In this document: positions 1 to 64,000 of the stretch, one piece after another
Layout of the letters: each line of letters starts with the position of its first letter
How positions within the stretch are numbered: the stretch's first letter is position 1
DNA from: Podarcis erhardii
Lineage: Eukaryota
Strand: one strand, 5' to 3'
Assembly (NCBI GenBank): GCA_964252035.1
Contig: OZ176207.1
Length of the DNA: 64,000 nucleotides
Translations under genes and position numbers: made by a program
Notes under the pieces: model-generated
Seen by the model: only the letters and a program-made list of their open reading frames with translations
Told to the model about the DNA's origin: nothing
The model's database searches: none

Positions 1-2186
1 GATGGAAACAAGATATTCAGAATTTAATTCCCACCGTTTAAAAACAGCTGGACTTGTGAATGGTCACAAAGCAGATCAAATAATTTGTCTGTGCCTGGAC
101 TCATCATAGTGCCTCTGTGTTAACTCTGTTGACTCTGTTAATAACCAAGATGATAAGAAAGAAAATACAAAACCAAGATTCACCAAAATCTGTGATGGAA
201 AGGAAACTTAGAGCATCACTCCAATAGGCAAAAAGCTTTGCTCTAGTTTCTGTACAATTAGAGAAAGAAAGCTCTCAAGTCTGCCAGAAGCTGGGGGTTT
301 GGGGGGGGGGGAGGGTTACAAAGTGATAGTAGAAAAGCAAGCCACAGTTGGTCAGATTATATGTTGTCCCCACAATTGATTTACTTTCAAAATTATGCGT
401 GGAGGAAGAGTGTAGTAATCCTCAAGCCTTTCTGTGGCTAAAGTAAAGCATAATGATGTCTAATCAATTGGGTTTAAAGAGGAAAAGTTCTAATCCACAT
501 AGCAAAGAATTCATCAAGGTTGGAAATATGGACACTGCAATGCAGGATGATCTTGCATCCCATTACTGCATCTAGGATTTCACCTTTTTTTTTTTTTTTG
601 CATTCAGTGGGGTCTTTTGTATTTCAATGCTACCTGAGCCAAGTCTCTCTCTTTTTTCTCCAGAGTTAAGTCCACCTTCAACATGCTGAAAGTGCAGCAG
701 TAGAGATCATTCAGTTTGTAATTCAAGGGTTAACTCTGTTGTCAGTTAAGTCAACAAGCCAAGAGGGGGCAGGTGCAGGTGTTGCAAAGCAACCAGGGAA
801 GAGGGTATGATCTTTAGTGAAGCAGCACCCACTCTCATAGGCTATCTAGTCATGAGGGAGTTTTCTTGTAAATGTTAAGTTGAATCTAACCCTGGTCTTG
901 ACAAGGCCTGTCAAAGAGCCCCCCTCCCATTTTTGTGTGTGTGTTTAAGTTGTATAATTCCCCCCACCCACACACACACATTTTGTTAACTAAATTTTTA
1001 TTAGGATGCTCTCTCTGGATTCTGTCTGTATTATTCAAATGCCTCTATTAACACACCAGGATCCAAACAAAAATGAAAATATGCTAATTATTATCCAAGC
1101 TGGTTTGATGGTAACATCAGAAGGAAATGTCTTTATCCCTTTCCAAAAGCATGTTGAAGATCCAACTTGTGGCATGCTTGAATGTGAACTGTATTCATTC
1201 TTGTTTTGTTTTGTTTTGTTTTGTGTTTTGTGCTTTGTTTTGTTTTGTTTTGTAAGGATCATTCCTCCTTTAAAACACAGCTTATTTACCACTTTTCCAT
1301 ATACCAAGGAAATGATTCCCCCTCCCCCAATTAGGTAATAGATGTGCAATGATTGTCTACTCTGTTGCTACTTTTGCTTACCTTGCTCATTCTTCTTGCT
1401 TGTAATGGAAAGAATATTGGGCACAGTTTGTGGCTTGAAATCCTCCCATTTTTTGTAACACTGGCAGTTTTATCTTTGCTTGTTACATTGATTTTATGTT
1501 CAAGCTAATAGGGAAAGCTGAATAAACAATGACCAACTGAATGAGTCAAAGGAACATAACACTGAATTTTATAAGCACGTGCGCTTCAGACTTGAGAAGA
1601 GGGTGCATATGTTCACAAGGAGTCACCAGTCTGGTGCCCCTGGGCAGCATGGTTCCTGTAAGGGCATCCAGTGGTGCCCTGGGTAGGTGCCCCAGACTCT
1701 GACCTCCTTTCTTTTTAAACTAAGTCTCTGTCCCTCCTAGAGAGTTAAAAGATAAGAGCATTGCAAGTCACATGACACTTGCAGCTCCTCCTTATCTGCA
1801 GCTGTGGAGAATGTCTATGCCTGGTTCACAGTTACCTGTCCATTTGCTCATCCTGTCCCCACCATGAGCATCATGTGAGATGAGTTGAGGCAGTTTCCAT
1901 GACAATATCTGACTTCAATCAGTCTTCACTCCCTTTCAAAAAGAGAGAGAAGGAGATCATGTAAAATGGGGGAAATCACATGTAGTATGGACCTCTGCAT
2001 GGAATGTCCACATCAAAAACTATTTTATGTTTCAGAGAGGGGCACCCATCCACTAAATATGCCCCAAATTTGAATGTTTAGACAGGACCTTAGGGCCATA
2101 ATATAAAACAACACCATCTATCTGATTTCACATAACAACTATTTTCTAGACAATGCAAGATTCCCAGTATTTCTTTGCTTAGTTAT

Positions 2187-3056
2187 TTGCGTGGACAGGT
2201 GGAGTCCCCAGATCCCGGGCAGCCCCCCCCCCGTCATGTGGAATAACGACTCTAGACAACGTGCTATGGGATTAAATTGGCCACAACTTTATTAAATTTC
2301 AAATGTGGGTAGACCTTGGCTCAGGCATTGGGCGTTCTCCCTCCCTAGTCCCCAGCCGGGGACCTAGGGAGCTTCAGGGTTATCCAGGGTGGGGGGGGGT
2401 GGAGATGGGCCGGCTCTGGAGAACATATGTTTAAGCAGAGATAGCCGCCCCCGTTACGCCGCCGCAGGGGAGAGCAATGACGACCTTTCGGCGTACGGCC
2501 AAAGCCTCCCTTCAAAAACCCCTTTAACGGGGAACCCTGGTATCGCCGCCGCAAAGAGGAAGATGGACTAAAGGATTCCGCCCAAGGCCTGATACCGCCA
2601 AAGTTGTGACGTTTTGCTACGGGAAAGGCGAAACCTGCCAATGCAGGGAAATTCCTTTCCGGCCCTTTAACAGCGACCTTAACGTAGCAGCGCCCACATA
2701 CTTGTGAAGAAAGGTTAACCTGCAAAACCTGTGAAGAAAAGTTAACCTGCAAAAGAAGAAATTAACTGAGGGTGGGTAGGGTGGGAGAAGCTCTGGAGCC
2801 AAGTGAGGATTAACAATTAAGATCCACCCTCTATTGTGTGGGCAGGTAATCCCTCCCCTTACCTGGCCTGGTTTCCCTGGCAACACTTCCCCCAGGTGGG
2901 ATTGGACAACTCGCTGGGGTAGGCGGGGACCTCCAGGTATCCCACCTGGGGGAAGGCAAAGCCTATGCTGATGGGGCCACTCCAGATCCAGGGCTGCACG
3001 CGTCCACGCAAAAGGCGCCCCCCGTTTTAAGTGGGGAGCGGTCATTGTATCCTTTG
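2187..3056 (-). mobile_element. Putative non-autonomous, ORF-less YR (Ngaro/DIRS-related) element
   Basis: Termini ttg|cgtgg and cctttg parallel the ttg|cgtgt and gctttg termini of the large element. It shares AATAAAGTTGTGGCC and several helices with the Ngaro spacer/B2, and it is a GC-rich island in AT-rich flanks. The boundaries are inferred. Confidence 0.65.
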
Positions 3057-3289
3057 TATGAGTGTGCATTACTCCTGTGTTACTTCTGTGTCCAGTTAGT
3101 AGTAGTAGTACTTAGCCTTCACCAGCAGCTCTCAGGATATAACAAATTACTATTGCAGGAATAGGGCAGGCCATGAAAACACACATCTCAGATATCAAAG
3201 AGCAAACAAAGAGCTGCATCTTCAGCATTCACCAAAAGTCATAAAGAAGCTAGGGTATTCTACAGCTTAGGGACTGCCACAGAGAATGC

Positions 3290-3500
3290 CCTCACTCAGG
3301 CCACCATAACTGCCAAGCATCTAAGGGAGATGGAATTACCAAGAGGCTAGAGGGGTCTGTTGGAAGGAGGCAGTCTTTCAGATATTTGGGGCCCGAGTAA
3401 TTTAAGGCTTTGAACACTAACGTGAATACCTTGAATTAGGTCCAGAAATGAAATGGCAGCCAATGCAGCCCCTTTAGAACAAAGTGTGCAAATTATAACG
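3290..3500 (-). mobile_element. Old L2 LINE fragment
   Basis: The reverse complement resembles the LHWLP...FKVL...FKAL.GLGP.YL..RL region of the L2 copy at 23610-23720. Confidence 0.55.
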
Positions 3501-3854
3501 TGTAAATGTAACAGAAGCATGATTAACGGCTAGAACCAGCACTTTTTTCTGGCGTTACTCAACAGTACACAGTACTGGCACCTTTGCTTTCCTCTTCCAG
3601 ATATTGCAATGACCCTCATGGTCCCTTCCAACTATGATTTGACTATTCCTTCCCACATCTCCTGTGCCCCGTTCCTAAGAATAGGCTGATTAGATGGAAA
3701 TGGAAAGCATCAATGTTTTATCCCCTTGCCCTTCCCAGCCCTGCAACAGGTCAAGGCTTCAGAGGCGCCGACAGCATAGGTGCACGGTTGTCACGCATAT
3801 GCACTGCCTTCTGAACCTTTAGCTACCCCCACCACTGGTGGGCAGGGCCTGAAG

Positions 3855-4372
3855 CATAGCTGTCAACTTACAGATTTGAAAATAAGGGACCAGCAGCCTC
3901 GAAAATAAGGGATCAGCAGCCAAAATAAGGGATTTTCCAAGCACAGGTATGTGCTTCTGAGCCCCTCCAAGCCAAAGGCAGAAAGCCCAGTCAGCAGCCA
4001 AACGAAGCCTCAAGCGGTGCTTCCCACAGCACAGCAACCCAGCAAAGGGGATGCAGCAAGGAAAACCACCGTCACCTCTCCACTGGGAAGCACTGAGCAA
4101 AGGCAAGTCCCCAGGCAACGAAGTTGATTTGATGGCACAAGGCATGCAAGCTCCACCCCCCAGGCGTTCTTAGACTCCTTATTGGGTGAGCAACGCAGCC
4201 AAGCAACATAGTTGGAGCCTCCCTTCTCCCTGGCCAGCAGGGAGGGAAGGAGAGGAGCTGCTTCCTTTGAAACCCAGGAAATTTAAGGGACATCATCAAT
4301 AAGGGACAGCAGCGGGACACGGCGCTGGGATAAGGGACTTTCCTGCCAAATAAGGGACGGTTGACAGCTATG
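3855..4372. mobile_element. Non-autonomous hAT DNA transposon
   Basis: TIR catagctgtcaac / gttgacagctatg; perfect 8-bp TSD gcctgaag (3847-3854 and 4373-4380); repeated subterminal ataaggga motifs. Confidence 0.88.
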
Positions 4373-5164
4373 GCCTGAAGCTTTTGGTGGGCATGGAAGG
4401 AGGGAAAAAGAAGAAGCCTGGCTAGAACACACTTCTTTTTTCTTTTAAAAAAATGAAAACCAGCTTCTTTCTTTGTGCAATCCCAGCCTTGGATAATGTA
4501 GAATTAAATGGATAAATCAGTACACTCATTCACTCTACGGTGCTTCTCATAAATCACAGTGGATCCAAAAAGTACTACTGTTTCCATAGAAACTTGGGGT
4601 AGGGATGTGTGCGCTGTTCATAGGAGTCAAAATGTGCTCCTCCAGGTGATCCTCTGTGCCAGAATCAAAGTCACATGGAGAAAGGAGGACCTTGTTTTTT
4701 TGATGTGCCAAGCATCTCCCTGGCTTGCAGCCACTTCCAAGACAAGCACATAAATGGGAGCTCAGTATGACTTCTGCCACAGACATGAGATGTATGAAAG
4801 CTCAGTGGAAGTGTTTTGCTCATACCACAAGTGTCTAGTCACAGTCTTTGAGGTCAGAAAGGAATTAAGTCAGAATTACAGAGGGATCTGAGGGATTACA
4901 TGTGGGGTGGCTCATCTGGGAAATACAGACCTGGTATTACTTTGTGTTCCTATCTCATTTTGTACATAATACCTATTTAAGACCATGTATGACATAATAT
5001 CACACCGTGTTGACGCATCTCAACTCCCAACAGTTAATATACATACCCAAAGTCACATAATTTGCAAGCATTCTGTAAAAATCTGTTTGTGCTTTTACTA
5101 TGGGTAGTATTCAACTAAGTTTTACTCAGAAGAGGCCCGTTGAAATTAATTAATGTAACTTAGT

Positions 5165-5445
5165 CATGTTCACCAACGTAGATGGCTTTTTTAAAGAACT
5201 GGATAAATTCATGGAGGAGAAGGCTATCAATAGCTATTAGCCATGATGACTATGATCTGCCTCCACAGTTGGAGGTGTCAGTGCTTCAGAATGCCACTTA
5301 CTGAAAGCCATTGGAGGGTTAGAGTGATCTTGTGCTTAAATCTTGCCTCTGGGTTTCCTACAGGCATCTGGTCATCTGCTGTGAGAACAGGATACTAGAC
5401 TAGATGGGCCATTGGCCTCATCCAGCAGGCTGCTTAATGTTCTTA
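5165..5445 (+). mobile_element. CR1 LINE 3' end
   Basis: LDKFME-type ORF2 end, the conserved ggactagatggg..tggcct.atcc 3' UTR motif and an atgttct tail. Confidence 0.7.
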
Positions 5446-5936
5446 ATTAATTAAATCAATTAACACCTAAAACAAATTAATTTCACTACATAGCAACATA
5501 ATTTTATGTTTAGGGTCTTGGTCCATTTTTTCTTTACTTGCATGTGTGTGTGTTTTTTAAATAAGAAAACCCAGTTTAATTAAATATGGAGAACGCTGAT
5601 CCAGAAAGCTGTTCACCCTGATATTTTCCATAGGCTTTTTCAGGCTAACTAAATTATTCTAAATGGAATAACCTTTCCTACTACTGTTATTATTAAAAAT
5701 GAACTGAAATAGGAACATTAAACGGTTTTATAATACAGGAATCAAGAGGAGCTGGACAAAGGAAAGGATAGCACAAAGAAATGAATAACAGTAGCACACT
5801 GGGCTATTGACAGTAGTGAATGGGAAACAGAAGTAATTTTGAAAAAAGCCACAAGGACAACAGAAGAGTGGAGGGAGGAAATAAGCAATGGCTAAACTGT
5901 TTGTTTACACTGAATATCCATGTTGTTTTACAGAAA

Positions 5937-6071
5937 TCATCTATAGGTAGAAACGTGGGCATCCTCTTGATTCTTTTTCTCACCCCAGTTGGAAATCAGA
6001 TGTTTGTGGATCCATTTTCCGACACCAGGACAAATGCCATTATAGAACAATGCATCCTTCAATATGATATC
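5937..6071 (-). CDS. CNBD1: CNBD1 last coding exon: DIILKDALFYNGICPGVGKWIHKHLISNWGEKKNQEDAHVSTYR*
   Basis: Acceptor ttttctccctattatcag|GAT and stop TGA at 5939-5937. The YNGI.PG.GKW motif resembles long-form CNBD1 C-termini as I recall them. Confidence 0.8.
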   Translation of the reverse strand, partial: DIILKDALFYNGICPGVGKWIHKHLISNWGEKKNQEDAHVSTYR

Positions 6072-6351
6072 CTGATAATAGGGAGAAAAATATTGGATAT
6101 TAAAACCTAACAACCAGTACGTCAATATCTAGTAAGCAGTCATAATATAGGCTACTCACAGGAAGGTTCCAGTAACTCCATTCACTTCAGTAAGCAAGAA
6201 ACAGCATTTATTGATTCATATTGTTTAAACAGTGGACTGTAACTGATGGAAATTATTTAACCTTAAAAAAACCCCAGTGCCCTATTAGGAGTAATCAAAG
6301 CAATGTTTTCCTTCCCAAGCCTGCTCAAAATGTTCTCCATTATTTTATTAC

Positions 6352-6411
6352 CTTTGTATGCTCCCATTCCTTTTCTGTCTCTTTTCTAATATATTTAAAC
6401 TTGAGATCATC
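6352..6411 (-). CDS. CNBD1: CNBD1 penultimate coding exon: DDLKFKYIRKETEKEWEHTK
   Basis: Acceptor ctctctttctttgcag|GAT and donor AAG|GTAATA; 60 nt, phase 0 to 0. Confidence 0.8.
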
Positions 6412-8289
6412 CTGCAAAGAAAGAGAGAACAATGGTGAATAGTTTAAACCCAATGTTTTTTCAATTATCTAGCCTTTGGTGGCCTAACTTCAAGAACTAT
6501 CTAATTTTATAATCCCTCCAAGACTTCATGATTTAATTTATATGATTTTACATAAAATACCTCATTTCTAAACAACATGTCATGGAATATTATCACTGCA
6601 GGACACATTAGAATTCAATAACTGTTCTCAAATAAGAAGAATAGCGTTCCCTGCATAAGGAGGTTACTATCAAAACACTGGCATATGTTTCTCTCAGAAC
6701 CACCCAGCTTTTTTGAACAACTGTCTCTTTCACTCAGTCAGATATGCATATATACATATATACACACACACACACATATACCAAGTTGGTTTTCATTTGT
6801 AGAAGGCAAAGACCCTGTACTAAGATACACAAATGAAAACTGCATGTAACTAATGAATACATTAATTGTAGCCCTAAATTAAACATTTTTCTTACTAATG
6901 CTCCTCAAACTCTATAGACCAGATTGTACTTTAGGAAGAGCTTTTAAAACAAATAAAGTACTCTCAGTTTTGACTACCATGAATGGACAAAAGGGCAGCT
7001 TGTTGTAACTGATCTGATTAAAGGTGCAGTAAGTAAGGTATATCTCATTGTTGTAAGGAAACACCTGGGACCAATTCTTGAGCTAGTATGGAGCATAAAG
7101 CAATATACCTATTTAAGGGATATTTACAGGAACCAAAAGGGATATAAGTTTTATTCCACAAAACGCTTCTTGGGGGGAAGCCTACATAAAATCCAGCTAT
7201 TACACCTCCTGTGTTCAGCTCCTGGATAAGTGCCTTGACCCACAACGGAAACAAGAAAATGCACACAACCTGCGGACTGCCACACAATGTGATCCCTGTT
7301 GCTACGAAACTAATAATGGCTGGGAGTCAGAAAGTGACAAGTGAGGAGAGACGGAAGTAGGAGAAAGCAGAAACTTGCAGGGTCAATCACTTTAGAAGCA
7401 GCCGTTTAAATTCAATAAAAGACAGCATTCCAGAATAAACAAAGGAAAATCCCGTGAGTTCACCTGGAGCAGAATTATGCAAATTAAGACCATTCATGCA
7501 AAACATTCAGATGTTTCCCACACATTGAAACTCAGTTCCCCAAACTGAAGTTATAGTGCATATATATATATATATTTGCTTTCGTATATATATACACCTC
7601 TCCTGAAACATAATATTAACAAACCCAATTCAGTGAAAATTGGGCAATAGGGTCTCATGATCTAAGGAAGGCAAGGGTGTGTGACATCCTAGAAATGAGA
7701 ATCTCTAACTGCCACCCTACCAATAGTACTTAGCTGCAGGATTGCATCAGTGAATCATCTTAATCCAACAGAGGCAATATGTATGCAGAAACATAAATCT
7801 CTATGAGATCACAAAACTTTTCACCAGGAACTTGAAAGCACAACTGGGGACACCTGGAATTATGTGTGAGCTGCACAGCAGCATACCATCTCAACTCAGA
7901 GTAAGATGAACTGTTCTCCAATTGGAGAGAGCCAATCTGATTCATCTCTGAGCTCATCCAATTAAGATAGTTTCATATGTGTTCAAATGGAAGTAACTTC
8001 TGCTCAAGCACTGGAGAGGATAAACGTGCCAACAGGGAAAGGGGGGATGCAAAGATAAGGGGAGAACAAAATGGCCGTTAGGTGCTGGAGGGACTAGTAG
8101 CACACCTTGCTATAATACAGGGATAGCTGACATGGCACCTTCTAGATGTTGCTGAACTCCAGCTCCCATCAGTTGCAGCCAGTATGATCAGGGATGGTGG
8201 GAGCTGTAGTCCAACAACATCTAGAGATCACCATGTTGACCACCTTAAAAGACACATCAGCAGCACAGACAAATGTATCAAGCAAAGTA

Positions 8290-8680
8290 CTGTATTTTCC
8301 CATGTATAAGACAACCCCATATATAAGACGACCCCTATTTTTTTGAACCCAAAATTAAGAAAATGAAAGCCTAAAATAGAAGTGAAAATCTGGATGATTG
8401 GTGGTGGCAAGTTGTTGATCTTTTGGGGAGCTATCGCCCTCAAAGTTTCCAACATGAGGTGCATGCAGTACACCGTGGTGCAGAAGCAAAGGTAGCGACT
8501 GAGGCACCACATGCTCTCCCTTGGTGGCAGCTGCTGCTGCGGGGAAGTGAGGGGAAGGAGGCTCTGTTGTGTAGAAGGACTATTCATCCCCTTGGCACCA
8601 CAATTAAACATTAACAACCCAGACTGCATGAACACTACCCAAAGCTGTTCAAAGTGGTGCTCAGACATTCTCAAGAAACT
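8290..8680. mobile_element. Tc1/mariner-superfamily non-autonomous element (one TIR recognisable)
   Basis: ta|ctgtattttcccatgtataagac resembles the TIRs at 29695 and 57457. The right boundary is uncertain. Confidence 0.45.
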
Positions 8681-10924
8681 AGTCTAGTATACCTTGTGGG
8701 TGTCACAAGGAGTACAGAATTGGATTATATGTGGGAAATTGCATATGAATTAAAAGAAAGCATGTTACCATTAAGAGAATAATAGTCAATATTTTCTCAT
8801 TAGAAAGTTAGCATAACCTGTTCACCATTTCTGCTCTTCATATATGTATGACCCAGAATGAGGGTGGATGACTCAGAATATATTATGCTCTTCCCATAAA
8901 TTGCTATTTAACCAAAAATTATCCAAGATTAATAAGCACACAGTTTTCCCTCCAGCATTCATAAAATAATGAGGAATATTGAGTGCAAGGTAGGGAATAT
9001 TAATTCTAAGGGTTTAAAAAATAATAATTCCACATTAAAATGATGTTAATGAATATATATATATATCAAAACCCCAATGGGAAAATTAAAATGCCACCAG
9101 CCCGAGAATATTACGGTGCCATCAGCAGTCATCTCAAGTCATTTAACAACGCCATTTAAGAAGTTCCTAGTGGTCACAAAGGAACTGTCAATCACTGGAA
9201 ACAATTCCAAATCAGCTGCAGAATTCTAAAAGATGGAAAACAATACAACACAAATGCAACACAATAATAATAGAAAGCCACACAAGTTAGCTCAATGTTT
9301 TATATTAAGGGTTGTTGTTTTTTCTAAACCATCCAAATAACAATTGTGACATGATAAATTCCTTCACCTTTGCCACCTGAGATAAATATGTTTAGGACCC
9401 ACCCTGTTTTTATGATGGCAAGTTGTTTTAAACTGTGTTTAATGTTAGATTTTACATTGTTGTAACCCATCCTGGGACCTTAGGGTAAACAGTAGGGATA
9501 TAATAATTATTATTTTCAAAGAGACAATTGTCACAATCCAAAGAATGCTAATGTGATTCTTCTCGTGAGCTAGAATTTCTGGGTTTTATTTTCCAGCTAC
9601 ATGCCTCCCAAGGGCCCCAGGGGAAAAAAAAGGGACAATCAATTTTTGTGTGAGACCTCAGTGGCCATTTTGGGTGCCGCATTCTCATGAGCTCTCTCAC
9701 TGTGCTCTTGCTCCCCCCAAAAGTACTTTTTTGGGGCTTTTCGTTTAATGACTTAAGGGAAAAGTGACTCTTCTCAATTTATGAATTAATCCATGTGTTT
9801 ATGTACATTTTAAATCATTACAATTTGTGTGTGTACATAAACCTACAATCTGCAATTATTACATTCATCTGTATTTTCCCCTGATTATTACATTCTAATT
9901 ATATGTTGTGAGCAGGATTTATTTATATTGGATAGCAAAAATAAGCAAATAGATTGGTTGTATTTTACAAAGACCTACAATATGTCTTATCTGTGCTATA
10001 AAATTAGACTAGATGTATGTCATGTTTAGGCAACAATATGTACCTTTCCGTAAAGGCTTCAGTAAAGTGCCATAATATTCTGTATTCTGAATTTTGTCAC
10101 ATTTACAGCCCATATAACCAACCCAAAATTATTTCATGACGCAAATTTATTGGCAGATTACTTGTAATCAATTTCCTCCCTGTTCATTTCAAATCTGGAT
10201 TTCAAAACATCACGATTCCCCAGCTACAGAGATACTGGTCCCTTAGAGAAGCAGCTTAATTTACTATGTACACAATTTATGCAGCACCCAAAGCCACCTA
10301 AGGATGGTCATAGGAAAAGAATGCAGCCTTTTCCTAGATCTGGCCACTCCTTAGCTCTTCAGAAACATCTGTGAATATGAACAGGGAGATTTTTATTAAA
10401 TGTATTATTCTTATTTAGGATGGATTCCAAAAGATTGAAATAGATGTTATGAGATCACTGGAAGCCTATTAAGCTTTTCGGGTGGGAGCAGGGATACTGT
10501 GTTAATCTGAGGGCATGTTAGTCGTGCAAATGTTAACTGCTAGAATGCTAGCTTTCCATAGGTAATCAGTGATATACTGTAGCCAACTTTCATTTTTCCG
10601 GGACGAATCTCAGCAACTTGCAATGCTCACAGTCAAATACAATATGAGCACTGTGGCCCCAAAAGTTGCTTACTGGCTTGGATTTTAAACCAAGACAGAG
10701 AAGGGAAAGCCAAGCCCTTAAATAAATGAATGTTAATTCCAGGGAATGACATTCGGATTTTAATTTGCCCTGGATCACTGCTGTATTTACTGTTGATTTC
10801 CTTTGATATTTTAATGTTTTAAATTTCTTTAAATCAATGTTGTTGTTTTTTGTTGTTGTTTTGCACCATCTCGAATGTGAATAAATCTTTAAATAAAGCA
10901 ATTAAATATACAGTATATAATATA

Positions 10925-11375
10925 TACTGCATCATGGTGTGGTACGCTGGTTTGACATCAACTGATAGAAAGTGCCTACAGAGGGTGGTGAATACAGCAC
11001 AAGATATTATGGGCTGTCCCGTGAATCCGCTGGATGAAATAGCGGAAGAACGTTGACTCAGGAGAGTGAGGAAAATTCTCAGGGATGATTCATACCCTGG
11101 CTGGCACTTTCTTGATCTCCTGCTCTCAGGCAGAAGATATAGAAGCATGATTAGTCACACCAACAGGGTAAAGAACAGCTTCTATCCGTGGGCTGTTAGG
11201 CTGCTGAATGGAAATATAACAACAGGGCAACTGACTTTTGGGTTTGGTGGGTGTGCGTCAGTAAATGAGGGGAATTAAGACTAAGAGAGCTGAGTGGGGG
11301 GTGCTCGTGTAATCTCACTGTATACAAGTTGTACAAGTGACAATAAAGTATTTCAGTTTCAATTCAATAAGTCGT
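10925..11375 (+). mobile_element. Rex1/Babar-clade LINE, 5'-truncated 3' end
   Basis: CIMVWYAGLTSTDRKCLQRVVNTAQDI...R*LRRVRKILRDDSYPG...LLLSGRRYRS...RVKNSFYPWAVRLLN in one frame with a single stop (11054-11056), ending in tgacaataaag plus a short tail. Confidence 0.8.
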
Positions 11376-12408
11376 TGCTCCTCCAATCACTCACACATCA
11401 GCCTTCAAGCCACCTGTCCCCCATCACCTTAAATTCCTTGCTATGCTGGTGATGGTACGGGTGAGACAGAAGCAGGTAGGTGCCTGAAGTCAGTAAGACT
11501 TCATCAAACTTCCTCAAACCTGGAGTTGACCTGTATCTCCCTTACTTCAAAGGTGAAATGAGCATCTTTCTCCTCAGTTCCGTCTGACCAGTTTTCAGCA
11601 GGGGTTGGCTCCACACAGGAGTCCAGTTGGGAGCTCCCAGGTAGAGTCATTCCCAGCAGGACTTGCATTTGGCCTCAAATTAAAAAGATGTCTAATAGAA
11701 GCCCCAGAGAACAATCCGGAATGTTTTTTAAGGTTTCCAGTTGTTCCTTTGAAACTGCAGGGACATTCCATTACACATCAGGAAGTGTCTCCTGCATTTG
11801 CTATCACCACACACATATATCATATGAACATGTGCATCTGTCACCTTGAGCCAATTACAAGCTCTTTGCCTATGTCACAGGATTGTTGTAAAGAAAAGGA
11901 AAAAAGTGCAACTGTTGTAAACAAAAACACCTTCAACAGATAAATGGAATGACATACATTTTTAGCTGTAGGCTGTCTTAAGTCCCTGTCATGGAAGAAG
12001 TCGAAATATAACAATAACAACAACAACAACAACAGCAACGGAAACTGTGAGAATGATCAGGAACATACCAGAGAGTAAATCCTATTCAACACAGTGGGAC
12101 TTAGTTCTGAGAAAAAATGCTTAGGATTGATTTGTAAGGATGAACAGTCTTTACCCAGTTACTTGAAAGTAAGCTCCGTTGAATATATTGGGATTTACAT
12201 CCGAGTAGACAGTATCAGGCTCCATTTACAATAAAGGAATAAACACTCCATGGGTTTCCTTAAAAAATGGCTGGCTGCTGAAACAGTGCAATTAAAGAAT
12301 TTAAAATGGATTTTCTTCAAAATTATAGGAAGGGCTTCATATGCCTGCTTCACAATTTCCTTCATTTGGTGCAGGTATTTTATTTTCATTATAAACAGGA
12401 CTCTATGC

Positions 12409-12447
<39 letters not shown>

Positions 12448-14061
12448 ACTTTTAATTGTTCTCCAAGACGTGGAGAGAGAGAAAAGGGAAAACGGAACAT
12501 TCTGGGATCAAATCAGAAACCAGGATGGCTTTTATAATTCTGGGACTGTCCCTGGAAAATCAGGACACGGAGGGTATGTAAGAGCTGGTTACCCGAGTTA
12601 CAGTGCTTGTTGATTTATTTATTTTTCAGGGCTGGGGGAGAAATAATTTTCTGTAGGGAAACAAATAAAGCTTTCACTGGGTGAGAAAGTTTTGTGTTTC
12701 CCTGGTTATGCTAAATGCATCTTCTACTGTATCTTGATAGCAAGAAGGGAGCCAGACAACATCATTTTATACACAGCTCAAGCACTCTAGGACTGGACTA
12801 TTAACTTCCTTTTCTGCTACCATGGCAACAAGTTTTGCAAGAGTGTTGGTTTGGAGAGAGTTTTTTCTTTCTTTCTAAAGCCTCTTGTTGCTTTTTTCCC
12901 CCTCATAGTTTTTTTTGCCAGTAACCTAATCTTTCTAAGCTTTAAGTGTCTTGACCTTGGATGCTAACCCACTTATTTGGAAGTAATTTCCACTGAAACA
13001 GTGGTCACAATCCAGCACATGCCTAGGTATACTTAAGCCAATTAATGCCAACAGTGTAAGCACACAAAACTCTGTGTAGGGTTTGTTTGTTTAGGATTGG
13101 ATTGTTGAGCTGTCAATCAAATGATGTTCATGATCGTACACATACAGAGAGGATACAGTTTTCGATAGAAAAAAGCTAGTATTATTGAAACTCAGTTTAA
13201 TGCACCATTCTAAGATGTTTTCCAATACCCTGTTGTGTACTTTATCACAGTAAAAGGAATAACATTAAGTATAAGGAATAACATTATTTTAAAAGGAACC
13301 ATTTTAAAGGTGTCTTCATATATTACAGCAACGCTGAACAGTACAAATCCCATCTTACAAATAAAAAAATGCATGTTCTAGATAATACATTCAACTTGTT
13401 AAGGAGAATTTTCAAATGCCAAAATGACAATAAACCATTCTTTATCTAGTTTCAGAAAATATTGCTATTAACATGCAAAAGAAATTAATAATACTAATTA
13501 TTAGTCCTGGAGATTTGTGTGCTTGTGTGTGTGTTTACATTAGAGCCAGAAAATAGGCTAATACTGAAATGCGTATGTGTTACTTATTTTATTGAGGATG
13601 CTAATTACAAAGAAGGCTTAAAGAAATGTGAAAACACATCTAAATACTAATTAAAACCAAGGTTAGGCTGGGAACAGTGGTTTAACACTTGAAACAAGAC
13701 TCTGTGAAAATCCTCATTATGCTGAAAAGAAGGTTCCAGTTCACCAGTTTGACTGACTCACTGCTGTTGTGGAATTTTTTATAAATATGCATATTCACTA
13801 TTACTGTCCTTGGTAGCTTGCTTTCGTAGGCAGTCAGCTTCTGTTTGAAACCTTTGTCATATTTAGCCCTTGGAAACACCTGATAACCTGCCCCATAACC
13901 TGCCCTTTAGAATGATATTTCCATATCTACCAAACCAGGGGTAGAGGAAAATGCACACATTAAGAGCAAGAACATTTTCTGGTGAATGTAACATACAAGA
14001 AGCAGCATTATCAAATAAATCAAGTTTCTAGGGTAATATGCAATGCTATATTCTTGTTGTG

Positions 14062-14770
14062 GGGTGGATGGGGTGATAGGGGAAGGGCAGTACCTCTGGT
14101 GGGGGACACATCATGCTCCTCCTCGGGTAGTTTGTCTACCTTTCGTCTCCACCCTGCACACAGCTCTCACCTGTGACTCCACTGTCCAGCAAGTGGCAGT
14201 GATTACACCCCAGGAATGGCCTCGACTGGCTGGCTAAACCAGGTGAAAGTAGTCGATGAGCCTCAAACCCTTGGTGAGTTGGGGACTTGCCCTCCAGTGG
14301 ATTGAATGGACAGGACCAATAGTGGGTCCAACAGTCAAGAAGGTGGTTTCTGCACGTGCTTTAGAGGGAAGTGATGGGCAGATGGGGCTCATCAAGCTAG
14401 GAAGGTAGCCTATCTAAGACAAGGAAAACTCTGATCCTAAACCTCCGCTGCCTTGTGGGATACCGTTGGGAGAAGATTAGGCTAAGGAATAAACCCTACA
14501 CAAATCCAGAGTGGAGTTCCTAAGACATTTGGATGGCACTTTGTACGCCACATCCCACAAGTCCTGGTGCCAGATGTGTTGCTCTGCTTTCCTTTGGAGC
14601 AAATCAGTGAGGCTGAGAGTGGGATCTTGTTATTAGGGCAGTTAGGACCTCCATACACACTGCCCAAGCTTGCGCCCCAGGAAGGTCACTTTGGTGCTGC
14701 TAATGCAGCAGTTTGACTTTACTCCTGGAGGAGCACTCCATTGTCTCTTGAGACAGATGGATGTCAACAA
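14062..14770 (+). mobile_element. RTE-derived non-coding element (5' UTR-like region joined to RTE-type 3' tail)
   Basis: 11-bp TSD ttcttgttgtg / tccttgttgtg (14051-14061, 14771-14781, one mismatch), an RTE-like leader and a caacaa tail. No RT ORF. Confidence 0.6.
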
Positions 14771-14799
14771 TCCTTGTTGTGAATTTACATCATGTGTAC

Positions 14800-15122
14800 C
14801 AGAGGTAGGCAACCTAAGACCGGGGGCCGGATGTGCCCCAATTGTCTTCTCAATCCAACCCACAGACAGTCCAGGAATCAGCGTGTTTTTACATGAGTAG
14901 AATGTGTCCCTTTATTTAAAATGCATCTCTGGGTTATTTGTGGGGCCTGCCTGGTGTTTTCACATGAGTAGAATGTGTGCTTTTATTTAGAATGCATCTC
15001 TGGGTTATTTGTGGGGCATAGGAATTCGTTCATTTCCCCCCCTTCAAAATACAGTCCAGCCCCCCACAAGGTCTGAGGGACAGTGGATCGGCCCACGGCT
15101 GAAAAAGTTTGCTGAACCCCCA
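14800..15122 (+). mobile_element. hAT MITE, family copy 1
   Basis: Termini cagaggtaggcaac...aaaagtttgctgaacccc; 8-bp TSD atgtgtac/atatgtac. Confidence 0.75.
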
Positions 15123-15539
15123 ATATGTACTATCTCTAAGAGAAATAGTTTTGCATGTTCATGACTGTGTGCATGTTAAGGGCGCATGGTTATGTATGGG
15201 TCTGGCCTCATCCACTACTGCATTGTGACAGCTCTTCATGCTGAAAAATGTCCCCACACCTGATTTTAATGCTTCTGCATTACTACATAACTAGAGAGCG
15301 CTCCAAATATGTGGGAATCACTAACTTAGATTTGGCTGTACTGATTTAATTTGCTCATTTCCAATATTTATAGAATGCATTTCTCCAGAGATGCCCACAA
15401 AGCAGTTTACACAACAGTCATGAAAATAATCTATCAAAATAATATGGCGTTAAAACAAACAAACAAAGAAATCAGCTCCATAAACAGACATAGCATAACT
15501 TACCTAAAATATCTGCTGAAATAGGATGGTTTTGGTCAA

Positions 15540-15950
15540 GTGTCTGCAATTCAACAGGGAGGAGGCTGTCTAATCTCAACTGGGTGGGAGTTCCAAAGAA
15601 CTAAGTCCACAATACCTGTATGCACAGCTCCTGCTGGATACGAATCATGCATCTGAACCATGAGGGACCACTAACAGAGACTCTCACAAAAATCTCAGTG
15701 GTGAGGCAGGGATATGAGGCATTGTGTGGGCTTTAAGGTATACTGGAGCTGAATTATTAAGGGTTAAAGAACCTTGAACTTGGCTTGCTAACATATGGGC
15801 AGTTCGTGCAATCCTTTAAGCACCAGAGTTATTATGTGTTGGTGGTTGTCTGTCCCCAACAATGGTTTAGCCACAACATCTTACATCAGATGGAGCGTCT
15901 AGATTTGCTCCTTCCAAATAGATAGACACTCAGCCACCCTGAGCTCACTT
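15540..15950 (-). mobile_element. Old L2-like LINE fragment
   Basis: Degenerate similarity to the reverse complement of the L2 ORF2 C-terminal region. Confidence 0.45.
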
Positions 15951-16504
15951 TTAAAGAGAATGATTATGTTTGTTTTGCTAAATCAATTCAAATGTCTACA
16001 TAATTTTAAGAGTGTGTCACCGGACAGGCAGATTTCACATGAAACTAAATAAGATATCCTCCACTCAGCTTCCCATGGCTTGACAAGACCCGCAACACAT
16101 CCTACACATAGTTGCTAAATGCACCGAGTTCTTTACAGTTCTTTAGTATGTTGAAGACTTGGTTCACCAGCCTCACAGTATTCTTCACAGACTCTTTTAG
16201 GCAATCGAAACACAATAAAGCAGAGCATGAAACACAGACTAGAATGGTAAGATTCTTCTGTATGATCCAGATAAGGTTGAAAAGCATTTATTGGGGGGGG
16301 TGAATGTTGCTTGCTTAATTAATAAAACATTAAATTTTAACCACACCGAATTATGCAATATTTAAGGGAAATATGAATATTTGATGGTATGGAAGTTGCA
16401 GGAACTTCATAAAAATGGAGTTTAAACATTGACAGTCTCTGTGGCAAAGCTATGTTGACTTTATTTTAGGTCAGTTTTCATTTTTCATATGAAAAATTGC
16501 TTAC

Positions 16505-17215
16505 TTAAGTAAACAGTAAGATGCCTGCTGGCACAGGACCACCTAAGCCCACAGCGGCCAATCAGATGCCTATGGGAAGCCCACCAGCTTCCTGCTATTG
16601 TTCCCTGGAAACTGGTATTCAGAGTCAGACAGCCTCTGATACAGAAGGTATTATCTAGCCATAATTACTAGTAGCTGTTGGAGGCTTCCCCATCCATGAA
16701 TTTGTCCAATCTCTTTTAAAGCTATCTAAGTCTATGAAGCTACCAGCATAAGTTTGACCAAACTGTGGGAGGCAGTGGAAGACAGGAGTGCCTGGCATGC
16801 TCTGGTCCATGGGGTCACGAAGAGTCAGACACGACTAAACAACAACAACAGCAACAAAGTCTATGACCACTTTCACATTATGCATTGCATAAATAACAAC
16901 TTTCTTTGGTCTGTCCTGAACCTTCCCCACATTCGGCTTCACTGGATGACCCCATGCTATAGCATTATGAGAAGAGAGACAAACATTTATCTCTATCCAC
17001 ATTTTATTAACCTTTTATCACATATCTCCATACTCACCCTTTTGTCTAAACAAACCCTAAAAGTTGTTGAGTAACCTATTCTTTTTAGGTCCAGACCTGT
17101 GGTCATTCTGGTCTCTTCCACACCTTTTCTATATCTGTAATTTCTCTTTTGAGATAGAGTTACCAGAACTATACACAAAATTTGCCAGGTACTTAGTATT
17201 CCACTCTCGGCACTC
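16505..17215 (-). mobile_element. CR1 LINE 3' fragment interrupted by BovB
   Basis: The reverse complement matches the CR1 3' end at 5165-5445 (ccatgaatttgtccaatctcttttaaag). Confidence 0.7.
16738..16856 (+). mobile_element. BovB (RTE) LINE extreme 3' end
   Basis: gaccaaactgtgggaggcagtggaagacaggagtgcctggc...ggggtcacgaagagtcagacacgact plus a (caa)n tail; 10-bp TSD aagtctatga (16728-16737, 16857-16866). Confidence 0.88.
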
Positions 17216-17853
17216 CTTGGCTTATATCTCAACTAGCCTCTCCTGTCAGTCTGCCTGCCTGCCAGCTGATCAGTCAGGTTTTGATGCTTCTCAGACTTCC
17301 AGCCAACTAGCCAACTCCATTTCCCCCCACCTCCTTTACTTTTCTAACTAACTCGACATTTCATGGCTGCTAAAATGCTCAGTGTTTATTGGGCAATTTC
17401 TGACTTTCCTCCCCTAAGCCTGCTGATACCACTCCTGTGTGCAAATGTCACCATTTTGGCCACATAAGGATTGGCACTCACCCCTGCATGTTTCAGACAG
17501 AATGAACTAATGTGACCTGCACAAAAATGCTACAGTATTGTTCCTGTTAAGTGTTGCAGCCTGCCATGTGTTTTTCCAGTACACTCAGTTTCATTCCACC
17601 TGCAAAAGTCAGTCAGAATTCCATAGCATCTGAGCATGCTCATCATTGTGCGGCTACATTAGGAGCTTCCCCCCAGTATTTTTCCTTTTGTACTTCTGCA
17701 AGGTTTGGAACATAAGAAAAGCCTGCTAGTTCTGCATTCAGCTCCCACAAGAAGCCTGAGCGCCAATAAAAAAAAAATCTGAACTGAGCTATAATCATAC
17801 TAAATACTATGATCTCCTGGACAGTTTCCCTACTACAAGGCTTTTCTAATGTA

Positions 17854-18069
17854 CAGTGGTACCTCAGGTTACAGACGCTTCAGGTTACAGACTCTGCTAA
17901 CCCGGAAAGAGTACCTCAGGTTAAGAACTTTGCTTCAGGATGAGAACAGAAATCGCGCGGCGGCAGCGGGGAGGCCCCATTAGCTAAAGTGGCGCTTCAG
18001 GTTAAGAACAGTTTCAGGTTAAGAAAGTACCTCCAGAACGAATTAAGTTCTTAACCCAAGGTACCACTG
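17854..18069. mobile_element. Tigger/pogo-type MITE
   Basis: TIR cagtggtacctc...ggtaccactg with TA on the left; same family as 21095-21325. Confidence 0.8.
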
Positions 18070-18137
18070 TGTGCTCTTTCCATCCTGTTGCAAATTTTCC
18101 TTTCTCCCTTCGCAAAATTTCAAAATATTTTACTTAC

Positions 18138-18205
18138 AAATGTGACATTTTCAAACGATGGCTGTACTGTCTGTTCAAAGAGCAACTGAATCTCTGGAGC
18201 TAAAC
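18138..18205 (-). CDS. CNBD1: CNBD1 exon: (G)LAPEIQLLFEQTVQPSFENVTF
   Basis: Acceptor ccccttcattacattgcag|GT and donor TTT|GTAAGT; 68 nt, phase 1 to 0. Restores the frame between the 39906 and 6411 exons. Confidence 0.8.
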
Positions 18206-18590
18206 CTGCAATGTAATGAAGGGGAAAGAAATTCCCTGTTACCTTTTTTAGGAAAGCTAAGGAAAGAAACAGAATAAAGTGCAGTCCAAATATTATCATT
18301 CCTGAAGTAAATAGATTCCAGGGCAACAAAGACTATTGTTACATTTCCTTGGAATGGGGTTTCCCTTAGTTTTGTATGCTGACAGCTACTTGCTTTATGT
18401 AGCAAATGCTTTCTACTATTATATTAGACTTGCAGCCGTAAAGAACTATTAAATTATGGAGCCACATTCATGGCCCCAGTGCTAAACCTGAGTTGGCTGA
18501 ATTGCATTCCTCAAGGCCAATGACATGAACAATCACTGCAGTATTATGAAGAGCTACTCTCTCCCAACCCCAGTCCTTACATATGACTTA

Positions 18591-18897
18591 GGACCATATC
18601 ATATCACTCCACTTTAAACAATATCACACTACTTTAAGCAGTCATGGCTTCCCCCAAATAATCTTGGGAAATGTAGTTTATTAAGGGTGCTAGGAGTTGT
18701 AAGTTTTCCTGGAGACAACTACAATTCTTAGGACTGACAGTTAAAACCATTCTGCAAATCATAGCTCTGTGAGGGGAATTGGGGTCTAACAACTCTCAGA
18801 ACCCTTAACTAACTACAGTTCCTAGGATTCTTTGGAGGAAGATATGACTGTTTAAAATGGTATAAAACTGCTTTAAGGGTATAATACAGATATGGCC
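18591..18897. mobile_element. PIF/Harbinger-type fold-back MITE
   Basis: Termini ggaccatatc / gatatggcc, TTA TSD on both sides, long imperfect internal palindrome. Confidence 0.7.
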
Positions 18898-19037
18898 TTA
18901 CATTTAATTAAGTTTGCATATAGTTATAGTGTTGGAACAATGATTCTTCACCACTGTCGAAGCAATGATTCTTCAACATCAACTTTGTTGGATTGGTAAT
19001 GTGATTCAGCTGTCTGATTATCGTCTTCCAAAGCAAC

Positions 19038-19436
19038 TACTCTATTCCCAATTTAAGAATGGATAGCGAAATACCAGTGGACAACAAAAGAGGTTTAAAG
19101 ATGCTCTCAAGCCAAATCTTAAAAAATGCAGTATAAGCATGGGAAATTGGGAAACACTGGCCTGCAAAGAGTACAATTGGAGAACAGCCTTTACCAAAGG
19201 TCCCTTGGACTTTGAAGAAGTGCGAACTCAGGACAAAAGGGAGAAATGAGCTAAGAGGAAGGCACACTTGGCAGACCCTCACCATGATCAACTCCTGCCC
19301 GGAAGCCTCTGTCCCCACTGTGGAAGACATATGGATCCAGAATTGGCCTCCACAGTCAATTACGGACACACCGTTAAGACCGTGTTCATGAAAGACAATC
19401 TTACTCGGCTATGAGAGATCGCCAGAGAAGAAGAAA
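19038..19436 (+). mobile_element. RTE LINE 3' end (non-BovB family)
   Basis: Degenerate translation GQQKRFKDALK...WETLA...CPHCGR..SRIGLHSQLRTH (C2H2-like RTE C-terminus), ending in a (gaa)n tail. Confidence 0.75.
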
Positions 19437-19960
19437 ATAGTTATAGTACAGTTCAGAAATCTAACTCTTCCCTATGCCATAAACTCAAAAAGTGTTTAAG
19501 GCACACTTTTTCTCTCTTTCTTGGTTCTTTAGCTCATTCTGTACTCTGCTGAAATCCTAACCTGCCATGCAGGATTTTTGCTTCCAGATCCTCAAGGTCC
19601 TTCCAATTCTATTTGAATGGGATTGGTGGCCAGTTGGTTACTTGGAATGGTAGCTTCAGTAGTAGCAACAGAATTCATGTGTCTATTCCAGTGAACAGAC
19701 AAATCAGGAACTTAGGACCACCCCTCTGCTAATGACAAGCATTCAGCTCCAAGAAGTAACCACAGGATAGGATACCATGCCATATCAATATTGCCTATGT
19801 AGCACATCTGTTTAGGGCCACATGCTAAAACAGATGGAAATTTGCAGCAATTTGGAGCTTGAGCTTTTGCAGGACTCCAACTCCCATCATCCCTGAACAC
19901 TGGACATGCCAGGAAAGGCAGCCCCAGACAGCATAGCCAATCTTCAGGGATCCTTTAAGA

Positions 19961-20215
19961 CATGAGTAGGCAAACTAAGGCCTGGGGGCCGGATCCGGCC
20001 AAATCGCCTTCTAAATCTGGCCCGCGGATGGTCCGGAATTCGCGTGTTTTTACGGGAGTAGAATGTGTGCTTTTTTAAAAAAGGGGCATATCTGTGTTAT
20101 TTGTGGGGCATAGGATTTCATTCATCCCCCCCCCAAAAAAAAATATAGTCTGGCCCCCCACTAGGTCTGAGGGACAATGGACCAGCCCCCTGCTGAAAAA
20201 GTTTGCTGACCCCTG
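19961..20215 (+). mobile_element. hAT MITE, family copy 2
   Basis: Perfect 8-bp TSD ctttaaga (19953-19960, 20216-20223). Confidence 0.88.
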
Positions 20216-21094
20216 CTTTAAGAAAATGCTGCTTTCTTTTGATATGGCCATGTTCAGTGTCCTGTCAGACATGACTTTGCATACCACAGATAGCATTTCC
20301 ATATCCAAGACAGGAAAAGCAGATAACAACAACTATTAAACTATTAAGTGTCCAAACCTAAGAAAATGAAGAGAGAATAATTAGCATTTATATAAGCAAT
20401 GAAGAAGAGAAGGAGGGGGGGGGATAAGCAGTAATTACAGCCAAAGGCCGGAAGAATAATGGGCAAAGGACACAGCTGCTACAGTTTAACAAGTCACCAA
20501 AATAATAATATGGATGGGCTTTGGGGTCCAGATTGCTAATTACTTAAACTCCCATTTATGGAGCATGCTTAGCATCTGGCTGTCAGAAATATAAAGGAAG
20601 TTGTTGGGTACTGAATATGTCTGATAATCTGCTGGTTGGGAATGACTGAGTTACAGCTGGGATTTTTAGAAAACCAGGGCCAAAGTTTCAGAAATAGATG
20701 GCTTGGGGGGGGGGATCTGGGGAGGGGGGTATAGGAAAGAAGTACCATCTATTTATTGGATAAGCTAATGCCTCCAGTAACAATGGGGGAGAAATTCCAT
20801 TTGATTCACATTTTAAGCTGAACCTACCTAATTCGTATTCCTGAAGCATGAACTGAAATGCAGCTATCCTTCAAAATGTGAACTTTTTCAAATTTTACAA
20901 TGCAACCCAAAAATGTGTGCAAAGGATGTGTGCATTAGGGGAAAGTGTGCATATCAATGCCTTTATTAGTGAAGCTGACATATAAAAGTGTACTCTATTC
21001 AGGAAGATTGTTTTCGGAGGAATGACCACTACAATGCTGCTGAATTCTCAGGGCGGCTTTGAAAACAAGAACTGCAAGTGTATAAAAGCAAGTA

Positions 21095-21325
21095 CAGTGG
21101 TACCTTGGGTTACATACACTTCAGGTTACATACGCTTCAGGTTACAGACTCTGCTAACCCAGAAATAGTGCCTCGGGTTAAGAACTTTGCTTCAGGATGA
21201 GAACAGAAACTGCACGGCGGCAGTGGGAGGCCCCATTAGCTAAAGTGGTGCTTCAGGTTAAGAACAGTTTCAGGTTAAGAACGGACCTCTGGAACGAATT
21301 AAGTATTTAACCCGAGGTACCACTG
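21095..21325. mobile_element. Tigger/pogo-type MITE
   Basis: TIR cagtggtacc...ggtaccactg flanked by TA on both sides; inserted into an older AT-rich repeat. Confidence 0.85.
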
Positions 21326-22104
21326 TACCAGTTCAGAAATTACTTTTGAGCGATCAGATCCCACTTTACCCTTTAAATGTACAGTGCACATTGTCCTGAT
21401 CAAACAAGAAGGAATTCTAAGTAGACATGCATAGGATTGTATTGTTTAAAATTAATTTATTTATTTAAAAACAAATAAACTAGATTTTAGAATAAGAACT
21501 GGAATTCATTTAGATATTGGAATGATTGGGTCACTATTGTTGTTGTGTTTTAAAAAAATAAACCTATATGCCAGGATAATAAGTAATAAGAACCCACAGT
21601 TATGTCACCTTTAACACATACTTGTACATACCATTACCACTGGCAGTTTTCCTGCTTTCCCTCTCTGTTTAATTTTTATATTCTAGCAGCAGCAGCAGCA
21701 GTGCCGTAACTGGTCGATTACTTGAATGATGGCTTGTGCCAGAGAAATGGGAGCAGTGTGTTGGTTGCAGGAGGTGGGACTCATATTGGATCACCATGGA
21801 TGTTCTGGCTGTACTTTCCAATACACTAATGCTAGCATTACCAGCTGCATCCTGTCAGAGATTTTTTTTTTAATCAGCCAAGCAATCTGCCGTGCTTTAA
21901 AAATATAATGTGTGTGAAATCAAGAGAGAAGAAAAATATAATCTCATGATGAGAACACTTCTTGGAAGAATCAGTGTTGCTGCGCTGGTGAGTTTCTCTG
22001 CCCCCTCCTTTGAAACACATGGCAAATGAAGCAAGGCTTAAAATGGATAGATTCTTGACAGTGTGATCTCCAAATGTAAACCACAACCCCTCCACACACA
22101 CAAA

Positions 22105-22106
<2 letters not shown>

Positions 22107-22155
<49 letters not shown>
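22107..22155. repeat. (GA)n microsatellite
   Basis: About 24 uninterrupted GA units. Confidence 0.95.
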
Positions 22156-22157
<2 letters not shown>

Positions 22158-22630
22158 TGTTCCTCTTCTTCCGGCTCTTTTCACTTTTCTCCTCTGATCA
22201 ACATGATTCTGTCAATTTGGAAGTGGGTGGAGGAATGAATCATGCATTACAAATGGGTATTTCTCAAAACTGCCAGAGAGACTTATTTAAGAGGTAAAGC
22301 TGCTTTCTTGCATCATATACATCAGGGATAAGGATACTATGGCACTCCTGGTATTGTTGGATCCCTACTCCCATCATCTCCCATTTTGGCTGGGACTGGA
22401 ATCAGAGTTAGTTATGGGGAAGGAATTTGATTCACTTTGCATTAAAATGCAAACTTACAGACTGTGCACTTTCTGAAACGGTACACAAACCAAAACAGAC
22501 ATTCTTCAAAATTCACATTTCTCTGAATTTTGTAATGCAGTTCTCCAGCCAAGTAATGGGGACAAAAAAAATGCATATATTAAGTGTGCCTATAAATGCA
22601 TGCATTAGTGAAAATAATATACAAAATGCA

Positions 22631-23935
22631 TTCTTGGGCAAGGTGATTGAGCGGGTGGTTGCTGAACAACTCCAAGCACGCCTGGAGGAAACGGACCATT
22701 TGGATCCCTTCCAATCGGGATTCAGGCCTCACCATGGGACTGAAACTGCCTTGGTCGCGCTGGTTGATGATCTCCGGCGGGCTAGGGACAAAGGTGAGAG
22801 CTGTTTCCTAGTTCTGCTGGATCTCTCAGCGGCCTTTGACACCATCGACCATAACATCCTTCTGGACCGTCTAGAGGGGCTGGGAGCTGGGGGCACTGTT
22901 ATACAGTGGTTCCGCTCCTTCCTCCTGGGCCGTGTCCAGAAGGTGGTGGTGGGGGGTGAGTGTTCAGACCCCTGGGCTCTCACTTGTGGGGTGCCTCAGG
23001 GTTCTGTCCTCTCCCCCATGCTTTTTAATATCTATATGAAGCCGCTGGGAGAGATCATCAGGGGGTTTGGACTGGGTGTTCATCAGTATGCAGATGACAC
23101 CCAGCTCTACCTCTCCTTTAAATCAGAACCAGTGAAGGCAGTGAAGGTCCTGTGTGAGTGCCTGGAGGCGGTTGGAGGTTGGATGGCGGCTAACAGATAT
23201 AGGTTGAATCCTGACAAGACAGAAGTACTGTTTTTGGGGGGCAGGAGGCGGGCAGGTGTGGAGGATTCCCTGGTCCTGAATGGGGTAATTGTGCCCCTGA
23301 AGGACCAGGTGCGCAGCCTGGGAGTCATTTTGGACTCACAGCTGTCCATGGAGGCGCAGATTAACTCTGTGTCCAGGGCAGCTGTCTACCAGCTCCACCT
23401 GGTACGCAGGCTAAGACCCTACCTCCCCGCGGACTGTCTCGCCAGAGTGGTGCATGCTCTAGTTATCTCACGCTTGGACTACTGCAATGCGCTCTACGTG
23501 GGGCTACCTTTGAAGGTGACCTGGAAACTGCAATTAATCCAGAATGCGGCAGCTAGACTGGTGACTGGGAGTGGCCGCCGGGACCACATAACACCGGTTC
23601 TGAGAGATCTGCATTGGCTCCCAGTACGTTTCCGAGCACGATTCAAAGTGTTGGTGCTGACCTTTAAAGCCCTAAATGGCCTCGGTCCTGTATACCTGAA
23701 GGAGCGTCTCCACCCCCATCGTTCAGCCCGGACACTGAGATCCAGCGCCGAGGGCCTTCTGGCGGTTCCCTCATTGCGAGAAGTGAGGCTACAGGGAACC
23801 AGACAGAGGGCCTTCTCGGTAGTGGCGCCCGCCCTGTGGAACGCCCTCCCATCAGATGTCAAAGAGATAAAGAATTACCTGACGTTCAGAAGACATCTTA
23901 AGGCAGCCCTGTTCAGGGATGTTTTTAATATGTAA
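22631..23935 (+). CDS. L2 ORF2 reverse transcriptase (N-terminally truncated)
   Basis: QSGFR, DLSAAFD, GVPQGSVLSP, QYADD, LNPDKTE and SRLDYCN motifs. The first ~68 aa of the ORF-track call 22427-23935 come from unrelated flank. Confidence 0.9.
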   Translation, partial: FLGKVIERVVAEQLQARLEETDHLDPFQSGFRPHHGTETALVALVDDLRRARDKGESCFLVLLDLSAAFDTIDHNILLDRLEGLGAGGTVIQWFRSFLLGRVQKVVVGGECSDPWALTCGVPQGSVLSPMLFNIYMKPLGEIIRGFGLGVHQYADDTQLYLSFKSEPVKAVKVLCECLEAVGGWMAANRYRLNPDKTEVLFLGGRRRAGVEDSLVLNGVIVPLKDQVRSLGVILDSQLSMEAQINSVSRAAVYQLHLVRRLRPYLPADCLARVVHALVISRLDYCNALYVGLPLKVTWKLQLIQNAAARLVTGSGRRDHITPVLRDLHWLPVRFRARFKVLVLTFKALNGLGPVYLKERLHPHRSARTLRSSAEGLLAVPSLREVRLQGTRQRAFSVVAPALWNALPSDVKEIKNYLTFRRHLKAALFRDVFNM

Positions 23936-24018
23936 TGCTGTATTGTTTTTAATACTGATTGGGAGCCGCCCAGAGTGGCTGGGGAAACTCAGCCAGATGG
24001 GCGGGGTATAAATAATAA

Positions 24019-24066
<48 letters not shown>
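22631..24066 (+). mobile_element. L2 LINE, 5'-truncated, young
   Basis: RT ORF open from the truncation point to the stop, a short 3' UTR and a (TTA)n tail at 24018-24066. Confidence 0.92.
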
Positions 24067-24067
<1 letters not shown>

Positions 24068-25462
24068 TAGGGAGGTGTTGCTTTGCATAAATATGCATAG
24101 TAGGAAAAAATGTGTAGTGAAATGCCAATGAATTTTCATAAGGACTTTTCACACACACACACACACACACACACACCATAAACTGATGTGGAAAACAAAG
24201 CTTAAATGTATAGTGTACAGCCTCTCTCTCAGCCTAAGATGCTTCAAAGATTTAGATTGAAGTACGCTGCTACAAATTCATTAGAGGAAGAGTGAGATTT
24301 AGAGAATAAGCGGGGAGGAAGAGAAAGAGAATTCTAATGGACCATAGTTGAAATGGCTTCTGTTGGCCAATAATGTTGAGACAAAAAGTGCCCCTCTTCA
24401 ATGACACATGCCTAAGGCTAGATTAAAAGACAGTTTTCTCCAGAGGACAAAAAATGTGGCTTGCCCTTACTCAATTTCTAATAAACAACAACAACAGAAG
24501 AATAAGAATAGTTTTCATCTATTGATAAATCTTAAAAAATGCAGCAGAATAAACCAATATTCACACTCACACTGAGTCCCAAGTAGATAAGACTTGCTGC
24601 CACCTCAGACCAGTAGCATTTCATATTACGCACACAAGGGCAATGTAAGCTGAAAAGCCAATTTTGTACTGGGTCTAAAAAATATATCTGCATATAAAGC
24701 ATAATAAAATCAAGACCCATAATCATCCAAAGATTCAGAGAAGTTAAGGGGATTAGGAAAAGTAGACTGCTACCAAAATGGGGGGAAGACCCCTCTTGTT
24801 ATCTGCATCTAGCACATTTATCTTCATTTCAAGCTTTGCTTTTTTTAAGTCTAAAAATACAGAGAACACATCTGCCAGTCCTTGAAAGGAAACAGAATTA
24901 TGAGCAGTAAATAGAGTGAAGATCCAGGATATAAAAAGAACAAATAATGCAAAGTGGATTGCAGTTCACTAGAGCAAATGTACCTCCTGCAAAAATATCC
25001 CCATTTTCCTCTCCCACATCCTCTGCACTGCCACCATTCGCACATTCATTCAATAGACATGCAAAATTAAAATTCATTTACTTATCAACTCTATATACAT
25101 CACTTCATATTTTCTTGCGCTGCATGGCATTCACCATTTTGTGCCCATTCACCCACTTTGGAGAACTGTTCATAGTCCTTTTGGATTTCCAGTACCTTGA
25201 ATAACCCACAAACAAGGCCACCTCGCCACTCATTCCTGATGCCAAGTTTAAAAGTTCTGGTCTCGGGGGAGCCCACTTCTTTCTCCCCTCCACTGTGAGA
25301 TCTGCCCATTTATTCCTACTCTCTATTCCCTGATGAATTATCCTGATGTCCAGCTACAATCCTGCTGTTGAGGGCGTGTGTATACATTGCCCTTTCAGAA
25401 TATTAAAGAAAGCACGAATCAACTGTTTCAGAGGATAGATTTGATTTGGTCCCCTTCTGTTC

Positions 25463-25463
<1 letters not shown>

Positions 25464-25503
<40 letters not shown>
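25464..25503. repeat. (TTA)n microsatellite
   Basis: Uninterrupted trinucleotide run. Confidence 0.9.
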
Positions 25504-25504
<1 letters not shown>

Positions 25505-26734
25505 AATTTATATACTGCCTTTCATCAAGAGACCACAGGGAAGTTTACAACATAGAACACATAATTTTAAATGACAGTAACTCTCCCCACCCTAGCAAAA
25601 AATAGCTTATTGGTGCAACTGCTGATTTTCTGAAACACTCATCGCTGTTGCGTGCATGCACAGTTCCTTTAGAATGAGTTTGCACTCTATCAAACATCAG
25701 TGCAGTAACACAACCGTGGTCCCATCATCAGCACCCATAAAAAAACCTGCACCGCTATTTAACATTTACCTAGGTGCCATATATGTTCTTTTTAAAGCCT
25801 ACAGATTAAAGAAAATGAATATGGATTACTCTTGGTTTTTAAGAATCATTATTTATTATTCTCATAAGGAGAAAGTGAGCAATTCATTTTATGTAATGCA
25901 TTACAGCCAGAAGAGGGATATAAGGTGTTTCAGTGTATATAAATATAAAGCACCACAATATTTATCCTGTTACTTTTATGGCTTTAAATCTGCTCTCTTT
26001 ATCTCCTCCCCAAAGAGCAGTAGTATATGCAGAAATAAAATTATGAAACGTGAAGTTATCCTTAGCTTCAGCATCAGCATGATGTAAAGTTTCTTACTTA
26101 AGACTTCCCAGGGACCTCTCGCAAGTATTAAGCAAATCAACCGTATTGTAATTCAGTCATTCATTGGTCTGAGAATCGTGTAAGAAAAACTGGGAGAGAA
26201 AAAATTAATCTCGGTTTTAAGAAAGGACACTTTTATTCGCAAGCTGGATTCAGTTCAGTCTTTTAAAATGAAGTGACTTGGGTAAAGTTCAGGATAAGAA
26301 GCTTGTAGTTTTGACTTATATGCAAACGTATCCTACAGCAACACACACCCATGACTAGCTGCAGTTATTTACTATAGTAGATGATATAAGATATTTGCCA
26401 TTATCCAGAGAAGTGCACAACCAACTCTGTGTCCTGTTCTAGCAGGGTACTAGGCAAGGGGATGTCTGAAGCAATCATCATCATCATCATCATCATCCAG
26501 CTAATTGCATGTATTAGCTGGGGCAACAAGTAGCTAGGTACTGGTAACGAGAGCAGTTAGGACAGGTATGGGGAATCTTTTTTGAGTCTGGGGCCATATT
26601 TCCTTCCGGCAACCATCTGGGGGCCACATGACAGTAATGAGCAGGGCCAGAGGCAAAATGGGCAGAGCAACAAATGCAAATCTTGCCTTTGTATAGCAGG
26701 CTGTTTTACACACACACACACACACACACACACG

Positions 26735-27008
26735 AGTTCAGGCAACTCATTTACAGTTGTACGTTGGTTTTTGAACAGCTTAGTTCTCAAACGTTTTGGC
26801 CCCCGAATGCCACAAACTCAGAAGTGACTGTTCCAGTTTGTGAACTATTTTTGGAAGCCGAATGTCCGATGGTGCTTCCACAGCTTCTGATTGGCTGCAG
26901 GAGCTTCCTGCAGCCAATCAGAAGCCATAGTTTGGTTTTCAAACATTTTGGAAGTTGAATAGACTTCCGGAATGGATTCTGTTCGACTTCCAAGGTACGA
27001 CTGTAGTT
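26735..27008. mobile_element. Tigger-type MITE with central palindrome
   Basis: Right TIR ccaaggtacgactg|ta; central inverted repeat gcttctgattggctgcagga / tcctgcagccaatcagaagc. Confidence 0.6.
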
Positions 27009-27139
27009 CAAGACACTGGATTCACAGTCTTGGGAATGCACACACAAACACTGTAGACAATTCCTCTTCTCAGGGATGCCAACTTGAATAAAATACTGGG
27101 GGGGCCCATATAGTCAATTACATGATGTGACAAGTTGTG

Positions 27140-27408
27140 GACTCTCCAGAGGTTTGAGGGCCATCTCTCATAGATGCTTTAGCTGAGATCCTGCATTGCA
27201 GGGGGTTGGACTAGATCAATGGTTCTCAACCTGTGGGTCCCCAGATGTTGTTGGACTACAGCTCCCATCATCCCTGACCACTAGTCATGCTGGCTAGGAA
27301 TGATGGGAATTGTAGTCCAACAACATCTGGGGACCCACAGGTTGAGAACCACTGTACGAGATGAACCTTGGGGTCCCTTCAAACTCTACAGTTCTATGAT
27401 TCTATGAT
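27140..27408 (+). mobile_element. CR1 3' end with a nested ~138-bp fold-back MITE (27217-27354)
   Basis: CR1 gcagggggttggactagat...ttctatgattctatga tail, split by a near-perfect palindrome (ggttctcaacctgtgggtcccc...ggggacccacaggttgagaacc). Confidence 0.75.
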
Positions 27409-28869
27409 CCCCTCTGGCCAAGCAGAGTTTATATACTCAAGATAATGTCATATACAAATCAGTTTCCTCTTAAACCACTTTAACCGCCATCATTATTTAG
27501 CATGTGGTCATAAGGGCAACTGTTTTGTATGTAAAGGACCACCTTCAGTAGTTTGCATCATTTATTTATACACAATACTTCACTATATAGTTGTAAAGAA
27601 GAGGGAAGTTCAGTTTGTGTTATTCAGGGCCACGGGGGAAAGAAATTCCAGGCAACCCTTCAAGCCAGTGAAGCCATGTCCTCTGCTACAACCGGCAATA
27701 TTCATTACTTTCCATTTCTTTGTCTGAGGGGCGGGAAACAACCGCTGCCACCCTTTCAAAGCCCTAATGTTCTTTCTGTGCTTTTGAAATCGGTGGCATT
27801 TTTCAGATCCTGCCTAGCTGAGAGGAAATCTGAGCACATTTCTTTTTATGATGATTATTATTATTCTGCACAAGGACTGATGGCTCCTAACCTCTTGGTC
27901 TCTCTTTACTCTGCCTTCTCTTTTATGTTACATTAGAGCACATGGTGCCATTAGACTTCAATTGAAAGAAATGAAAAATCAAAAGGGGGCACTTGCTTCA
28001 GGTAAAAGCTACAAAGACACCCAAAGCTTTTCGCAAATCTTAAGCAAACTCCATTCACCCTTGACAATGTTTAAATAAACAATCTTTATGACATCCTTTT
28101 TATTTGACTTTGCTTCAATAAATACCACGAAACCGGGAACCTCCTGGGGCATTTCTGCTTCTGCAAAATACTGATAAGTCTCATCAGCATTTTTGTTTAA
28201 ATGTACAGGATTTTGAAAGTAAAGGTTTAGTATTAAAACAAAATCCAAACAACAGAAGGGTGATTTACATTCCAACAAGCACTTTCTTTTCTTTTCTTTT
28301 CTAAATAATATATTTCGAACTAAGATTTCCACATATTCCTGTATGGTTTAGAAAGTAGCCTTCGGCCTGCCTCGTGGGAAAAGTCAGGGGTTTATTGACC
28401 CAATTTTACCGACACAGCAGCCTTGGGACTAGAGCAGTTTACAACAACCGTTTAAGAAAATAACCAAGGAAAACAGCTTCCAATTCAATCTGCAAATGGA
28501 ATTGAGAGAGGAAGAATGCAATCATCGGTATTGGATTTTAGCCAGGGCACGAAAGGTTAACAACTCAAATGTTATAAGATGTTATTATTGCCAGGCCCAA
28601 GGCACAGCTGGTTAAGAGCTTTATGAAATAACTACCTGAAAGGACATCACTACCAGCTCTGCCTTTCCTAAGTAACTGTTTTGGTCCTATCTTAGGCTGC
28701 CCCACGAGCTCCATTTTCTATCACAGAGACTAATCTAATGATGTTGTGGCTGTGTATATTTATAGTCTATGTACAGCAGAGCAATTTCTTCTTTCATGTG
28801 GCTATGGATTGGGGAACTGATATAAACAGGGGTTCTCTAATTAGCAAGCTCAAAATCCCAAAGGGGCTT

Positions 28870-29075
28870 ACACCACCACAGCTCAGTGGCAGAGCACACA
28901 TTTCCCACACAGAGAGCCCAGGGTTCAATTTCCAAGCCTCTCCAGTCAAGTGGTTCTCAGGCAGAAGTTCTGGGAGAGGCCTTTGGGGTTTGAGTCCTTA
29001 GAGAGGGACAGCCAAAACAGTATGAAGCTGCTTTTTACCACATCCAAACCCTGGTCTATCTAACTCAGTATTGGC
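28870..29075 (+). mobile_element. Old tRNA-derived SINE (Squam3-like)
   Basis: Degenerate A box (agctcagtgg) and B box (gggttcaatt), plus a CR1-like 3' part. Confidence 0.45.
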
Positions 29076-29094
29076 AACAACTATCCAGGGTTTA

Positions 29095-29445
29095 GGGACA
29101 CAGGTGGCGCTGTGGGTTAAACCACTGAGCCTAGGACTTGCCAAACAGAAGGTCAGTGGTTCGAATCCCTGCGACATGGTGAGCTCCCGTTGCTCAGTCC
29201 CACCTCCTGCCAACCTAGCAGTTCAAAAGCACGTCAAAGTGCAAGTAGATAAATAGATACCGCTCTGGCAGGAAGGTAAACAGTGTTTCCGTGCGCTGCT
29301 CTGGTTTGCCAGAAGCGGCTTAGTCATGCTGGCCACATGACCTGGAAGCTGTACGCTGGCTACCTCGGCCAATAAAGTGAGATGAGCGCCGCAACCCCAG
29401 AGTCGGCCACGACTGGACCTAATGGTCAGGGGTCCCTTTACCTTT
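29095..29445 (+). mobile_element. Sauria SINE, full length
   Basis: tRNA-like head (ggtggcgctgtggg...ggttcgaatccc) and acctttacc tail; 15-bp TSD actat(c/t)cagggttta (29080-29094, 29446-29460). Confidence 0.9.
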
Positions 29446-29694
29446 ACTATTCAGGGTTTAAGGTAATTGTGTTTCCCAGTCCTAACTGGAAATCTCAGGG
29501 TTGAACCTAGTATCTTCTGCATGCAAAGGATGTGCTGTTCTACCAATGAGCTAGGTTTCCTCCTAGTACCATACTAGATGCACCAATGGTTTAGTAGTGC
29601 TACAAAATATAAATCCTTTTTCTTTTTTTACATTGAGATTAACCAAGAAAATATATATTTATATAAATGCTATGGTTCAAACACACACAATGTA

Positions 29695-30105
29695 CCATAC
29701 TTTTCTGTGTATAAGACTATGTTTTTCAATTCAAAAATAATGTTCAAAATTTGGGGTCGTCTTATACATGGGCAGTGCATTGTGGGGCTGCGGGATTGGT
29801 TGCTGCCGTGAGTTGGAGTTTGTTATTGGTGGCTGCTGCAAGGGCTCTTGCTGTCGCTATGGCAATTGGGCGGGTGGACTTGCTGTGTTTATCGGCGATG
29901 GGACAGAGGATCAGTTGCTTTCAGATGCATGTGAGCGGCATTATCAGTCTGGCGGGTAAGTGATTTTTGGCAGCACCCCCTAAAAAAAAGCTCAACAACT
30001 CTGCCCACCCCCTAAGAAGCTCAACAACTGTCGGCAATCCTCCCCCCATTTTCTAAATTCTGAGTCTCCCAAAATAGGGGTCATGTTATACGCAGAAAAG
30101 TACGA
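29695..30105. mobile_element. Tc1/mariner-superfamily non-autonomous element
   Basis: TIR ccatacttttctgtgtataa / ttatacgcagaaaagtacga, with TA on both sides. Confidence 0.75.
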
Positions 30106-30696
30106 TACATATTGTGATGCTACGTGAGTTTTAAATTGTTAGAAAGTATGCCTCTGCATAGAACTAATATCTCACTCTTACATCTGCTCCATGTGTTCTC
30201 CTAGGCATGTGGACTTATCAAGTTTCAACAAATGCCTGGGAGCATCCAGAGCTGCAACAATTCATTAGGACCATTTTCATGTAAGCTTCCTGTGAGTGTA
30301 GTCTAATTTATTACATAGCTTTCCCTAGGACACCTGTGGCAAGAAGTCCATCATAAAGTCTTTATGATTTTTACTGTTCCTGCAGGAGTCACAGTCATCC
30401 AGGACTAGATAAGCAGAAAGTCAGCGAAGACAAAGTTACATTGTTTTCACCATAAACCAGAATTAAATCTAAGCACATGTCATTGCATCTGCATATTTCC
30501 AGCATCTTTTAGATCTAGGGATGCTTCTCAAATTCTCCTCCTCTGAATTTCTGTCTAGATTTTGGAATTGTGAATTATTTAGCCTCATTTCCATAGACAA
30601 ATTGATACATTAGGAACTCATCATCATCTTGAATTTTATACACAAAGTGCAGTGAGCCATAGTTTGCTACAGTTATCAGTTCTTTTACATCCCATC

Positions 30697-31148
30697 TGTT
30701 CTGCCAAGGGCAGGGCTCTTTCTGGATCTGGAGCCAATAAGCACACCAGTGGATGAAGAAAAAGCTATGCTTTATTTGCGTAAGGTTAACAGATAGCAGC
30801 AGGCATACAAAACACAAATTATAACATACCAGACAGGAGTCACACACAATCTCCCCTTCAGCTGCCTGGAGCTCCAGGTAGAGCAGCGAGAGAGACCCCG
30901 GCTGACAGTCTCACAGCATCTGGTACCTTGATCTGTGAAGAAGCTCTCTGAGCCCCTTCAGCCCACAGCTTTAATAGCCAACTTTGATTTGATTGATTGC
31001 TCCTGGTTAGCAGGCATCACCCATGATCAGCCCGGGACACCTGGTGCAACTAATGCAGAGCAGCTGAGAGTCTCCAACACTGCAACTGGGTATCCTCCCC
31101 ACTAGCCAATCAGCATTTAGAACACAGGGGACCCAGGAAGCTCCTGAC
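30697..31148 (-). mobile_element. Solo LTR (older)
   Basis: The minus strand begins TGTCAGG and ends GAACA, with a CCAAT box and AATAAA in the expected order. No clean TSD is left. Confidence 0.55.
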
Positions 31149-31451
31149 ACAGGTGTGTGAAAAACAAATTATACTATCATGAATCAGCAAACCTTAAACC
31201 GGGGGTGTAAAAGGGAAAGAGACATGTCATCTAACTCCTCGAAATTACAGTGGTCTTCCACGTTTCCCCTACACCATCCAACCCCTTCTACATCACCAAT
31301 GTTCATGAGACGACTGATAAAACGCTGCAAAGTAACAAATATGATGCAATTATTGGCCAATCATTCATAAACACTTCTGCGCAGTGGGGAACCTCTCTCC
31401 TCAAAAAAAAAGAAAAGCAAGGCTTTTTTGTCAGGATGCATCGAGATCCTG

Positions 31452-31875
31452 TTGCGTGTTGAGTCCCACAACGCCACCCTCACCAAATAACTCACACTTC
31501 ACACATCATTTTTGTTTAAGGTTTTTGGCATGATTTTGGCCACAACTTTATTAAAATACAAATACGTGAGTGGTTGCTTAGGCATTGGTTATGACTATCT
31601 GTCCTTGCCCAGGGACAGAGCTGGCCTTCCGGATTCCAGCGGAAGCCAGCATGGGAAACAAGTATTGGGTGAGAAAATGAAGCCGGGAATCAGTCTCACA
31701 CCTCTCACCCTCATGTTCCTGTGGGGCTTGCACGGCCCAAGTCCGACTCCGGGGACAAGGACAAAGAATGGCAAGCCCCTGGATTCCTTTAACGGAATTC
31801 CCTTTCCGCACCACCATTGGAGGGGTAGGCACTTACCCCTCAACCAACCAATTTTAACCAATGCCTAACCGCCAA
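31452..31875 (-). repeat. Ngaro split direct repeat B2 (424 bp, 3' end of element)
   Basis: Direct repeat of 32258-32681. Confidence 0.95.
31547..31552 (-). terminator. Polyadenylation signal AATAAA in B2 (identical copy in B1 at 32353-32358)
   Basis: The minus strand reads TTTTAATAAAGTTGTGGCC, followed by GT-rich downstream sequence. Confidence 0.65.
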
Positions 31876-32050
31876 CCTTACAAGTTGTGACTTATTTGCT
31901 ACGCAGTAGGCGAAACCCAAATGGCACCAGCCAATCAGCCAAATGGTAAATTCCTACCAGGCCCCCGCACCAAGGCGGACGACCCCATGACAGGCATAGC
32001 AAGGTCAAGCGAACCAGAAAACCCTACCCATTAAAGGGAGGGCGGGCGGG
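31876..32050 (-). other. Unique 175-bp spacer between A2 and B2 carrying a conserved structured motif
   Basis: Not repeated elsewhere in the large element. 31882-31964 aligns by eye with 2601-2665. Confidence 0.8.
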
Positions 32051-32260
32051 TGATCCGGTGCAGAGGCCAAGAGGACGCCCAGGAGAGGCGACCTGCATAT
32101 ATAGCCTCTGAATCCCTCCTCCCTTAATGGCCACATGCAAATTCACTGGCAACAATTAACCCTTAAAGGGTCTGGCCTTTTCCAACTGCCTGGTCACCGC
32201 AGGGTGGCTTGTATGTCCCAACCGCAACACGTGCTCTCTTTTCATGGAGAACACGCTTTG
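32051..32260 (-). repeat. Ngaro split direct repeat A2 (210 bp)
   Basis: Identical by eye to 38856-39065; overlaps B1 by the TTG at 32258-32260. Confidence 0.95.
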
Positions 32261-32681
32261 CGTGTTGAGTCCCACAACGCCACCCTCACCAAATAACTCA
32301 CACTTCACACATCATTTTTGTTTAAGGTTTTTGGCATGATTTTGGCCACAACTTTATTAAAATACAAATACGTGAGTGGTTGCTTAGGCATTGGTTATGA
32401 CTATCTGTCCTTGCCCAGGGACAGAGCTGGCCTTCCGGATTCCAGCGGAAGCCAGCATGGGAAACAAGTATTGGGTGAGAAAATGAAGCCGGGAATCAGT
32501 CTCACACCTCTCACCCTCATGTTCCTGTGGGGCTTGCACGGCCCAAGTCCGACTCCGGGGACAAGGACAAAGAATGGCAAGCCCCTGGATTCCTTTAACG
32601 GAATTCCCTTTCCGCACCACCATTGGAGGGGTAGGCACTTACCCCTCAACCAACCAATTTTAACCAATGCCTAACCGCCAA
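32258..32681 (-). repeat. Ngaro split direct repeat B1 (424 bp)
   Basis: Direct repeat of 31452-31875 at an offset of 806. The ORF track shows three identical translations at the same offset. Confidence 0.95.
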
Positions 32682-32709
32682 TGGAGCCCTAAGCTCACCG
32701 CCAAACCAC

Positions 32710-33312
32710 TCACGAACCCAGCCAAGACCTCAGCTTGGCAATCACAGCCCCCAGCCATGCCTTATTCCCTAAGGCCGAAAGGTGCACCCCGTCATCCCTG
32801 AAAAGAGATTCATCCCTAGCAAGAAGCTCGGGATGAGAGATCACATCACCTCCCAGTTCAAAAACCTTTTTTGAGACAGCGGCATTGATACGCTTCCTGG
32901 CCCTTTCAATTGCCGTTGGGCAACGACTGCCTCTCCAACCACGTCTTTGCAAAAACTTCGACCAGAAAATTTTTGCTGCCGGCACCATTGCTCGCAGCAC
33001 CTCCAAATCGCCCAGGATTGCAGTACGTAACGAAACACAGCCCATGGAAACCAAGTCGTTCTCCCCCAGCTGCACCACAATGGCCGTGGGCGGCCCTTCA
33101 AAGCCCAACTGCCTCCGCATCAATGGCAGAAACTCTGTCCAAGACATTCCCCTTCTGGACAGCCATGAAACGTGTACGTGATGAGGAAGGCCGAGACCTG
33201 ATCCCAATCCGCGCTGCCTGGCCTCGATGCCGGCCCAATGCACGATGCTGTGCCCCACCATCCAGATACGGACTGCTGCTACACCTGGGATGAACAAATA
33301 AATAAGAATCAT
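32710..33312 (-). CDS. Ngaro ORF4, SGNH/GDSL-like hydrolase (esterase)
   Basis: Block I WMVGHS, block II RRGMSW, block III QLGEND and block V DDGVH are all present. The ATG lies 3 nt after the YR stop, in the same frame. Confidence 0.88.
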   Translation of the reverse strand: MILIYLFIPGVAAVRIWMVGHSIVHWAGIEARQRGLGSGLGLPHHVHVSWLSRRGMSWTEFLPLMRRQLGFEGPPTAIVVQLGENDLVSMGCVSLRTAILGDLEVLRAMVPAAKIFWSKFLQRRGWRGSRCPTAIERARKRINAAVSKKVFELGGDVISHPELLARDESLFRDDGVHLSALGNKAWLGAVIAKLRSWLGS

Positions 33313-33315
33313 ATG

Positions 33316-34286
33316 TTAACGAACATAACCTCTAAAAGCGTCAGATTTCCAGCGACCCAAATTCTTAATTCTGCTGGCAGACAGACCCCAGTGCACTGCC
33401 GTCGTGGCCGCCCCGATCCTAAAAGAATGGGGAGCAAAACCAGTGGCAGAATCACCACAGGCCACGATGGCCTTCCGCATCACCATTGCAAACTGGCGCC
33501 TAGACAGGGGCAACCCATTCTCATGCCTCAACAGCGGACCATCCCCAGGAGCCCGGATGGCCAGGTATTTCCTAACATCCTTGACCGGACAAGGTCCCGC
33601 CCCCCCTGTGGCAGGGAGACGAAGAAGGGCTCCCTTTCCCCTCTGGTCCGTTTTAGAGTTTCTAATCATGAGCCTTAGCTCATTCGGGAACAACAGTGCG
33701 TCCCGAAGTAATAGTCCCCTAGAATGGCCGTGTTTGTGATCCTCCCATACGAGTTCACCAACCCTCAAAGCTCCGAAGAATGCAATAGAGAAGGCTGCGG
33801 AAAAAAGGCGAGCCTCATACCTGGACCAGCAAACCTTTCGCAGTTCTTTTCGCATTTTACACAGCAAATCAAATGATATAGGGTGCCGTGCAGCTGGCAG
33901 AGAAGGACAGAGCCGACCCCACCCCTCCAGGGCCTTACGCACCACGAACTTCTCACAAGGATCCTTGTCAAAATAAGCTTTACAGAAAAAGGCAATGGCA
34001 GCTGCCTGGATCCTTATTGTCTTAGGTGCGCGACCCAACTGAAATAGGTGCGCCAAATATTTTAGCACCTGAGAAGTGGAGGGTGAAGCCAACCTTTTCT
34101 TCCTGGCTGACTTGTGCATAAAAGACCAAAAATCAGTCCAAGCTTTAGTGTATGACCTGAGAGTAGAAGAGGAAATAGAGGCCGCTACTCCCTGAAAAAC
34201 TAATTCCTGCCAAGGCTCCAGAGATGATCCGGGAAATATTCCGGACGTTCCCGAGCCTCTGGAACCAGATGTCTGAACCGCTCCAT
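33316..34286 (-). CDS. Ngaro ORF3, tyrosine recombinase
   Basis: Catalytic set GALRVGE (R), SKTD (K), HSFR (HxxR), GRW and FRGYVR (Y). I translated the frame upstream of the ATG at 34119; it stays open to 34305 and encodes WQELVFQGVAASISSSTLRSYTKAWTDF, which looks like the N-terminal core-binding helices. Confidence 0.93.
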
Positions 34287-36029
34287 CTGAAAACGGGACA
34301 GAGCATCAGCAATTTCGTTAGACACCCCAGGAACAAAACGAGCAGAGAACACTATGTTATAGCGCAAACAGTGTAAAACAAAAGCCCGTAACAAGGCTGA
34401 CACCCTCGGAGAACGGGACGACAGCTTAGCCAGCACATCCACCACCGCCTGGTTATCGGTCCAAAAGCAAACACGTCGGTCCCTGAACTCCTCGACCCAC
34501 AAGTGCACTGCCACTGCAATGGGAAAGAACTCGAGAAAAGTCAGGTCCCGCGTAATGGCTTCCCCTTGCCAATCCGGAGGCCAACGCATGGCACACCATC
34601 TGCCCATCCAATATAGACCAAAACCCAGGGAACCTGCCGCATCTGAATGCACCTGAAAATCGTTATGCAAGTTCAACGTGTCCTGCCATAACGACACCCC
34701 ATTGAAATCCTCCAAAAATTCAAGCCAAATGTTGAGATCAGCCCTCACCTCACTAGAGAGGCGAACACGATGATGTGGGGCCTTCAAACCCACAGTGAGG
34801 CGAGCCAAACGAGAACAAAAGGGGCGACCCGGGGCCACCACCCTACAAGCAAAATTTAGGTGTCCTAATAGCGACTGTAGTTGTAGCAGGGACACCTTCT
34901 TTAACGGGAGTAACTCTCCTATGACTTTCCGCAACGCAATCAGCTTATCCTTTGGCAAGCTGGAAGTTTGGGACACCGTATCCAACAGGATGCCTAGGTA
35001 AGTGAGGCGGGTCGAAGGACCCTCAGTCTTTTCAGCCGCTAATGGCACCCCCAATTCCACCGTAAGGTCCGCGAATGCGCGCAACAACACCGAGCAATTG
35101 TCGGTAGAACAATCCGAAGCCAGTAAAAAATCATCCAAATAATGAGTAACACCGTCCAGCCCGGTTTTCTCTTTGAGGGCCCACTCCAAAAAGGTGCTGA
35201 AAGATTCAAACGCAGCACACGCTACTGAACAGCCCATAGGCATGGCTTTGTCAAAATAATATTTGCCTTCAAACTGGAAACCTAGTAGCCAAAAATCCTC
35301 CGGATGAATAGGCAGTAAACGAAATGCCGACTCAATATCGCATTTTGCCAGCAAAGCAGCCCGGCCAAACTTCCGAATCATCTTGATCGCGTGATCAAGG
35401 GAAGCATACTTTACTGAGCAAAGCTCCGGAGGAATCACATCGTTAACTGATGTACCCCTAGGATGTGATAAATTATGAATCAAACGAAACTCGCCAGGGG
35501 CTTTCTTAGGCACGATACCCAATGGGGATACGTGTAAATTAGGAAATGGAGGGGCAGAATAAGGACCCGCCATCCGATGCAAAGCCACTTCCTTTGTAAT
35601 TTTCCTTTGGGCAATTTCAGGCAATTCACGAACTGATTTCTGATTAGACGGATTCCGAGCCACCGGCGGCATGGCTACCGGGATCCGAAAACCAACAGAA
35701 AAACCTTCACTCAGATAGCGCGCCGCTACCCTATCGGGGTAATGCTGAAGCCACCTCAATAGTGCCGGCAAACAAACAGGAGTAAAGGCCAAGGAAGTCA
35801 GTACACTATTTTGCTGTACCTGAGGTTGAAGGGGCAGGGGGGGCGGACTTGGGGGGTTGCTGAGAACCCCCTCTTCCCCCACGAAAGGGCCGCCGACCAC
35901 TAAAACAAGAGGAAGCAGGGTGCGCTCCGTTGCATTTTTCGCAATTGTGCGCAAATCTACAATATTGACGCTGACAAGAGGCCCTATTAAAATCCCAGCA
36001 TGGCAGGCGACGGCCTGGTTTAAAAGCAA
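34200..36029 (-). CDS. Ngaro ORF2, reverse transcriptase / RNase H
   Basis: RT motifs FRLIHNLS, DIESAFR, MPMG and THYLDD; RNase H motifs SDAAG, LEFFP, TDN and ADALSR. Overlaps the ORF1 3' end by 224 nt in another frame. The true start is unclear. Confidence 0.95.
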   Translation of the reverse strand: MLLNQAVACHAGILIGPLVSVNIVDLRTIAKNATERTLLPLVLVVGGPFVGEEGVLSNPPSPPPLPLQPQVQQNSVLTSLAFTPVCLPALLRWLQHYPDRVAARYLSEGFSVGFRIPVAMPPVARNPSNQKSVRELPEIAQRKITKEVALHRMAGPYSAPPFPNLHVSPLGIVPKKAPGEFRLIHNLSHPRGTSVNDVIPPELCSVKYASLDHAIKMIRKFGRAALLAKCDIESAFRLLPIHPEDFWLLGFQFEGKYYFDKAMPMGCSVACAAFESFSTFLEWALKEKTGLDGVTHYLDDFLLASDCSTDNCSVLLRAFADLTVELGVPLAAEKTEGPSTRLTYLGILLDTVSQTSSLPKDKLIALRKVIGELLPLKKVSLLQLQSLLGHLNFACRVVAPGRPFCSRLARLTVGLKAPHHRVRLSSEVRADLNIWLEFLEDFNGVSLWQDTLNLHNDFQVHSDAAGSLGFGLYWMGRWCAMRWPPDWQGEAITRDLTFLEFFPIAVAVHLWVEEFRDRRVCFWTDNQAVVDVLAKLSSRSPRVSALLRAFVLHCLRYNIVFSARFVPGVSNEIADALSRFQMERFRHLVPEARERPEYFPDHLWSLGRN

Positions 36030-37332
36030 AATTTCTCAACTTCTGCTGCTCAGGTACCTTTTTGTCGATAAGTGGGGCCACATAAGTAGTCCATACGTCA
36101 AGATCCTTACGATCCCAGCGGGCAGAATGAATCTTAGCAGCACGGCGCCTGAAATTCTCATCGTACTTGATCGCCGCTTTCTCACCAGCTTTGGTGAAGG
36201 CGGAGCGCACAATGGATAAATAGACTAACAAATGAAGGGACCTCCGCGGATAAGCTGCCATAACTACGCCAGCGAAGACCTGGAAACCATCGAGCCAACG
36301 CTCGAAAGTCCTATCCACCGCAGCGGCCCCTGAACGTCTTTTGGTAGAAGAGCTACCCTTCTCCTGATCCTCAGAAGGTGGGACTAATTTGAAGATATCA
36401 ATGTAGCGTCCATTTAAAATTCTGGACCGCAATTTTGATGACAAATGAGAGCCTGGTATGATATCCCTGGCCGAGTTGGTTGAGACTTTTACGTCAGGAA
36501 CCAACACGCCATCCCTACATTCCTGGACAGCCCCATACTTCGCCCGATGAGTGTTCGATCTGCGTTCCCAAGCCCATCGTGGGAGCCCAGAGACCGATTC
36601 GCCAAAGCCCCAATAAAGTTCCATGTGGCTACCCTCATCATCTGAGCTAGAGGACGACGTACCCGAAAGAGAGGAAGAAGAGTCGTCCTTCTTCCGCTTC
36701 GCACGTTTTCTAGATGACCTCCTGCGACGACGCTTCCCCCCCAACGACTTCCTGGCGGGGACCGGGAGACTGTCTTCGATAGAGGACTCCGAATCAGGGT
36801 TCCCCTGGGATGGAACTGAAACAGACTGCATAGAGACAACGCGTGAGATGCCAGAACCCGAGGCTACGCCAGCTGGAGGCCGAGTGGGCGTGCGCCGGCA
36901 AGTAGAAACCGCCGGTGGGGCGCTTCTTTCGGAGGCCCGCCTAGAGAGGCGGCTCGACCTCCGAGGCTGGCTCTGTATAACAGGTAAGTCTGGTGACTGG
37001 GATAGCTGGGGGCCCCCAATTAAGCTCCCCGTTGGAGATCCCTCGCTCCCGACTTCGCTAGATGACGGGGAAGCTGGTGAAGACACCAATGCTGAAAACT
37101 GCGGCCTTCCGGAGGTGGATGGTTGGGAAGAACAACGTTGCAAGACGCCGTCCATCTCTGCTGCGAAGCGTGAAAGGGCCGCCGGATCTCCAGCCATGCT
37201 TGCCACTAGAGATTGCACTCTCCCCACTGTTTGGCTGGAGGAGGGTGAGCGAAGCGCCTGAGATGGGCCTCTAATGGGCCGTTTTGAAGCCATGGCTGAA
37301 CTGGAGCGAGGAGCAGCTTTCTTTGGTGCCAT
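35806..37332 (-). CDS. Ngaro ORF1, gag-like protein
   Basis: First ATG at 37332 (MAPKKAAPR). Ser/Pro/Arg-rich N-half, and a C-terminal Cys/His cluster CWDFNRASCQRQYCRFAHNCEKCNGAHPASSC of the kind seen in DIRS/Ngaro ORF1. Confidence 0.85.
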   Translation of the reverse strand: MAPKKAAPRSSSAMASKRPIRGPSQALRSPSSSQTVGRVQSLVASMAGDPAALSRFAAEMDGVLQRCSSQPSTSGRPQFSALVSSPASPSSSEVGSEGSPTGSLIGGPQLSQSPDLPVIQSQPRRSSRLSRRASERSAPPAVSTCRRTPTRPPAGVASGSGISRVVSMQSVSVPSQGNPDSESSIEDSLPVPARKSLGGKRRRRRSSRKRAKRKKDDSSSSLSGTSSSSSDDEGSHMELYWGFGESVSGLPRWAWERRSNTHRAKYGAVQECRDGVLVPDVKVSTNSARDIIPGSHLSSKLRSRILNGRYIDIFKLVPPSEDQEKGSSSTKRRSGAAAVDRTFERWLDGFQVFAGVVMAAYPRRSLHLLVYLSIVRSAFTKAGEKAAIKYDENFRRRAAKIHSARWDRKDLDVWTTYVAPLIDKKVPEQQKLRNFAFKPGRRLPCWDFNRASCQRQYCRFAHNCEKCNGAHPASSCFSGRRPFRGGRGGSQQPPKSAPPAPSTSGTAK

Positions 37333-37577
37333 ACCTGCTAGCAGGAAAGAAATCAAAACCAGTTAAATTTCCAAGAAGCAGCAACGCGGCTAAAAAGCAA
37401 ACAAAATCACACCAGATCACCACTGCTGTGCCTTACCACGCACGGCTGTCCAGCCACTCCTAGCAAGGAACCACAATACAGCAATTAAACCTATGCAGAA
37501 AATGTATGAGCAATGGAAAATCTCTTGGCTAGAAGCAACGATTCAAAACGTAAATAGGTAACAATCAGGCTGTCTGT

Positions 37578-37620
37578 CTATCTATCTATCTAATCTATCT
37601 ATCTAACTATCTATCTATTT
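37578..37620. repeat. (TATC)n microsatellite inside the Ngaro leader
   Basis: Imperfect tetranucleotide run. Confidence 0.85.
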
Positions 37621-37964
37621 AACTAGATCTGGGCTTAACCTGTGAGAAATACTTGTCCACAAGGCCACAGCAGCGCCTGAGCCAACCTAAGAGGCCGCAC
37701 CGCCGGCCCAGAAACAACCAACGGACCAACCAGGCAACTAATAGTCCGCTATCTATGACCAGCCTCAGACAACTAGTAAAATGAAGAGACAATTACTCAA
37801 CATAACCAGCAGGGGGGGTAGCCCCAAACGAAAACAATGGAAGGCGCGGTACCACCCTGGGCCACTGGGGGAGCTCACAGTGAAAGTCACTTGCGATTAT
37901 GCAGCAAATTTACTAAATAAAAGAAGGCCCAAACCGCACTGGGGAAAATCCCCGAGTCACTGTG

Positions 37965-38350
37965 GGCCCGTGCGTGCCGGCGCGAAGCCTGGCAAGCCGC
38001 TCCAGACTCAAACGGGGCCTACAGAAGCCCCAGGACGGCAGGCGCCAACGCACGCGGCCGCGCGATTGCGCGGACCAGCCCCCCGGACCCTGCAGGCCCC
38101 AGCGTGCAGGCGCGAAACCAGACAGGCCTCACCACGCTCCAACGGGGCCTAGAAGCCCCAAAACCACGGGCGCCCACCAGCCGCAACCGCGCGACCACGC
38201 GGACCAGGCCCGAGGTCCCCGCAGGCCCGCACGCGCCGGCGCGCAGCCGGCAGGCCGCCCACCCCACGATGGGGCCCGCAGAAGGCCAAAACGGCAGGCG
38301 ACCCCTCGCCGCCGCCGCGCAACCGCGCGGACTAGGCCCCAGGCGCCGGG
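37965..38350. repeat. Three degenerate ~130-bp CpG-rich tandem units in the Ngaro 5' leader
   Basis: Units start near 37965, 38095 and 38224 (ggccc..gcg.gc.ggcgcg...ggggcc..agaag...gcggac.agg). Confidence 0.7.
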
Positions 38351-38855
38351 GGATGAGAAGCGGCAACGGCCCACGGAGAGGTAACAGGGCCCGGCCCACG
38401 GATAGGGGATCGAAAAATAGGTAAGCGTTCGCCGCAGCGGCGGTGGGGGGGGGGCCGGTTGGTGCTCAGCGGTTACGGAACCGCAATCAACCAAATTGAG
38501 AGGGGGGTAGGCCGCGGCCTGGAAAAGCGGCTGCAAACCCCCCCGCCCCAAAACGCCCTCGGCGCCCCTCGGATCGACCCAAAGAGGGGCCTGAAGGCCG
38601 GGGGAAAGCCTCCCCCGGGCCGGGGGTGGGGGTGGAATCCCCGCTTCCCACCTAGCCTCTTCCGCTTAAATAAACAATAAACAGGGAAGAAAGATAGGGT
38701 AAATAAGAAGAGACGGAGGAGGGGAAGCGAAAGAGTGAAAGGAATTAAGGAGGAAGAAAGGGGAGAAGAAGGGCTTAGGAATTAGGACAAAATATATAAA
38801 AGCAGCAAATAGATATCAGGTTTAGCAATACAACCGGTTCCAGCAGACTGCTCCT

Positions 38856-39065
38856 TGATCCGGTGCAGAGGCCAAGAGGACGCCCAGGAGAGGCGACCTG
38901 CATATATAGCCTCTGAATCCCTCCTCCCTTAATGGCCACATGCAAATTCACTGGCAACAATTAACCCTTAAAGGGTCTGGCCTTTTCCAACTGCCTGGTC
39001 ACCGCAGGGTGGCTTGTATGTCCCAACCGCAACACGTGCTCTCTTTTCATGGAGAACACGCTTTG
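38856..39065 (-). repeat. Ngaro split direct repeat A1 (210 bp, 5' end of element)
   Basis: Identical by eye to 32051-32260. Confidence 0.95.
38902..38908 (-). promoter_or_regulatory. TATA box (TATATAT) in repeat A1; identical copy in A2 at 32097-32103
   Basis: The minus strand reads GAGGCTATATATGCAGG about 45 nt before the end of repeat A. Confidence 0.6.
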
Positions 39066-39394
39066 TAGGGTGTTTAACAACACTGGTAAAACACCACACA
39101 CAAATAATTTTGATGAGACAGTAATTAATAACTTAATTATTATTCCTTTTTTGGGCAGGGTTCTTTCAATGGACATATGTAGGGCAGGGGAAAGAATGTA
39201 AAGTAACTGAAGACTTTATCAAAGAGAGCATGATCCAGTTCTGAAATTAATTTCAGAAATAATCCTCATTAAACCAAAATTTAAAAGGAGTGCATGGGTG
39301 CAGGACACAAAAAACAATAAAGGAGTGGAACATGGAAAATGTTCTTATTCCTAACTAGATAAAACATAAAGCACAAAGAAGACTGTAGAGAAAA

Positions 39395-39658
39395 TGTTAT
39401 GTACTGAAGTTCTCACCCTGGGCCAGCAGGGGGATACTGTAGATAATTTTTACTCAGGTCCACATATGCAAATAAAGGATCAAAAGTGACATTCAGTGAT
39501 TGGATAGTTACAGAAAGTTGTTACAGTTACATTGTACTAGAGCTCTATATAAGCAGGCTGGCTGAACCCTTCAGTTCAGTTCTGTTCTGGCCTGTGAATA
39601 AGCAAGAGCTGTTTGAAGAATCGCTGTGTCATCTGATATGTTCACCCACAACCTAACA
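39395..39658 (+). mobile_element. Solo LTR (264 bp), antisense to CNBD1
   Basis: TGT...ACA termini and perfect 5-bp TSD gaaaa (39390-39394, 39659-39663); ATGCAAAT at 39466-39473, ATTGG at 39499-39503, TATATAAG at 39546-39553. Confidence 0.85.
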
Positions 39659-39905
39659 GAAAAGGCACATTGATTATGCTTAGGGCGCTTCCAGACTGTT
39701 GCTGTTTTCTAGTGGGATATACTGGAAAGTGGGATACAACTTACATGATGCAACTTCATCTATCGGCTCCCGCAAACAAACAGAATGCATGCTCAAAAAA
39801 TAGCTTACATCATCTAATCTCCCTGCAAGCTCTGTGCAAGCAAAACGAGATGAGAACTTAAAGGAACTATACTAAAAGAAAGGAAAGCAATGCATTTGGA
39901 TTTAC

Positions 39906-40056
39906 CATGTATGTCTGCAGCATCAATAATTCCTAGTTCAACAGGCGTTCCTGCTTTCAGAGTATATGTAGATGGGGTCTGATAGAGAACGCTTACTTCT
40001 CCAAAGGAATCTTTTGGATGCAGTTGGCCAATGAGGACTTGTTTCATCTGCTTCAT
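39906..40056 (-). CDS. CNBD1: CNBD1 exon: MKQMKQVLIGQLHPKDSFGEVSVLYQTPSTYTLKAGTPVELGIIDAADIH
   Basis: Acceptor tttcaaaacag|ATG and donor CATG|GTAAAT; 151 nt, phase 0 to 1. Contains the SFGE motif of cNMP-binding domains. Confidence 0.9.
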
Positions 40057-41421
40057 CTGTTTTGAAACATGAACCCATACTGTTTGTTTCTTCAGCACAT
40101 ATTTAGGACTAGAAGATGCACAGCGTACAATTTATATGATAAATTGCAAAAACTGTATGGGCTGATGGCCCTTGGTATGGTGCAAAATTCTGGCTGAGAA
40201 GCTAATGGAAGTGTGAGGTTGTCTGAAGCTTTTAGGAACGCATGGGGGTCTTTTATAACATTTGCAATGTGCTTTAGGCTGTGCACGCACATCTTATCCT
40301 AGAATCAATGGAGCCTTAGTACTCCCCACACCATTTAGATCTATTGCACTTAGTTCCTCCTTGAACAGCCCTTCTTGAGAAATTGGCTTCATTCTGAAAA
40401 TAAATGCTCATTGTAGATTAATTCTGCATCACCCCATAGTATCTCCTTTTGAAAACAGATGTGGGTAGTCCCAGCAATATGGTGTTTGTATCCACATCTA
40501 CCCAAGGACATTGTGGGTAGGGTTCTACCAAGACTTCAATCACCACTTCCTACTTTCTTCTTCCATCGGCTGGGGCATGTACAGGGAAGAAAAGGTATGG
40601 ATAACTTAATCAAGGGGAGGTTTTCCAAAGCTTGTCACATGACCGCATTCACGCTTGTGAACAGCAGGATTTAGAATCAATGTAGACTGAAATAAGCGTG
40701 TTGAGGATGAGCATGAACAATTCTGGATCGAGAAAAATTACATTTTAGCAATGTAAACATAGCCATGGTTATCACCAGATCCCCCCAAATCTTTTGGGAA
40801 AGACCTGATGCCCTGACTCATTTGATCTTCAATTTCATTATCATTTGAAACATTTAACTATATTCCTGTGAGAATATTCTCCCCCCAGGTGACTCATTGT
40901 CTGTACAAATGATAGTCACCAAGTTTGGGGGTGGTTGCATTTTGTTTTATTGGCACCACAAATATAACATTTTTTATACCTAGACAGAAAGCTACAGATA
41001 CAGAATGCAAAATATGCACAAAAATGCACAAAAAAGTGCTGTCACAATTAAGTATTTATAAGTGCCAGGAACTCCAGCATAAGAATTAAGCACATGCTTA
41101 GCTCTCTCCCCTGAAATCACAGAGCTTCAATGGGTCATACCCAACACGGTTGGGTTTTGGTATAATTTGGTTAAAGAATAAGGAAAATTCCAGGTTCGGG
41201 GCAAGTACACTTTGGTGACAGGGGCCCAGCAGAGATTTAAAAACACAAAATATGCTCTTAAGAAATGTTGAATGTTTAGAAGCTAGGCTATGTTTTATTT
41301 GCGACATGATAACTGACATTCCCTGAGCAATGTGCCTTAAAAGTCATATTTTAAAAAATAATAATAAATCAAGCAAACCAAATAAAAACAATCACAAGGG
41401 GAGGGGAGAGAAAAGATAGAA

Positions 41422-41752
41422 CATGGGTAGGCAAACTAAGGCCCGGGGGCTGGATCCGGCCCAATCACCTTCTAAATCTGGCCCGCAGATGGTCTGCGAA
41501 TCAGTGTGTTTTTACATGAGTAGAATGTGTCATTTTATTTACAGTGCATCTCTAGGTTATTTGTGGGGCCTGCCTGGTGTTTTTACATAAGTAGAATGTG
41601 TGCTTTTATTTAAAATGCATCTCTAGGTTATTTGTGGGGCATAGGAATTTGTTCATTTCCCCCCCCCCATCAAAAAAAAATATAGTCCGGCCCTCCACAA
41701 GGTCTGAGGGTCAGTGGACCGGCCCCCTGCTGAAAAAGTTTGCTGACCCCTG
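41422..41752 (+). mobile_element. hAT MITE, family copy 3
   Basis: Perfect 8-bp TSD agatagaa (41414-41421, 41753-41760). Confidence 0.88.
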
Positions 41753-42200
41753 AGATAGAACCACCAGCGACAAACTGTATGAGGCCAGAGGAAAAAACAG
41801 TAAGATTATTATTTTTTGTACTTCTACAAAAATAATAAAAAAATAAGAATTTAAAATGCCTGGAAAAATGGAAACATCCTCATATGCATAGAGTGAGTGT
41901 ACTGCATCAAGCCTTAGCAGAGAAAAGAGAAGAGTGGAGCTGTTGTAGTTTGTCTGGGTGCCTATGTAAGTTAGCCTACTGCCCTCAAGTGCCACTGACG
42001 ATGCTGAACCAATGTTGAGGTTAAGATTCAGCTGCCAGTCCAGTCAGCTTCTGTATGTGAAATTGAGGGTGGGAGGGTGAAACTTTGTCCTTTGTGTCAG
42101 ACAGCAAGATGACTTTGGCTCGCTGAGTAAGTAATCCAACAAAAAACAAAACAAAAGGATTTCCAGAACTGATACTATGGATGAAAATGTAATTCCTCAC

Positions 42201-42310
42201 CATTTTCCCCAAAGGTCGCTTCACAAGGGCCGGGATGATTCGGTAAGCATTGCAACTTCCAGACTTAATGAATCCAACATATTCACTTAATTCTCCTGCT
42301 TTCATAAGCA
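42201..42310 (-). CDS. CNBD1: CNBD1 exon (second cNMP-binding-like domain): (V)LMKAGELSEYVGFIKSGSCNAYRIIPALVKRPLGKM
   Basis: Acceptor ttttttttgcag|TG and donor ATG|GTGAGG; 110 nt, phase 1 to 0. In frame with both neighbouring exons. Confidence 0.9.
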
Positions 42311-42436
42311 CTGCAAAAAAAATAGCAACGGTAAATATATATCTATAAGGTTTTCTCCACCAACAATAATTTTTGCTAAATTATATTTTGAATTATGCCA
42401 AATGATGCTGTTTTTGAAGCAAACTGTATATGATAT

Positions 42437-42848
42437 TGTCAGGGAACTGACATCGGAGCGAGAGGTGGAGGCAAGGCTCCAAAGCGATGCAGGAGAGGCG
42501 ACCAGCAGGGGGGAAGGAATTCAGTATAACACCGGTAGAGAAGGGAGGGAGATGGAGGATTCGGAGAGAGGTCTCCAAGACCCTTCACCCGAGACTAGTG
42601 GGGAGAGCACGGACACGCCTCTGCCTTCCCCTTACTTGCGCAGACGAATTCCACGCAGGGAAAGTAGGAGGAGACTTGGCGTCAAACAGCTCTTATGCTG
42701 GAAGAGGTTCAAGAAACGCCCACTGACGGATTCTGCAAGTGACTGACCGGCCACTGAGTGTGGGCTGTCAGCCAAAGCATGGTTGGCCAGGCAATCTAAC
42801 CAAAACTGAAGGCAACTTACGGACAAGTAACCCCTTACAACCATTACA
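42437..42848 (+). mobile_element. Solo LTR, probably Gypsy-type (412 bp)
   Basis: TGT...ACA termini and perfect 5-bp TSD gatat (42432-42436, 42849-42853). Confidence 0.8.
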
Positions 42849-43519
42849 GATATTTTGCCCTAAGGAGTGAATGTTGACTCCATATACCTTGAATGTATCT
42901 GTTCCCAAGGTGAATCAAGGGTGAGCGATGCAGAAAAGTTCTGCAGTGTTAATTAGCACCACCCACCCCCACTATTATTTCTCTGCTATGGATTAAATCC
43001 GTTTGCATGTTATTCTGTTTTTCTTGAAATTAAACACTTTCTGTGAAGGAGGGCACACTCAAGATTACTTAACACATTTGAAGTTTTCCCTTTAATGTAT
43101 TTACATAGCGATAAAAGAAAGAGAAAGAAAATGTTTTCTACACATTCTGCATTCAAGTCCAGTTTCAAATCTTCATGAGTGAATAGAGCCCAGGATGGAA
43201 GTCATTCCAGATTAGCAGGGCAAGTCTATATATGTTTTCACCTGGATGTAAGTCCTCCTGTGTTCATTGGGGATTACTCCCAAGTAAATGCATAGGGTTG
43301 CAGATGAATGGGTCCTAAATATATTTGGTGCATTTATTTATTAAAACATGTTTTATGCTGCCTTTCAGGGTGGAGCCTTAAATTAGGCAGGGATGACCAA
43401 CAATACGTAAAACACAAAATAAGTGTCTTATGTATGCTCCCTAGACTTCTTTATTTAATCAAGTTTTATTATGTTCCACCCTGAATACTACTGTTTCAAA
43501 TTTCCCTGTTCTATCCAGT

Positions 43520-43913
43520 AATGATAATAATATAATAATAATTTATTATTTATACCCTACCCATCTCGCTGGATTTCCCCAGTCACTCCAGGCGGCTCCC
43601 AGCAGAATATTAAAAACAAGATAAAACAGCAAACATTAAAAACTTCCCTAAACAGGGCTGCCTTCAGATGTCTTCTAAAAGTCAGATAGTTGTTTATTCC
43701 TTGACATCTAATGGGAGGGAGTTCCACAGGGCTCCTGCTTGGCAGGGGGTTGGACTCGAAGGCCCTTGTGGTCTCTTCCAACTCTATGATTCTAGGGCGG
43801 GCGCCACTACCAAGAAGGCCCTCTGCCTGGTTCCCTGTAACCTCATTTCTCTCAGTGAGGCAACCGCCAGAAGGCCCTTGGAGCTGGACCTCAGTGTCCG
43901 AGCTAAACGAGTA
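43520..43913 (-). mobile_element. L2 LINE 3' end (same family as 22631-24066) with nested CR1 tail at 43733-43793
   Basis: The reverse complement matches 23720-24030. The CR1 insert is flanked by a 5-bp TSD agggc (43728-43732, 43794-43798). Confidence 0.85.
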
Positions 43914-46900
43914 GCATGCACTCACATACCTATATACACACAGGCTTCTGAATCATTCCACTTTGAATGAAATGATGTGCTAGATGTCAATAGAGTAATT
44001 CCAGGTTCAAACAGTGGCTGTAAGTTCCTACTCTACTGTTATAATCCATTCCACTCTATTTACACTTGCACAACAGAAATTGCCCCTTCCTTCCCCCAAG
44101 TCCTCCAGGGCAGATTGGGCATATAAGGGAGAAGTTCTGTTGCACAACTGTACATTCTTGCATTAACAGAATGATTGCATTCTTAATTTTTAAAAAGTGA
44201 ACATTTCATACTTATTTTTGCTCTGTACCTACCCTGAATATCAGGGGGGAAAGGGCAAGGGAAGGAAAGAAAAGAAGGGAAAGCCAGGCTTTTGCAATTA
44301 GAAATTGAGCATATTTGGCCTCCAGGAAAAGAACTATTGACATTGGCTCTTGCGAAAGAACCCTGACAATTTGCTACAATGAAAGCAGTGACACAAACAC
44401 GACATTGTCACTAGTTCAGTACAAATGGAAACCAAGGGCAGGAGACCACATAAGGTAGGGAAACCGAACAGCTGGGAAGAAGGCAGACTCCATGGAATTG
44501 GAGTAGTGCAAAGTCACTGCAGACTTTTATTTGATGTGGGCATACAAGAGCAAAGCTCTATTGAAGTCAACGAAGCTATGAATCTGGCTGCTCGACACCA
44601 GCTGGAATGCTCAGCTTGAGTTGGCACCTAACATTTTTCCATGGCTGGAAAAAAATAGCAATAATAAACGCAGATGCTTTCAAAGTGTAATGCTGCCATT
44701 ATATGCTCCTTTGTGACAGCCTATTGATGCAAAGTGGCTGTGAACTGAGCACCACTCATCATTTAACCCAGATTTATGGATAATTTATAACAAAAATACT
44801 GGCTGTGCCATGAAGTCCAAGGTGACTCTAAGATTCAAACGGGCTTCTTAAAAAGAAAGAATGCCATTAAAAAAAAAGTAATAACAATTTTTATGTAATG
44901 CACCCCAACTCTCTGTAAAATAACACCATAAAACACAATTCAGTAATATAAGATGCCCAGCGTGAAAAAGAATGTGTGTCATTTACACTTTCTTTATCTC
45001 TGCTTCAGGATAATGCACAAAGTGGTCCTTACCCTCCCAAGTACTGCATGATCTGAAACAAAAATTCTGTTCCTTCTGTCAAGCCATAAATGATGTTTAA
45101 CATATCCAGGAATAAAGCCAACTTCAGAATAACACTGATGTCATCCTGAATTTGAAACTAGAACTGTGCAATGTTTTGGGATACATTCAAAACTGGGGTG
45201 CTTTAGAGAGATTCTGGGCTTGAGCAAGAGGAAGTGGGATCTGTACAAGGCACCCTGATTTGAAGTGGGGATCCCTCCTTCCCTTGTGGCACCTCAGAGA
45301 CTCTGGTATAAAAAAGAGCTCCAGCCAAGTATCTTCTAAAAGTGAAACATATAAAGGGTAAACTGAGCTAGAGGGCAGAGGTAAATACCAGGATGCAGAC
45401 ATGAAAAAGACAAAGCTCCATTGTAACTGAGAGGTCAAGCTTGCAAACAGAAGAGGTTCTTTTACCAGGCTTTCCAAACCCAGTGCCTTTTGGGAAGGTA
45501 AATTATCTACCCCCAAATTAAATGTGGGCCTTGTAAACAACAACAACAACTGCTGAGCAGCTTTATCTTCCTATCTGCAATTTTCAAACCAATTGCCCAC
45601 CAAACACATGTGGAGATTAAGTGAGTTCCATTCTGAAACTGTTAGCAGCTGTCCTTGCAGGAAAATCACTGCAGATCTCTTTCTGAAATTTGGCAGGACT
45701 CATCTCTTCAGAATGGATGAGCTTGCCTGCAAACGTCACTCAATTCTACCTTTAAAAGTTTAAAAGGTATAGACATTTCCTTTTAAAAAAGAAAAAAAAC
45801 AAGTTGACTAGGACAAAAAGAAACGAAAAGGAAGAAAAGACCTGGACTGGTTTGCCTGCAATTTTGGCAAGCTCGAACCACTCTGGAGGGGTGAACTATG
45901 CTTGCAAAATCTCTTCCACTTTTATCAAAAAGTTATGGCCATTTAGATAAAATTTCCCAATAGTGGGTGCAGGGGGGCAGGAGTGAAGCCTCACCCCCCC
46001 CCCATTGTGGCCTCTGTCTCAGACCCAAAGCTGAAACAGAAAGCCTCTAAAGTGTTTTCTGAAGTGCTGGATCTGGGTGTAAACCAAACCTTGTGGCCAG
46101 TGCACCACGACTTACAACTCTGGCATGCTACCAGAGACATTTGTGAGCAAAATGAGCTGCTGCCTTAAGACAAATGCCTGACGCTCTTAAACAAAGGTGA
46201 AGGAAAATGTGGGGCTATATAAGTCAATGGGTTTTCCCACCAGAAGAAGTAATGAGCTGCACCACTGCTCCTGGTGAGCGGAATTTCAACACACAGCTTA
46301 TCTGCAGGTTTAAATAAAACTTGTCATAAAATCTATTTCTTCCCCCCATAGACTCTATAACTTTTTGTTGCACAGTCCTGAAATGCCATGTAGCCAGGAA
46401 GAAGAACCTGGTTTCGAACAGCTAAATACATGGAACATTTTCATTAATAATAGCAACCCCATTCACAGCTGCATAATTAACACCTTGAATAAGGGAGGGA
46501 AAGGGCAAGAAAGTTAAGGTAATTTTTGTAGGCATTCCTGTAGCCTGTTTCTGCAGCGGTTATGGGCTCGCTTTGTTAAAACCCTTGGTTCTTTTCTTCC
46601 TTGTTCTTCAGTTTCTGTAGACTCTAATCAGCATAACGTGTGGGCCTTGTACCTTTGCAGCAGATGTCTCATTGCTGAAGGTACCTCCATGGGAGCAAAA
46701 TCCCATCAAAAGCAGAACCAAAATCAGGGCAGGGTAGTTAAAGCATGCAATAATTGGCTGGCATGGACATCCTTTAATGTTCTTTAACTTGTGTTATGCT
46801 ATGGAATGCTCTCCCTAGGAATGCTCGCCTGGTGCCCATATGGTTGTGTCTTCAGTACCAGTCTAAGGGTTCATCCAGATTTCTTTTTGCCCCATGTTTC

Positions 46901-48085
46901 TAGGCACAGGTCTGGGCTTTAAAGCTCCATGTTGAAGTGGGCTGCTGTTTTTTCCTGTCCCAAAACTTTCCCTGGGAAAACCTGTGTTTTACTGCTGAAT
47001 CATAACAAAAGCCAATCAGTGGGTGGTTTTTAAATTCCATGTCTGACAGCAATTGCCACTTGTTTGCTTTTTATCGTCTTCTATGTACTGGTTTTTTATA
47101 CTTGGCTTTTATGCTTGCTGGGTTTTTAAACTTATTGCAGATTTTTACTGCACCATACATTTTATTTTTCTGTACTAGGCCCAAAGCATTTATTTCATGG
47201 GGTATCTTATGTGCATAATGATGAATAAATAAATGGAATTAGAATTCAGACTCAAAGGTGCCAGATTTGACCTCGTTGGCAATGACTGGCAGGGAAGTTT
47301 GCAGTCCTGAACAAAAGGGGGGGGGGCTTAACTTCATTCAGAAAATTGCACACACACAGTCTCTGTATACATTTGTGGTTAGAGCTACTGGGAAGTTCTC
47401 CTGCACAACCTGCCTTGGAGGAAAGGGAGCAGTGAAAAATCATAGCAATGCACTTTCCCGGCTCCCTTTCCCCCTATCCCAAGTGGGAGGATTTCTGCTG
47501 TTCATTTATATTAATGGCCAAAGCCTAGGACCAACCATAATTAATTTCTACTCTAATTTTGAGCACAACGGATAGGGCTACTCCGGTGATTTATCTATAC
47601 ATTCACAAGCACATAAGCACATTCCTTTCTTTAACCAGAGTGGGGGAATTCTTCCCCTTCCATTTTTATCTGAACTCTTGCTGAGCCCTTTAAAAGCCGT
47701 TGGTGGTTTAAAATAAACTAGTATTTTACAGCTCCTTCACAAAACAACGTGAGTTCTGCCAGAAGCTCCAAAGCAAGATGAAGTAGAGAACAATCATTTC
47801 CACATAATGAAATTGTTTGAAAAGCTTTCCCTCGACGTACCTATATAAGTACTATTTTGCTAGGAATTCTTGCTCCAGTGCCAATGATGTGACACACAAT
47901 ACTGTGGCTTGGCAGCTATACCACCACTACAGCTGAGAGGGTGGCTGAAGGCTGCAATCATAAACACACCAGGTCTCTTTTGACATCATAGAATTCACTT
48001 CAAAGCAGACGTACCTAGAAATGTCCTGCACAACTTTGCTGAATTGTGAGCACTAACTGGTAGTCATCACTGAGCCCTATGAACA

Positions 48086-48437
48086 TTGTTGTTGTTGTTG
48101 TTTAGTCATTTAGTCGTGTCTGACTCTTCATGACCCCATGGACCAGAGCATGCCAGGCACTCCTGTCTTCCACTGCCTCCCGCAGTTTGGTCAAACTCAT
48201 GCTGGTAGCTTCGAGAACACTATCCAACCATCTCGTCCTCTGTCGTCCCCTTCTTCTTGTGCCCTCCATCTTTCCCAACATCAGGGTTTTTTCCAGGGAG
48301 TCTTCTCTTCACATGAGTTGGCCAAAGTATTGGAGCCTCAGCTTCATGATCTGTCCTTCCAGTGAGCACTCAGGGCTGATTTCCTTAAGAATGGAGAGGG
48401 TTGATCTTCTTGCAGTCCATGGGACTCTCAAGAGTCT
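48086..48437 (-). mobile_element. BovB (RTE) LINE 3' end
   Basis: (ttg)n tail, then the classic BovB ...catccaaccatctc.tcctctgtcgtccccttct...tggccaaagtattggag...tccagtgagcactcagggctgatttcc. Confidence 0.9.
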
Positions 48438-49844
48438 TTAAATGTATTTTGGCACCCTGTGTTTGGGATTCCCCAAATCTTTCCAAAGGCAACCAAGCAT
48501 TCTCTCTGCACAAGCACATCTACTTGCAATGATAAGCCTCCCCATGTGCTGTTTTGAAGTTCTCCTTCCCCTGCAAGCCAATTGTAGGGGGTGCAGGGGG
48601 TGGGGTGGGGAGATGGGGGGAAACCCCATTGCACGAGTGGAAACCCTTGTATGCGGCTTCCACTGATGGCGTTCATTGGTGAATTCCGCCCAATGTCTTT
48701 ATTCATAAATGTACAGGTTTAGCTGGTGTTATTGGGTGTGCAGAAACAAACAAGGTACTTAATGTACAGCAATGTTCAGTTTCCTACCATCCAAATCAGT
48801 TCCAAGTGAAGTGAAAATCTTCCATAAACCTTCTAGCTTTTCTTTCAACTCCTAAGACTGTCCCTCCCAGGTGAAACCAGTTCAGTCATCATGCTGGCCT
48901 ATGGGTGTGAGTTAGAATCCAGAAATCTGGAACAAAGGGTTACTTTCCACAGCCAATTGTCCATTGTCCCCTGTTAGTGTGTGGAACAAAAGGCCTCACG
49001 CTGAGCAAACTGAAGAACTCCCTTCATTTCTTTACTTTGGCTGGAATGCCAAACATCTTCTGGGATTTAACAGAGAAGGAAATGTAATCTCAGTGTCTAC
49101 TGAAAGTGCTCAAAACAAGGGCACAGGCACATATTTCTAAGGAAAGTAATAAGGTGTGAAAGAAGTGTTGTAAGCCATGAGCACACAAACAGACCTAGAC
49201 TCTGCCAGTGTTCCCCTGAGTCTATCAGAGTAGCACCAACTCCATATCTGTACAATGAAGTCACTGTCAGCAAAAGAGTGTGCCACGCCATGTACACACC
49301 CACGAAAGTAGGACACGGACTGCAATGTTCCCACATCTCTCTGTTGGAGTCCCTGTGATCTGCTCTCAATTACAGTGGCAACACTATAATTTTATCTGTT
49401 ATTTTTCTGAACGCACTGACATTTTCTAAATTCACAGGCCCATGGCTTTCTCAAAGGTGGAACTTTCAACTTCCTAAAACTTTTCAACTTAGGAATGTTT
49501 TCACTGTTGCTGGCACCTCTGCCCATTTTGTAGAGATTGAGATCTAAACCAGGGTTGAGATCAGGGGTGGGGATTGGGGAACACCAAACTGGCTGAGTTC
49601 AGGGTTTTGTTCATCTATCTTATTTTTTAAAAGCCAATGTATTCTGAATAGTGGTGGTCAATGTATTCTGAATAAGTGAGTTTTACAGCTGGCTACCACT
49701 GCTGGGTGAAAGGGAAGGAGTTACCACCAGAAGATACTTTCTAAATAAAGGTAAATTGGCTCCTGTTGTATAATTTGACCTTTTTCCATTCTCAATGTGG
49801 TTCATATCTATATAATTTAAGATTACCTATAATTGCTTTGGATA

Positions 49845-50214
49845 GGGACACAGGGGGCACTGTGGTCTAAACCACTGAGCCTCTTGGACTTGCCAATCAG
49901 AAGGTTGGTGGTTCAAATCCCCGCGATGGGATGAGCTCCCTTTGTTCGGTCCTGCCAACCTAGCAGTTCTAAAGCACGCCAGTGCAAGTAGATAAATAGG
50001 TACGGCTCTGGCGGGAAGGTAAATGGCATTTCCGTGTGTTGCTCTGGTTTTGGTGTTTCGTTGTGCCAGAAGAGGCTTAGTCATGCTGGCTACATGACCC
50101 GAAAAAGCTGTCTGCGGACAAACGGCGGCTCCCTCGCCCTGTAAAGTGAGATGAGCGCCGGAGCTCCAGAGTCATCTGCGACTGGACTTAACTGTCAGAG
50201 GTCCTTTACCTTTT
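49845..50214 (+). mobile_element. Sauria SINE, full length
   Basis: Perfect 15-bp TSD tataattgctttgga (49828-49842, 50215-50229). Confidence 0.9.
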
Positions 50215-50980
50215 TATAATTGCTTTGGAGTAGTTTTTTGCTATTACCCACTGCAATTTGTATCATTTGCTGTTGTGTTCAAAAAGCCAAATACTTTGTA
50301 GCTATAGACACAGGCAGGGAGATGACACATGCAGCAAATGCTGATTTGTTCCACTGTTCTTTAATGTTGCAATTTTGTAGATCTTTTAATCATTGTTTGT
50401 ATTTATTTTATGCTATGTAATACCTTAGGCATTTTTAGGAGGAACAAGAGTAATTAAATGAAATAAGCAAACAAATAAATTCCAGGTAGATGCTACATGT
50501 CTAGAGGTCATGTGCCCTATTTATATTGTAAGCCTCCACATGATCCTCAGATGAAGGACAGTATAGAAATTTAATATGAATGTTCAGGATTGGACTCATT
50601 TTATACCTATTTTTTTCTCCTGCAGCAAACAACAAGAACACCTTTCCCCCATGTTGACCAGTCCCTTTTCTATGTTCAGCAGATGAAGGCCTCCTGGTGT
50701 TTCCTACATGGGATGAGATACATGGGGTGAGGGCCCAATAGATGACTTTTTCAGTGGTGGGTCATTGCATGTAGATTCTTTCTCTACTACTGAGGTGTAT
50801 TTGGCCTCATTTCTTTATAGCTTCAGGTAGCTGGTCAAGGTGCATCTTTCTTTTCTTTTCTTTTTTTGGAGGGTGTTTGCAGGAGAAGAGGTCTGATTCC
50901 ATCACCACTAGTTATTGTCATTCAGTTTGTTGCTTTATATTTTAAATGCATTGTGGTTGGGTTTTTTTAAAAGAAAAAAC

Positions 50981-51116
50981 CAGGCATGGCCAAACTTGGC
51001 CCTCCAGATGTTTTAGGACTACAATTCCCATCATCCCTGACCACAGGTCCTGTTAGCTAGGGGTGATGGGAGTTGTAGTCCCAAAACAGCTGAAGAGCCA
51101 AGTTTGGTCATGCCTG
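50981..51116. mobile_element. Fold-back MITE (ctacaa.tcccatcatccct core; related cores near 8150-8240, 55320-55390 and 61660-61775)
   Basis: caggcatggccaaacttggc ... gccaagtttggtcatgcctg inverted termini. Confidence 0.7.
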
Positions 51117-52316
51117 TTTTAAGATATATACTGTAGCTATTCATTTTTATTGCAGATCTTCCTGTGGTGTGGCCTATGCAGAGGGTGGTATATGCATCAT
51201 CTAAATAAATCAATGCTTTGAATGTGTTTGAATTCTTTTAAACATTCAGTTACACCAGTGAAAATGCGAAGTTTCAAAATATGTCCATTGCTCACCCACT
51301 CAATTTCATTCATTCGGGGGGGGGGATGCTTCATGAAAACATGTCCCTCGGACAGCATTGGTCAGGAGAAGGCATACTATGAACAACTTAATCTTACTTC
51401 AAATATTTTAACTGATGACGGAGCACTATGCTGTCCCTGTCCCCCCCAAGACTGAATTTCGCTATCTTCAAACTGCTGGTTCATACATATATATGAGCAG
51501 CATCAAAGAAATCTATGAGTAGACAAATGACCTTCTTGAATACCAAAGGGGATGAGGCAGCACTGCCATTTCGTGGAATTAAGAATTCCAGCTGCTTCAA
51601 AGCAGGCAAGCCATGCCTATTAAAAGGAATCGTTGTGGCTTATCATGTAAATAAGAGGCTGGATTAAAAACGGTTTAAATGCCTTTTTTACATGTTAAAC
51701 TAGTGGGGAGGAAAGACGAGTTTGTGACATTTGAATGTTATTTGGGAGAATATTTAATTAGTATATGAGCCTAACATATCAGGCCGGATGTCCTTGCCAC
51801 CAAGTGTTTTTCTCCCTGCCCCCTACTCTTTTTATTATGTCACTATAAAGCAAATTTAGTTGCGTCACAAAAAAGGAGAGTAGTTTTACTGATATAGCTG
51901 CATTTAGATTTAATACTTCACCTTCAAGGCATGTACTCCAGAAATTACTTGCTCCAAAGGTGCCCTGAGGAAAACACAGGCAGAACTGTAACAGTGTGTT
52001 GTTGAGGCTGAGGACCTAAAGAGCTTTTGCACATCATTTCTATTCAGTTTGCAATATGTCACAACCTCCCAACAAATCCCAACGTGTCACCTCTATTTGC
52101 TTGGCGGTGCTCCGCCTGACCCAAAGTTTCCTGGCAAGTCACAGGCAACCCAAACATATTAGCTCTGGCTGCCCACAAAAGGAAACGAACAGGCTCACTA
52201 GAACCCAGTAGATGCAACTGATCTTCAGTAATGAGAAAAATACAGTCAATAATACTTCTGCAGAAATCATTTTGTAAACGACAAGAACCGTGGTGTAGTA
52301 GTAGATATCATCCTAG

Positions 52317-52656
52317 TTAAAGGTAGAGGTACCCCTGACTCTGGGGTTGCAGCCCTCATCTCGCTCTATAGGCCAAGGGAGCTGGCGTTTCTCCACAGAC
52401 AGCTTCTGGGTCATGTGGCCAGCATGACTAAACCACTTCTGGCAAACCAGAGCAGTGCATGGAAATGCCATTTACCTTCCTGCTGGAGCAGTACCTATTT
52501 ATCTACTTGCACTCTGACGTGCTTTCAAACTGCTAGGTTGGCAGGAACTGGGACCAAACAACGGGAGCTCACCCCGTCATGGGGATTCGAACCACTATCC
52601 TTCTGATCGGCAAGACCTAGGCTCTGTGGTTTAGACCACAGTGCCACTCACGTCCC
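52317..52656 (-). mobile_element. Sauria SINE
   Basis: 11-bp TSD tatcatcctag (52306-52316, 52657-52667). Confidence 0.88.
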
Positions 52657-52667
52657 TATCATCCTAG

Positions 52668-52893
52668 GTAGGTAAAGTAAAAGGTAAAGGACCCCTGAAT
52701 GGTTAAGTTCAGTGGACTATGGGGTGTGGTGTTCATCTTCACTTTCAGGCCGATTTCAAACTGCTAGGTTGGCATGAGCTGGGACAGAGCAACAGGAGCT
52801 CACCCCATCACACGGATTCAAACCACCGACCTTACCACCGACCATCAAGCCCAAGAGGCTCAGTGGTTTAGACCGCAGCACCACCTGCATCTC
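52668..52893 (-). mobile_element. Sauria SINE, internally deleted, abutting the previous copy
   Basis: aaggtaaagg tail and tRNA-like head are present; the central region is missing. Confidence 0.75.
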
Positions 52894-54753
52894 AATAAAT
52901 GTCCTCCTATAGCAATGGGAGTGACGGAGGCTCCATGGTGGGGCATCTGAAAAGCCACAGAGTCCAATGAGGCAGGGCAGAAGGGCTCAACTCTTCATGA
53001 TAAAAGAATGATAAAGGATGCCATTTTTGTATATTGCATAGGTTGCCAACTCACCAGAGACCAACTCTTGAAATGAAACATGAAACGGGGATGGATTATA
53101 ATATCACACATTATGTTATTATGAATGCTAGCCTTGCTATGTGTAATAATTTAAGAGTAATCCCACCTCAGTATTCCACCTTAGAAGAGGCACTGTTCAT
53201 TTCAACCCATTCACAATAATGAAAAAGTAAGCAATTAGGATTGGAACTTAAAACAAGCTAAATCATACCATTAAGATAATTTTAAAAGTGCTGCTCACAA
53301 GAGGAGATGTGGTTTCTTTTAATACCACTGTGGCTTATTTTAAATAAATGTTAAATTAATAGCTCTGATGTGATGTCTCCAATGACTAGTTAAACTAAGG
53401 AAATAATCACCAAAGTTAATTTTTCAAGGGATAGGGAGAATCTTGGCACACTTTTGTATTACTCCCCCCCCCCACACACACCTTTGGGCTAATAGCCAAA
53501 GGTCACTACAATTATATATATATGAAGATATAAACACTTAGCTGGGGTTACTTTTTGGAAGCTATCATTAATCTGATTTATAAGGCCTTTAAGAAAAGCA
53601 GCAACACACTACATCATTTCTGACAGCAGATTTTGAAATCTTAGAACAATGAGATAGCAAAACTAGAACATTGGTCAATTCCCCTTCTCCTATTTTGTGA
53701 CAACCAGCTGAGACCTAGTTTGCTCTCTATCTGCCCTCTGCTGCAGTCAAAAGCCAATAATGTTTTTAAAGCAGTTTATGAATTCTATTTGTACACTCTG
53801 TTTCCTGCCCTTTATTTTGAACTTGTGTTCTAAAGCAATGGAAATATATAATTCCCCAAACCTTCCTAGTAAATGCGACCTTTTTACCAACCAGGTGACA
53901 GCAGAACCAGCTGTATTAGCTGGAAGATTAAACCAGATTAACTCAGGCTGAAAATGAAATGCATGTTTTGAGAGCAAGGGTAAGAGAGAGGTGGTTAACT
54001 CCCTCTGGATTATAATCAGTAAACAAAGCTTTTTAAATAATATTTTTTTATTAAAAACTGCCACAGCTTAACCTCAAATTATTGGCTTCCTGCAGGAATG
54101 TCAAGTCAGTCCTTGACTGACAGTATTTGTGTCTCAGCCTAGAAATACGCAAAGCTATCATGTAAACTGATTTTACAGCTGAAAATATTTATGACAGATA
54201 AAGCATAATCCCCTAATCTGCCTTCTGTGCTTTTATAGTAATTAATGAGTAACCATATATATACTCTGTTGCTCAACACACCTGTATCACTAATCCAAGC
54301 TTATACTGTCTGGCAAGGATGAATTGGTTAAATTGCTCATGAAGAATCTTGGAATTTTTATTATCGGATCTCTCAAGTCAACCTTAAGCACTGGGGTGCC
54401 TGGCCCAGGCCCATTATGCTGTGCTCCTCCTCTAACATCAAAGCAGCTAAGCCAATGGCAGCCTGAAAGGCCATGACATTCCTTACCTATAAAGTCTACT
54501 ACAGCAGAATTATCACTGCCATCCACACAGATGTGCTAAGCCAAAAGGACCAGAGACTGAAGGGTGAAAAGCAGGTTCACAGAAGAAAGGAAGGTGGCCT
54601 GGTCATACAAGTCTTACGCCAGTGTTTCTCAGACAGTGAGCTGGGACCCATCCTTGGGCCACTTTCAGGTGGATCTCAGTGCCTCCTCAGTTGTTTGCCT
54701 TATTCCCTACCCACTCCTAGCCTTTTTGGTGAACCAATGCCTGCTCCTGAATG

Positions 54754-54881
54754 CAGACCTTCCAAGCATCCCTATTTTCCAAGGACATCCCTGATTTAAA
54801 GAAGCAGTCCTGGTTTCTGATTTGATCTCAGAATGTCCCCCTTTTCCTACGGATGTCCCTATTTAAATGTTGGAGGGTATG
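54754..54881. mobile_element. Short non-autonomous DNA transposon (TIR ca.acc.tccaa / gttggagggtatg); related ends near 12500-12578, 54960-54997 and 58100-58160
   Basis: Inverted termini with gtccc subterminal motifs. Confidence 0.45.
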
Positions 54882-56408
54882 GAGTTATCCAACCGCTGAG
54901 CCATCTGAAGGCAATCCTGTATAGTGTTGTTGTTTTTTACATTATGGTTATGGAATGAGACGTCCCCATTTTCATCAGAGAAATGTTGGAGGGTATGTGA
55001 CTGTTTCTGCATGCTGAGTAAAAGTGCCCAGGAGGCAAAGAATGCTGAGAGATGGGGGTGAAGAAAAGGAGGTGTTGAAGGAAATGAAAAGCTGAGATAA
55101 AAAGAGGATGGAGACAATAACAGAGAGGGAGGGAGGGAATATGAAAAGATAAGTGAAGAGAGATGAAAACAATTGACAGATGCAAGGCAGGACTCAGGCA
55201 CAACTGGAGAGTGAAAGGAGAGCAGGGGAAGAAATTACAGGAGATGGATAAAAATATTTTTAGAGGCAAGTGGGAGAGGGAAAACCTTGATTTAGAGCGG
55301 AGGAAGTCAAAGTGGTGACCTCCAGTTGTTGTTGGACTACAACTGCAGTCATCCCTGGCCACTAGCCATGATGGCTGGGGCTGATGGGATTTGGACAAGC
55401 CACAAGCCAAGCAGTGGCTCTTCAGTTAGAAGATTGGTAATGGAAGAAGCTTTCCAGAATTACAGCTTGCAAATGGCTACCAGTCACACTGTGGAGCGCA
55501 GCTACAGGTGAAGTGTGATCTTGGATGTGTTTGTTGTTCATGAAAACCATACTGGTTTGGTCAAGGTATCCTAGAAATGCTTCCCAAAATCATCAGCAAG
55601 ATGCAGGAGCAACTTGGCAAATAACCTGGAAAGGACTCCACAAAGGCAGAATTAAAACCTCTGCAATAAAGGATGAGAAGATGGATGTTGTCATGTTTGG
55701 TTATGCGGTGTAATAAGCACACCTCTGCTAATCTTTGGTTCAGTTAAAATCTACAGAATCACATGACTGTTAAAAAGCTAGGCTTCAGTGGTTCAGTTTG
55801 ATTGGACAACTATTAAGCAACATTGAAGCCAGCCTGGAAGTTACTTGAGTTTTCTTCACAGAGAGTTTAAAATAAAAAAAGTAAAAGAAGAATTTGCCTG
55901 CACACATGAGAATTTACATTCAGTTCCCCTTATACACCACATTATTGTATATTATTGTACTTCCTGAAATGGAGTTAACAGTCAAATAATATAAAACAAG
56001 TAAAAAAAACCACTGTGCCTTATCTTAATGAAAACATTATATTTTGAGGGAAGCTACATGACAAAAGTTTCCAAGGAAAATTATTCAAATTTTTATGAGA
56101 CATAAAGAAGATATTGTTTCTATGCCATATACTAAATTTTCTAGTGATTTTATTTTAAAGCATATGTGGAGAATTATGTGCTGCAGTCATTTATGGAGCA
56201 CAATGGCCTAATAGACTATCAAAGGGAAAGGGGGGGAGAAAACCCCCCTAAGAGGTGATGAGAATGTATAATTATATTTTAAAAACTTTTATAGTAAAGA
56301 CATTCCACAACAGTCATATTTTTATTAAGATGAAATGCAAGAAATTGGTGCCCCTCCTTCCCCTCGGTAACCAGAATTCTGGGGATGGGTTCAAAGTAAT
56401 TCATTGTA

Positions 56409-56632
56409 CTGTGGTACCTCGGTTTAAGAACAGCCCTGTTTAAGAACTATTCAGTTTACGAACTCCGCAAAACCGGAAGTACTGTCCCGGCTTGCGAACT
56501 TTACCTCAGTCTAAGAACGGAATCCGAATGGCGGGAGGCCTCATTAGGGAAAGCGCACCTCGGTTTAAGAACAGTTTCGGTTTAAGAACGGACTTCCAGA
56601 ACAGATTAAGTTCATATACCGAGGTACCACTG
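56409..56632. mobile_element. Tigger/pogo-type MITE
   Basis: ta|c.gtggtacctcgg...ccgaggtaccactg|ta. Confidence 0.8.
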
Positions 56633-56714
56633 TACTGATAGGACCTCTCCATAACTGGTGTTTTATTGCAGGTGTATCCTGCAACATTTTTCCTCACATA
56701 GTAATAGTGCATTA

Positions 56715-57026
56715 AAGGTAAAGGTACCCCTGCCCATCAGGGCCAGTCGTGACCGACTCTAGGTTTGCGCACTCATCTCGCTCAAGAGACTAAGCTGCAT
56801 CTGGCAAGCCAGCACCAGCGCCGCACACGGAAACGCCGTTTACCTTCCCGCTAGAAAGCGGTCCCTATTTATCTACTTGCACTTAGGGGTGCTTTCAAAC
56901 TGCTAGGTAGGCAGGAGCTGGGACCGAACGATGGGAGCTCACCCCGCCGCGGGGATTCGAACCGCCAAACTTTCGATCGGCAGGTCCTAGACTCTGTGGT
57001 TTAACCCACAGCGCCACCCGCGTCCC
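56715..57026 (-). mobile_element. Sauria SINE
   Basis: Perfect 12-bp TSD aatagtgcatta (56703-56714, 57027-57038). Confidence 0.88.
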
Positions 57027-57104
57027 AATAGTGCATTAGCGGTGGATTTATTCTGCTTTAGTTTGTTCCAAGATTATTCTTCAATGCTGTCTAGACGGGC
57101 TATG

Positions 57105-57457
57105 GCACAACAAAAGACACACCTGACCATAAGACGCACCTAGTTTTTAGAGGGGGGATGCAAGAAAAAATTATTCTTTAAAGGGAACGCTGAGCAGAGC
57201 CTGTATGCATCCCAGGCTCTGCTCAGCGCTCCCTTTCACGAGCCGTGTGGAGCGTGTGTGCGGCGCTTGCAGGCTTTTCGCCGAGGAGGGAGAAGGGCCA
57301 GAAGCTAGAACAGCAAGAGGGAGCGCTGCGCAGCGATCCCTCTTGCTGTTCTGGCTTCTGGGATAGCTGTGCAGCCTGCATTCGATCCCTAAGACGCACA
57401 CACATTTCCCCTTACTTTTTAGGTGGGAAAAAGTGTCTTATAGAGCGAAAAATACGG
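57105..57457. mobile_element. Tc1/mariner-superfamily non-autonomous element
   Basis: Right TIR cttatagagcgaaaaatacgg; degenerate left end with ataagacgcacc. Confidence 0.6.
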
Positions 57458-57554
57458 TGTATATACCACTTGTGGTATAACTGTGAATGCCCAAAAAACT
57501 TTTGCAGGCTTGTGTGACCACATCATGTGCATCATGAGCACAAATCCTCAAGAA

Positions 57555-57814
57555 CAGGGGTCAGCAACCTTTTTCAGCCGTGGACCAGTCCACCATCCTT
57601 CAGACTATGTGGTGGGCCAGACTATATATTTTTTGGGGGGGGGAGGGGGAATGAACAAATTCCTATGCCCCACAAATAACCCAGAGATGCATTTTAAATA
57701 AAAGGACACATTCAACTCATGTAAAAAGATGCTGATTCCCAGACCATCCATGGGCCAGATTGAGAAGGAGAATGGGCCGCATCCAGCCCACGGGCCTTAG
57801 ATTGCCTACCCCTG
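57555..57814 (-). mobile_element. hAT MITE, family copy 4
   Basis: caggggtcagcaac ... ttgcctacccctg; 8-bp TSD ctcaagaa/atcaagaa. Confidence 0.82.
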
Positions 57815-59034
57815 ATCAAGAATATGCAATAAGAAGAACATATTGAGGGGCACGTGTGTGTGTGTGTGTGTATAAAATACCCTCCACTATGAAGCGGCCC
57901 AAAACTGGAACCCCACCTTCCAGGGTTGCACTCCTGTATGGGTTACACTACCTGTGCAAGTTCGCAGCTCTCCCCCCCCCACCTCCAAATGCACAACCCC
58001 CCAAAACACACATTTTGAGGAACCACACAAGATTGCTACCCTAGAAAAAACACTTTTTGCGGCGAGAGTGCAGCCTAAAATCATGGTGGCCATTTTAGTC
58101 ACCGTCCTCTCAGAAGAAAAAAATGGGACATCCCTTTTTTCCAGGACAATTGGCAGGTATGAGATAGTGGTGGGTAAACTCACCCATTTAGACTTGGAAT
58201 GGGCTGGATCTTTCCAGGCCTTTTTTCTTTTTTTAAAAAAGAGCTTCTGTCCTAAAAGAATATATAGTATCTTAGAAGTCCACCTGGTTCGGCAACATTT
58301 AATTACTGGGTGTGCACGAAATCAATCTCTGTTATTCACAATTTATGCTAATGCAGGCCCCTTAAGGCTCAACCATAAACAGGCAGCTATCATTAGGCTA
58401 AACCGGCTTCCTGGGAGATTTACAATTAAGCAGCTGTCCCAATTAAGCAGAGTGAGGTACAGTAATATTTTACAGTTACGCTGCACCTTTCATCCCAAAG
58501 CATTTTTACCAATTAAAGGTACATAATGCTCTGTAATAGATGCCTCTGTGAAAGTGTTCTCATGCAAGAGTGAGAAAAGGAAGGATTTAAGCCATGACAA
58601 TGCGACAAACACCTGTTCTTAAATAACCAAGATGAGCTTGTAAATTTCAAAGGGGGTGGGGGGTGGGATGGAATCCTGTCGTCAGTGAATTCATTGGAAC
58701 AAATGCTTAAGAAGCTGTCTGAAAGATCCATGTGGCAAATCACGATGGCTGTTCAGACCATCTTAGTAAAAATGCAAAGCATCTGAGCTGAACATATTGC
58801 AACACTTCTTTATCAGGCCAGCGTTTATGACCAGATGACAGGGTTGAAGGACTGGGAATGTGCCACAGACTTATGAGGTGCCTTTCCTCTTCAGACTAAA
58901 TTAGTAGTTTCCTCTTTGGTACAAACCATAATTTACCATTATATATATGGTTTATGCATAACCTCCAGACCAGGTTTGTAAGCCAGGATCAGACCATGGT
59001 TTGCGATTCTAGTTTGGAGATTCAGCTTCATGTG

Positions 59035-59235
59035 CCACTCCAGCGGGAAGGTACGGTAAACGGCGTTTCCATGTGCTGCTCTGGTTCGCCAGAAGCGGCT
59101 TAGTCATGCCGGCCACATGACCTGGAAGCTGTACGCCGGCTCCCTCAGCCAATAAAATGAGATGAGTGCCACAACCCCAGAGACGGTCACGACTGGACCT
59201 AATGGTCAGGGGTCCCTTTACCTTTACCTTTACTT
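59035..59235 (+). mobile_element. Sauria SINE, 5'-truncated
   Basis: The 3' half matches 29265-29445, with a (ttacct)n tail. Confidence 0.85.
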
Positions 59236-60467
59236 TGGGGACCTGCTTTTCAATACAACTCTTAAGAGAACAAAAGTACAATATTCTGTTGCTTCACATG
59301 ATTTTTGTATGGCTCTCCATGTTCAGAAATGTAGGGTTGCCATACATCCATGTAAATCCGGACGTATGGCAGCTGATGTAGGCAGTGTCACTTTTGCCGA
59401 TTTCCCTCAGCAATAGCTCAAAAACATCCCATTTCTTTGCTCAACAACTTGCCCCTCCCCTCAATAAAAAAGCTTAACAATTTTCTGTCCAGATTTTCAT
59501 TGTTTTAAAGATGGCAAACCTAAGAAATGTAATGTCAGAGTCAGCCCAGAGGCTCCCCACCTACACTGCATAAATAGTAGCACGTCATTGCAAACCATTA
59601 TGAAATTCTGCAGAGTCAAGATACATCAATTATAGTACCTGTCTGAACTGTGATTTGCTTAGTCTGACAAATCTGTGTTCCAGCAGTTAATGGAAGCAGC
59701 TGAAACCATGATCTCAGTAGGATCAGCCAAAAGAGTAATTATACAAATCATGTGAACAAAAAAAGGGGAAGGAAGAGGGGGGAGATTTCTAATGAGATTA
59801 TGTAGCAGATAATATATGGAATTTAGCTGGCTTTTTTATTTTTAAAAATTGCTTTTATCAGCTAACACAGCTAAGTATTGAAATACATGCTGTGGCACAA
59901 TCAGATAATCAAACTGTGCACCACTCATGGCAAAGAAATGGATAATAAGCATTTTTAAACAACTAATTAATCAAAAGAATTTGATAAAGTCATTGTTTTT
60001 CTTTCCCAATGCAGTTTATCCATCTAATTCATTCCAGTATCCACTGGTTAATTAAAAAGGTTTTGTAATTTAGTTTCTTTAATAACTTAAATAGATAATG
60101 GATAAAACAGTCTGCAGGAATAAATATTTAGCGGGATCCTCCCTTAATCGTATGAAAATGATGCACCACATTTGCACATACCCCCCACGCACACTCCAAA
60201 AGGGCAAAGCTAAATGGCACAGCACTAAGAATGACAGGCCTGCGTCCAATTTCCCCTCTCTTCTCCGTAATGTTTGCTTCCTGAAATGAACGGCATGGCA
60301 TAATCACATTGCGTGTTTCCCTGTCACAACCCCACATGAACAACCCTCGCACCCCGTGAAAATGCATTATGCTATGACAGCATGTCATATATCTCAGGAG
60401 CTAAATGTTACAGGAACATGAAGGGAGACAGGATGCCTGCGTGGTCACATATTTGCCGGCAAACCCT

Positions 60468-60514
60468 TATTTATTTATTTATTTATTTATTTATTCATTC
60501 ATTCATTCATTCAT
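60468..60514. repeat. Compound (TTTA)n(TTCA)n microsatellite
   Basis: Seen directly. Confidence 0.9.
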
Positions 60515-60996
60515 TTTTCTATCCCGTCCTTTCTCACAAATGAGCCCCGTGCAGCAAACAAGAAGTCGGCAAAACAGTAAGGGAAAAACTAAAAACATTT
60601 CAACACAGCCAAATATCTCATAGCTAATAATTTCAAGTTTGCCAGGAACAGTATCATTCAGCCTGGGTGATGCCTGGGTGAACAGGGTTTTATTTTAATT
60701 TCTTCTGGATGTTAATTCTGAGGGTAATGGATGCATCTCACCAGAGAGAGCATTCCACAAATGGGGAATGGACACTAAATGGAGAATGGACACTATCATT
60801 GGTCAGCACCAATCCACCAGTAACACTACCACCAGGACCTCCCCTACTGATCAATTATGTTCATGTGTTACACACACACCCATCCTCAGGTATTATTGAT
60901 CTGAGCTGGGCCAGGCTAGATTTTTCCTATTTTCCAAACTATTAAAACCCAGATCATGAAGATGATTGTTGGAGTTTAAAGTGAAATGACACTCAC

Positions 60997-61129
60997 CATG
61001 GTCTGCTGGAAATTTCCTCCATTTTAACTGAGCAGCCAGCTGAAATATAAATACCATAGGCCAGTGTCGATAACACGGACAGGCATGGATTAATTCTTCT
61101 TTGGCAAGCTTTTCACGCTTTGCTACTTC
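60997..61129 (-). CDS. CNBD1: CNBD1 exon: EVAKREKLAKEELIHACPCYRHWPMVFIFQLAAQLKWRKFPADH
   Basis: Acceptor ctgtctttcag|GAA and donor CATG|GTGAGT; 133 nt, phase 0 to 1. Matches the CPYY..WP...LKWKKFPPGH segment of CNBD1. Confidence 0.9.
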
Positions 61130-62483
61130 CTGAAAGACAGTTTCATGCTTAAAAGTAGCAATGAAAAGGTATACTATATATGTGTGTGTGTATTTTAAAA
61201 AGGAAAGAAACAAATAAAGAGCAGGGAAAGGGAAGTTGCAGAAATGGAATAAGATACTAAGAAATATGTAGCTCATGAATAGTAGAGATTTTAGCACAAT
61301 ACAGCCAGTACACTTTGAACCTAATTTATTAACAAATTGGAAACAAATTGGAATGAATGGAAGATAGGTTTGTTCAATATGAACACTGAATGGCTGTAAC
61401 ATTATATTCAGAAATATCAATTCCATGTCTGATAACCTAAATGTTAACAGAGCTCCTGAACGGTGTATTGACATGATGGCAATCCATGTTTATTTTTACC
61501 ATAGTCCTGTACTCAATAATTTAATACACAAGTGCAGGAATACACCATTAGATTAATATTTTAACTTTAAAAAAAGCTTTGCACAAACTTTCCCTTCTTG
61601 TCACTCATACCAACTATCTATCAAGGACTTCCCACTGATAGCCCAAAGCAAAGATGAGGAACCCATAGCCCTCCAGATGTTCTTGGACTCCAGCTCTCAG
61701 CAGCCCCAGCCAACATGGCCAGGGGTCAGGGATGGTAGGGGTTCAGTAACATCTGGGGGGCTGTGGGTTCCCCACCCGATACATACACATTTGCCTAGAT
61801 CTTGTACATTTTTTCACATGCCAGTGGGTGCATGTTATTCGAAGGTATGACTGCATGCCACATGTTGGCTATCTATGAGCCTGTCAACATTCCAGCAACA
61901 TTAGAATGATCAATTGGATAACTTACACTCACTACTAAAGGATGCTAGTAGATTTATTTGACTCTTTGTCTGCATCTCAGGAATTTGTGTCCCCCCTCCC
62001 GCATTGTATTGTTTTCTTATTGTAATTTTTTTTTTTTTTTTAAAGAAAATGTTCAGGTTGTGGTTTGTTTGTTTTTTAAAAAATGAACACATTCAATTAT
62101 TTTTCTAAAATACACTGTGTCTGTAGCATAAATTAGACTCAAAGTCAATCCTGCCGGTGTCCACAAAGCGGTACTGATTGTTTGAAGTGTAAGCTGCTGC
62201 TTAGCAAAATCAAAAGCATCTGAGTTGTGAATCAACAAGAAGAACCCTTCAAGGAGACGTGGTTCCAATCTGAGATTAACAGGATTTGGTTCCTGCTCAC
62301 ACAATACACACATCAAGTATACTTAAGAGAGCATTTAGCTACTGGGCATTATAGGGTTTAACACTTCAGTCTTGTAACTTTTTTAAAAGGATTTTTAGTA
62401 TATGAGGCTAAACAAAGACCTAGTAAAGCATACTATTGGTCTGACTAAATATTAACAAACTGTGGTCCCCCATAAAACCTAGG

Positions 62484-62663
62484 AAGTGGCGTCAGAGGCG
62501 GAGCTAACTGTTCTGGCACCCGGAGCAGCGCACATGTTGTGCACCCAGGGGTGGGGCTAGCCTGCGGCGAGCGTCCCAGGGGGTGGGGCGGCAATGTCAC
62601 CCCCCCCCCAGGGATGACACCCGGGGCGAGGTGCACCACCGCAGCCCCCTTCATCCACCAGTG
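62484..62663. mobile_element. Degenerate GC-rich hAT-like MITE
   Basis: agtggcgt start, the ccccccagggatgacacccgggg motif and a degenerate right end. Confidence 0.4.
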
Positions 62664-63180
62664 AGTAGAGTTCACCAAGCCATTATTTAAGTGGAAGCCA
62701 GCACCCTCCCCTCTACTCCCCAACACCCTTTTCATATTTGCTTGGGGATATAGGGAGAGCTCTCAGAACAGTGTGCAGGTGAAGGAGATTGTTTATCTGC
62801 AAACAGAAACACGTGCACTCATGGAACAATTGACTTAGCACAGCTACAGAGCTACAGTTCCCTGAGTTCCCTGGGAAGAGGGATTGATTGTTTCAAAACA
62901 AACACACTGTGGGCTCAAGACAAAAACCCATTGAACTCAATGAGGCTTACTTATGTGTAGGTGACAATTTGCTTGTTGTCCTCTTGCTCCTCCCCACAGC
63001 TTTTCCCATTTGTGTCATGTCTTACAGATTGTAAGCCTACAGGCAGGGCTAGTGTCATTTTTCAGTTTTTAGGCACTTTATGTTGGCAATTACAATGAGC
63101 TCAAAGCAATGTTTTGAAAATCAGGACTTTGATGTAGCATTCACTGAAGACCTGCATAACGTAGGACTCCCCAATCCTTT

Positions 63181-63370
63181 GGGAGAAGCTCAGTGGTAGA
63201 GCATCTGCTGTGCATGAAGAAGGTCCCAGATTCAGTCCTGGCATTTCCAGGTAGGGCTGGGATTCTCCCCTGTCTGAAACCCTGGAGAGCCACTACTAGT
63301 CAGTGAGTAGACAATACTGAGGTAGATGGGCCAGTGGTCTCACTTGGTTTCAGGCAGCTTCCTATCCTCC
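63181..63370 (+). mobile_element. tRNA-derived SINE of the Squam3 type
   Basis: agctcagtggtagagcatctgct..gcat..agaaggtccca head, followed by a CR1-like 3' part (gacaatactgag.tagatgg.cca.tggtct...ggcagcttcctat). Confidence 0.75.
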
Positions 63371-63692
63371 TGTTCTGAAGCATCCCATTAGGCACGAATT
63401 CAGCCCACCAATTTCGCTACTTGCCCGGGACTGAAAAAATTAAGAGAGCCTGTTAAGTGCCTAACAGGCCAGCAAATGGCTGCTGGAGTGTCCATCTTGT
63501 TAGGTTTTAATCAAGCTTTTATCCAGAGATGTAGCTTCAAAGCAACTTTCTACTGCAACTCATTGAAACAAGACGTAGCTTATAGAAGACAGCAGCTTCT
63601 ACACATATACGCACAATATATATATTTTTAAAAGCATGGCCATTTATTTGTTCTTGCCAGGTGCACTTAAGATTTTTTAAAAGATTGCTTAC

Positions 63693-63827
63693 CTCTTTTA
63701 CTCTTAAGTAATCTGTTGATGAGATTTTGAGAAAGTCGCAGTTTTCTTCCGTAACAATTGTGAGCACATTGTGATGCATCTTTGGAGGAAGAGGTTCCAA
63801 AGTCCCAAAGCAACTTCCTATACCAAA
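63693..63827 (-). CDS. CNBD1: CNBD1 internal exon (end of first cNMP-binding-like domain): FGIGSCFGTLEPLPPKMHHNVLTIVTEENCDFLKISSTDYLRVKE
   Basis: Donor GAG|GTAAGC at 63693/63692. A phase-0 acceptor (ttttgaag|TTT) gives 135 nt, but alternative AGs lie nearby, so the 5' boundary is less certain. The peptide resembles the FGTLE...VVTEDDCEILKI segment of vertebrate CNBD1 as I recall it. Confidence 0.8.
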
Positions 63828-64000
63828 CTTCAAAAACATTTTTAAGAGAAGAAAAGAAGTGGAGTGAATTCTAGCACCCCTTTGTGTTTATTTTAATTGG
63901 GTAAATCATACAACATAAAATATTATCAGTGCATTTTCCTTCATGTTTCTTTATATTACAAGCAAAATAAAATTATACACTCCCTGAAAATTCAGTTTAT

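What the first reader, a model, noticed from the sequence alone, without database searches (positions are those of the whole stretch)
2187..3056. Candidate non-autonomous 'satellite' of a tyrosine-recombinase retrotransposon, with an inverted copy of its own circle junction
Seen: ~870 bp, no credible ORF, and TTG at both ends (2187-2189 and 3054-3056), as in the large element. Removing it reconstitutes agttat-ttg-tatgag. Joining its two ends gives cctttg|cgtggac, and the reverse complement of that junction, with one extra A, sits inside the element at 3002-3015 (gtccacgcaaaagg). It also has a perfect 17-bp inverted repeat (2886-2902 / 2939-2955), a TATA-like CTTAAAA near the minus-strand 5' end, and AATAAA at 2293-2288. 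Established: DIRS1-type elements carry an internal complementary region (ICR) matching both termini, whereas Ngaro elements carry a direct junction copy. Inference: this element combines a Ngaro-like 3' RNA module with an ICR-like design and could be mobilised in trans by RT and YR.
Basis: partly seen in the sequence, partly recalled or inferred. Interest (0 to 1): 0.8.

Follow-up and report, generated by a model that had tools for sequence, protein, structure and literature searches.

The report
Stand-alone end-piece of a Ngaro retrotransposon
This 870-letter stretch is the non-coding end unit of a tyrosine-recombinase (Ngaro) jumping gene standing alone in a lizard genome, and its "inverted junction copy" is one half of a hairpin that other Ngaro elements also form where their two ends meet.

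Summary
The inverted junction copy exceeds chance: 5 of 5000 and 1 of 400 shuffles reach it.

The element is not a Ngaro/DIRS1 hybrid. It matches, in the same order and spacing, the 806-bp A2-U-B2 end unit of the intact Ngaro at 31452-39065. The two share three conserved islands, the end motifs and a TTG at both ends. It has no ORF with relatives and no split direct repeats. It is therefore a free-standing A-U-B unit of a second, diverged Ngaro family.

Such units are already described. Solo AB repeats are reported for Cafeteria Ngaros, and SIRE of Trypanosoma VIPER is A2 plus a short unique piece plus B2.

The inverted copy is a family trait. In the neighbouring Ngaro and in at least four distant Ngaro families from metagenomes, the last 7-10 nt of B recur inverted 25-45 nt inside A. 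This closes a two-tier stem-loop over the circle junction, with compensatory changes between families. Only a 3-6-nt extension across the junction is peculiar to this copy.

I could not test whether the unit is a recombination remnant (my preference, 0.55) or a trans-mobilised satellite (0.3). First-stage notes on other DNA of this genome also report solo A-B units.

The parts
2187..3056 (-). Whole unit: a free-standing A-U-B terminal unit of a Ngaro-type retrotransposon. The sense strand is the minus strand.
   Evidence: It matches the order and spacing of 31452-32260 (B2-U-A2 of the large Ngaro). GC is 0.555 and CpG o/e 0.57, against flanks at 0.05-0.22.
2187..2189 (.). TTG core at the B (3') terminus
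   Evidence: The large Ngaro has TTG at 31452-31454 and 39063-39065, and a single TTG at its internal B1|A2 junction 32258-32260.
3054..3056 (.). TTG core at the A (5') terminus
   Evidence: The end motif CTTTG is shared with the large element.
2187..2207 (-). B-terminal arm (TTGCGTGGAC...), one half of the outer stem of the circle-junction stem-loop
   Evidence: 22-nt, 82% inverted repeat with 2991-3012. The joined ends fold with z = -6.4 (RNA) and -3.6 (DNA).
3002..3015 (-).
   Evidence: The equivalent arm in the large Ngaro is near 32217-32230, and equivalents occur in L067, L062, L072 and L074.
3016..3040 (-). Inner hairpin between the junction and the A arm (8-bp stem).
   Evidence: A nested inner hairpin at the same place appears in all Ngaro junctions folded.
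2886..2955 (-). Perfect 17-bp inverted repeat with a 36-nt loop inside the A-equivalent. Role unknown.
2873..2893 (-). Conserved island 1 (A region), ...TGTTGCCAG.GAA
   Evidence: It matches 32142-32162. It lies 686 nt from the B terminus here and 690 nt in the large element.
2599..2635 (-). Conserved island 2 (U region), GGTTTCGCC...CGTAGCAAA..GTCACAACTT
   Evidence: It matches 31880-31917. It pairs with island 3 in the centroid folds.
2267..2307 (-). Conserved island 3 (B region), holding the AATAAA signal (2293-2288) and AAAGTTGTGGCC
   Evidence: It matches 31526-31566. It lies 80 nt from the B terminus here and 74 nt in the large element.
2321..2334 (-). 3' half of a long-range helix that closes the structured RNA module
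   Evidence: 14-nt, 93% inverted repeat with 2579-2592. The large element keeps the same helix with compensatory changes.
2579..2592 (-). 5' half of that long-range helix
2700..2753 (-). 27-bp tandem duplication inside the U-equivalent
   Evidence: D1, 93% identity.
31452..39065 (-). Comparator, not part of the unit: an intact Ngaro. B2 31452-31875, U 31876-32050, A2 32051-32260, B1 32258-32681, A1 38856-39065. ORFs are gag-like, RT, YR and GDSL/SGNH hydrolase.

Best explanation
The 870 bp are a free-standing A-U-B terminal unit of a Ngaro-type tyrosine-recombinase retrotransposon. The family differs from, and is much diverged from, the intact Ngaro 29 kb away.

In sense (minus-strand) order the unit holds:
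- A, with the inner hairpin and the arm complementary to the B terminus, plus whatever promoter the family uses.
- U and the first part of B, which form a structured RNA domain closed by a long-range helix just before the AATAAA signal.
- The last ~80 nt of B, ending in ...GTCCACGCAA.

Most likely history. A full-length element (A1-ORFs-B1-A2-U-B2) was inserted by its recombinase at a host TTG. The crossover occurred in a 3-nt core that the circle junction and the target share. Recombination between A1 and A2 then removed the coding body and B1, leaving A-U-B2 between the two TTGs. This is the Ngaro analogue of a solo LTR.

The 'inverted junction copy' is the A-side half of a stem-loop that forms only when B-end and A-start are joined, as in a circle or at B1|A2. 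I infer that this stem-loop is the recombinase or replication signal of Ngaro elements.

What is shown: the homology, the anatomy, the TTG core and the conserved stem-loop. What is inferred: the deletion history and the role of the stem-loop.
For: 1. Homology and matching layout. BLAST hits of the unit to the window fall only in the large Ngaro's terminal unit, on the same strand (E = 6e-7 and 1e-3). Three conserved islands lie at almost the same distance from the B terminus in both elements: 80/74, 412/428 and 686/690 nt. The end motifs TTGCGTG... and ...CTTTG are shared.

2. The large element's end unit B2 (424 bp) + U (175 bp) + A2 (210 bp) is 806 bp start to start (809 bp counting the junction TTG), against 870 bp here.

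3. There are no split direct repeats inside the unit; the longest direct repeat is 27 nt. No ORF has relatives.

4. TTG is a crossover core, not a repair duplication. The large element's internal B1|A2 junction carries exactly one TTG. This is as described for the DIRS group, where a trinucleotide sits at the circle junction and at both ends (PMC7192593).

5. The long-range helices of the RNA module are kept with compensatory changes: GGGCG/CGCCC here against GGUUA/UAACC in the large element. The unit therefore descends from a lineage under selection.

6. Precedent. Solo AB repeats of Ngaro are attributed to recombination of the 5' and 3' repeats (PMC8547959).

7. CpG o/e is 0.57, like the very young neighbour's unit (0.51) and unlike the background (0.05-0.27). 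The unit is young.
Against: - No full-length relative of this family was found; only one 64-kb window could be searched.
- Outside the three islands the two units are barely alignable (46-51% identity).
- SIRE of T. cruzi has the same A2-unique-B2 anatomy, and whether it is mobile is still debated (PMC6681497). A remnant origin is therefore not the only reading of this anatomy.
- The extra 3-6 nt of complementarity across the junction is not seen in the other families and is unexplained.
Confidence: 0.55

Rival explanations
1. SIRE-like satellite. The A-U-B unit is itself mobile. One route is an A-U-B minicircle, made as a by-product of cDNA recombination between B2' and B1 or cut out by the recombinase, then integrated at TTG by a Ngaro recombinase supplied in trans. 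The other route is a short A-to-B transcript that carries the 3' RNA module and is copied by a Ngaro RT in trans.
For: - The unit keeps both halves of the junction stem-loop, the TTG core, the structured 3' RNA module and AATAAA.
- Both ends are precise.
- Its high CpG content suggests recent arrival.
- SIRE equals A2 + exclusive ~30 bp + B2 of VIPER, and its mobility is an open question (PMC6681497).
- All ten Ngaro loci with a B1-A2-B2 region that I inspected carry a unique U between A2 and B2. A-U-B is therefore a self-contained module in every element.
- An intact Ngaro with RT and YR ORFs lies in the same window.
Against: - The unit has no terminal redundancy (A1...B1A2B2). An RNA running from a promoter in A to the poly(A) site in B would lack both termini.
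- The position that aligns with the neighbour's TATATAT reads CAATAGAG here.
- The helper in this window belongs to a different family, with different arm sequences (GTCCACG against CAACACG).
- There are no copy-number data.
Confidence: 0.3
2. This is a new hybrid design in which a DIRS1-type internal complementary region (ICR) replaces the Ngaro direct junction copy and restores both ends of a sub-genomic cDNA by acting as a splint.
For: The geometry is that of an ICR. On the + strand the internal segment 3002-3015 is complementary to the last 6 nt and to the first 7-10 nt of the element, side by side. It exceeds chance. The extension across the junction (AGG/CCT...) is not seen in the other families.
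Against: - The same arm exists in autonomous Ngaros that also carry the direct junction copy. These are the large element here and L067, L062, L072 and L074. It is not a substitute for that copy.
- There are no long ITRs.
- 6 + 7-10 nt compares poorly with 33 + 55 nt in DIRS-1 (PMC7192593).
- If transcription starts downstream of the arm, as the neighbour's TATA position suggests, the arm is not in the RNA at all.
Confidence: 0.07
3. An inert fragment. The stretch is a truncated or rearranged piece of a dead Ngaro 3' region, and the TTG pair and the inverted match are coincidental.
For: TTG is only 3 nt. The right boundary could not be checked against an empty site. No paralogous empty site exists in the window.
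Against: - Both ends coincide with the end motifs of the large element (TTGCGTG... and ...CTTTG).
- The unit spans exactly A-U-B, with islands at matching distances.
- The inverted match is improbable by chance.
- The CpG-rich composition continues to at least 3040 and then drops.
Confidence: 0.08

Closest known systems
Solo AB repeats of Ngaro retrotransposons in Cafeteria burkhardae (Hackl et al. 2021, PMC8547959)
   Same: Isolated A+B repeat units without ORFs, scattered in the genome. They are interpreted as products of recombination between the 5' and 3' repeats, like solo LTRs.
   Different: The host is a vertebrate (lizard) and the family carries an SGNH-hydrolase. Here the unit visibly includes a unique U segment between A and B and both halves of a junction stem-loop. 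The parent full-length family was not found.
SIRE, the short interspersed element derived from VIPER in Trypanosoma cruzi (Vazquez et al. 1999/2000, as re-analysed in PMC6681497)
   Same: The anatomy is the same: the 5' repeat of a tyrosine-recombinase retrotransposon, a short exclusive internal region, and the 3' repeat (A2 plus B2). The open question is also the same: mobile with help, or remnant.
   Different: VIPER is a different clade. SIRE is known to be highly repeated, whereas the copy number here is unknown.
DIRS-1 internal complementary region (Cappello et al. 1985; Malicki et al. 2020, PMC7192593)
   Same: An internal segment complementary to both extremities, side by side. A trinucleotide sits at the circle junction and at both ends of integrated copies.
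   Different: The DIRS-1 ICR is 88 nt (33 + 55) and comes with long inverted terminal repeats; it was shown experimentally to be essential. Here the complementarity is 13-14 nt, there are no ITRs, and the same arm coexists with the direct junction copy in autonomous Ngaros.
Folded single-strand recombination sites of bacterial tyrosine recombinases (integron attC, CTX phage attP). This comparison rests on my own knowledge and was not tested.
   Same: A hairpin brings together two imperfectly complementary arms, with the crossover at the base of the stem. DIRS-1 cDNA is single-stranded (PMC7192593).
   Different: There is no evidence that Ngaro recombinases act on single strands. This is an analogy of mechanism, not membership.

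Membership tests
Ngaro terminal unit (solo A-U-B) | Sequence homology, in the same order, to A2-(U)-B2 of a bona fide Ngaro | tested here: met
   Three islands lie in order at 80/74, 412/428 and 686/690 nt from the B terminus, and the end motifs are the same.
Ngaro terminal unit (solo A-U-B) | The same terminal trinucleotide at both ends as at the family's circle junction | tested here: met
   TTG is at 2187-2189 and 3054-3056. The large Ngaro has TTG at both ends and one TTG at B1|A2.
Ngaro terminal unit (solo A-U-B) | One A and one B only, with no coding body | tested here: met
   No direct repeat longer than 27 nt. ORFs have no family or relatives.
Ngaro terminal unit (solo A-U-B) | A full-length element of the same family (same A and B) exists in the genome | not testable with these tools
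Complete Ngaro retrotransposon | Split direct repeats A1-[ORFs]-B1-A2-B2, with RT/RNase H and YR genes | tested here: not met
   The neighbour at 31452-39065 does meet it.
DIRS1-like element | Long inverted terminal repeats | tested here: not met
   The only candidate is a 22-nt, 82% inverted repeat, whose right arm lies 44 nt inside the end.
DIRS1-like element | ICR complementary to both extremities, adjacent to each other | tested here: inconclusive
   A 13-14-nt version is present. It is shared with autonomous Ngaros and is far shorter than the 88-nt ICR of DIRS-1.
Non-autonomous, trans-mobilised retroelement (SIRE-like) | Many copies with precise ends and unrelated flanks, outnumbering or lacking a matching autonomous parent | not testable with these tools
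   No genome-wide search was available. The window holds a single copy.
Non-autonomous, trans-mobilised retroelement (SIRE-like) | A device that regenerates the ends from a sub-genomic RNA | tested here: inconclusive
   There is no terminal redundancy. The short inverted arm might serve, but its presence in the RNA is unknown.

The most novel reading that the evidence does not exclude
Ngaro elements in general carry a miniature ICR equivalent. This is a two-tier stem-loop across the circle junction, whose outer stem pairs the B terminus with an arm 25-45 nt inside A. A lone A-U-B unit that keeps both halves plus the 3' RNA module would then be a vertebrate SIRE-like satellite, able to circularise and be re-inserted at TTG by a Ngaro recombinase acting in trans, possibly on folded single-stranded DNA.
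Probability: 0.15. Interest if true: 0.7.

Novelty: new member of a known kind. Interest (0 to 1): 0.4.

Why it matters
As an object it is ordinary. It is a solo or SIRE-like end unit of a Ngaro, a kind already reported in a protist and in trypanosomes, now seen in a lizard.

Its value lies in what the comparison exposed.
- The inverted copy of the B terminus inside A, and the nested hairpin beside it, recur with compensatory changes. They appear in an unidentified eukaryote's Ngaro families from metagenomes and in two diverged lizard families.
- This gives a concrete, testable candidate for the recognition site of these uncharacterised eukaryotic tyrosine recombinases.
- It also suggests that split-direct-repeat elements and DIRS1-type ICR elements use the same principle at the junction.
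- Every split-direct-repeat region I inspected has a unique segment between A2 and B2. This bears on how these elements are copied.

Tried and rejected
There is therefore no depth, no empty-site allele and no RNA evidence.
Lacertid Ngaro loci found through the YR protein search (best identity 72%, Podarcis, Lacerta, Zootoca) could not be fetched.
- A protein-word search with the spurious 135-aa ORF, meant to fish out other copies, found nothing.
- Exact search for the 20-nt conserved island found nothing in viral contigs or genome contigs.
- Rfam at gathering threshold found no family in the window.
- The joined flanks have no paralogous empty site in the window.
- blastn of the unit against the 80 metagenome Ngaro loci found no nucleotide similarity. 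No solo units turned up in those loci.
- The search of earlier findings by sequence was blank.
- Goodwin & Poulter 2004 and Poulter & Butler 2015 are not held. I cannot say whether the junction stem-loop was already described there. Searches for Ngaro with hairpin or stem-loop found nothing relevant.
- Rejected: the CTTAAAA as a TATA box, because it sits in a hairpin loop 24-32 nt from the end.
- Rejected: an alternative right end at 3012, because CpG-rich element-like sequence continues to 3040.

Full report
**1. Observation.**
- TTG lies at 2187-2189 and 3054-3056, and the flanks would rejoin as agttat-ttg-tatgag.
- gtccacgcaaaagg lies at 3002-3015. It is the reverse complement of the joined ends (cctttg|cgtggac) with one extra A.
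- tttatt lies at 2288-2293, which is AATAAA on the minus strand.
- The perfect 17-bp inverted repeat is at 2886-2902 / 2939-2955. A 22-nt, 82% inverted repeat joins the left terminus (2186-2207) to a subterminal right segment (2991-3012).
- The junction match is not chance. Five of 5000 dinucleotide-preserving shuffles hold the 13-mer with at most one error. One of 400 holds any junction-spanning inverted match of 13 nt or more.
- The two mechanical minus-strand ORFs (135 and 150 aa) have no Pfam family. The 135-aa one has no relative in the word search.
- The stretch is GC-rich (0.555) with CpG o/e 0.57. The flanks have CpG o/e 0.05-0.22.

**2. The comparator in the window.**
The 'large element' is an intact Ngaro on the minus strand at 31452-39065.
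- Its ORFs are a gag-like ORF, RT (RVT_1), a tyrosine recombinase (Phage_integrase) and a GDSL/SGNH hydrolase.
- Its repeats are 100% identical. B is 424 bp (31452-31875 = 32258-32681). A is 210 bp (32051-32260 = 38856-39065). A 175-bp segment U (31876-32050) lies between A2 and B2 and occurs only once.
- It is flanked gatcctg|TTG...TTG|tagggtg, and its internal B1|A2 junction carries a single TTG.
- TTG therefore belongs to the circle junction and acts as a crossover core, not as a repair-made target-site duplication. The literature says the same for the DIRS group: a trinucleotide at the circle junction ends up at both ends of a new insertion (PMC7192593).

**3. What the 870 bp are.**
Within the window the unit matches only the terminal unit of that Ngaro, on the same strand.
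- Globally the two are barely alignable (46-51% identity).
- Three islands of 21, 38 and 41 nt are conserved in the same order. They sit at nearly identical distances from the B terminus: 80 vs 74, 412 vs 428 and 686 vs 690 nt.
- The termini share TTGCGTG... and ...CTTTG.
- The Ngaro's B2-U-A2 unit measures 806 bp and this one 870 bp. The extra ~65 nt lie at the outer end of A.
- The unit has no internal repeats that could be A1/A2 or B1/B2.
- It is thus one A, one U and one B of a second, diverged Ngaro family.
- Islands 2 and 3 pair with each other in the centroid folds of both elements. A second long-range helix is kept through compensatory changes: UCAGGCCUUGGGCG/CGCCCAAUGCCUGA here and UUAGGCAUUGGUUA/UAACCAAUGCCUAA there.
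It shows that the unit comes from a lineage that evolved under selection.

**4. The 'inverted junction copy' is a Ngaro trait.**
I fetched 80 metagenome contigs that encode relatives of the recombinase and delimited their repeats by self-comparison.
- Five hold complete A1...B1-A2-B2 elements, and five more hold B1-A2-B2.
- All ten have a unique segment of 61-208 bp or more between A2 and B2.
- In four distinct families the last 7-10 nt of B recur inverted about 29-32 nt inside A: L067 GTAATTAA, L062 ATGTCATTAA, L074 ATAATTA and L072 CCTATTAA. Between 0 and 41 of 2000 shuffles reach these matches.
- The large lizard element has the same feature at 27-41 nt, and the small one at 43-52 nt (GTCCACGCAA, 1 of 2000 shuffles).
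- Folding 25 nt of B plus 70 nt of A gives the same two-tier stem-loop in the four metagenome families and both lizard elements (weaker in L063, absent in L079). The outer stem is the B terminus paired with the A arm, the junction sits at its top, and a nested inner hairpin lies in the first 30-40 nt of A. The z-scores are -2.6 to -6.4 for these six. They are weaker for L063 and L079, whose arms are only 5 nt.
- An alignment of seven metagenome junctions gives 15 consensus pairs, six of them with compensatory double changes.
- The two lizard families also differ in a compensatory way: CGTGGAC/GTCCACG against CGTGTTG/CAACACG.
It is not a DIRS1-style replacement for that copy.
- What is peculiar to this copy is only that the stem runs 3-6 nt across the junction (AGG/CCT...).
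The neighbour's real TATATAT aligns with CAATAGAG here.

**5. How it most likely arose and works.**
- Shown: the anatomy, the homology, the TTG core and the conserved stem-loop.
- Inferred: a full-length element of this family integrated at a host TTG. A1 x A2 recombination then removed the ORFs and B1 and left A-U-B2.
- Solo AB repeats were explained in this way in Cafeteria (PMC8547959).
- The high CpG content suggests that the unit is young.
- A lone unit cannot regenerate its ends from a promoter-to-poly(A) RNA, because it lacks the B1|A2 copy.

**6. The rival readings.**
- The same anatomy (A2 + exclusive short region + B2) defines SIRE, the short interspersed element of Trypanosoma cruzi derived from VIPER. 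Whether SIRE moves with help or is a remnant is still open (PMC6681497).
- An A-U-B minicircle could arise from cDNA by recombination between the partial B2 and B1, or by recombinase action, and then be integrated at TTG.
- The unit keeps both stem halves, the core and the 3' RNA module.

**7. What could not be done.**
- Copy number, empty sites, the parent family and expression therefore remain untested.
- The founding Ngaro papers are not in the held library. I cannot exclude that the junction stem-loop was described there. Full-text searches found nothing.
- First-stage notes on other DNA of this genome report solo A-B units (s1-268929, s1-234776), a miniature A1-X-B1-A2-B2 element (s1-232458), and a TTG crossover with inverted arms at other Ngaro copies (s1-217738, s1-232465, s1-259168). 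These are unverified leads. They agree with this reading but are not independent evidence.

**8. Verdict.**
The object is a new member of a known kind: a solo AB or SIRE-like unit of a tyrosine-recombinase retrotransposon. The by-product, a conserved and covarying junction stem-loop with a universal U segment in Ngaro elements, is the part worth following up.

Noticed in passing
L062-L064, L067, L068, L072, L074, L078-L080; window 32217-32269: Ngaro circle junctions (B1|A2) fold into a conserved two-tier stem-loop. The outer stem pairs the B terminus with an arm 25-45 nt inside A, and a nested hairpin sits between them. 6 of 15 consensus pairs show compensatory changes across metagenome families. 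This is a candidate recombinase or replication signal.
   Followed up: partly
window 31876-32050; L063 11502-11586; L067 11704-11764; L080 11668-11875: Every split-direct-repeat region I inspected has a unique segment (U, 61-208 bp) between A2 and B2. It is absent next to A1 or B1. The usual A1-B1A2B2 scheme does not show it. It corresponds to the 'exclusive ~30 bp' of SIRE and holds one strand of the helix that closes the 3' RNA module.
   Followed up: partly
window 31452-39065: An intact Ngaro with gag-like, RT, YR and GDSL/SGNH-hydrolase ORFs and 100% identical A and B repeats, so it is very young. Its target reads ctg-TTG-tag, and the small unit's target reads tat-TTG-tat. Both are TTG followed by TA.
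   Followed up: partly
window 37950-38250: About 129-bp GC-rich tandem units (75-78% identity) lie in the 5' untranslated region of the large Ngaro, upstream of the gag-like ORF.
   Followed up: no
window 22427-23935: A 502-aa ORF on the + strand has a strong reverse-transcriptase match (RVT_1, E = 1e-32). It is a different retroelement, probably a LINE, and is unrelated to the Ngaro.
   Followed up: no
window 2886-2955: A perfect 17-bp inverted repeat with a 36-nt loop lies inside the A-equivalent of the small unit. It has no counterpart at the aligned place in the large element. Its role is unknown.
   Followed up: no
L068 5538-6008 and 12006-12524: In one metagenome contig the Ngaro element is bordered on both sides by short tandem repeats (276-bp and 52-bp periods) that start exactly at the element ends.
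   Followed up: no

Follow-up and report, generated by a model that had tools for sequence, protein, structure and literature searches.

The window analysed here, a 64-kb stretch of DNA from a Podarcis-like lacertid lizard that is free of N, contains a 7.6-kb Ngaro element on its minus strand, in the order A1-gag-RT/RNaseH-YR-SGNH hydrolase-B1-A2-spacer-B2. The element lies in an intron of CNBD1, sense to the gene. Seven CNBD1 exons were located on the minus strand by tblastn, and the insertion falls between those at 40068-39904 and 18212-18138. The exon upstream of the insertion (approximately 39906..40056, minus strand, with AG/GT borders) encodes a cNMP-binding domain (PF00027, over cut-off) and matches CNBD1-named proteins, with 94% identity to Podarcis raffonei; the next exon downstream (18138..18212, minus strand, an approximate tblastn span) is 92% identical to P0001. 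These exons on both sides agree with the initial annotation, which had placed the element in a CNBD1 intron of a lizard.

The element's own DNA extends over 31452..39062 (minus strand), a net insertion of 7,611 bp whose limits are set by empty-site contigs and by a crossover rule drawn from 61 copies. Positions 39063-39064 are target bases and 39065 is a chance match, and neither belongs to the element. Exact extension paired 32051-32260 with 38856-39065 for the A repeats (210/210 nt) and 31452-31875 with 32258-32681 for the B repeats (424/424 nt), with zero mismatches, so that the identities earlier judged by eye are now exact. On the minus strand, A1 (38856..39064) has the AAA core at its start and a likely promoter, TATATA, at 38903-38908; a TATA-like word at offset 152-166 was found, by the regex used, in 21/35 full copies. 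The CpG-rich leader (37333..38855, minus strand) contains an imperfect repeat with 130-nt spacing and, directly before the gag ATG, a pyrimidine tract plus YAG that is likely a splice acceptor; YAG lies 2-3 nt 5' of the ATG in 23/23 gag starts among those listed. The CpG observed/expected ratio reaches 0.84 across the leader and 0.88 where it is GC-rich, versus 0.26-0.27 in the flanks, in line with the absence of obvious CpG decay remarked earlier, and the leader has a single other match in the assembly (71%). Also on the minus strand, B1 (32258..32681) and A2 (32051..32259) meet in a copy of the recombination site (32220..32266), whose AAA core (32257-32259) lies within a predicted sense-strand hairpin. 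A 175-nt spacer (31876..32050), retained in solo elements, separates A2 from B2 (31452..31875), which carries AATAAA at 31547-31552; this signal occurs 78-105 nt ahead of the B end in 35/35 full copies. No inverted repeats were found at the element ends, and with an E limit of 1 Rfam gave 0 matches across 31400-39100.

All four ORFs had been described as intact, and four frames are indeed open on the minus strand (35806-37362, 34200-36035, 33316-34305 and 32710-33315). ORF1 (35806..37332, ATG at 37332, 508 aa) is gag-like; it gave zero Pfam hits and is called gag by its position and a C-terminal Cys/His finger-like motif. ORF2 (34200..36035, 611 aa stop to stop), which overlaps gag by 230 nt, encodes reverse transcriptase (RVT_1, E 1.6e-12; YLDD) and RNase H (SDAAG, LEFFP, WTDNQ and ADALSR). 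No methyltransferase was found in Pfam, and the 30 residues past ADALSR, the last RNase H motif, leave too little room for one. ORF3 (33316..34305, 329 aa) encodes a tyrosine recombinase (YR) that matches Phage_int_SAM/Phage_integrase with scores short of the Pfam cut-offs and contains LRVGE, SKT, HSFR, GRW and GYVR, with HSFR kept in 58/59 open YR frames; PDB sequences gave 0 hits. ORF4 (32710..33312, in the 201-aa frame 32710-33315), with its ATG 3 nt past the YR stop, encodes an SGNH hydrolase (Lipase_GDSL_2, E 4.8e-6), for which the one hit among PDB sequences (E 0.52) was of no use. Its structure was predicted from a 30-row alignment (pLDDT 90.3), used instead of a single-sequence model (pLDDT 36.6), and resembles TesA/GDSL esterases, matching also the ZfL2-1 ORF1 esterase (rank 45). 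Purifying selection was seen on all four ORFs, with dN/dS of 0.10-0.17 for ORF1 (against 7 relatives), 0.04-0.08 for ORF2 and, where computable, 0.05-0.13 for ORF3. In the hydrolase, GHS and LGEND are present in 54/54 and DxxH in 54/54, and this strict retention of the catalytic triad shows the ORF as a putative requirement for transposition.

Split direct repeats together with gag-like, RT/RNase H and YR frames match the Ngaro architecture first proposed, and the element is almost certainly a recently inserted Ngaro. The assignment is based on the repeats and the ORF set, the rows of the pol tree being database hits of unnamed families.

A contig from X1 (596 nt, depth 131) aligns over 1-243 with 31211-31454 and over 241-596 with 39063-39418, thereby joining the flanks without the element, and one from X4 (586 nt) joins them likewise; in such empty-site contigs 3 letters are common to both flank spans. 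A contig from X3 (578 nt) diverges at 31454 and contigs from X6 and X12 at 39063. The flank-joining contigs come from one same-species sample and one other organism, and two further organisms diverge at the same base. The flank contig of X2 ends at precisely 31454, where a branch would be expected with both alleles present, and no contig among those listed bridged the filled junction with 31 letters on each side. Because a same-species sample and other organisms carry the empty site, and the repeat pairs are exact, the insertion is recent and unfixed, as the initial annotation had supposed in calling it very recent and likely polymorphic. Repeat identity, which dates poorly alone, gives an age under ~1.2 My if a rate of 2e-9 per site per year is assumed.

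In the genome, at least 110 of 130 scored YR matches are stop-free (hand count). From 60 loci taken from the best YR hits, 35 full copies were examined; 20 have four open frames and 16 have both repeat pairs 100% identical, fractions biased upward because the loci were picked in this way. The family also includes short (A-ORFs-B) and solo (A-spacer-B) forms, which would arise by later A1/A2 or B1/B2 recombination; full copies would therefore have a rapid turnover, with numerous divergent lineages existing side by side. A single homogeneous burst of solo elements was rejected, the best pairwise identity among those seen being 91-95%. Relatives were found in geckos, anoles, cordylids, amphisbaenians and snakes, and reptiles are named among Ngaro/DIRS hosts (PMC9210276). 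With many intact copies in the genome and relatives across squamates, the rarity earlier implied does not hold, and a single copy is ordinary for the host genome. We infer that the element is potentially active.

Recent acquisition by horizontal transfer, with an amphibian or a fish as donor, might be suspected from a young copy of a family documented best in fish and frogs, but is improbable in the extreme. Identity of pol declines with host distance, from 83-89% in Podarcis muralis to 65-77% in Zootoca, 53-59% in other squamates and about 50% in frogs (47-52% in Xenopus). Further, in a quick tree of 48 rows the squamate pol proteins group in a single clade (SH-aLRT 96) and the lacertid rows in one supported clade, so that transfer was already disfavoured; the family is apparently a squamate-wide clade inherited vertically. 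It is also very unlikely that the repeat identity or the insertion is an assembly artefact. X1 and the assembly disagree at a few positions within the element, but repeat mismatches are retained by 19/35 full copies in the same assembly, both junctions obey the family rule exactly and agree with the independently seen empty site, and the X2 flank contig stops where two alleles would branch. A search of the assembly for near-identical copies found none, the best sister of the element being at 87% and its nearest YR nucleotide neighbour at 87.1%, as would be expected if this intact copy belonged to a lineage already silent, inserted recently from a master now gone or repressed. Such silence is unlikely, given the empty allele within the same species and the sisters with 99.4-100% YR identity at 2-3 loci in other subfamilies. 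In addition, X1 contains near-identical element DNA that differs in the leader by two substitutions and a gap of 1 nt (depth 63-155 versus 90-131 in the flanks), which may represent a sister copy outside the haploid assembly.

One crossover point, AA|N, was found across the junctions of 61 copies, four of the right ends being taken from a separate junction listing. The third base of the left core is A in 58/58, and the right core (n=61) is AAA in 24, AAC in 24, AAT in 11 and AAG in 2; the first two bases depart from AA in 3/58 left and 0/61 right cores. Site and element mismatch at the third base in 37/61 copies, always with the same inheritance polarity, and 3-bp identity between element and target is not needed. 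Pattern scans, tallied by hand, gave non-AA left ends in 15/100 rows listed (162 matches, control 0) and non-AA right ends in 5/86 terminal rows (96 matches, 10 internal ones dropped, control 13; Fisher p 0.057 for left versus right). Permuted insertions, with the left flank ending in a B arm, numbered 0/58. Target preference is weak, for a purine at -2, a base other than A at -1, and AA|H. A 3-bp target-site duplication (TTG/CAA) exists in form only, since its outer base matches by chance.

The sense-strand hairpin predicted at the B1/A2 junction has a 2x2 internal loop that opens exactly at the crossover. Its fold z is -4.97 as ssDNA, weakening to -1.9 to -2.1 in the most distant copies, and the sense strand folds better than the antisense in 6/6 copies. 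Across 38 copies the consensus fold has 97.7% of cells paired, compared with 33-53% in slid controls. Two-sided changes occur at 6/16 pairs, a number reached in 9/500 shuffles, and in 29 cells versus 4.5 shuffled; most of them split two or three subfamilies, so independent covariation events are few. A T-G pair in 32/33 distinct rows favours the sense strand, and the AA/TT pairs at the crossover are invariant. A 7-bp palindrome around AAA was dropped as the junction, with 3/10 matching positions in distant subfamilies, while the long hairpin holds.

We consider it probable that this is an intact, recent, unfixed, hydrolase-bearing Ngaro of a large lacertid family, whose YR likely made a single cut, following the AA in a folded single-stranded B/A junction, to enter an AA|H site. 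In the scheme of Goodwin and Poulter, as cited in PMC6681497 and PMC7192593, the transcript spans A1 to B2; on its reverse transcription the ends that it lacks are restored from the internal B1-A2 junction, which is why A1=A2 and B1=B2 at insertion. The rebuilt junction would be a sense single-stranded stretch that folds, and YR would exchange the folded strand alone with the host duplex, leaving replication or repair to complete the insertion. In integrons a folded single strand recombines at AA/C and replication resolves the product (PMC4792948), and DIRS-1 cDNA is single-stranded (PMC7192593). The single crossover point, the lack of permuted insertions and the covarying hairpin fit an integron-like exchange of this kind, and the single-strand integration step is a tentative proposal, with a little less than even confidence. 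More tentative still is the wider suggestion that lacertid Ngaros, active in dozens of lineages, integrate integron-like through a sense-strand hairpin at AA|H, in place of a double-stranded circle with identical trinucleotides.

That circle model, in which the 3-bp junction of a double-stranded circle recombines with a host site of the same three bases, is stated for DIRS in PMC3266345 and PMC7192593, and the target does favour AA in the core. The hairpin would then act in RNA (in template switching, in packaging, or by masking the poly(A) region of B1), as it may because it is located on the sense strand; G-U-type pairing fits RNA, the junction lies within the transcript and AATAAA stands ~99 nt upstream. 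We regard this account as possible though rather doubtful. It sits poorly with a third core base that differs in 37/61 copies with constant polarity, a circle with two equal junctions predicts the permuted insertions that were not seen in 58 copies, and the internal loop opens right at the crossover, where the pairing is invariant.

The Ngaro elements of Xenopus, as far as their available description goes, share with the lizard element the A1-ORFs-B1-A2-B2 order with 100% identical pairs, overlapping gag, RT/RH and YR with an extra SGNH hydrolase ORF, lack of a methyltransferase, and potentially active copies. The hydrolase ORF after YR, an amphibian-type Ngaro trait, is present in an amniote host, where A and B measure 209 and ~422 nt versus 236 and 152. 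The lizard genome holds far more lineages than Xenopus, in which Ngaro makes up 0.04-0.09% of genomes, and the portions available of the Xenopus description give neither an empty site nor a map of the crossover nor a fold of the junction. Similarly, the Ngaro of Cafeteria has split direct repeats and solo AB forms ascribed to repeat recombination; in the text available (PMC8547959) it has three ORFs, with no hydrolase found, and a virophage site preference, whereas the lizard element has the hydrolase and a weak nucleotide preference. DIRS1-like elements, with 775 sequences in Anolis carolinensis (PMC3266345), are alike in being integrated by YR at a trinucleotide junction (NTT/AAN), in their single-stranded cDNA and in having many families in a lizard (PMC3266345, PMC7192593). 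DIRS1 as there described combines inverted repeats with an internal complementary region and a methyltransferase, all three absent from the lizard element, and its published model requires an identical 3-bp target, which the lizard family does not need. PAT-like elements also have split direct repeats, with a methyltransferase and a YR that is sometimes inverted, but the lizard element lacks a methyltransferase, has a colinear YR and carries the hydrolase. With integron attC x attI recombination by IntI (PMC4792948), it shares a tyrosine recombinase and a crossover after AA and would share a folded single-strand partner with unpaired bases and exchange of one strand; it differs as a eukaryotic retroelement with no fixed attI site and a free third base.

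Squamate Ngaro families and terminal rules may already be found in Goodwin and Poulter (2004), Repbase and Dfam; newly added are the crossover point, the dispensable 3-bp identity, the lack of permuted insertions and the covarying junction hairpin. For the host gene, a sense 7.6-kb insert that brings in a candidate splice acceptor and a pair of poly(A) signals could cut short the CNBD1 transcripts of one allele. Integration of YR retrotransposons is still a largely untested model, and an amniote genome in which intact unfixed copies are numerous, the empty site is known and the crossover has been mapped makes it experimentally approachable.

The minus strand of the Ngaro copy at 31452-39062 contains four open frames, for putative gag-like, RT/RNase H, YR and SGNH hydrolase proteins that contain catalytic motifs, and the closest named proteins are from Podarcis. 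The modelled structure of the hydrolase (pLDDT 90.3) resembles GDSL/SGNH esterases. The initial annotation had described an apparently intact element with no obvious CpG decay inside a CNBD1 intron, and had called for exact alignment of the repeat pairs. All of this held: exact extension gave identical pairs (A, 210 nt; B, 424 nt), with a 3-nt overlap between B1 and A2, CpG is barely reduced (0.84 versus 0.26), and CNBD1 exons were identified on either side of the element. The host gene has seven exons on the minus strand, and the element lies sense to it in a 21.7-kb intron. Candidate expression signals include a TATA-like word in the A repeat (a putative promoter signal), AATAAA in every B repeat (35 of 35) and, ahead of the gag ATG, a pyrimidine tract with YAG (23 of the 23 starts listed).

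The same intron carries, antisense to CNBD1, a 5'-truncated LINE at 22412-23935 (+) whose RT frame is open over 507 aa (RVT_1, E 1.1e-32) and which we take to be L2/CR1-like from its appearance. Short repeats of very high copy number (depth over a million), located in the right flank at 39395-39660 and 41170-41500, are probably SINEs. In the searched genome assembly (G000), a second Ngaro (L109, G000:C8:28490466-28491371) sits some 120 kb away from the focal copy; it is of short form (A-ORFs-B), all four of its frames are open, and its YR is 65% identical to the focal one. Some 200 kb further on, the opposite strand carries another cNMP-binding exon (G000:C8:28825627 (+)), presumably of CNGB3, head-to-head with CNBD1.

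The claim of a recent, polymorphic insertion was confirmed by empty sites. One 596-nt contig of X1, a same-species sample, joins the left flank, up to 31454, with the right flank, starting at 39063, and a 586-nt contig from another organism, X4, likewise links the two flanks without the element. A 578-nt contig of X3 departs at 31454, and contigs of X6 and X12 depart at 39063. Since the empty site has three letters common to both flanks, the net insert is 7,611 bp. Of the words of 36500-41500, three runs of one sample contain 87-89%, and 17 runs with eight other organism labels contain 17-28%. X1 also contains near-identical element DNA, which differs from the assembly by two base changes and a gap of 1 nt; depth there is 63 in the leader against 90-131 in the flank. 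A flank contig of X2, a further read set, stops exactly at 31454, and none of the contigs listed spans a filled junction. These data are most simply read as a heterozygous animal that perhaps has a sister copy elsewhere. The pattern may instead reflect another individual or minor assembly errors; under either reading the site is not fixed. Two species-level markers lie in the flank: at 39309 the assembly and X1 are without 9 bases that X4, X6 and X12 carry, and at 39342 they have 6 extra bases relative to X4 and X6.

The focal copy is ordinary for its genome. The reading of it as real, intact, young and polymorphic stands, whereas its supposed rarity does not, as at least 110 of the 130 scored YR matches are free of stops (hand count; 1,072 first-look candidates). 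The best other copy of the whole element reached 87% among 24 scored of 5,788 first-look candidates; the A-plus-spacer query gave 3,430, of which 40 were scored. Sixty loci were fetched, 50 from YR match rows 2-52 (a row with stops was passed over) and 10 from 55-61% rows. Counting the focal copy, 35 are full and 23 short, and three have a complete 3' end and lack A1 within the stretch. Among these loci, a sample biased to intact YR, 20 of the 35 full copies and 9 of the 23 short ones have all four frames open. Of the 35 full copies, 16 are 100% identical over both repeat pairs. Lineages differ by synonymous changes (dN/dS 0.04-0.25 across the four ORFs), several lineages have sisters at 99.4-100%, and 14 of the 28 loci recovered with the A query are solo A-spacer-B forms of about 810 bp. 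Therefore, many long-lived lineages appear to persist, each with few young full copies.

Recombination between repeats, to which PMC8547959 ascribes solo Ngaro forms, likely reduces full copies to short and solo ones. Because some short copies are 99.6-99.9% identical in YR to full sisters (L070/L071/L078, L079/L082, L086/L088), the short form would arise at insertion or soon after. Other clades hold short copies only (L098-L100/L102, L095/L097, L073/L080/L083). In L065, L069 and L098, gag and pol are fused in one frame of 944-1068 aa, which may reflect frameshift changes or hint at the mode of pol expression. L064, L076 and L111 (5.6-6.9 kb) retain complete repeat sets and have lost internal parts of leader or gag; as both repeat pairs are 100% identical in L076 and L111, these two were possibly mobilised in trans. 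Contig G000:C19 (30.4 Mb, about 2% of the genome) holds 28 of the 130 scored YR matches (hand count), and from its size and numbering may be the W chromosome, serving as a refuge of full-length elements.

RepeatMasker libraries include an LTR/Ngaro class. In a quick tree, pol of lacertids, geckos, anoles, cordylids, amphisbaenians and snakes forms one clade apart from amphibians (SH-aLRT 96), which fits vertical descent. The database artefacts P0054, P0104, P0105 and P0109 comprise a Podarcis protein model fusing this RT with receptor domain PF01094, and Ngaro-like RTs in bacterial symbiont MAGs that are likely host contamination. By every feature testable from sequence, the focal element is a hydrolase-bearing Ngaro like DIRS-53_XT of Xenopus, as described in part of PMC9210276, whose discussion names reptiles among hosts that carry DIRS-like elements and Ngaro-like ones. 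Among the papers listed by full-text searches (including Ngaro with lizard or squamate, and DIRS with Podarcis), no title or abstract opening described a lizard Ngaro or a folded junction; passages of PMC4350176, PMC9004415 and PMC6681497 were also consulted.

At the AAA-type core of the element/host junctions, the third base is A at 58 of 58 left ends, while right ends have A 24, C 24, T 11 and G 2 (of 61); the first two bases differ from AA at 3 of the 58 left ends and at none of the 61 right ends. Genome-wide pattern scans agreed, giving non-AA in 15 of 100 left-end rows listed (control matches, 0) and 5 of 86 right-end rows (control matches, 13; left versus right, Fisher p 0.057). This pattern places a single crossover between the second and third core bases (flank-NN|A-element, element-AA|H-flank), to which the empty site of the focal copy conforms. 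Targets have a purine at -2 in 52 of 58 and A at -1 in just one of 58. None of the 58 copies is permuted, which runs counter to a double-stranded circle, since such a circle would have two equal junctions.

On the sense strand, the B/A junction is predicted to form a long hairpin in which the B end pairs with the A start (z -4.97), with a 2x2 internal loop that invariant AA/TT pairs close precisely at the crossover. In a set of 38 copies, 33 of them distinct, 97.7% of the 16 pairs are kept (slid controls, 33-53%), six pairs have two-sided changes, and one T-G pair favours the sense strand as the one folded. The geometry matches integron attC recombination, in which, according to PMC4792948, a folded single strand is cut at AA/C and one exchange is resolved by replication. 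It also matches the single-stranded cDNA of DIRS-1 (PMC7192593), and departs from the identical-trinucleotide model (PMC3266345). The rebuilt junction would thus be single-stranded sense DNA when YR acts. We hold this single-strand integration model tentatively, at somewhat less than an even chance: the covariation reflects a small number of subfamily splits, distant copies fold weakly, and the conserved hairpin could function in RNA instead. The value of the focal case lies in its matched empty site, its crossover map and a single-strand model that can be tested.

What the first reader, a model, noticed from the sequence alone, without database searches (positions are those of the whole stretch)
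31539..31964. Covarying structured-RNA module shared by the Ngaro 3' end and an ORF-less element 29 kb away
Seen in sequence: the spacer+B2 region and 2280-2665 differ over most of their length but keep four helices in the same order, with compensatory changes. (1) A long-range 14-bp helix: ttaggcattggtta 31578-31591 / taaccaatgcctaa 31855-31868, versus tcaggcattgggcg 2321-2334 / cgcccaaggcctga 2579-2592. (2) gccacaactt 31539-31548 / aagttgtgac 31882-31891, versus 2280-2290 / 2600-2610. (3) agtagg 31905-31910 / cctacc 31953-31958, versus ggaaagg 2622-2628 / cctttcc 2654-2660; these enclose a conserved internal loop (minus strand AAUUU / UUCG) and a variable hairpin. (4) A GUUAAA-loop hairpin with different stems: attcc-tttaac-ggaat 31783-31798 versus cccc-tttaac-gggg 2519-2532. 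Helix 2 in both elements and helix 3 in the large element contain a pair that is G-U on the minus strand but A-C on the plus strand, so the fold favours the element's sense RNA. The unpaired motif CGUAGCAAA is also invariant. Inference: this is a functional cis-acting RNA domain, for example for RT recruitment or priming, packaging, or catalysis. DIRS-order elements lack a tRNA primer-binding site and their priming is poorly understood. I do not recognise this fold as a named RNA family.
Basis: partly seen in the sequence, partly recalled or inferred. Interest (0 to 1): 0.9.

Follow-up and report, generated by a model that had tools for sequence, protein, structure and literature searches.

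The report
Conserved 3' RNA fold of Ngaro retrotransposons
The last ~450 bases of a lizard Ngaro retrotransposon RNA fold into a structure that is kept from lizards to frogs by matching changes on both sides of its helices. It is in no RNA database I could search, so it gives a concrete handle on how this poorly understood class of mobile elements handles or copies its RNA.

Summary
All four helices sit at the stated coordinates, on the element's sense (minus) strand.

The module is the unique 175-nt spacer S (31876-32050) between repeats A2 and B2, plus B2 itself. Ten further Ngaro 3' ends were fetched from Podarcis, Lacerta, Zootoca, Rhineura, Hemicordylus, Anolis and Xenopus.

- **H2** survives everywhere, through A-U>G-C, U-A>C-G and a 3-bp deletion in both arms.
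- **H1, H3 and H4** covary within lacertids (0/5000 shuffles each).
- **H1 in Xenopus** is a 15-bp helix of unrelated sequence at the same place.
- **Strand:** wobble pairs favour the sense strand (15 G-U against 2 A-C).
- **Position:** H2's 3' arm abuts AAUAAA and its 5' arm ends just before B2, so the fold closes the extreme 3' end of the polyadenylated RNA.
- **Databases:** Rfam gives nothing, and I found no paper on it.

Function is inferred. Most likely it is a cis-acting 3' domain that marks the true 3' end for the element's RT or RNP. Hairpin H3 resembles an ENE-type poly(A) clamp. A poly(A)-site switch and self-priming remain open.

The "ORF-less element" is an A-S-B mini-Ngaro that DNA recombination could also produce.

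Other scan notes on this genome report ORF-less Ngaro relatives elsewhere. Note s1-232491, on this same stretch, predicted a ~0.55-kb transcript.

The parts
31876..32050 (-). Spacer S: unique 175-nt segment between repeats A2 and B2. It holds H3, the UAGCAA motif and the 5' arm of H2.
   Evidence: Repeat map. A 160-220-nt spacer lies at the same place in Lacerta, Zootoca, a second Podarcis family, Rhineura, Hemicordylus and Xenopus.
31452..31875 (-). Repeat B2 (424 nt, 100% identical to B1 at 32258-32681). It holds both arms of H1, plus H4, H5, the poly(A) signal and the 3' arm of H2.
   Evidence: BLAST (424 nt, 100%).
31539..31548 (-). H2 3' arm, AAGUUGUGGC. It starts inside the last two A of AAUAAA.
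   Evidence: It is the best duplex in 10 of 11 elements; the decayed Podarcis small copy keeps only 9 of its pairs.
31882..31891 (-). H2 5' arm, GUCACAACUU. It ends 6 nt before the first base of B2.
   Evidence: Compensatory changes in Xenopus, Anolis and Lacerta; a 3-bp deletion in both arms in Rhineura and Hemicordylus.
31578..31591 (-). H1 3' arm, UAACCAAUGCCUAA.
31855..31868 (-). H1 5' arm, UUAGGCAUUGGUUA.
   Evidence: 0/5000 shuffles.
31903..31960 (-). H3: two-stem hairpin. Basal stem GGUAGG/CCUACU, a symmetric U-rich internal loop (AAUUUA / GUUUCG), and an apical stem-loop.
   Evidence: the same topology in 8 sequences, z from -2.2 to -3.5; 5 of 7 basal pairs show changes on both sides, 0/5000 shuffles.
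31929..31938 (-). CUGAUUGGCU in the H3 apical loop. It matches an NF-Y type CCAAT/Y-box at the DNA level (site identified from my knowledge of the consensus). ATTGG is kept in all lizard copies with H3.
   Evidence: In Rhineura the motif lies outside H3, so it may be a separate constraint.
31895..31903 (-). Unpaired CGUAGCAAA between H3 and H2. The core UAGCAA is invariant in 7 lacertid copies.
31783..31798 (-). H4: AUUCC-GUUAAA-GGAAU hairpin.
   Evidence: Three of 5 pairs show changes on both sides; 0/5000 shuffles.
31820..31841 (-). H5: GAGGGGUA...UACCCCUC hairpin just 3' of the H1 5' arm.
   Evidence: (19/5000 shuffles).
31547..31552 (-). AAUAAA poly(A) signal. A UGUA-type element lies upstream and a GU-rich element (31491-31505) downstream.
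   Evidence: One search gives the positions. Conserved in all 11 elements. Function inferred from the standard vertebrate poly(A) signal architecture.
32051..32260 (-). Repeat A2 (identical to A1 at 38856-39065), with a TATA box at 32097-32103, 52 nt before the end of A. It should drive a ~0.55-kb S-B2 transcript.
   Evidence: TATA or TATTTAA is conserved in Lacerta, a second Podarcis family, Rhineura and Xenopus.
2187..3056 (-). ORF-less A-S-B mini-Ngaro carrying the second copy of the module. H1 2321-2334/2579-2592; H2 2280-2290/2600-2610; H3 2622-2628/2654-2660; H4 2519-2532; AAUAAA 2288-2293; C-rich start of S 2768-2785.
   Evidence: A second, 66%-identical copy lies in Podarcis muralis at L002 6487-7058. 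The outer limits 2187-3056 come from scan note s1-232451; I checked them only in part.

Best explanation
Spacer S plus repeat B2 fold, on the sense RNA, into the 3'-terminal domain of the polyadenylated Ngaro transcript.

Shown:
- A long-range rod closes the whole ~320-500-nt B domain. It consists of H2, a short UUGGC/GCCAA helix and H1.
- AAUAAA sits in the internal loop of this rod.
- H2's 3' arm fills the gap between AAUAAA and the cleavage site.
- H2's 5' arm lies in S, just before the first base of B2.
- Because that arm is in S, the complete fold can form only at the true 3' copy (S-B2). It cannot form at the internal copy B1.
- H3, H4 and H5 are conserved hairpins on this scaffold.

Inferred:
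- The domain is the cis signal by which the element's own proteins (RT/RNase H, and perhaps ORF1) pick the right RNA and the right end to start minus-strand DNA synthesis. R2 and LINE 3' UTR folds work this way.
- Hairpin H3 probably adds 3'-end protection.
For: - **Architecture.** A1-ORFs-B1-A2-S-B2 with a 160-220-nt spacer occurs in every complete tetrapod element fetched.
- **H2 covaries.** The window's large element has GUCACAACUU/AAGUUGUGGC. Xenopus has GUCACAGCUUU/AAAGCUGUGGC and Anolis GUCACAACUC/GAGUUGUGGC. Rhineura has GGUCACUUU/AAAGUGGCC and Hemicordylus UGGUCACUUU/AAAGUGACCA. The U.G wobble is kept in 9 of 11 and becomes U-A in one.
- **H1 covaries.** The core is GGCAUUGG/CCAAUGCC in the large element, GGCUUUUGG/CCAAAAGCC in Zootoca and GGCCUUGG/CCAAGGCC in the small family. 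Xenopus has an unrelated 15-bp helix and Anolis a 15-pair helix at the same position.
- **Independent recovery.** RNAalifold finds H1-H5 on a sequence-only alignment. Pairing is 92-98% against 17-69% in slid controls. Shuffles reach it 0/5000 times for H1, H3 and H4.
- **Unconstrained folds.** Minimum-energy folds of the whole module form H2 and H1 in Xenopus, Hemicordylus and Anolis and H1 in both window copies.
- **Sense strand.** 15 G-U against 2 A-C.
- **Position.** The H2 5' arm ends at most 12 nt before B2, and overlaps its start in Xenopus. The 3' arm overlaps or lies within 3 nt of AAUAAA in all lineages.
- **Bona fide poly(A) site.** UGUA, AAUAAA and a GU-rich element are all present.
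- **Minimal element.** The ORF-less A-S-B element keeps exactly this module.
Against: - There is no functional or transcript data. The TSS, the poly(A) site and the choice between B1 and B2 are all inferred from motifs.
- B1 carries H1, H4 and H5 too, so most of the fold is not unique to the 3' end.
- Energy z-scores of the long-range duplexes against shuffled or natural control windows are modest (-1.2 to -3.8).
- There are only 11 sequences in about 6 lineages, and no R-scape-type test was run.
- H3, H4 and CGUAGCAAA are missing from the Xenopus and Anolis copies.
- The mini-element could arise by A1xA2 recombination, or by reintegration of an excised minicircle, without any RNA step.
- 'A-ORFs-B' copies without S exist (L005-L007). 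If those forms transpose, S is dispensable.
Confidence: 0.5

Rival explanations
1. H3 is an ENE-type poly(A) clamp. Its symmetric U-rich internal loop, closed by G-C pairs, would form U.A-U triples with the poly(A) tail. H2 places that tail next to H3. The triple helix would protect Ngaro RNA from deadenylation. This can coexist with the main explanation.
For: - H3 folds identically in 8 sequences, with U-only tracts on both sides whose lengths rise together: 3/3, 4/3, 4/5, 5/4, 5/6, 6/6.
- C-G or G-C pairs flank the tracts, and the basal GG/CC is invariant.
- The position next to the tracts varies as A.C, A-U or G-C.
- In lacertids H3 lies 11-13 nt from the H2 5' arm. The tail would start a few nt after the H2 3' arm.
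- ENEs are defined as a stem-loop with a U-rich internal loop next to G-C pairs (PMC7583470). One sits in the spacer of the Evade retrotransposon and aids its mobility (PMC12501189).
Against: - Both window copies have only 3 U per side, against 5 triples in KSHV PAN (PMC7583470).
- An AA/CG step separates the U tracts from the basal G-C pairs.
- H3 is absent from the Xenopus and Anolis copies, so it cannot explain the older H2/H1 closure.
- No Rfam match.
Confidence: 0.25
2. H2 is a switch for poly(A)-site choice between the two identical signals in B1 and B2. The arm in S pairs with the nucleotides at and after AAUAAA, in B2 or back to B1. That changes CPSF access, so full-length RNA reads through B1 and ends at B2.
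For: - The H2 3' arm always overlaps or abuts AAUAAA.
- The duplicated signal creates a real choice problem.
- In one invertebrate Ngaro (L067) the 3' end of S is a 10-nt perfect complement of AUAAUAAAAC across the signal (24/5000 shuffles).
Against: - Taken simply, pairing in S-B2 would mask the site that should be used.
- The conserved closeness of the H2 5' arm to B2 and to H1 argues for S-B2 pairing, not S-B1 pairing.
- Only 2-3 nt of the hexamer are paired, and UGUA and most of AAUAAA stay in a loop.
- The L067 helix is AU-rich and absent from its minimum-energy fold.
Confidence: 0.2
3. It is a self-priming and strand-transfer device. After a cut at the S|B2 border, the H2 5' arm, paired to the extreme 3' end, primes copying of B2. 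This strong-stop DNA then transfers to the identical B1, as retroviral R does.
For: - The H2 5' arm ends at most 12 nt before the first base of B2 in all lineages. The 3' arm sits at the last templated nucleotides.
- B is a duplicated, R-like repeat.
- I found no paper that states a primer for Ngaro or DIRS elements.
Against: - There is no evidence of a cut, and no ribozyme match.
- The simple version loses A2 and S from the cDNA.
- It is entirely inferred.
Confidence: 0.1
4. It is a DNA-level feature. The arms would be inverted-repeat binding sites for the tyrosine recombinase, or promoter elements (GC-rich start of S, CCAAT box), and not an RNA fold.
For: - S starts with a C-rich motif that reads as a GC box on the other strand. 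H3 holds a perfect CCAAT/Y-box, which moves out of H3 in Rhineura.
- Watson-Crick compensation alone cannot tell DNA from RNA.
Against: - G-U outnumbers A-C 15 to 2, and antisense duplexes are weaker.
- The H1 sequence is completely replaced in Xenopus while the helix stays.
- A 3-bp deletion in both arms of H2 does not fit half-site recognition.
- The arms lie 260-400 nt apart. The likely recombination site is the palindrome at the B1|A2 junction, 32251-32265.
Confidence: 0.05
5. It is a self-cleaving ribozyme, as in retrozymes or Penelope-like elements.
For: It has conserved unpaired motifs (UAGCAA, the GUUAAA loop, the internal loop) inside a multi-helix fold.
Against: No hammerhead, HDV-like, twister, pistol, hatchet, hairpin or VS match, even at E<=10, in four regions. 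The motifs are not conserved beyond lizards.
Confidence: 0.03

Closest known systems
R2 and stringent-type LINE 3' UTR folds recognised by their own RT, with SINE/SIDE partners sharing the 3' tail
   Same: A fold at the 3' end of the element RNA, kept by covariation while the sequence drifts. An ORF-less element shares it. The presumed role is template choice and the start of reverse transcription.
   Different: - Ngaro uses a tyrosine recombinase, not target-primed reverse transcription.
- The fold is built from a unique spacer plus one copy of a split direct repeat.
- It encloses the poly(A) signal.
- No protein binding has been shown.
ENE triple-helix poly(A) clamps (KSHV PAN, MALAT1, plant and fungal TE ENEs, Arabidopsis Evade; PMC7583470, PMC12501189, PMC13541005)
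   Same: H3 is a stem-loop with a symmetric U-rich internal loop between G-C-closed stems. It lies in an unusual spacer near the 3' end of a polyadenylated retroelement RNA.
   Different: - The U tracts are only 3-6 nt, and 3 in both window copies.
- An extra AA/CG step lies next to the basal stem.
- H3 is ~400 nt from the tail in sequence and is brought close only by H2/H1.
- It has not been reported for DIRS-order or squamate elements in the papers I could search.
Retroviral structures around the poly(A) signal in R (HIV-1 poly(A) hairpin, HTLV-1 RexRE; from my own knowledge)
   Same: The poly(A) signal lies in a repeat present twice in the RNA and is embedded in conserved structure. The two copies must be used differently.
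   Different: The partner strand (H2 5' arm) lies outside the repeat, in S, so only one copy can form the full structure. The direction of any effect is unknown.
DIRS-1 internal complementary region (ICR) and the Ngaro split-direct-repeat model (PMC7192593, PMC9210276)
   Same: Internal sequences of a tyrosine-recombinase retroelement are thought to complete or join the element's ends during replication.
   Different: The ICR and B1A2 work by homology to the element termini at the DNA or cDNA level. H1-H4 are intramolecular, specific to the sense strand, and not at the termini. The descriptions of Ngaro I could read list A1, B1, A2 and B2 but mention neither a spacer nor a fold.
Tf1-type self-priming LTR retrotransposons (from my own knowledge)
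   Same: An intramolecular helix could supply or position the primer for minus-strand synthesis.
   Different: In Tf1 the primer is the RNA 5' end paired to a site next to the 5' LTR. Here the helix joins an internal site to the extreme 3' end, and no cleavage is known.

Membership tests
Ngaro (DIRS-order) retrotransposon | Split direct repeats A1 ... B1-A2-B2 | tested here: met
   A is 210 nt and B is 424 nt, both pairs 100% identical. The same layout occurs in 6 other species.
Ngaro (DIRS-order) retrotransposon | RT/RNase H ORF and a tyrosine recombinase ORF; SGNH hydrolase ORF in tetrapod Ngaro | tested here: met
   - RVT_1, E=1.6e-12.
- Ngaro-type RT relatives across squamates and amphibians.
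- Phage_integrase hit is weak (E=0.0023, below the curated cut-off).
- GDSL/SGNH hit is weak, but a UniRef name calls a relative an SGNH hydrolase-type esterase domain protein.
Any Rfam 15 family, including self-cleaving ribozymes | Covariance-model match at or near the gathering score | tested here: not met
   No hit at gathering score in the 64-kb window. At E<=10 only chance-level miRNA, lncRNA or scaRNA hits appear for the large module, the small element, the Xenopus module and two H3 hairpins.
ENE-type triple-helix stability element | Stem-loop with a U-rich internal loop on both strands | tested here: met
   Eight of 8 H3 hairpins have it. The U tracts are 3-6 nt per side.
ENE-type triple-helix stability element | G-C pairs immediately next to the U tracts (needed for the triplex and A-minor contacts; PMC12501189, PMC7583470) | tested here: inconclusive
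   On the upper side, C-G or G-C pairs are adjacent in most copies. On the lower side the invariant GG/CC is separated from the tracts by AA/CG.
ENE-type triple-helix stability element | At least ~5 consecutive U.A-U triples with the poly(A) tail or an A-rich tract | not testable with these tools
   Both window copies could offer only 3. Hemicordylus and the second Podarcis family could offer 5-6. This needs melting, gel-shift or structural work.
LINE/R2-type 3' RT-recognition fold | Conserved fold at the 3' end of the element RNA, with covariation | tested here: met
   Its 3'-terminal position is inferred from AAUAAA, UGUA and the GU-rich element.
LINE/R2-type 3' RT-recognition fold | Specific binding and initiation by the element's RT | not testable with these tools
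   Requires recombinant protein assays.
DIRS-1-type ICR (terminal complementarity) | Internal sequence complementary or identical to the outer ends of the element | tested here: not met
   The arms of H1-H4 are internal. The element ends (AAAGCGTG ... CACGCAA) pair instead with the B1|A2 junction palindrome at 32251-32265.

The most novel reading that the evidence does not exclude
The S-B2 fold is the missing priming and strand-transfer device of tyrosine-recombinase retrotransposons. H2 would hold (or, after a cut at the S|B2 border, become) the primer at the extreme 3' end. B would act as an R-like repeat for transfer of strong-stop DNA from B2 to B1. S would mark which copy of B is the start. 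H3 would clamp the poly(A) tail beside it.
Probability: 0.12. Interest if true: 0.9.

Novelty: new variant of a known kind. Interest (0 to 1): 0.68.

Why it matters
How DIRS-order elements start reverse transcription, choose between their two identical poly(A) signals and rebuild their ends is not known. Published schemes for Ngaro list only the repeats A1, B1, A2 and B2.

This work shows three things that those schemes do not contain:
- The unnamed spacer between A2 and B2 is conserved in position from frogs to lizards.
- With B2, it forms a covarying sense-strand RNA domain that encloses the poly(A) signal.
- Only the terminal copy of B can form the whole domain.

This gives defined helices to mutate and restore. 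If H3 proves to be an ENE, it would extend poly(A) triple-helix clamps to retroelements of land vertebrates and to the DIRS order. The only vertebrate TE example I found mentioned is stickleback retroviruses (PMC7583470).

Tried and rejected
- **Rfam.** Gathering and E<=10 scans of six regions gave no family.
- **Metagenome scan.** An RT profile brought 80 invertebrate or marine Ngaro-like loci. They lack the tetrapod motifs. Nearly all have collapsed repeats. Only L067 could be examined, and it gave a weak AU-rich H2 analogue.
- **Viral contigs.** A scan for AATAAAGYTGTGGCC gave 119 chance hits and no module.
- **Energy tests.** Duplex energies against shuffled and natural control windows are only modestly significant. 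Large GC-rich windows give strong spurious duplexes. With G-U allowed, a 9-bp stem is expected by chance. The case therefore rests on positional homology and covariation.
- **First shuffle script.** My first script, which used a dinucleotide shuffle, timed out.
- **The count of structure pairs.** Not used, because it needs a typed 695-character structure string. I did the counts in scripts instead.
- **CCGCC/GGCGG pairing.** I considered pairing between the C-rich start of S and the start of B. I dropped it because Xenopus, Hemicordylus and the small element lack it.
- **Upstream of B1.** I checked for an H2-like partner there and found only an irregular GU-rich duplex.
- **ENE source papers.** The Tycowski 2012 and 2016 papers are not held. 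The ENE criteria therefore come from reviews and the Evade paper.
Full report
**Where the finding sits.** The window has no N. It comes from a lacertid lizard: the element's proteins are 71-89% identical to Podarcis muralis and P. lilfordi proteins, and less so to Lacerta and Zootoca. On the minus strand lies a complete Ngaro element:
- A1 at 39065-38856.
- Four ORFs at 37356-32710. These are ORF1, an RT (RVT_1, E=1.6e-12), a weak Phage_integrase match and a weak GDSL/SGNH match.
- B1 at 32681-32258.
- A2 at 32260-32051.
- A unique 175-nt spacer S at 32050-31876.
- B2 at 31875-31452.

A is 210 nt and B is 424 nt. Both pairs are 100% identical. Both arms of H1, and H4, lie inside B, so they also occur in B1. 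H3, CGUAGCAAA and the 5' arm of H2 lie in S.

**The observation.** All coordinates and strings are correct. The two window regions share only a ~57-nt BLAST match but align end to end with the helices in the same order. Unconstrained folds form H1 in both copies and H3 in the small one.

**More copies.** Using the SGNH and RT proteins I fetched Ngaro loci from eight sources:
- Podarcis muralis, three families.
- Lacerta agilis.
- Zootoca vivipara.
- Rhineura floridana.
- Hemicordylus capensis.
- Anolis sagrei.
- Eublepharis macularius (no repeats found).
- Xenopus tropicalis.

Every complete element has A1-ORFs-B1-A2-S-B2 with a spacer of 160-220 nt. A second copy of the small family lies in P. 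muralis, 66% identical.

**Covariation within lacertids.** A MAFFT alignment of seven modules, made without structural input, gives H1, H2, H3, H4 and a further hairpin H5 as the RNAalifold consensus. My counts on that alignment:

| Helix | Canonical pairs | Pairs changed on both sides |
|---|---|---|
| H3 | 98% | 5 of 7 |
| H2 | 96% | 1 of 10 |
| H1 | 92% | 4 of 13 |
| H4 | 94% | 3 of 5 |

Sliding the 3' partner by 1-3 columns drops pairing to 17-69%. Shuffling the 3' residues within columns reaches the observed pairing 0/5000 times for H1, H3 and H4, 19/5000 for H5 and 682/5000 for H2, which does not vary in this set. These shuffles ignore relatedness, so they are supporting evidence and not a probability. 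Wobble pairs are 15 G-U against 2 A-C, and both A-C lie in the decayed Podarcis small copy. Antisense duplexes are weaker for H1 in all 11 sequences and for H2 in 10 of 11.

**Covariation across orders**.

| Source | H2 5' arm / 3' arm | Change relative to the large element |
|---|---|---|
| Window, large element | GUCACAACUU / AAGUUGUGGC | reference |
| Xenopus | GUCACAGCUUU / AAAGCUGUGGC | A-U to G-C |
| Anolis | GUCACAACUC / GAGUUGUGGC | U-A to C-G |
| Lacerta | GUCACAACUG / CGGUUGUGGC | U-A, U-A to U.G, G-C |
| Rhineura | GGUCACUUU / AAAGUGGCC | 3 bp lost in both arms |
| Hemicordylus | UGGUCACUUU / AAAGUGACCA | 3 bp lost in both arms; U.G becomes U-A |

H1 varies as follows:
- Zootoca gains one pair in both arms (GGCUUUUGG/CCAAAAGCC).
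- The small family has GGCCUUGG/CCAAGGCC.
- L005 and L008 change the distal pairs.
- Anolis has GCAUGGG.CCUGGAUC / GAUCCAGG.CCCAUGC.
- Xenopus has an unrelated 15-bp helix, CCUUGUCAGUCUGCC / GGCAGACUGGCAAGG, with two wobble pairs.

A short extra helix, UUGGC/GCCAA, flanks H1 in most copies. Unconstrained folds of the whole module form H2 and H1 in Xenopus, Hemicordylus and Anolis. Energy tests against shuffled or natural windows are only modest. The argument therefore rests on positional homology and compensation.

**Position relative to RNA processing signals.** In every lineage the H2 3' arm overlaps the last 2-3 A of AAUAAA or lies within 3 nt of it. The 5' arm ends at most 12 nt before the first base of B2, and overlaps it in Xenopus. 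A UGUA-type element lies upstream and a GU-rich element (31491-31505) downstream. This is the standard vertebrate poly(A) layout, which I take from established knowledge. The RNA should therefore end a few nucleotides after H2. H2, the UUGGC/GCCAA helix and H1 form a rod that closes the B domain, with the poly(A) signal in its internal loop. Because the H2 5' arm is in S, only S-B2 can form the full structure.

**Promoter in A.** A carries a TATA box 52 nt before its 3' end (A2 32097-32103, A1 38902-38908). It is conserved in Lacerta, a second Podarcis family, Rhineura and Xenopus. Both A1 and A2 should therefore fire, and A2 should give a ~0.55-kb S-B2 RNA. Scan note s1-232491 had predicted the same, and I reached it independently from the alignment. 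The B1|A2 junction is a palindrome, ACACGC-AAA-GCGTGT (32251-32265). The element ends AAAGCGTG...CACGCAA, which fits a recombinase site at the junction. This is separate from H1-H4.

**The ORF-less element.**
- An A-like part with a degenerate TATA (2824-2835).
- The C-rich start of S (2768-2785).
- Then S and B, ending in ...CACGCAA near 2187 (note s1-232451).

It is an A-S-B mini-Ngaro. Such a unit could arise by A1xA2 recombination, or by reintegration of the circle excised by B1xB2 recombination. Copies with ORFs and a single B also exist (L005-L007).

**H3.** All eight H3 hairpins fold the same way, with z from -2.2 to -3.5. Each has a basal stem, a symmetric internal loop of U tracts, and an apical stem-loop holding AUUGG. 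The loop is AA-U(3-6) on the 5' side and U(3-6)-C/U-G on the 3' side. The two U tracts lengthen together, from 3/3 in both window copies to 6/6 in Hemicordylus. This is the anatomy given for ENE poly(A) clamps: a stem-loop with a U-rich internal loop next to G-C pairs (PMC7583470). One such element lies in an unusual spacer of the Arabidopsis Evade retrotransposon and aids its mobility (PMC12501189). H2 would place the poly(A) tail next to H3. Three points count against this reading:
- The window copies have short tracts.
- An AA/CG step separates the tracts from the basal pairs.
- H3 is absent from the Xenopus and Anolis copies, so it is younger than the H2/H1 closure.

**What is known.** Rfam has no matching family. 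Full-text searches found no description of an Ngaro or DIRS RNA fold, spacer or ENE. The accounts I could read list only A1, B1, A2 and B2 (PMC9210276, PMC7192593). The original Ngaro papers are not in the library, so prior mention cannot be excluded.

**Verdict.** The structure is real, specific to the sense strand, and conserved from frogs to lizards. The best reading is a cis-acting 3'-terminal RNA domain that identifies the true 3' end for the element's replication proteins (confidence 0.5). An ENE-like role for H3 (0.25), a poly(A)-site switch (0.2) and self-priming (0.1) remain as overlapping or rival readings. DNA-level, ribozyme and chance explanations are unlikely.

Noticed in passing
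window 32097-32103 and 38902-38908 (minus strand): TATA box 52 nt before the 3' end of repeat A, conserved in lizard and Xenopus Ngaro. A2 therefore duplicates the promoter and should drive a ~0.55-kb S-B2 RNA.
   Followed up: partly
window 32251-32265 (minus strand): Palindrome ACACGC-AAA-GCGTGT exactly at the B1|A2 junction. The element ends read AAAGCGTG...CACGCAA with a shared AA. It is the likely tyrosine-recombinase crossover site.
   Followed up: partly
window 32036-32052 and 2768-2785; L067 4737-4753: S always begins with a C-rich motif (CACCCNCCCTCCC). This holds even in an invertebrate Ngaro from a metagenome. B begins with (UU)GGCGG in the lacertid, small-family and L067 copies, and with a related G-rich GCG sequence in Rhineura and Hemicordylus. 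Function unknown.
   Followed up: no
window 31929-31938; L009 11126-11137: A perfect NF-Y type CCAAT/Y-box (CTGATTGGCT) lies in the H3 apical loop. In Rhineura the same motif lies outside H3. This suggests a separate DNA-level or protein-binding constraint.
   Followed up: partly
L005 5575-5895, L006 5175-5531, L007 4634-4986: Podarcis Ngaro copies with ORFs and a single B but no A2-S-B2 (the 'A-ORFs-B' state). They are probably B1xB2 recombination products.
   Followed up: no
L063 1258-4899 and 7347-10988; L067 4260-5411: Metagenome contigs carry Ngaro-like elements in head-to-tail tandem, or in an arrangement derived from a circle junction. In L063 the unit is 6089 nt at 99.97% identity. In L067 the order is B-A / S / B-A.
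   Followed up: partly
window 22427-23935 (+): A 502-aa ORF with a strong RVT_1 match (E=1.1e-32). It is a different retroelement, not examined.
   Followed up: no
window 2991-3012 vs 2186-2207: The small element holds, about 45 nt inside its 5' part, an inverted copy of its own 3' terminus (TTTGCGTGGAC / GTCCACGCAAA). Homology between the two small copies continues upstream of it, so the true 5' boundary is unclear.
   Followed up: partly
window 31593-31599 and 32399-32405 (minus strand): GAUAGUC just 5' of the H1 3' arm is conserved in the five copies of the large Ngaro lineage in the alignment (window, L001, L003, L004, L008). Function unexplained.
   Followed up: no
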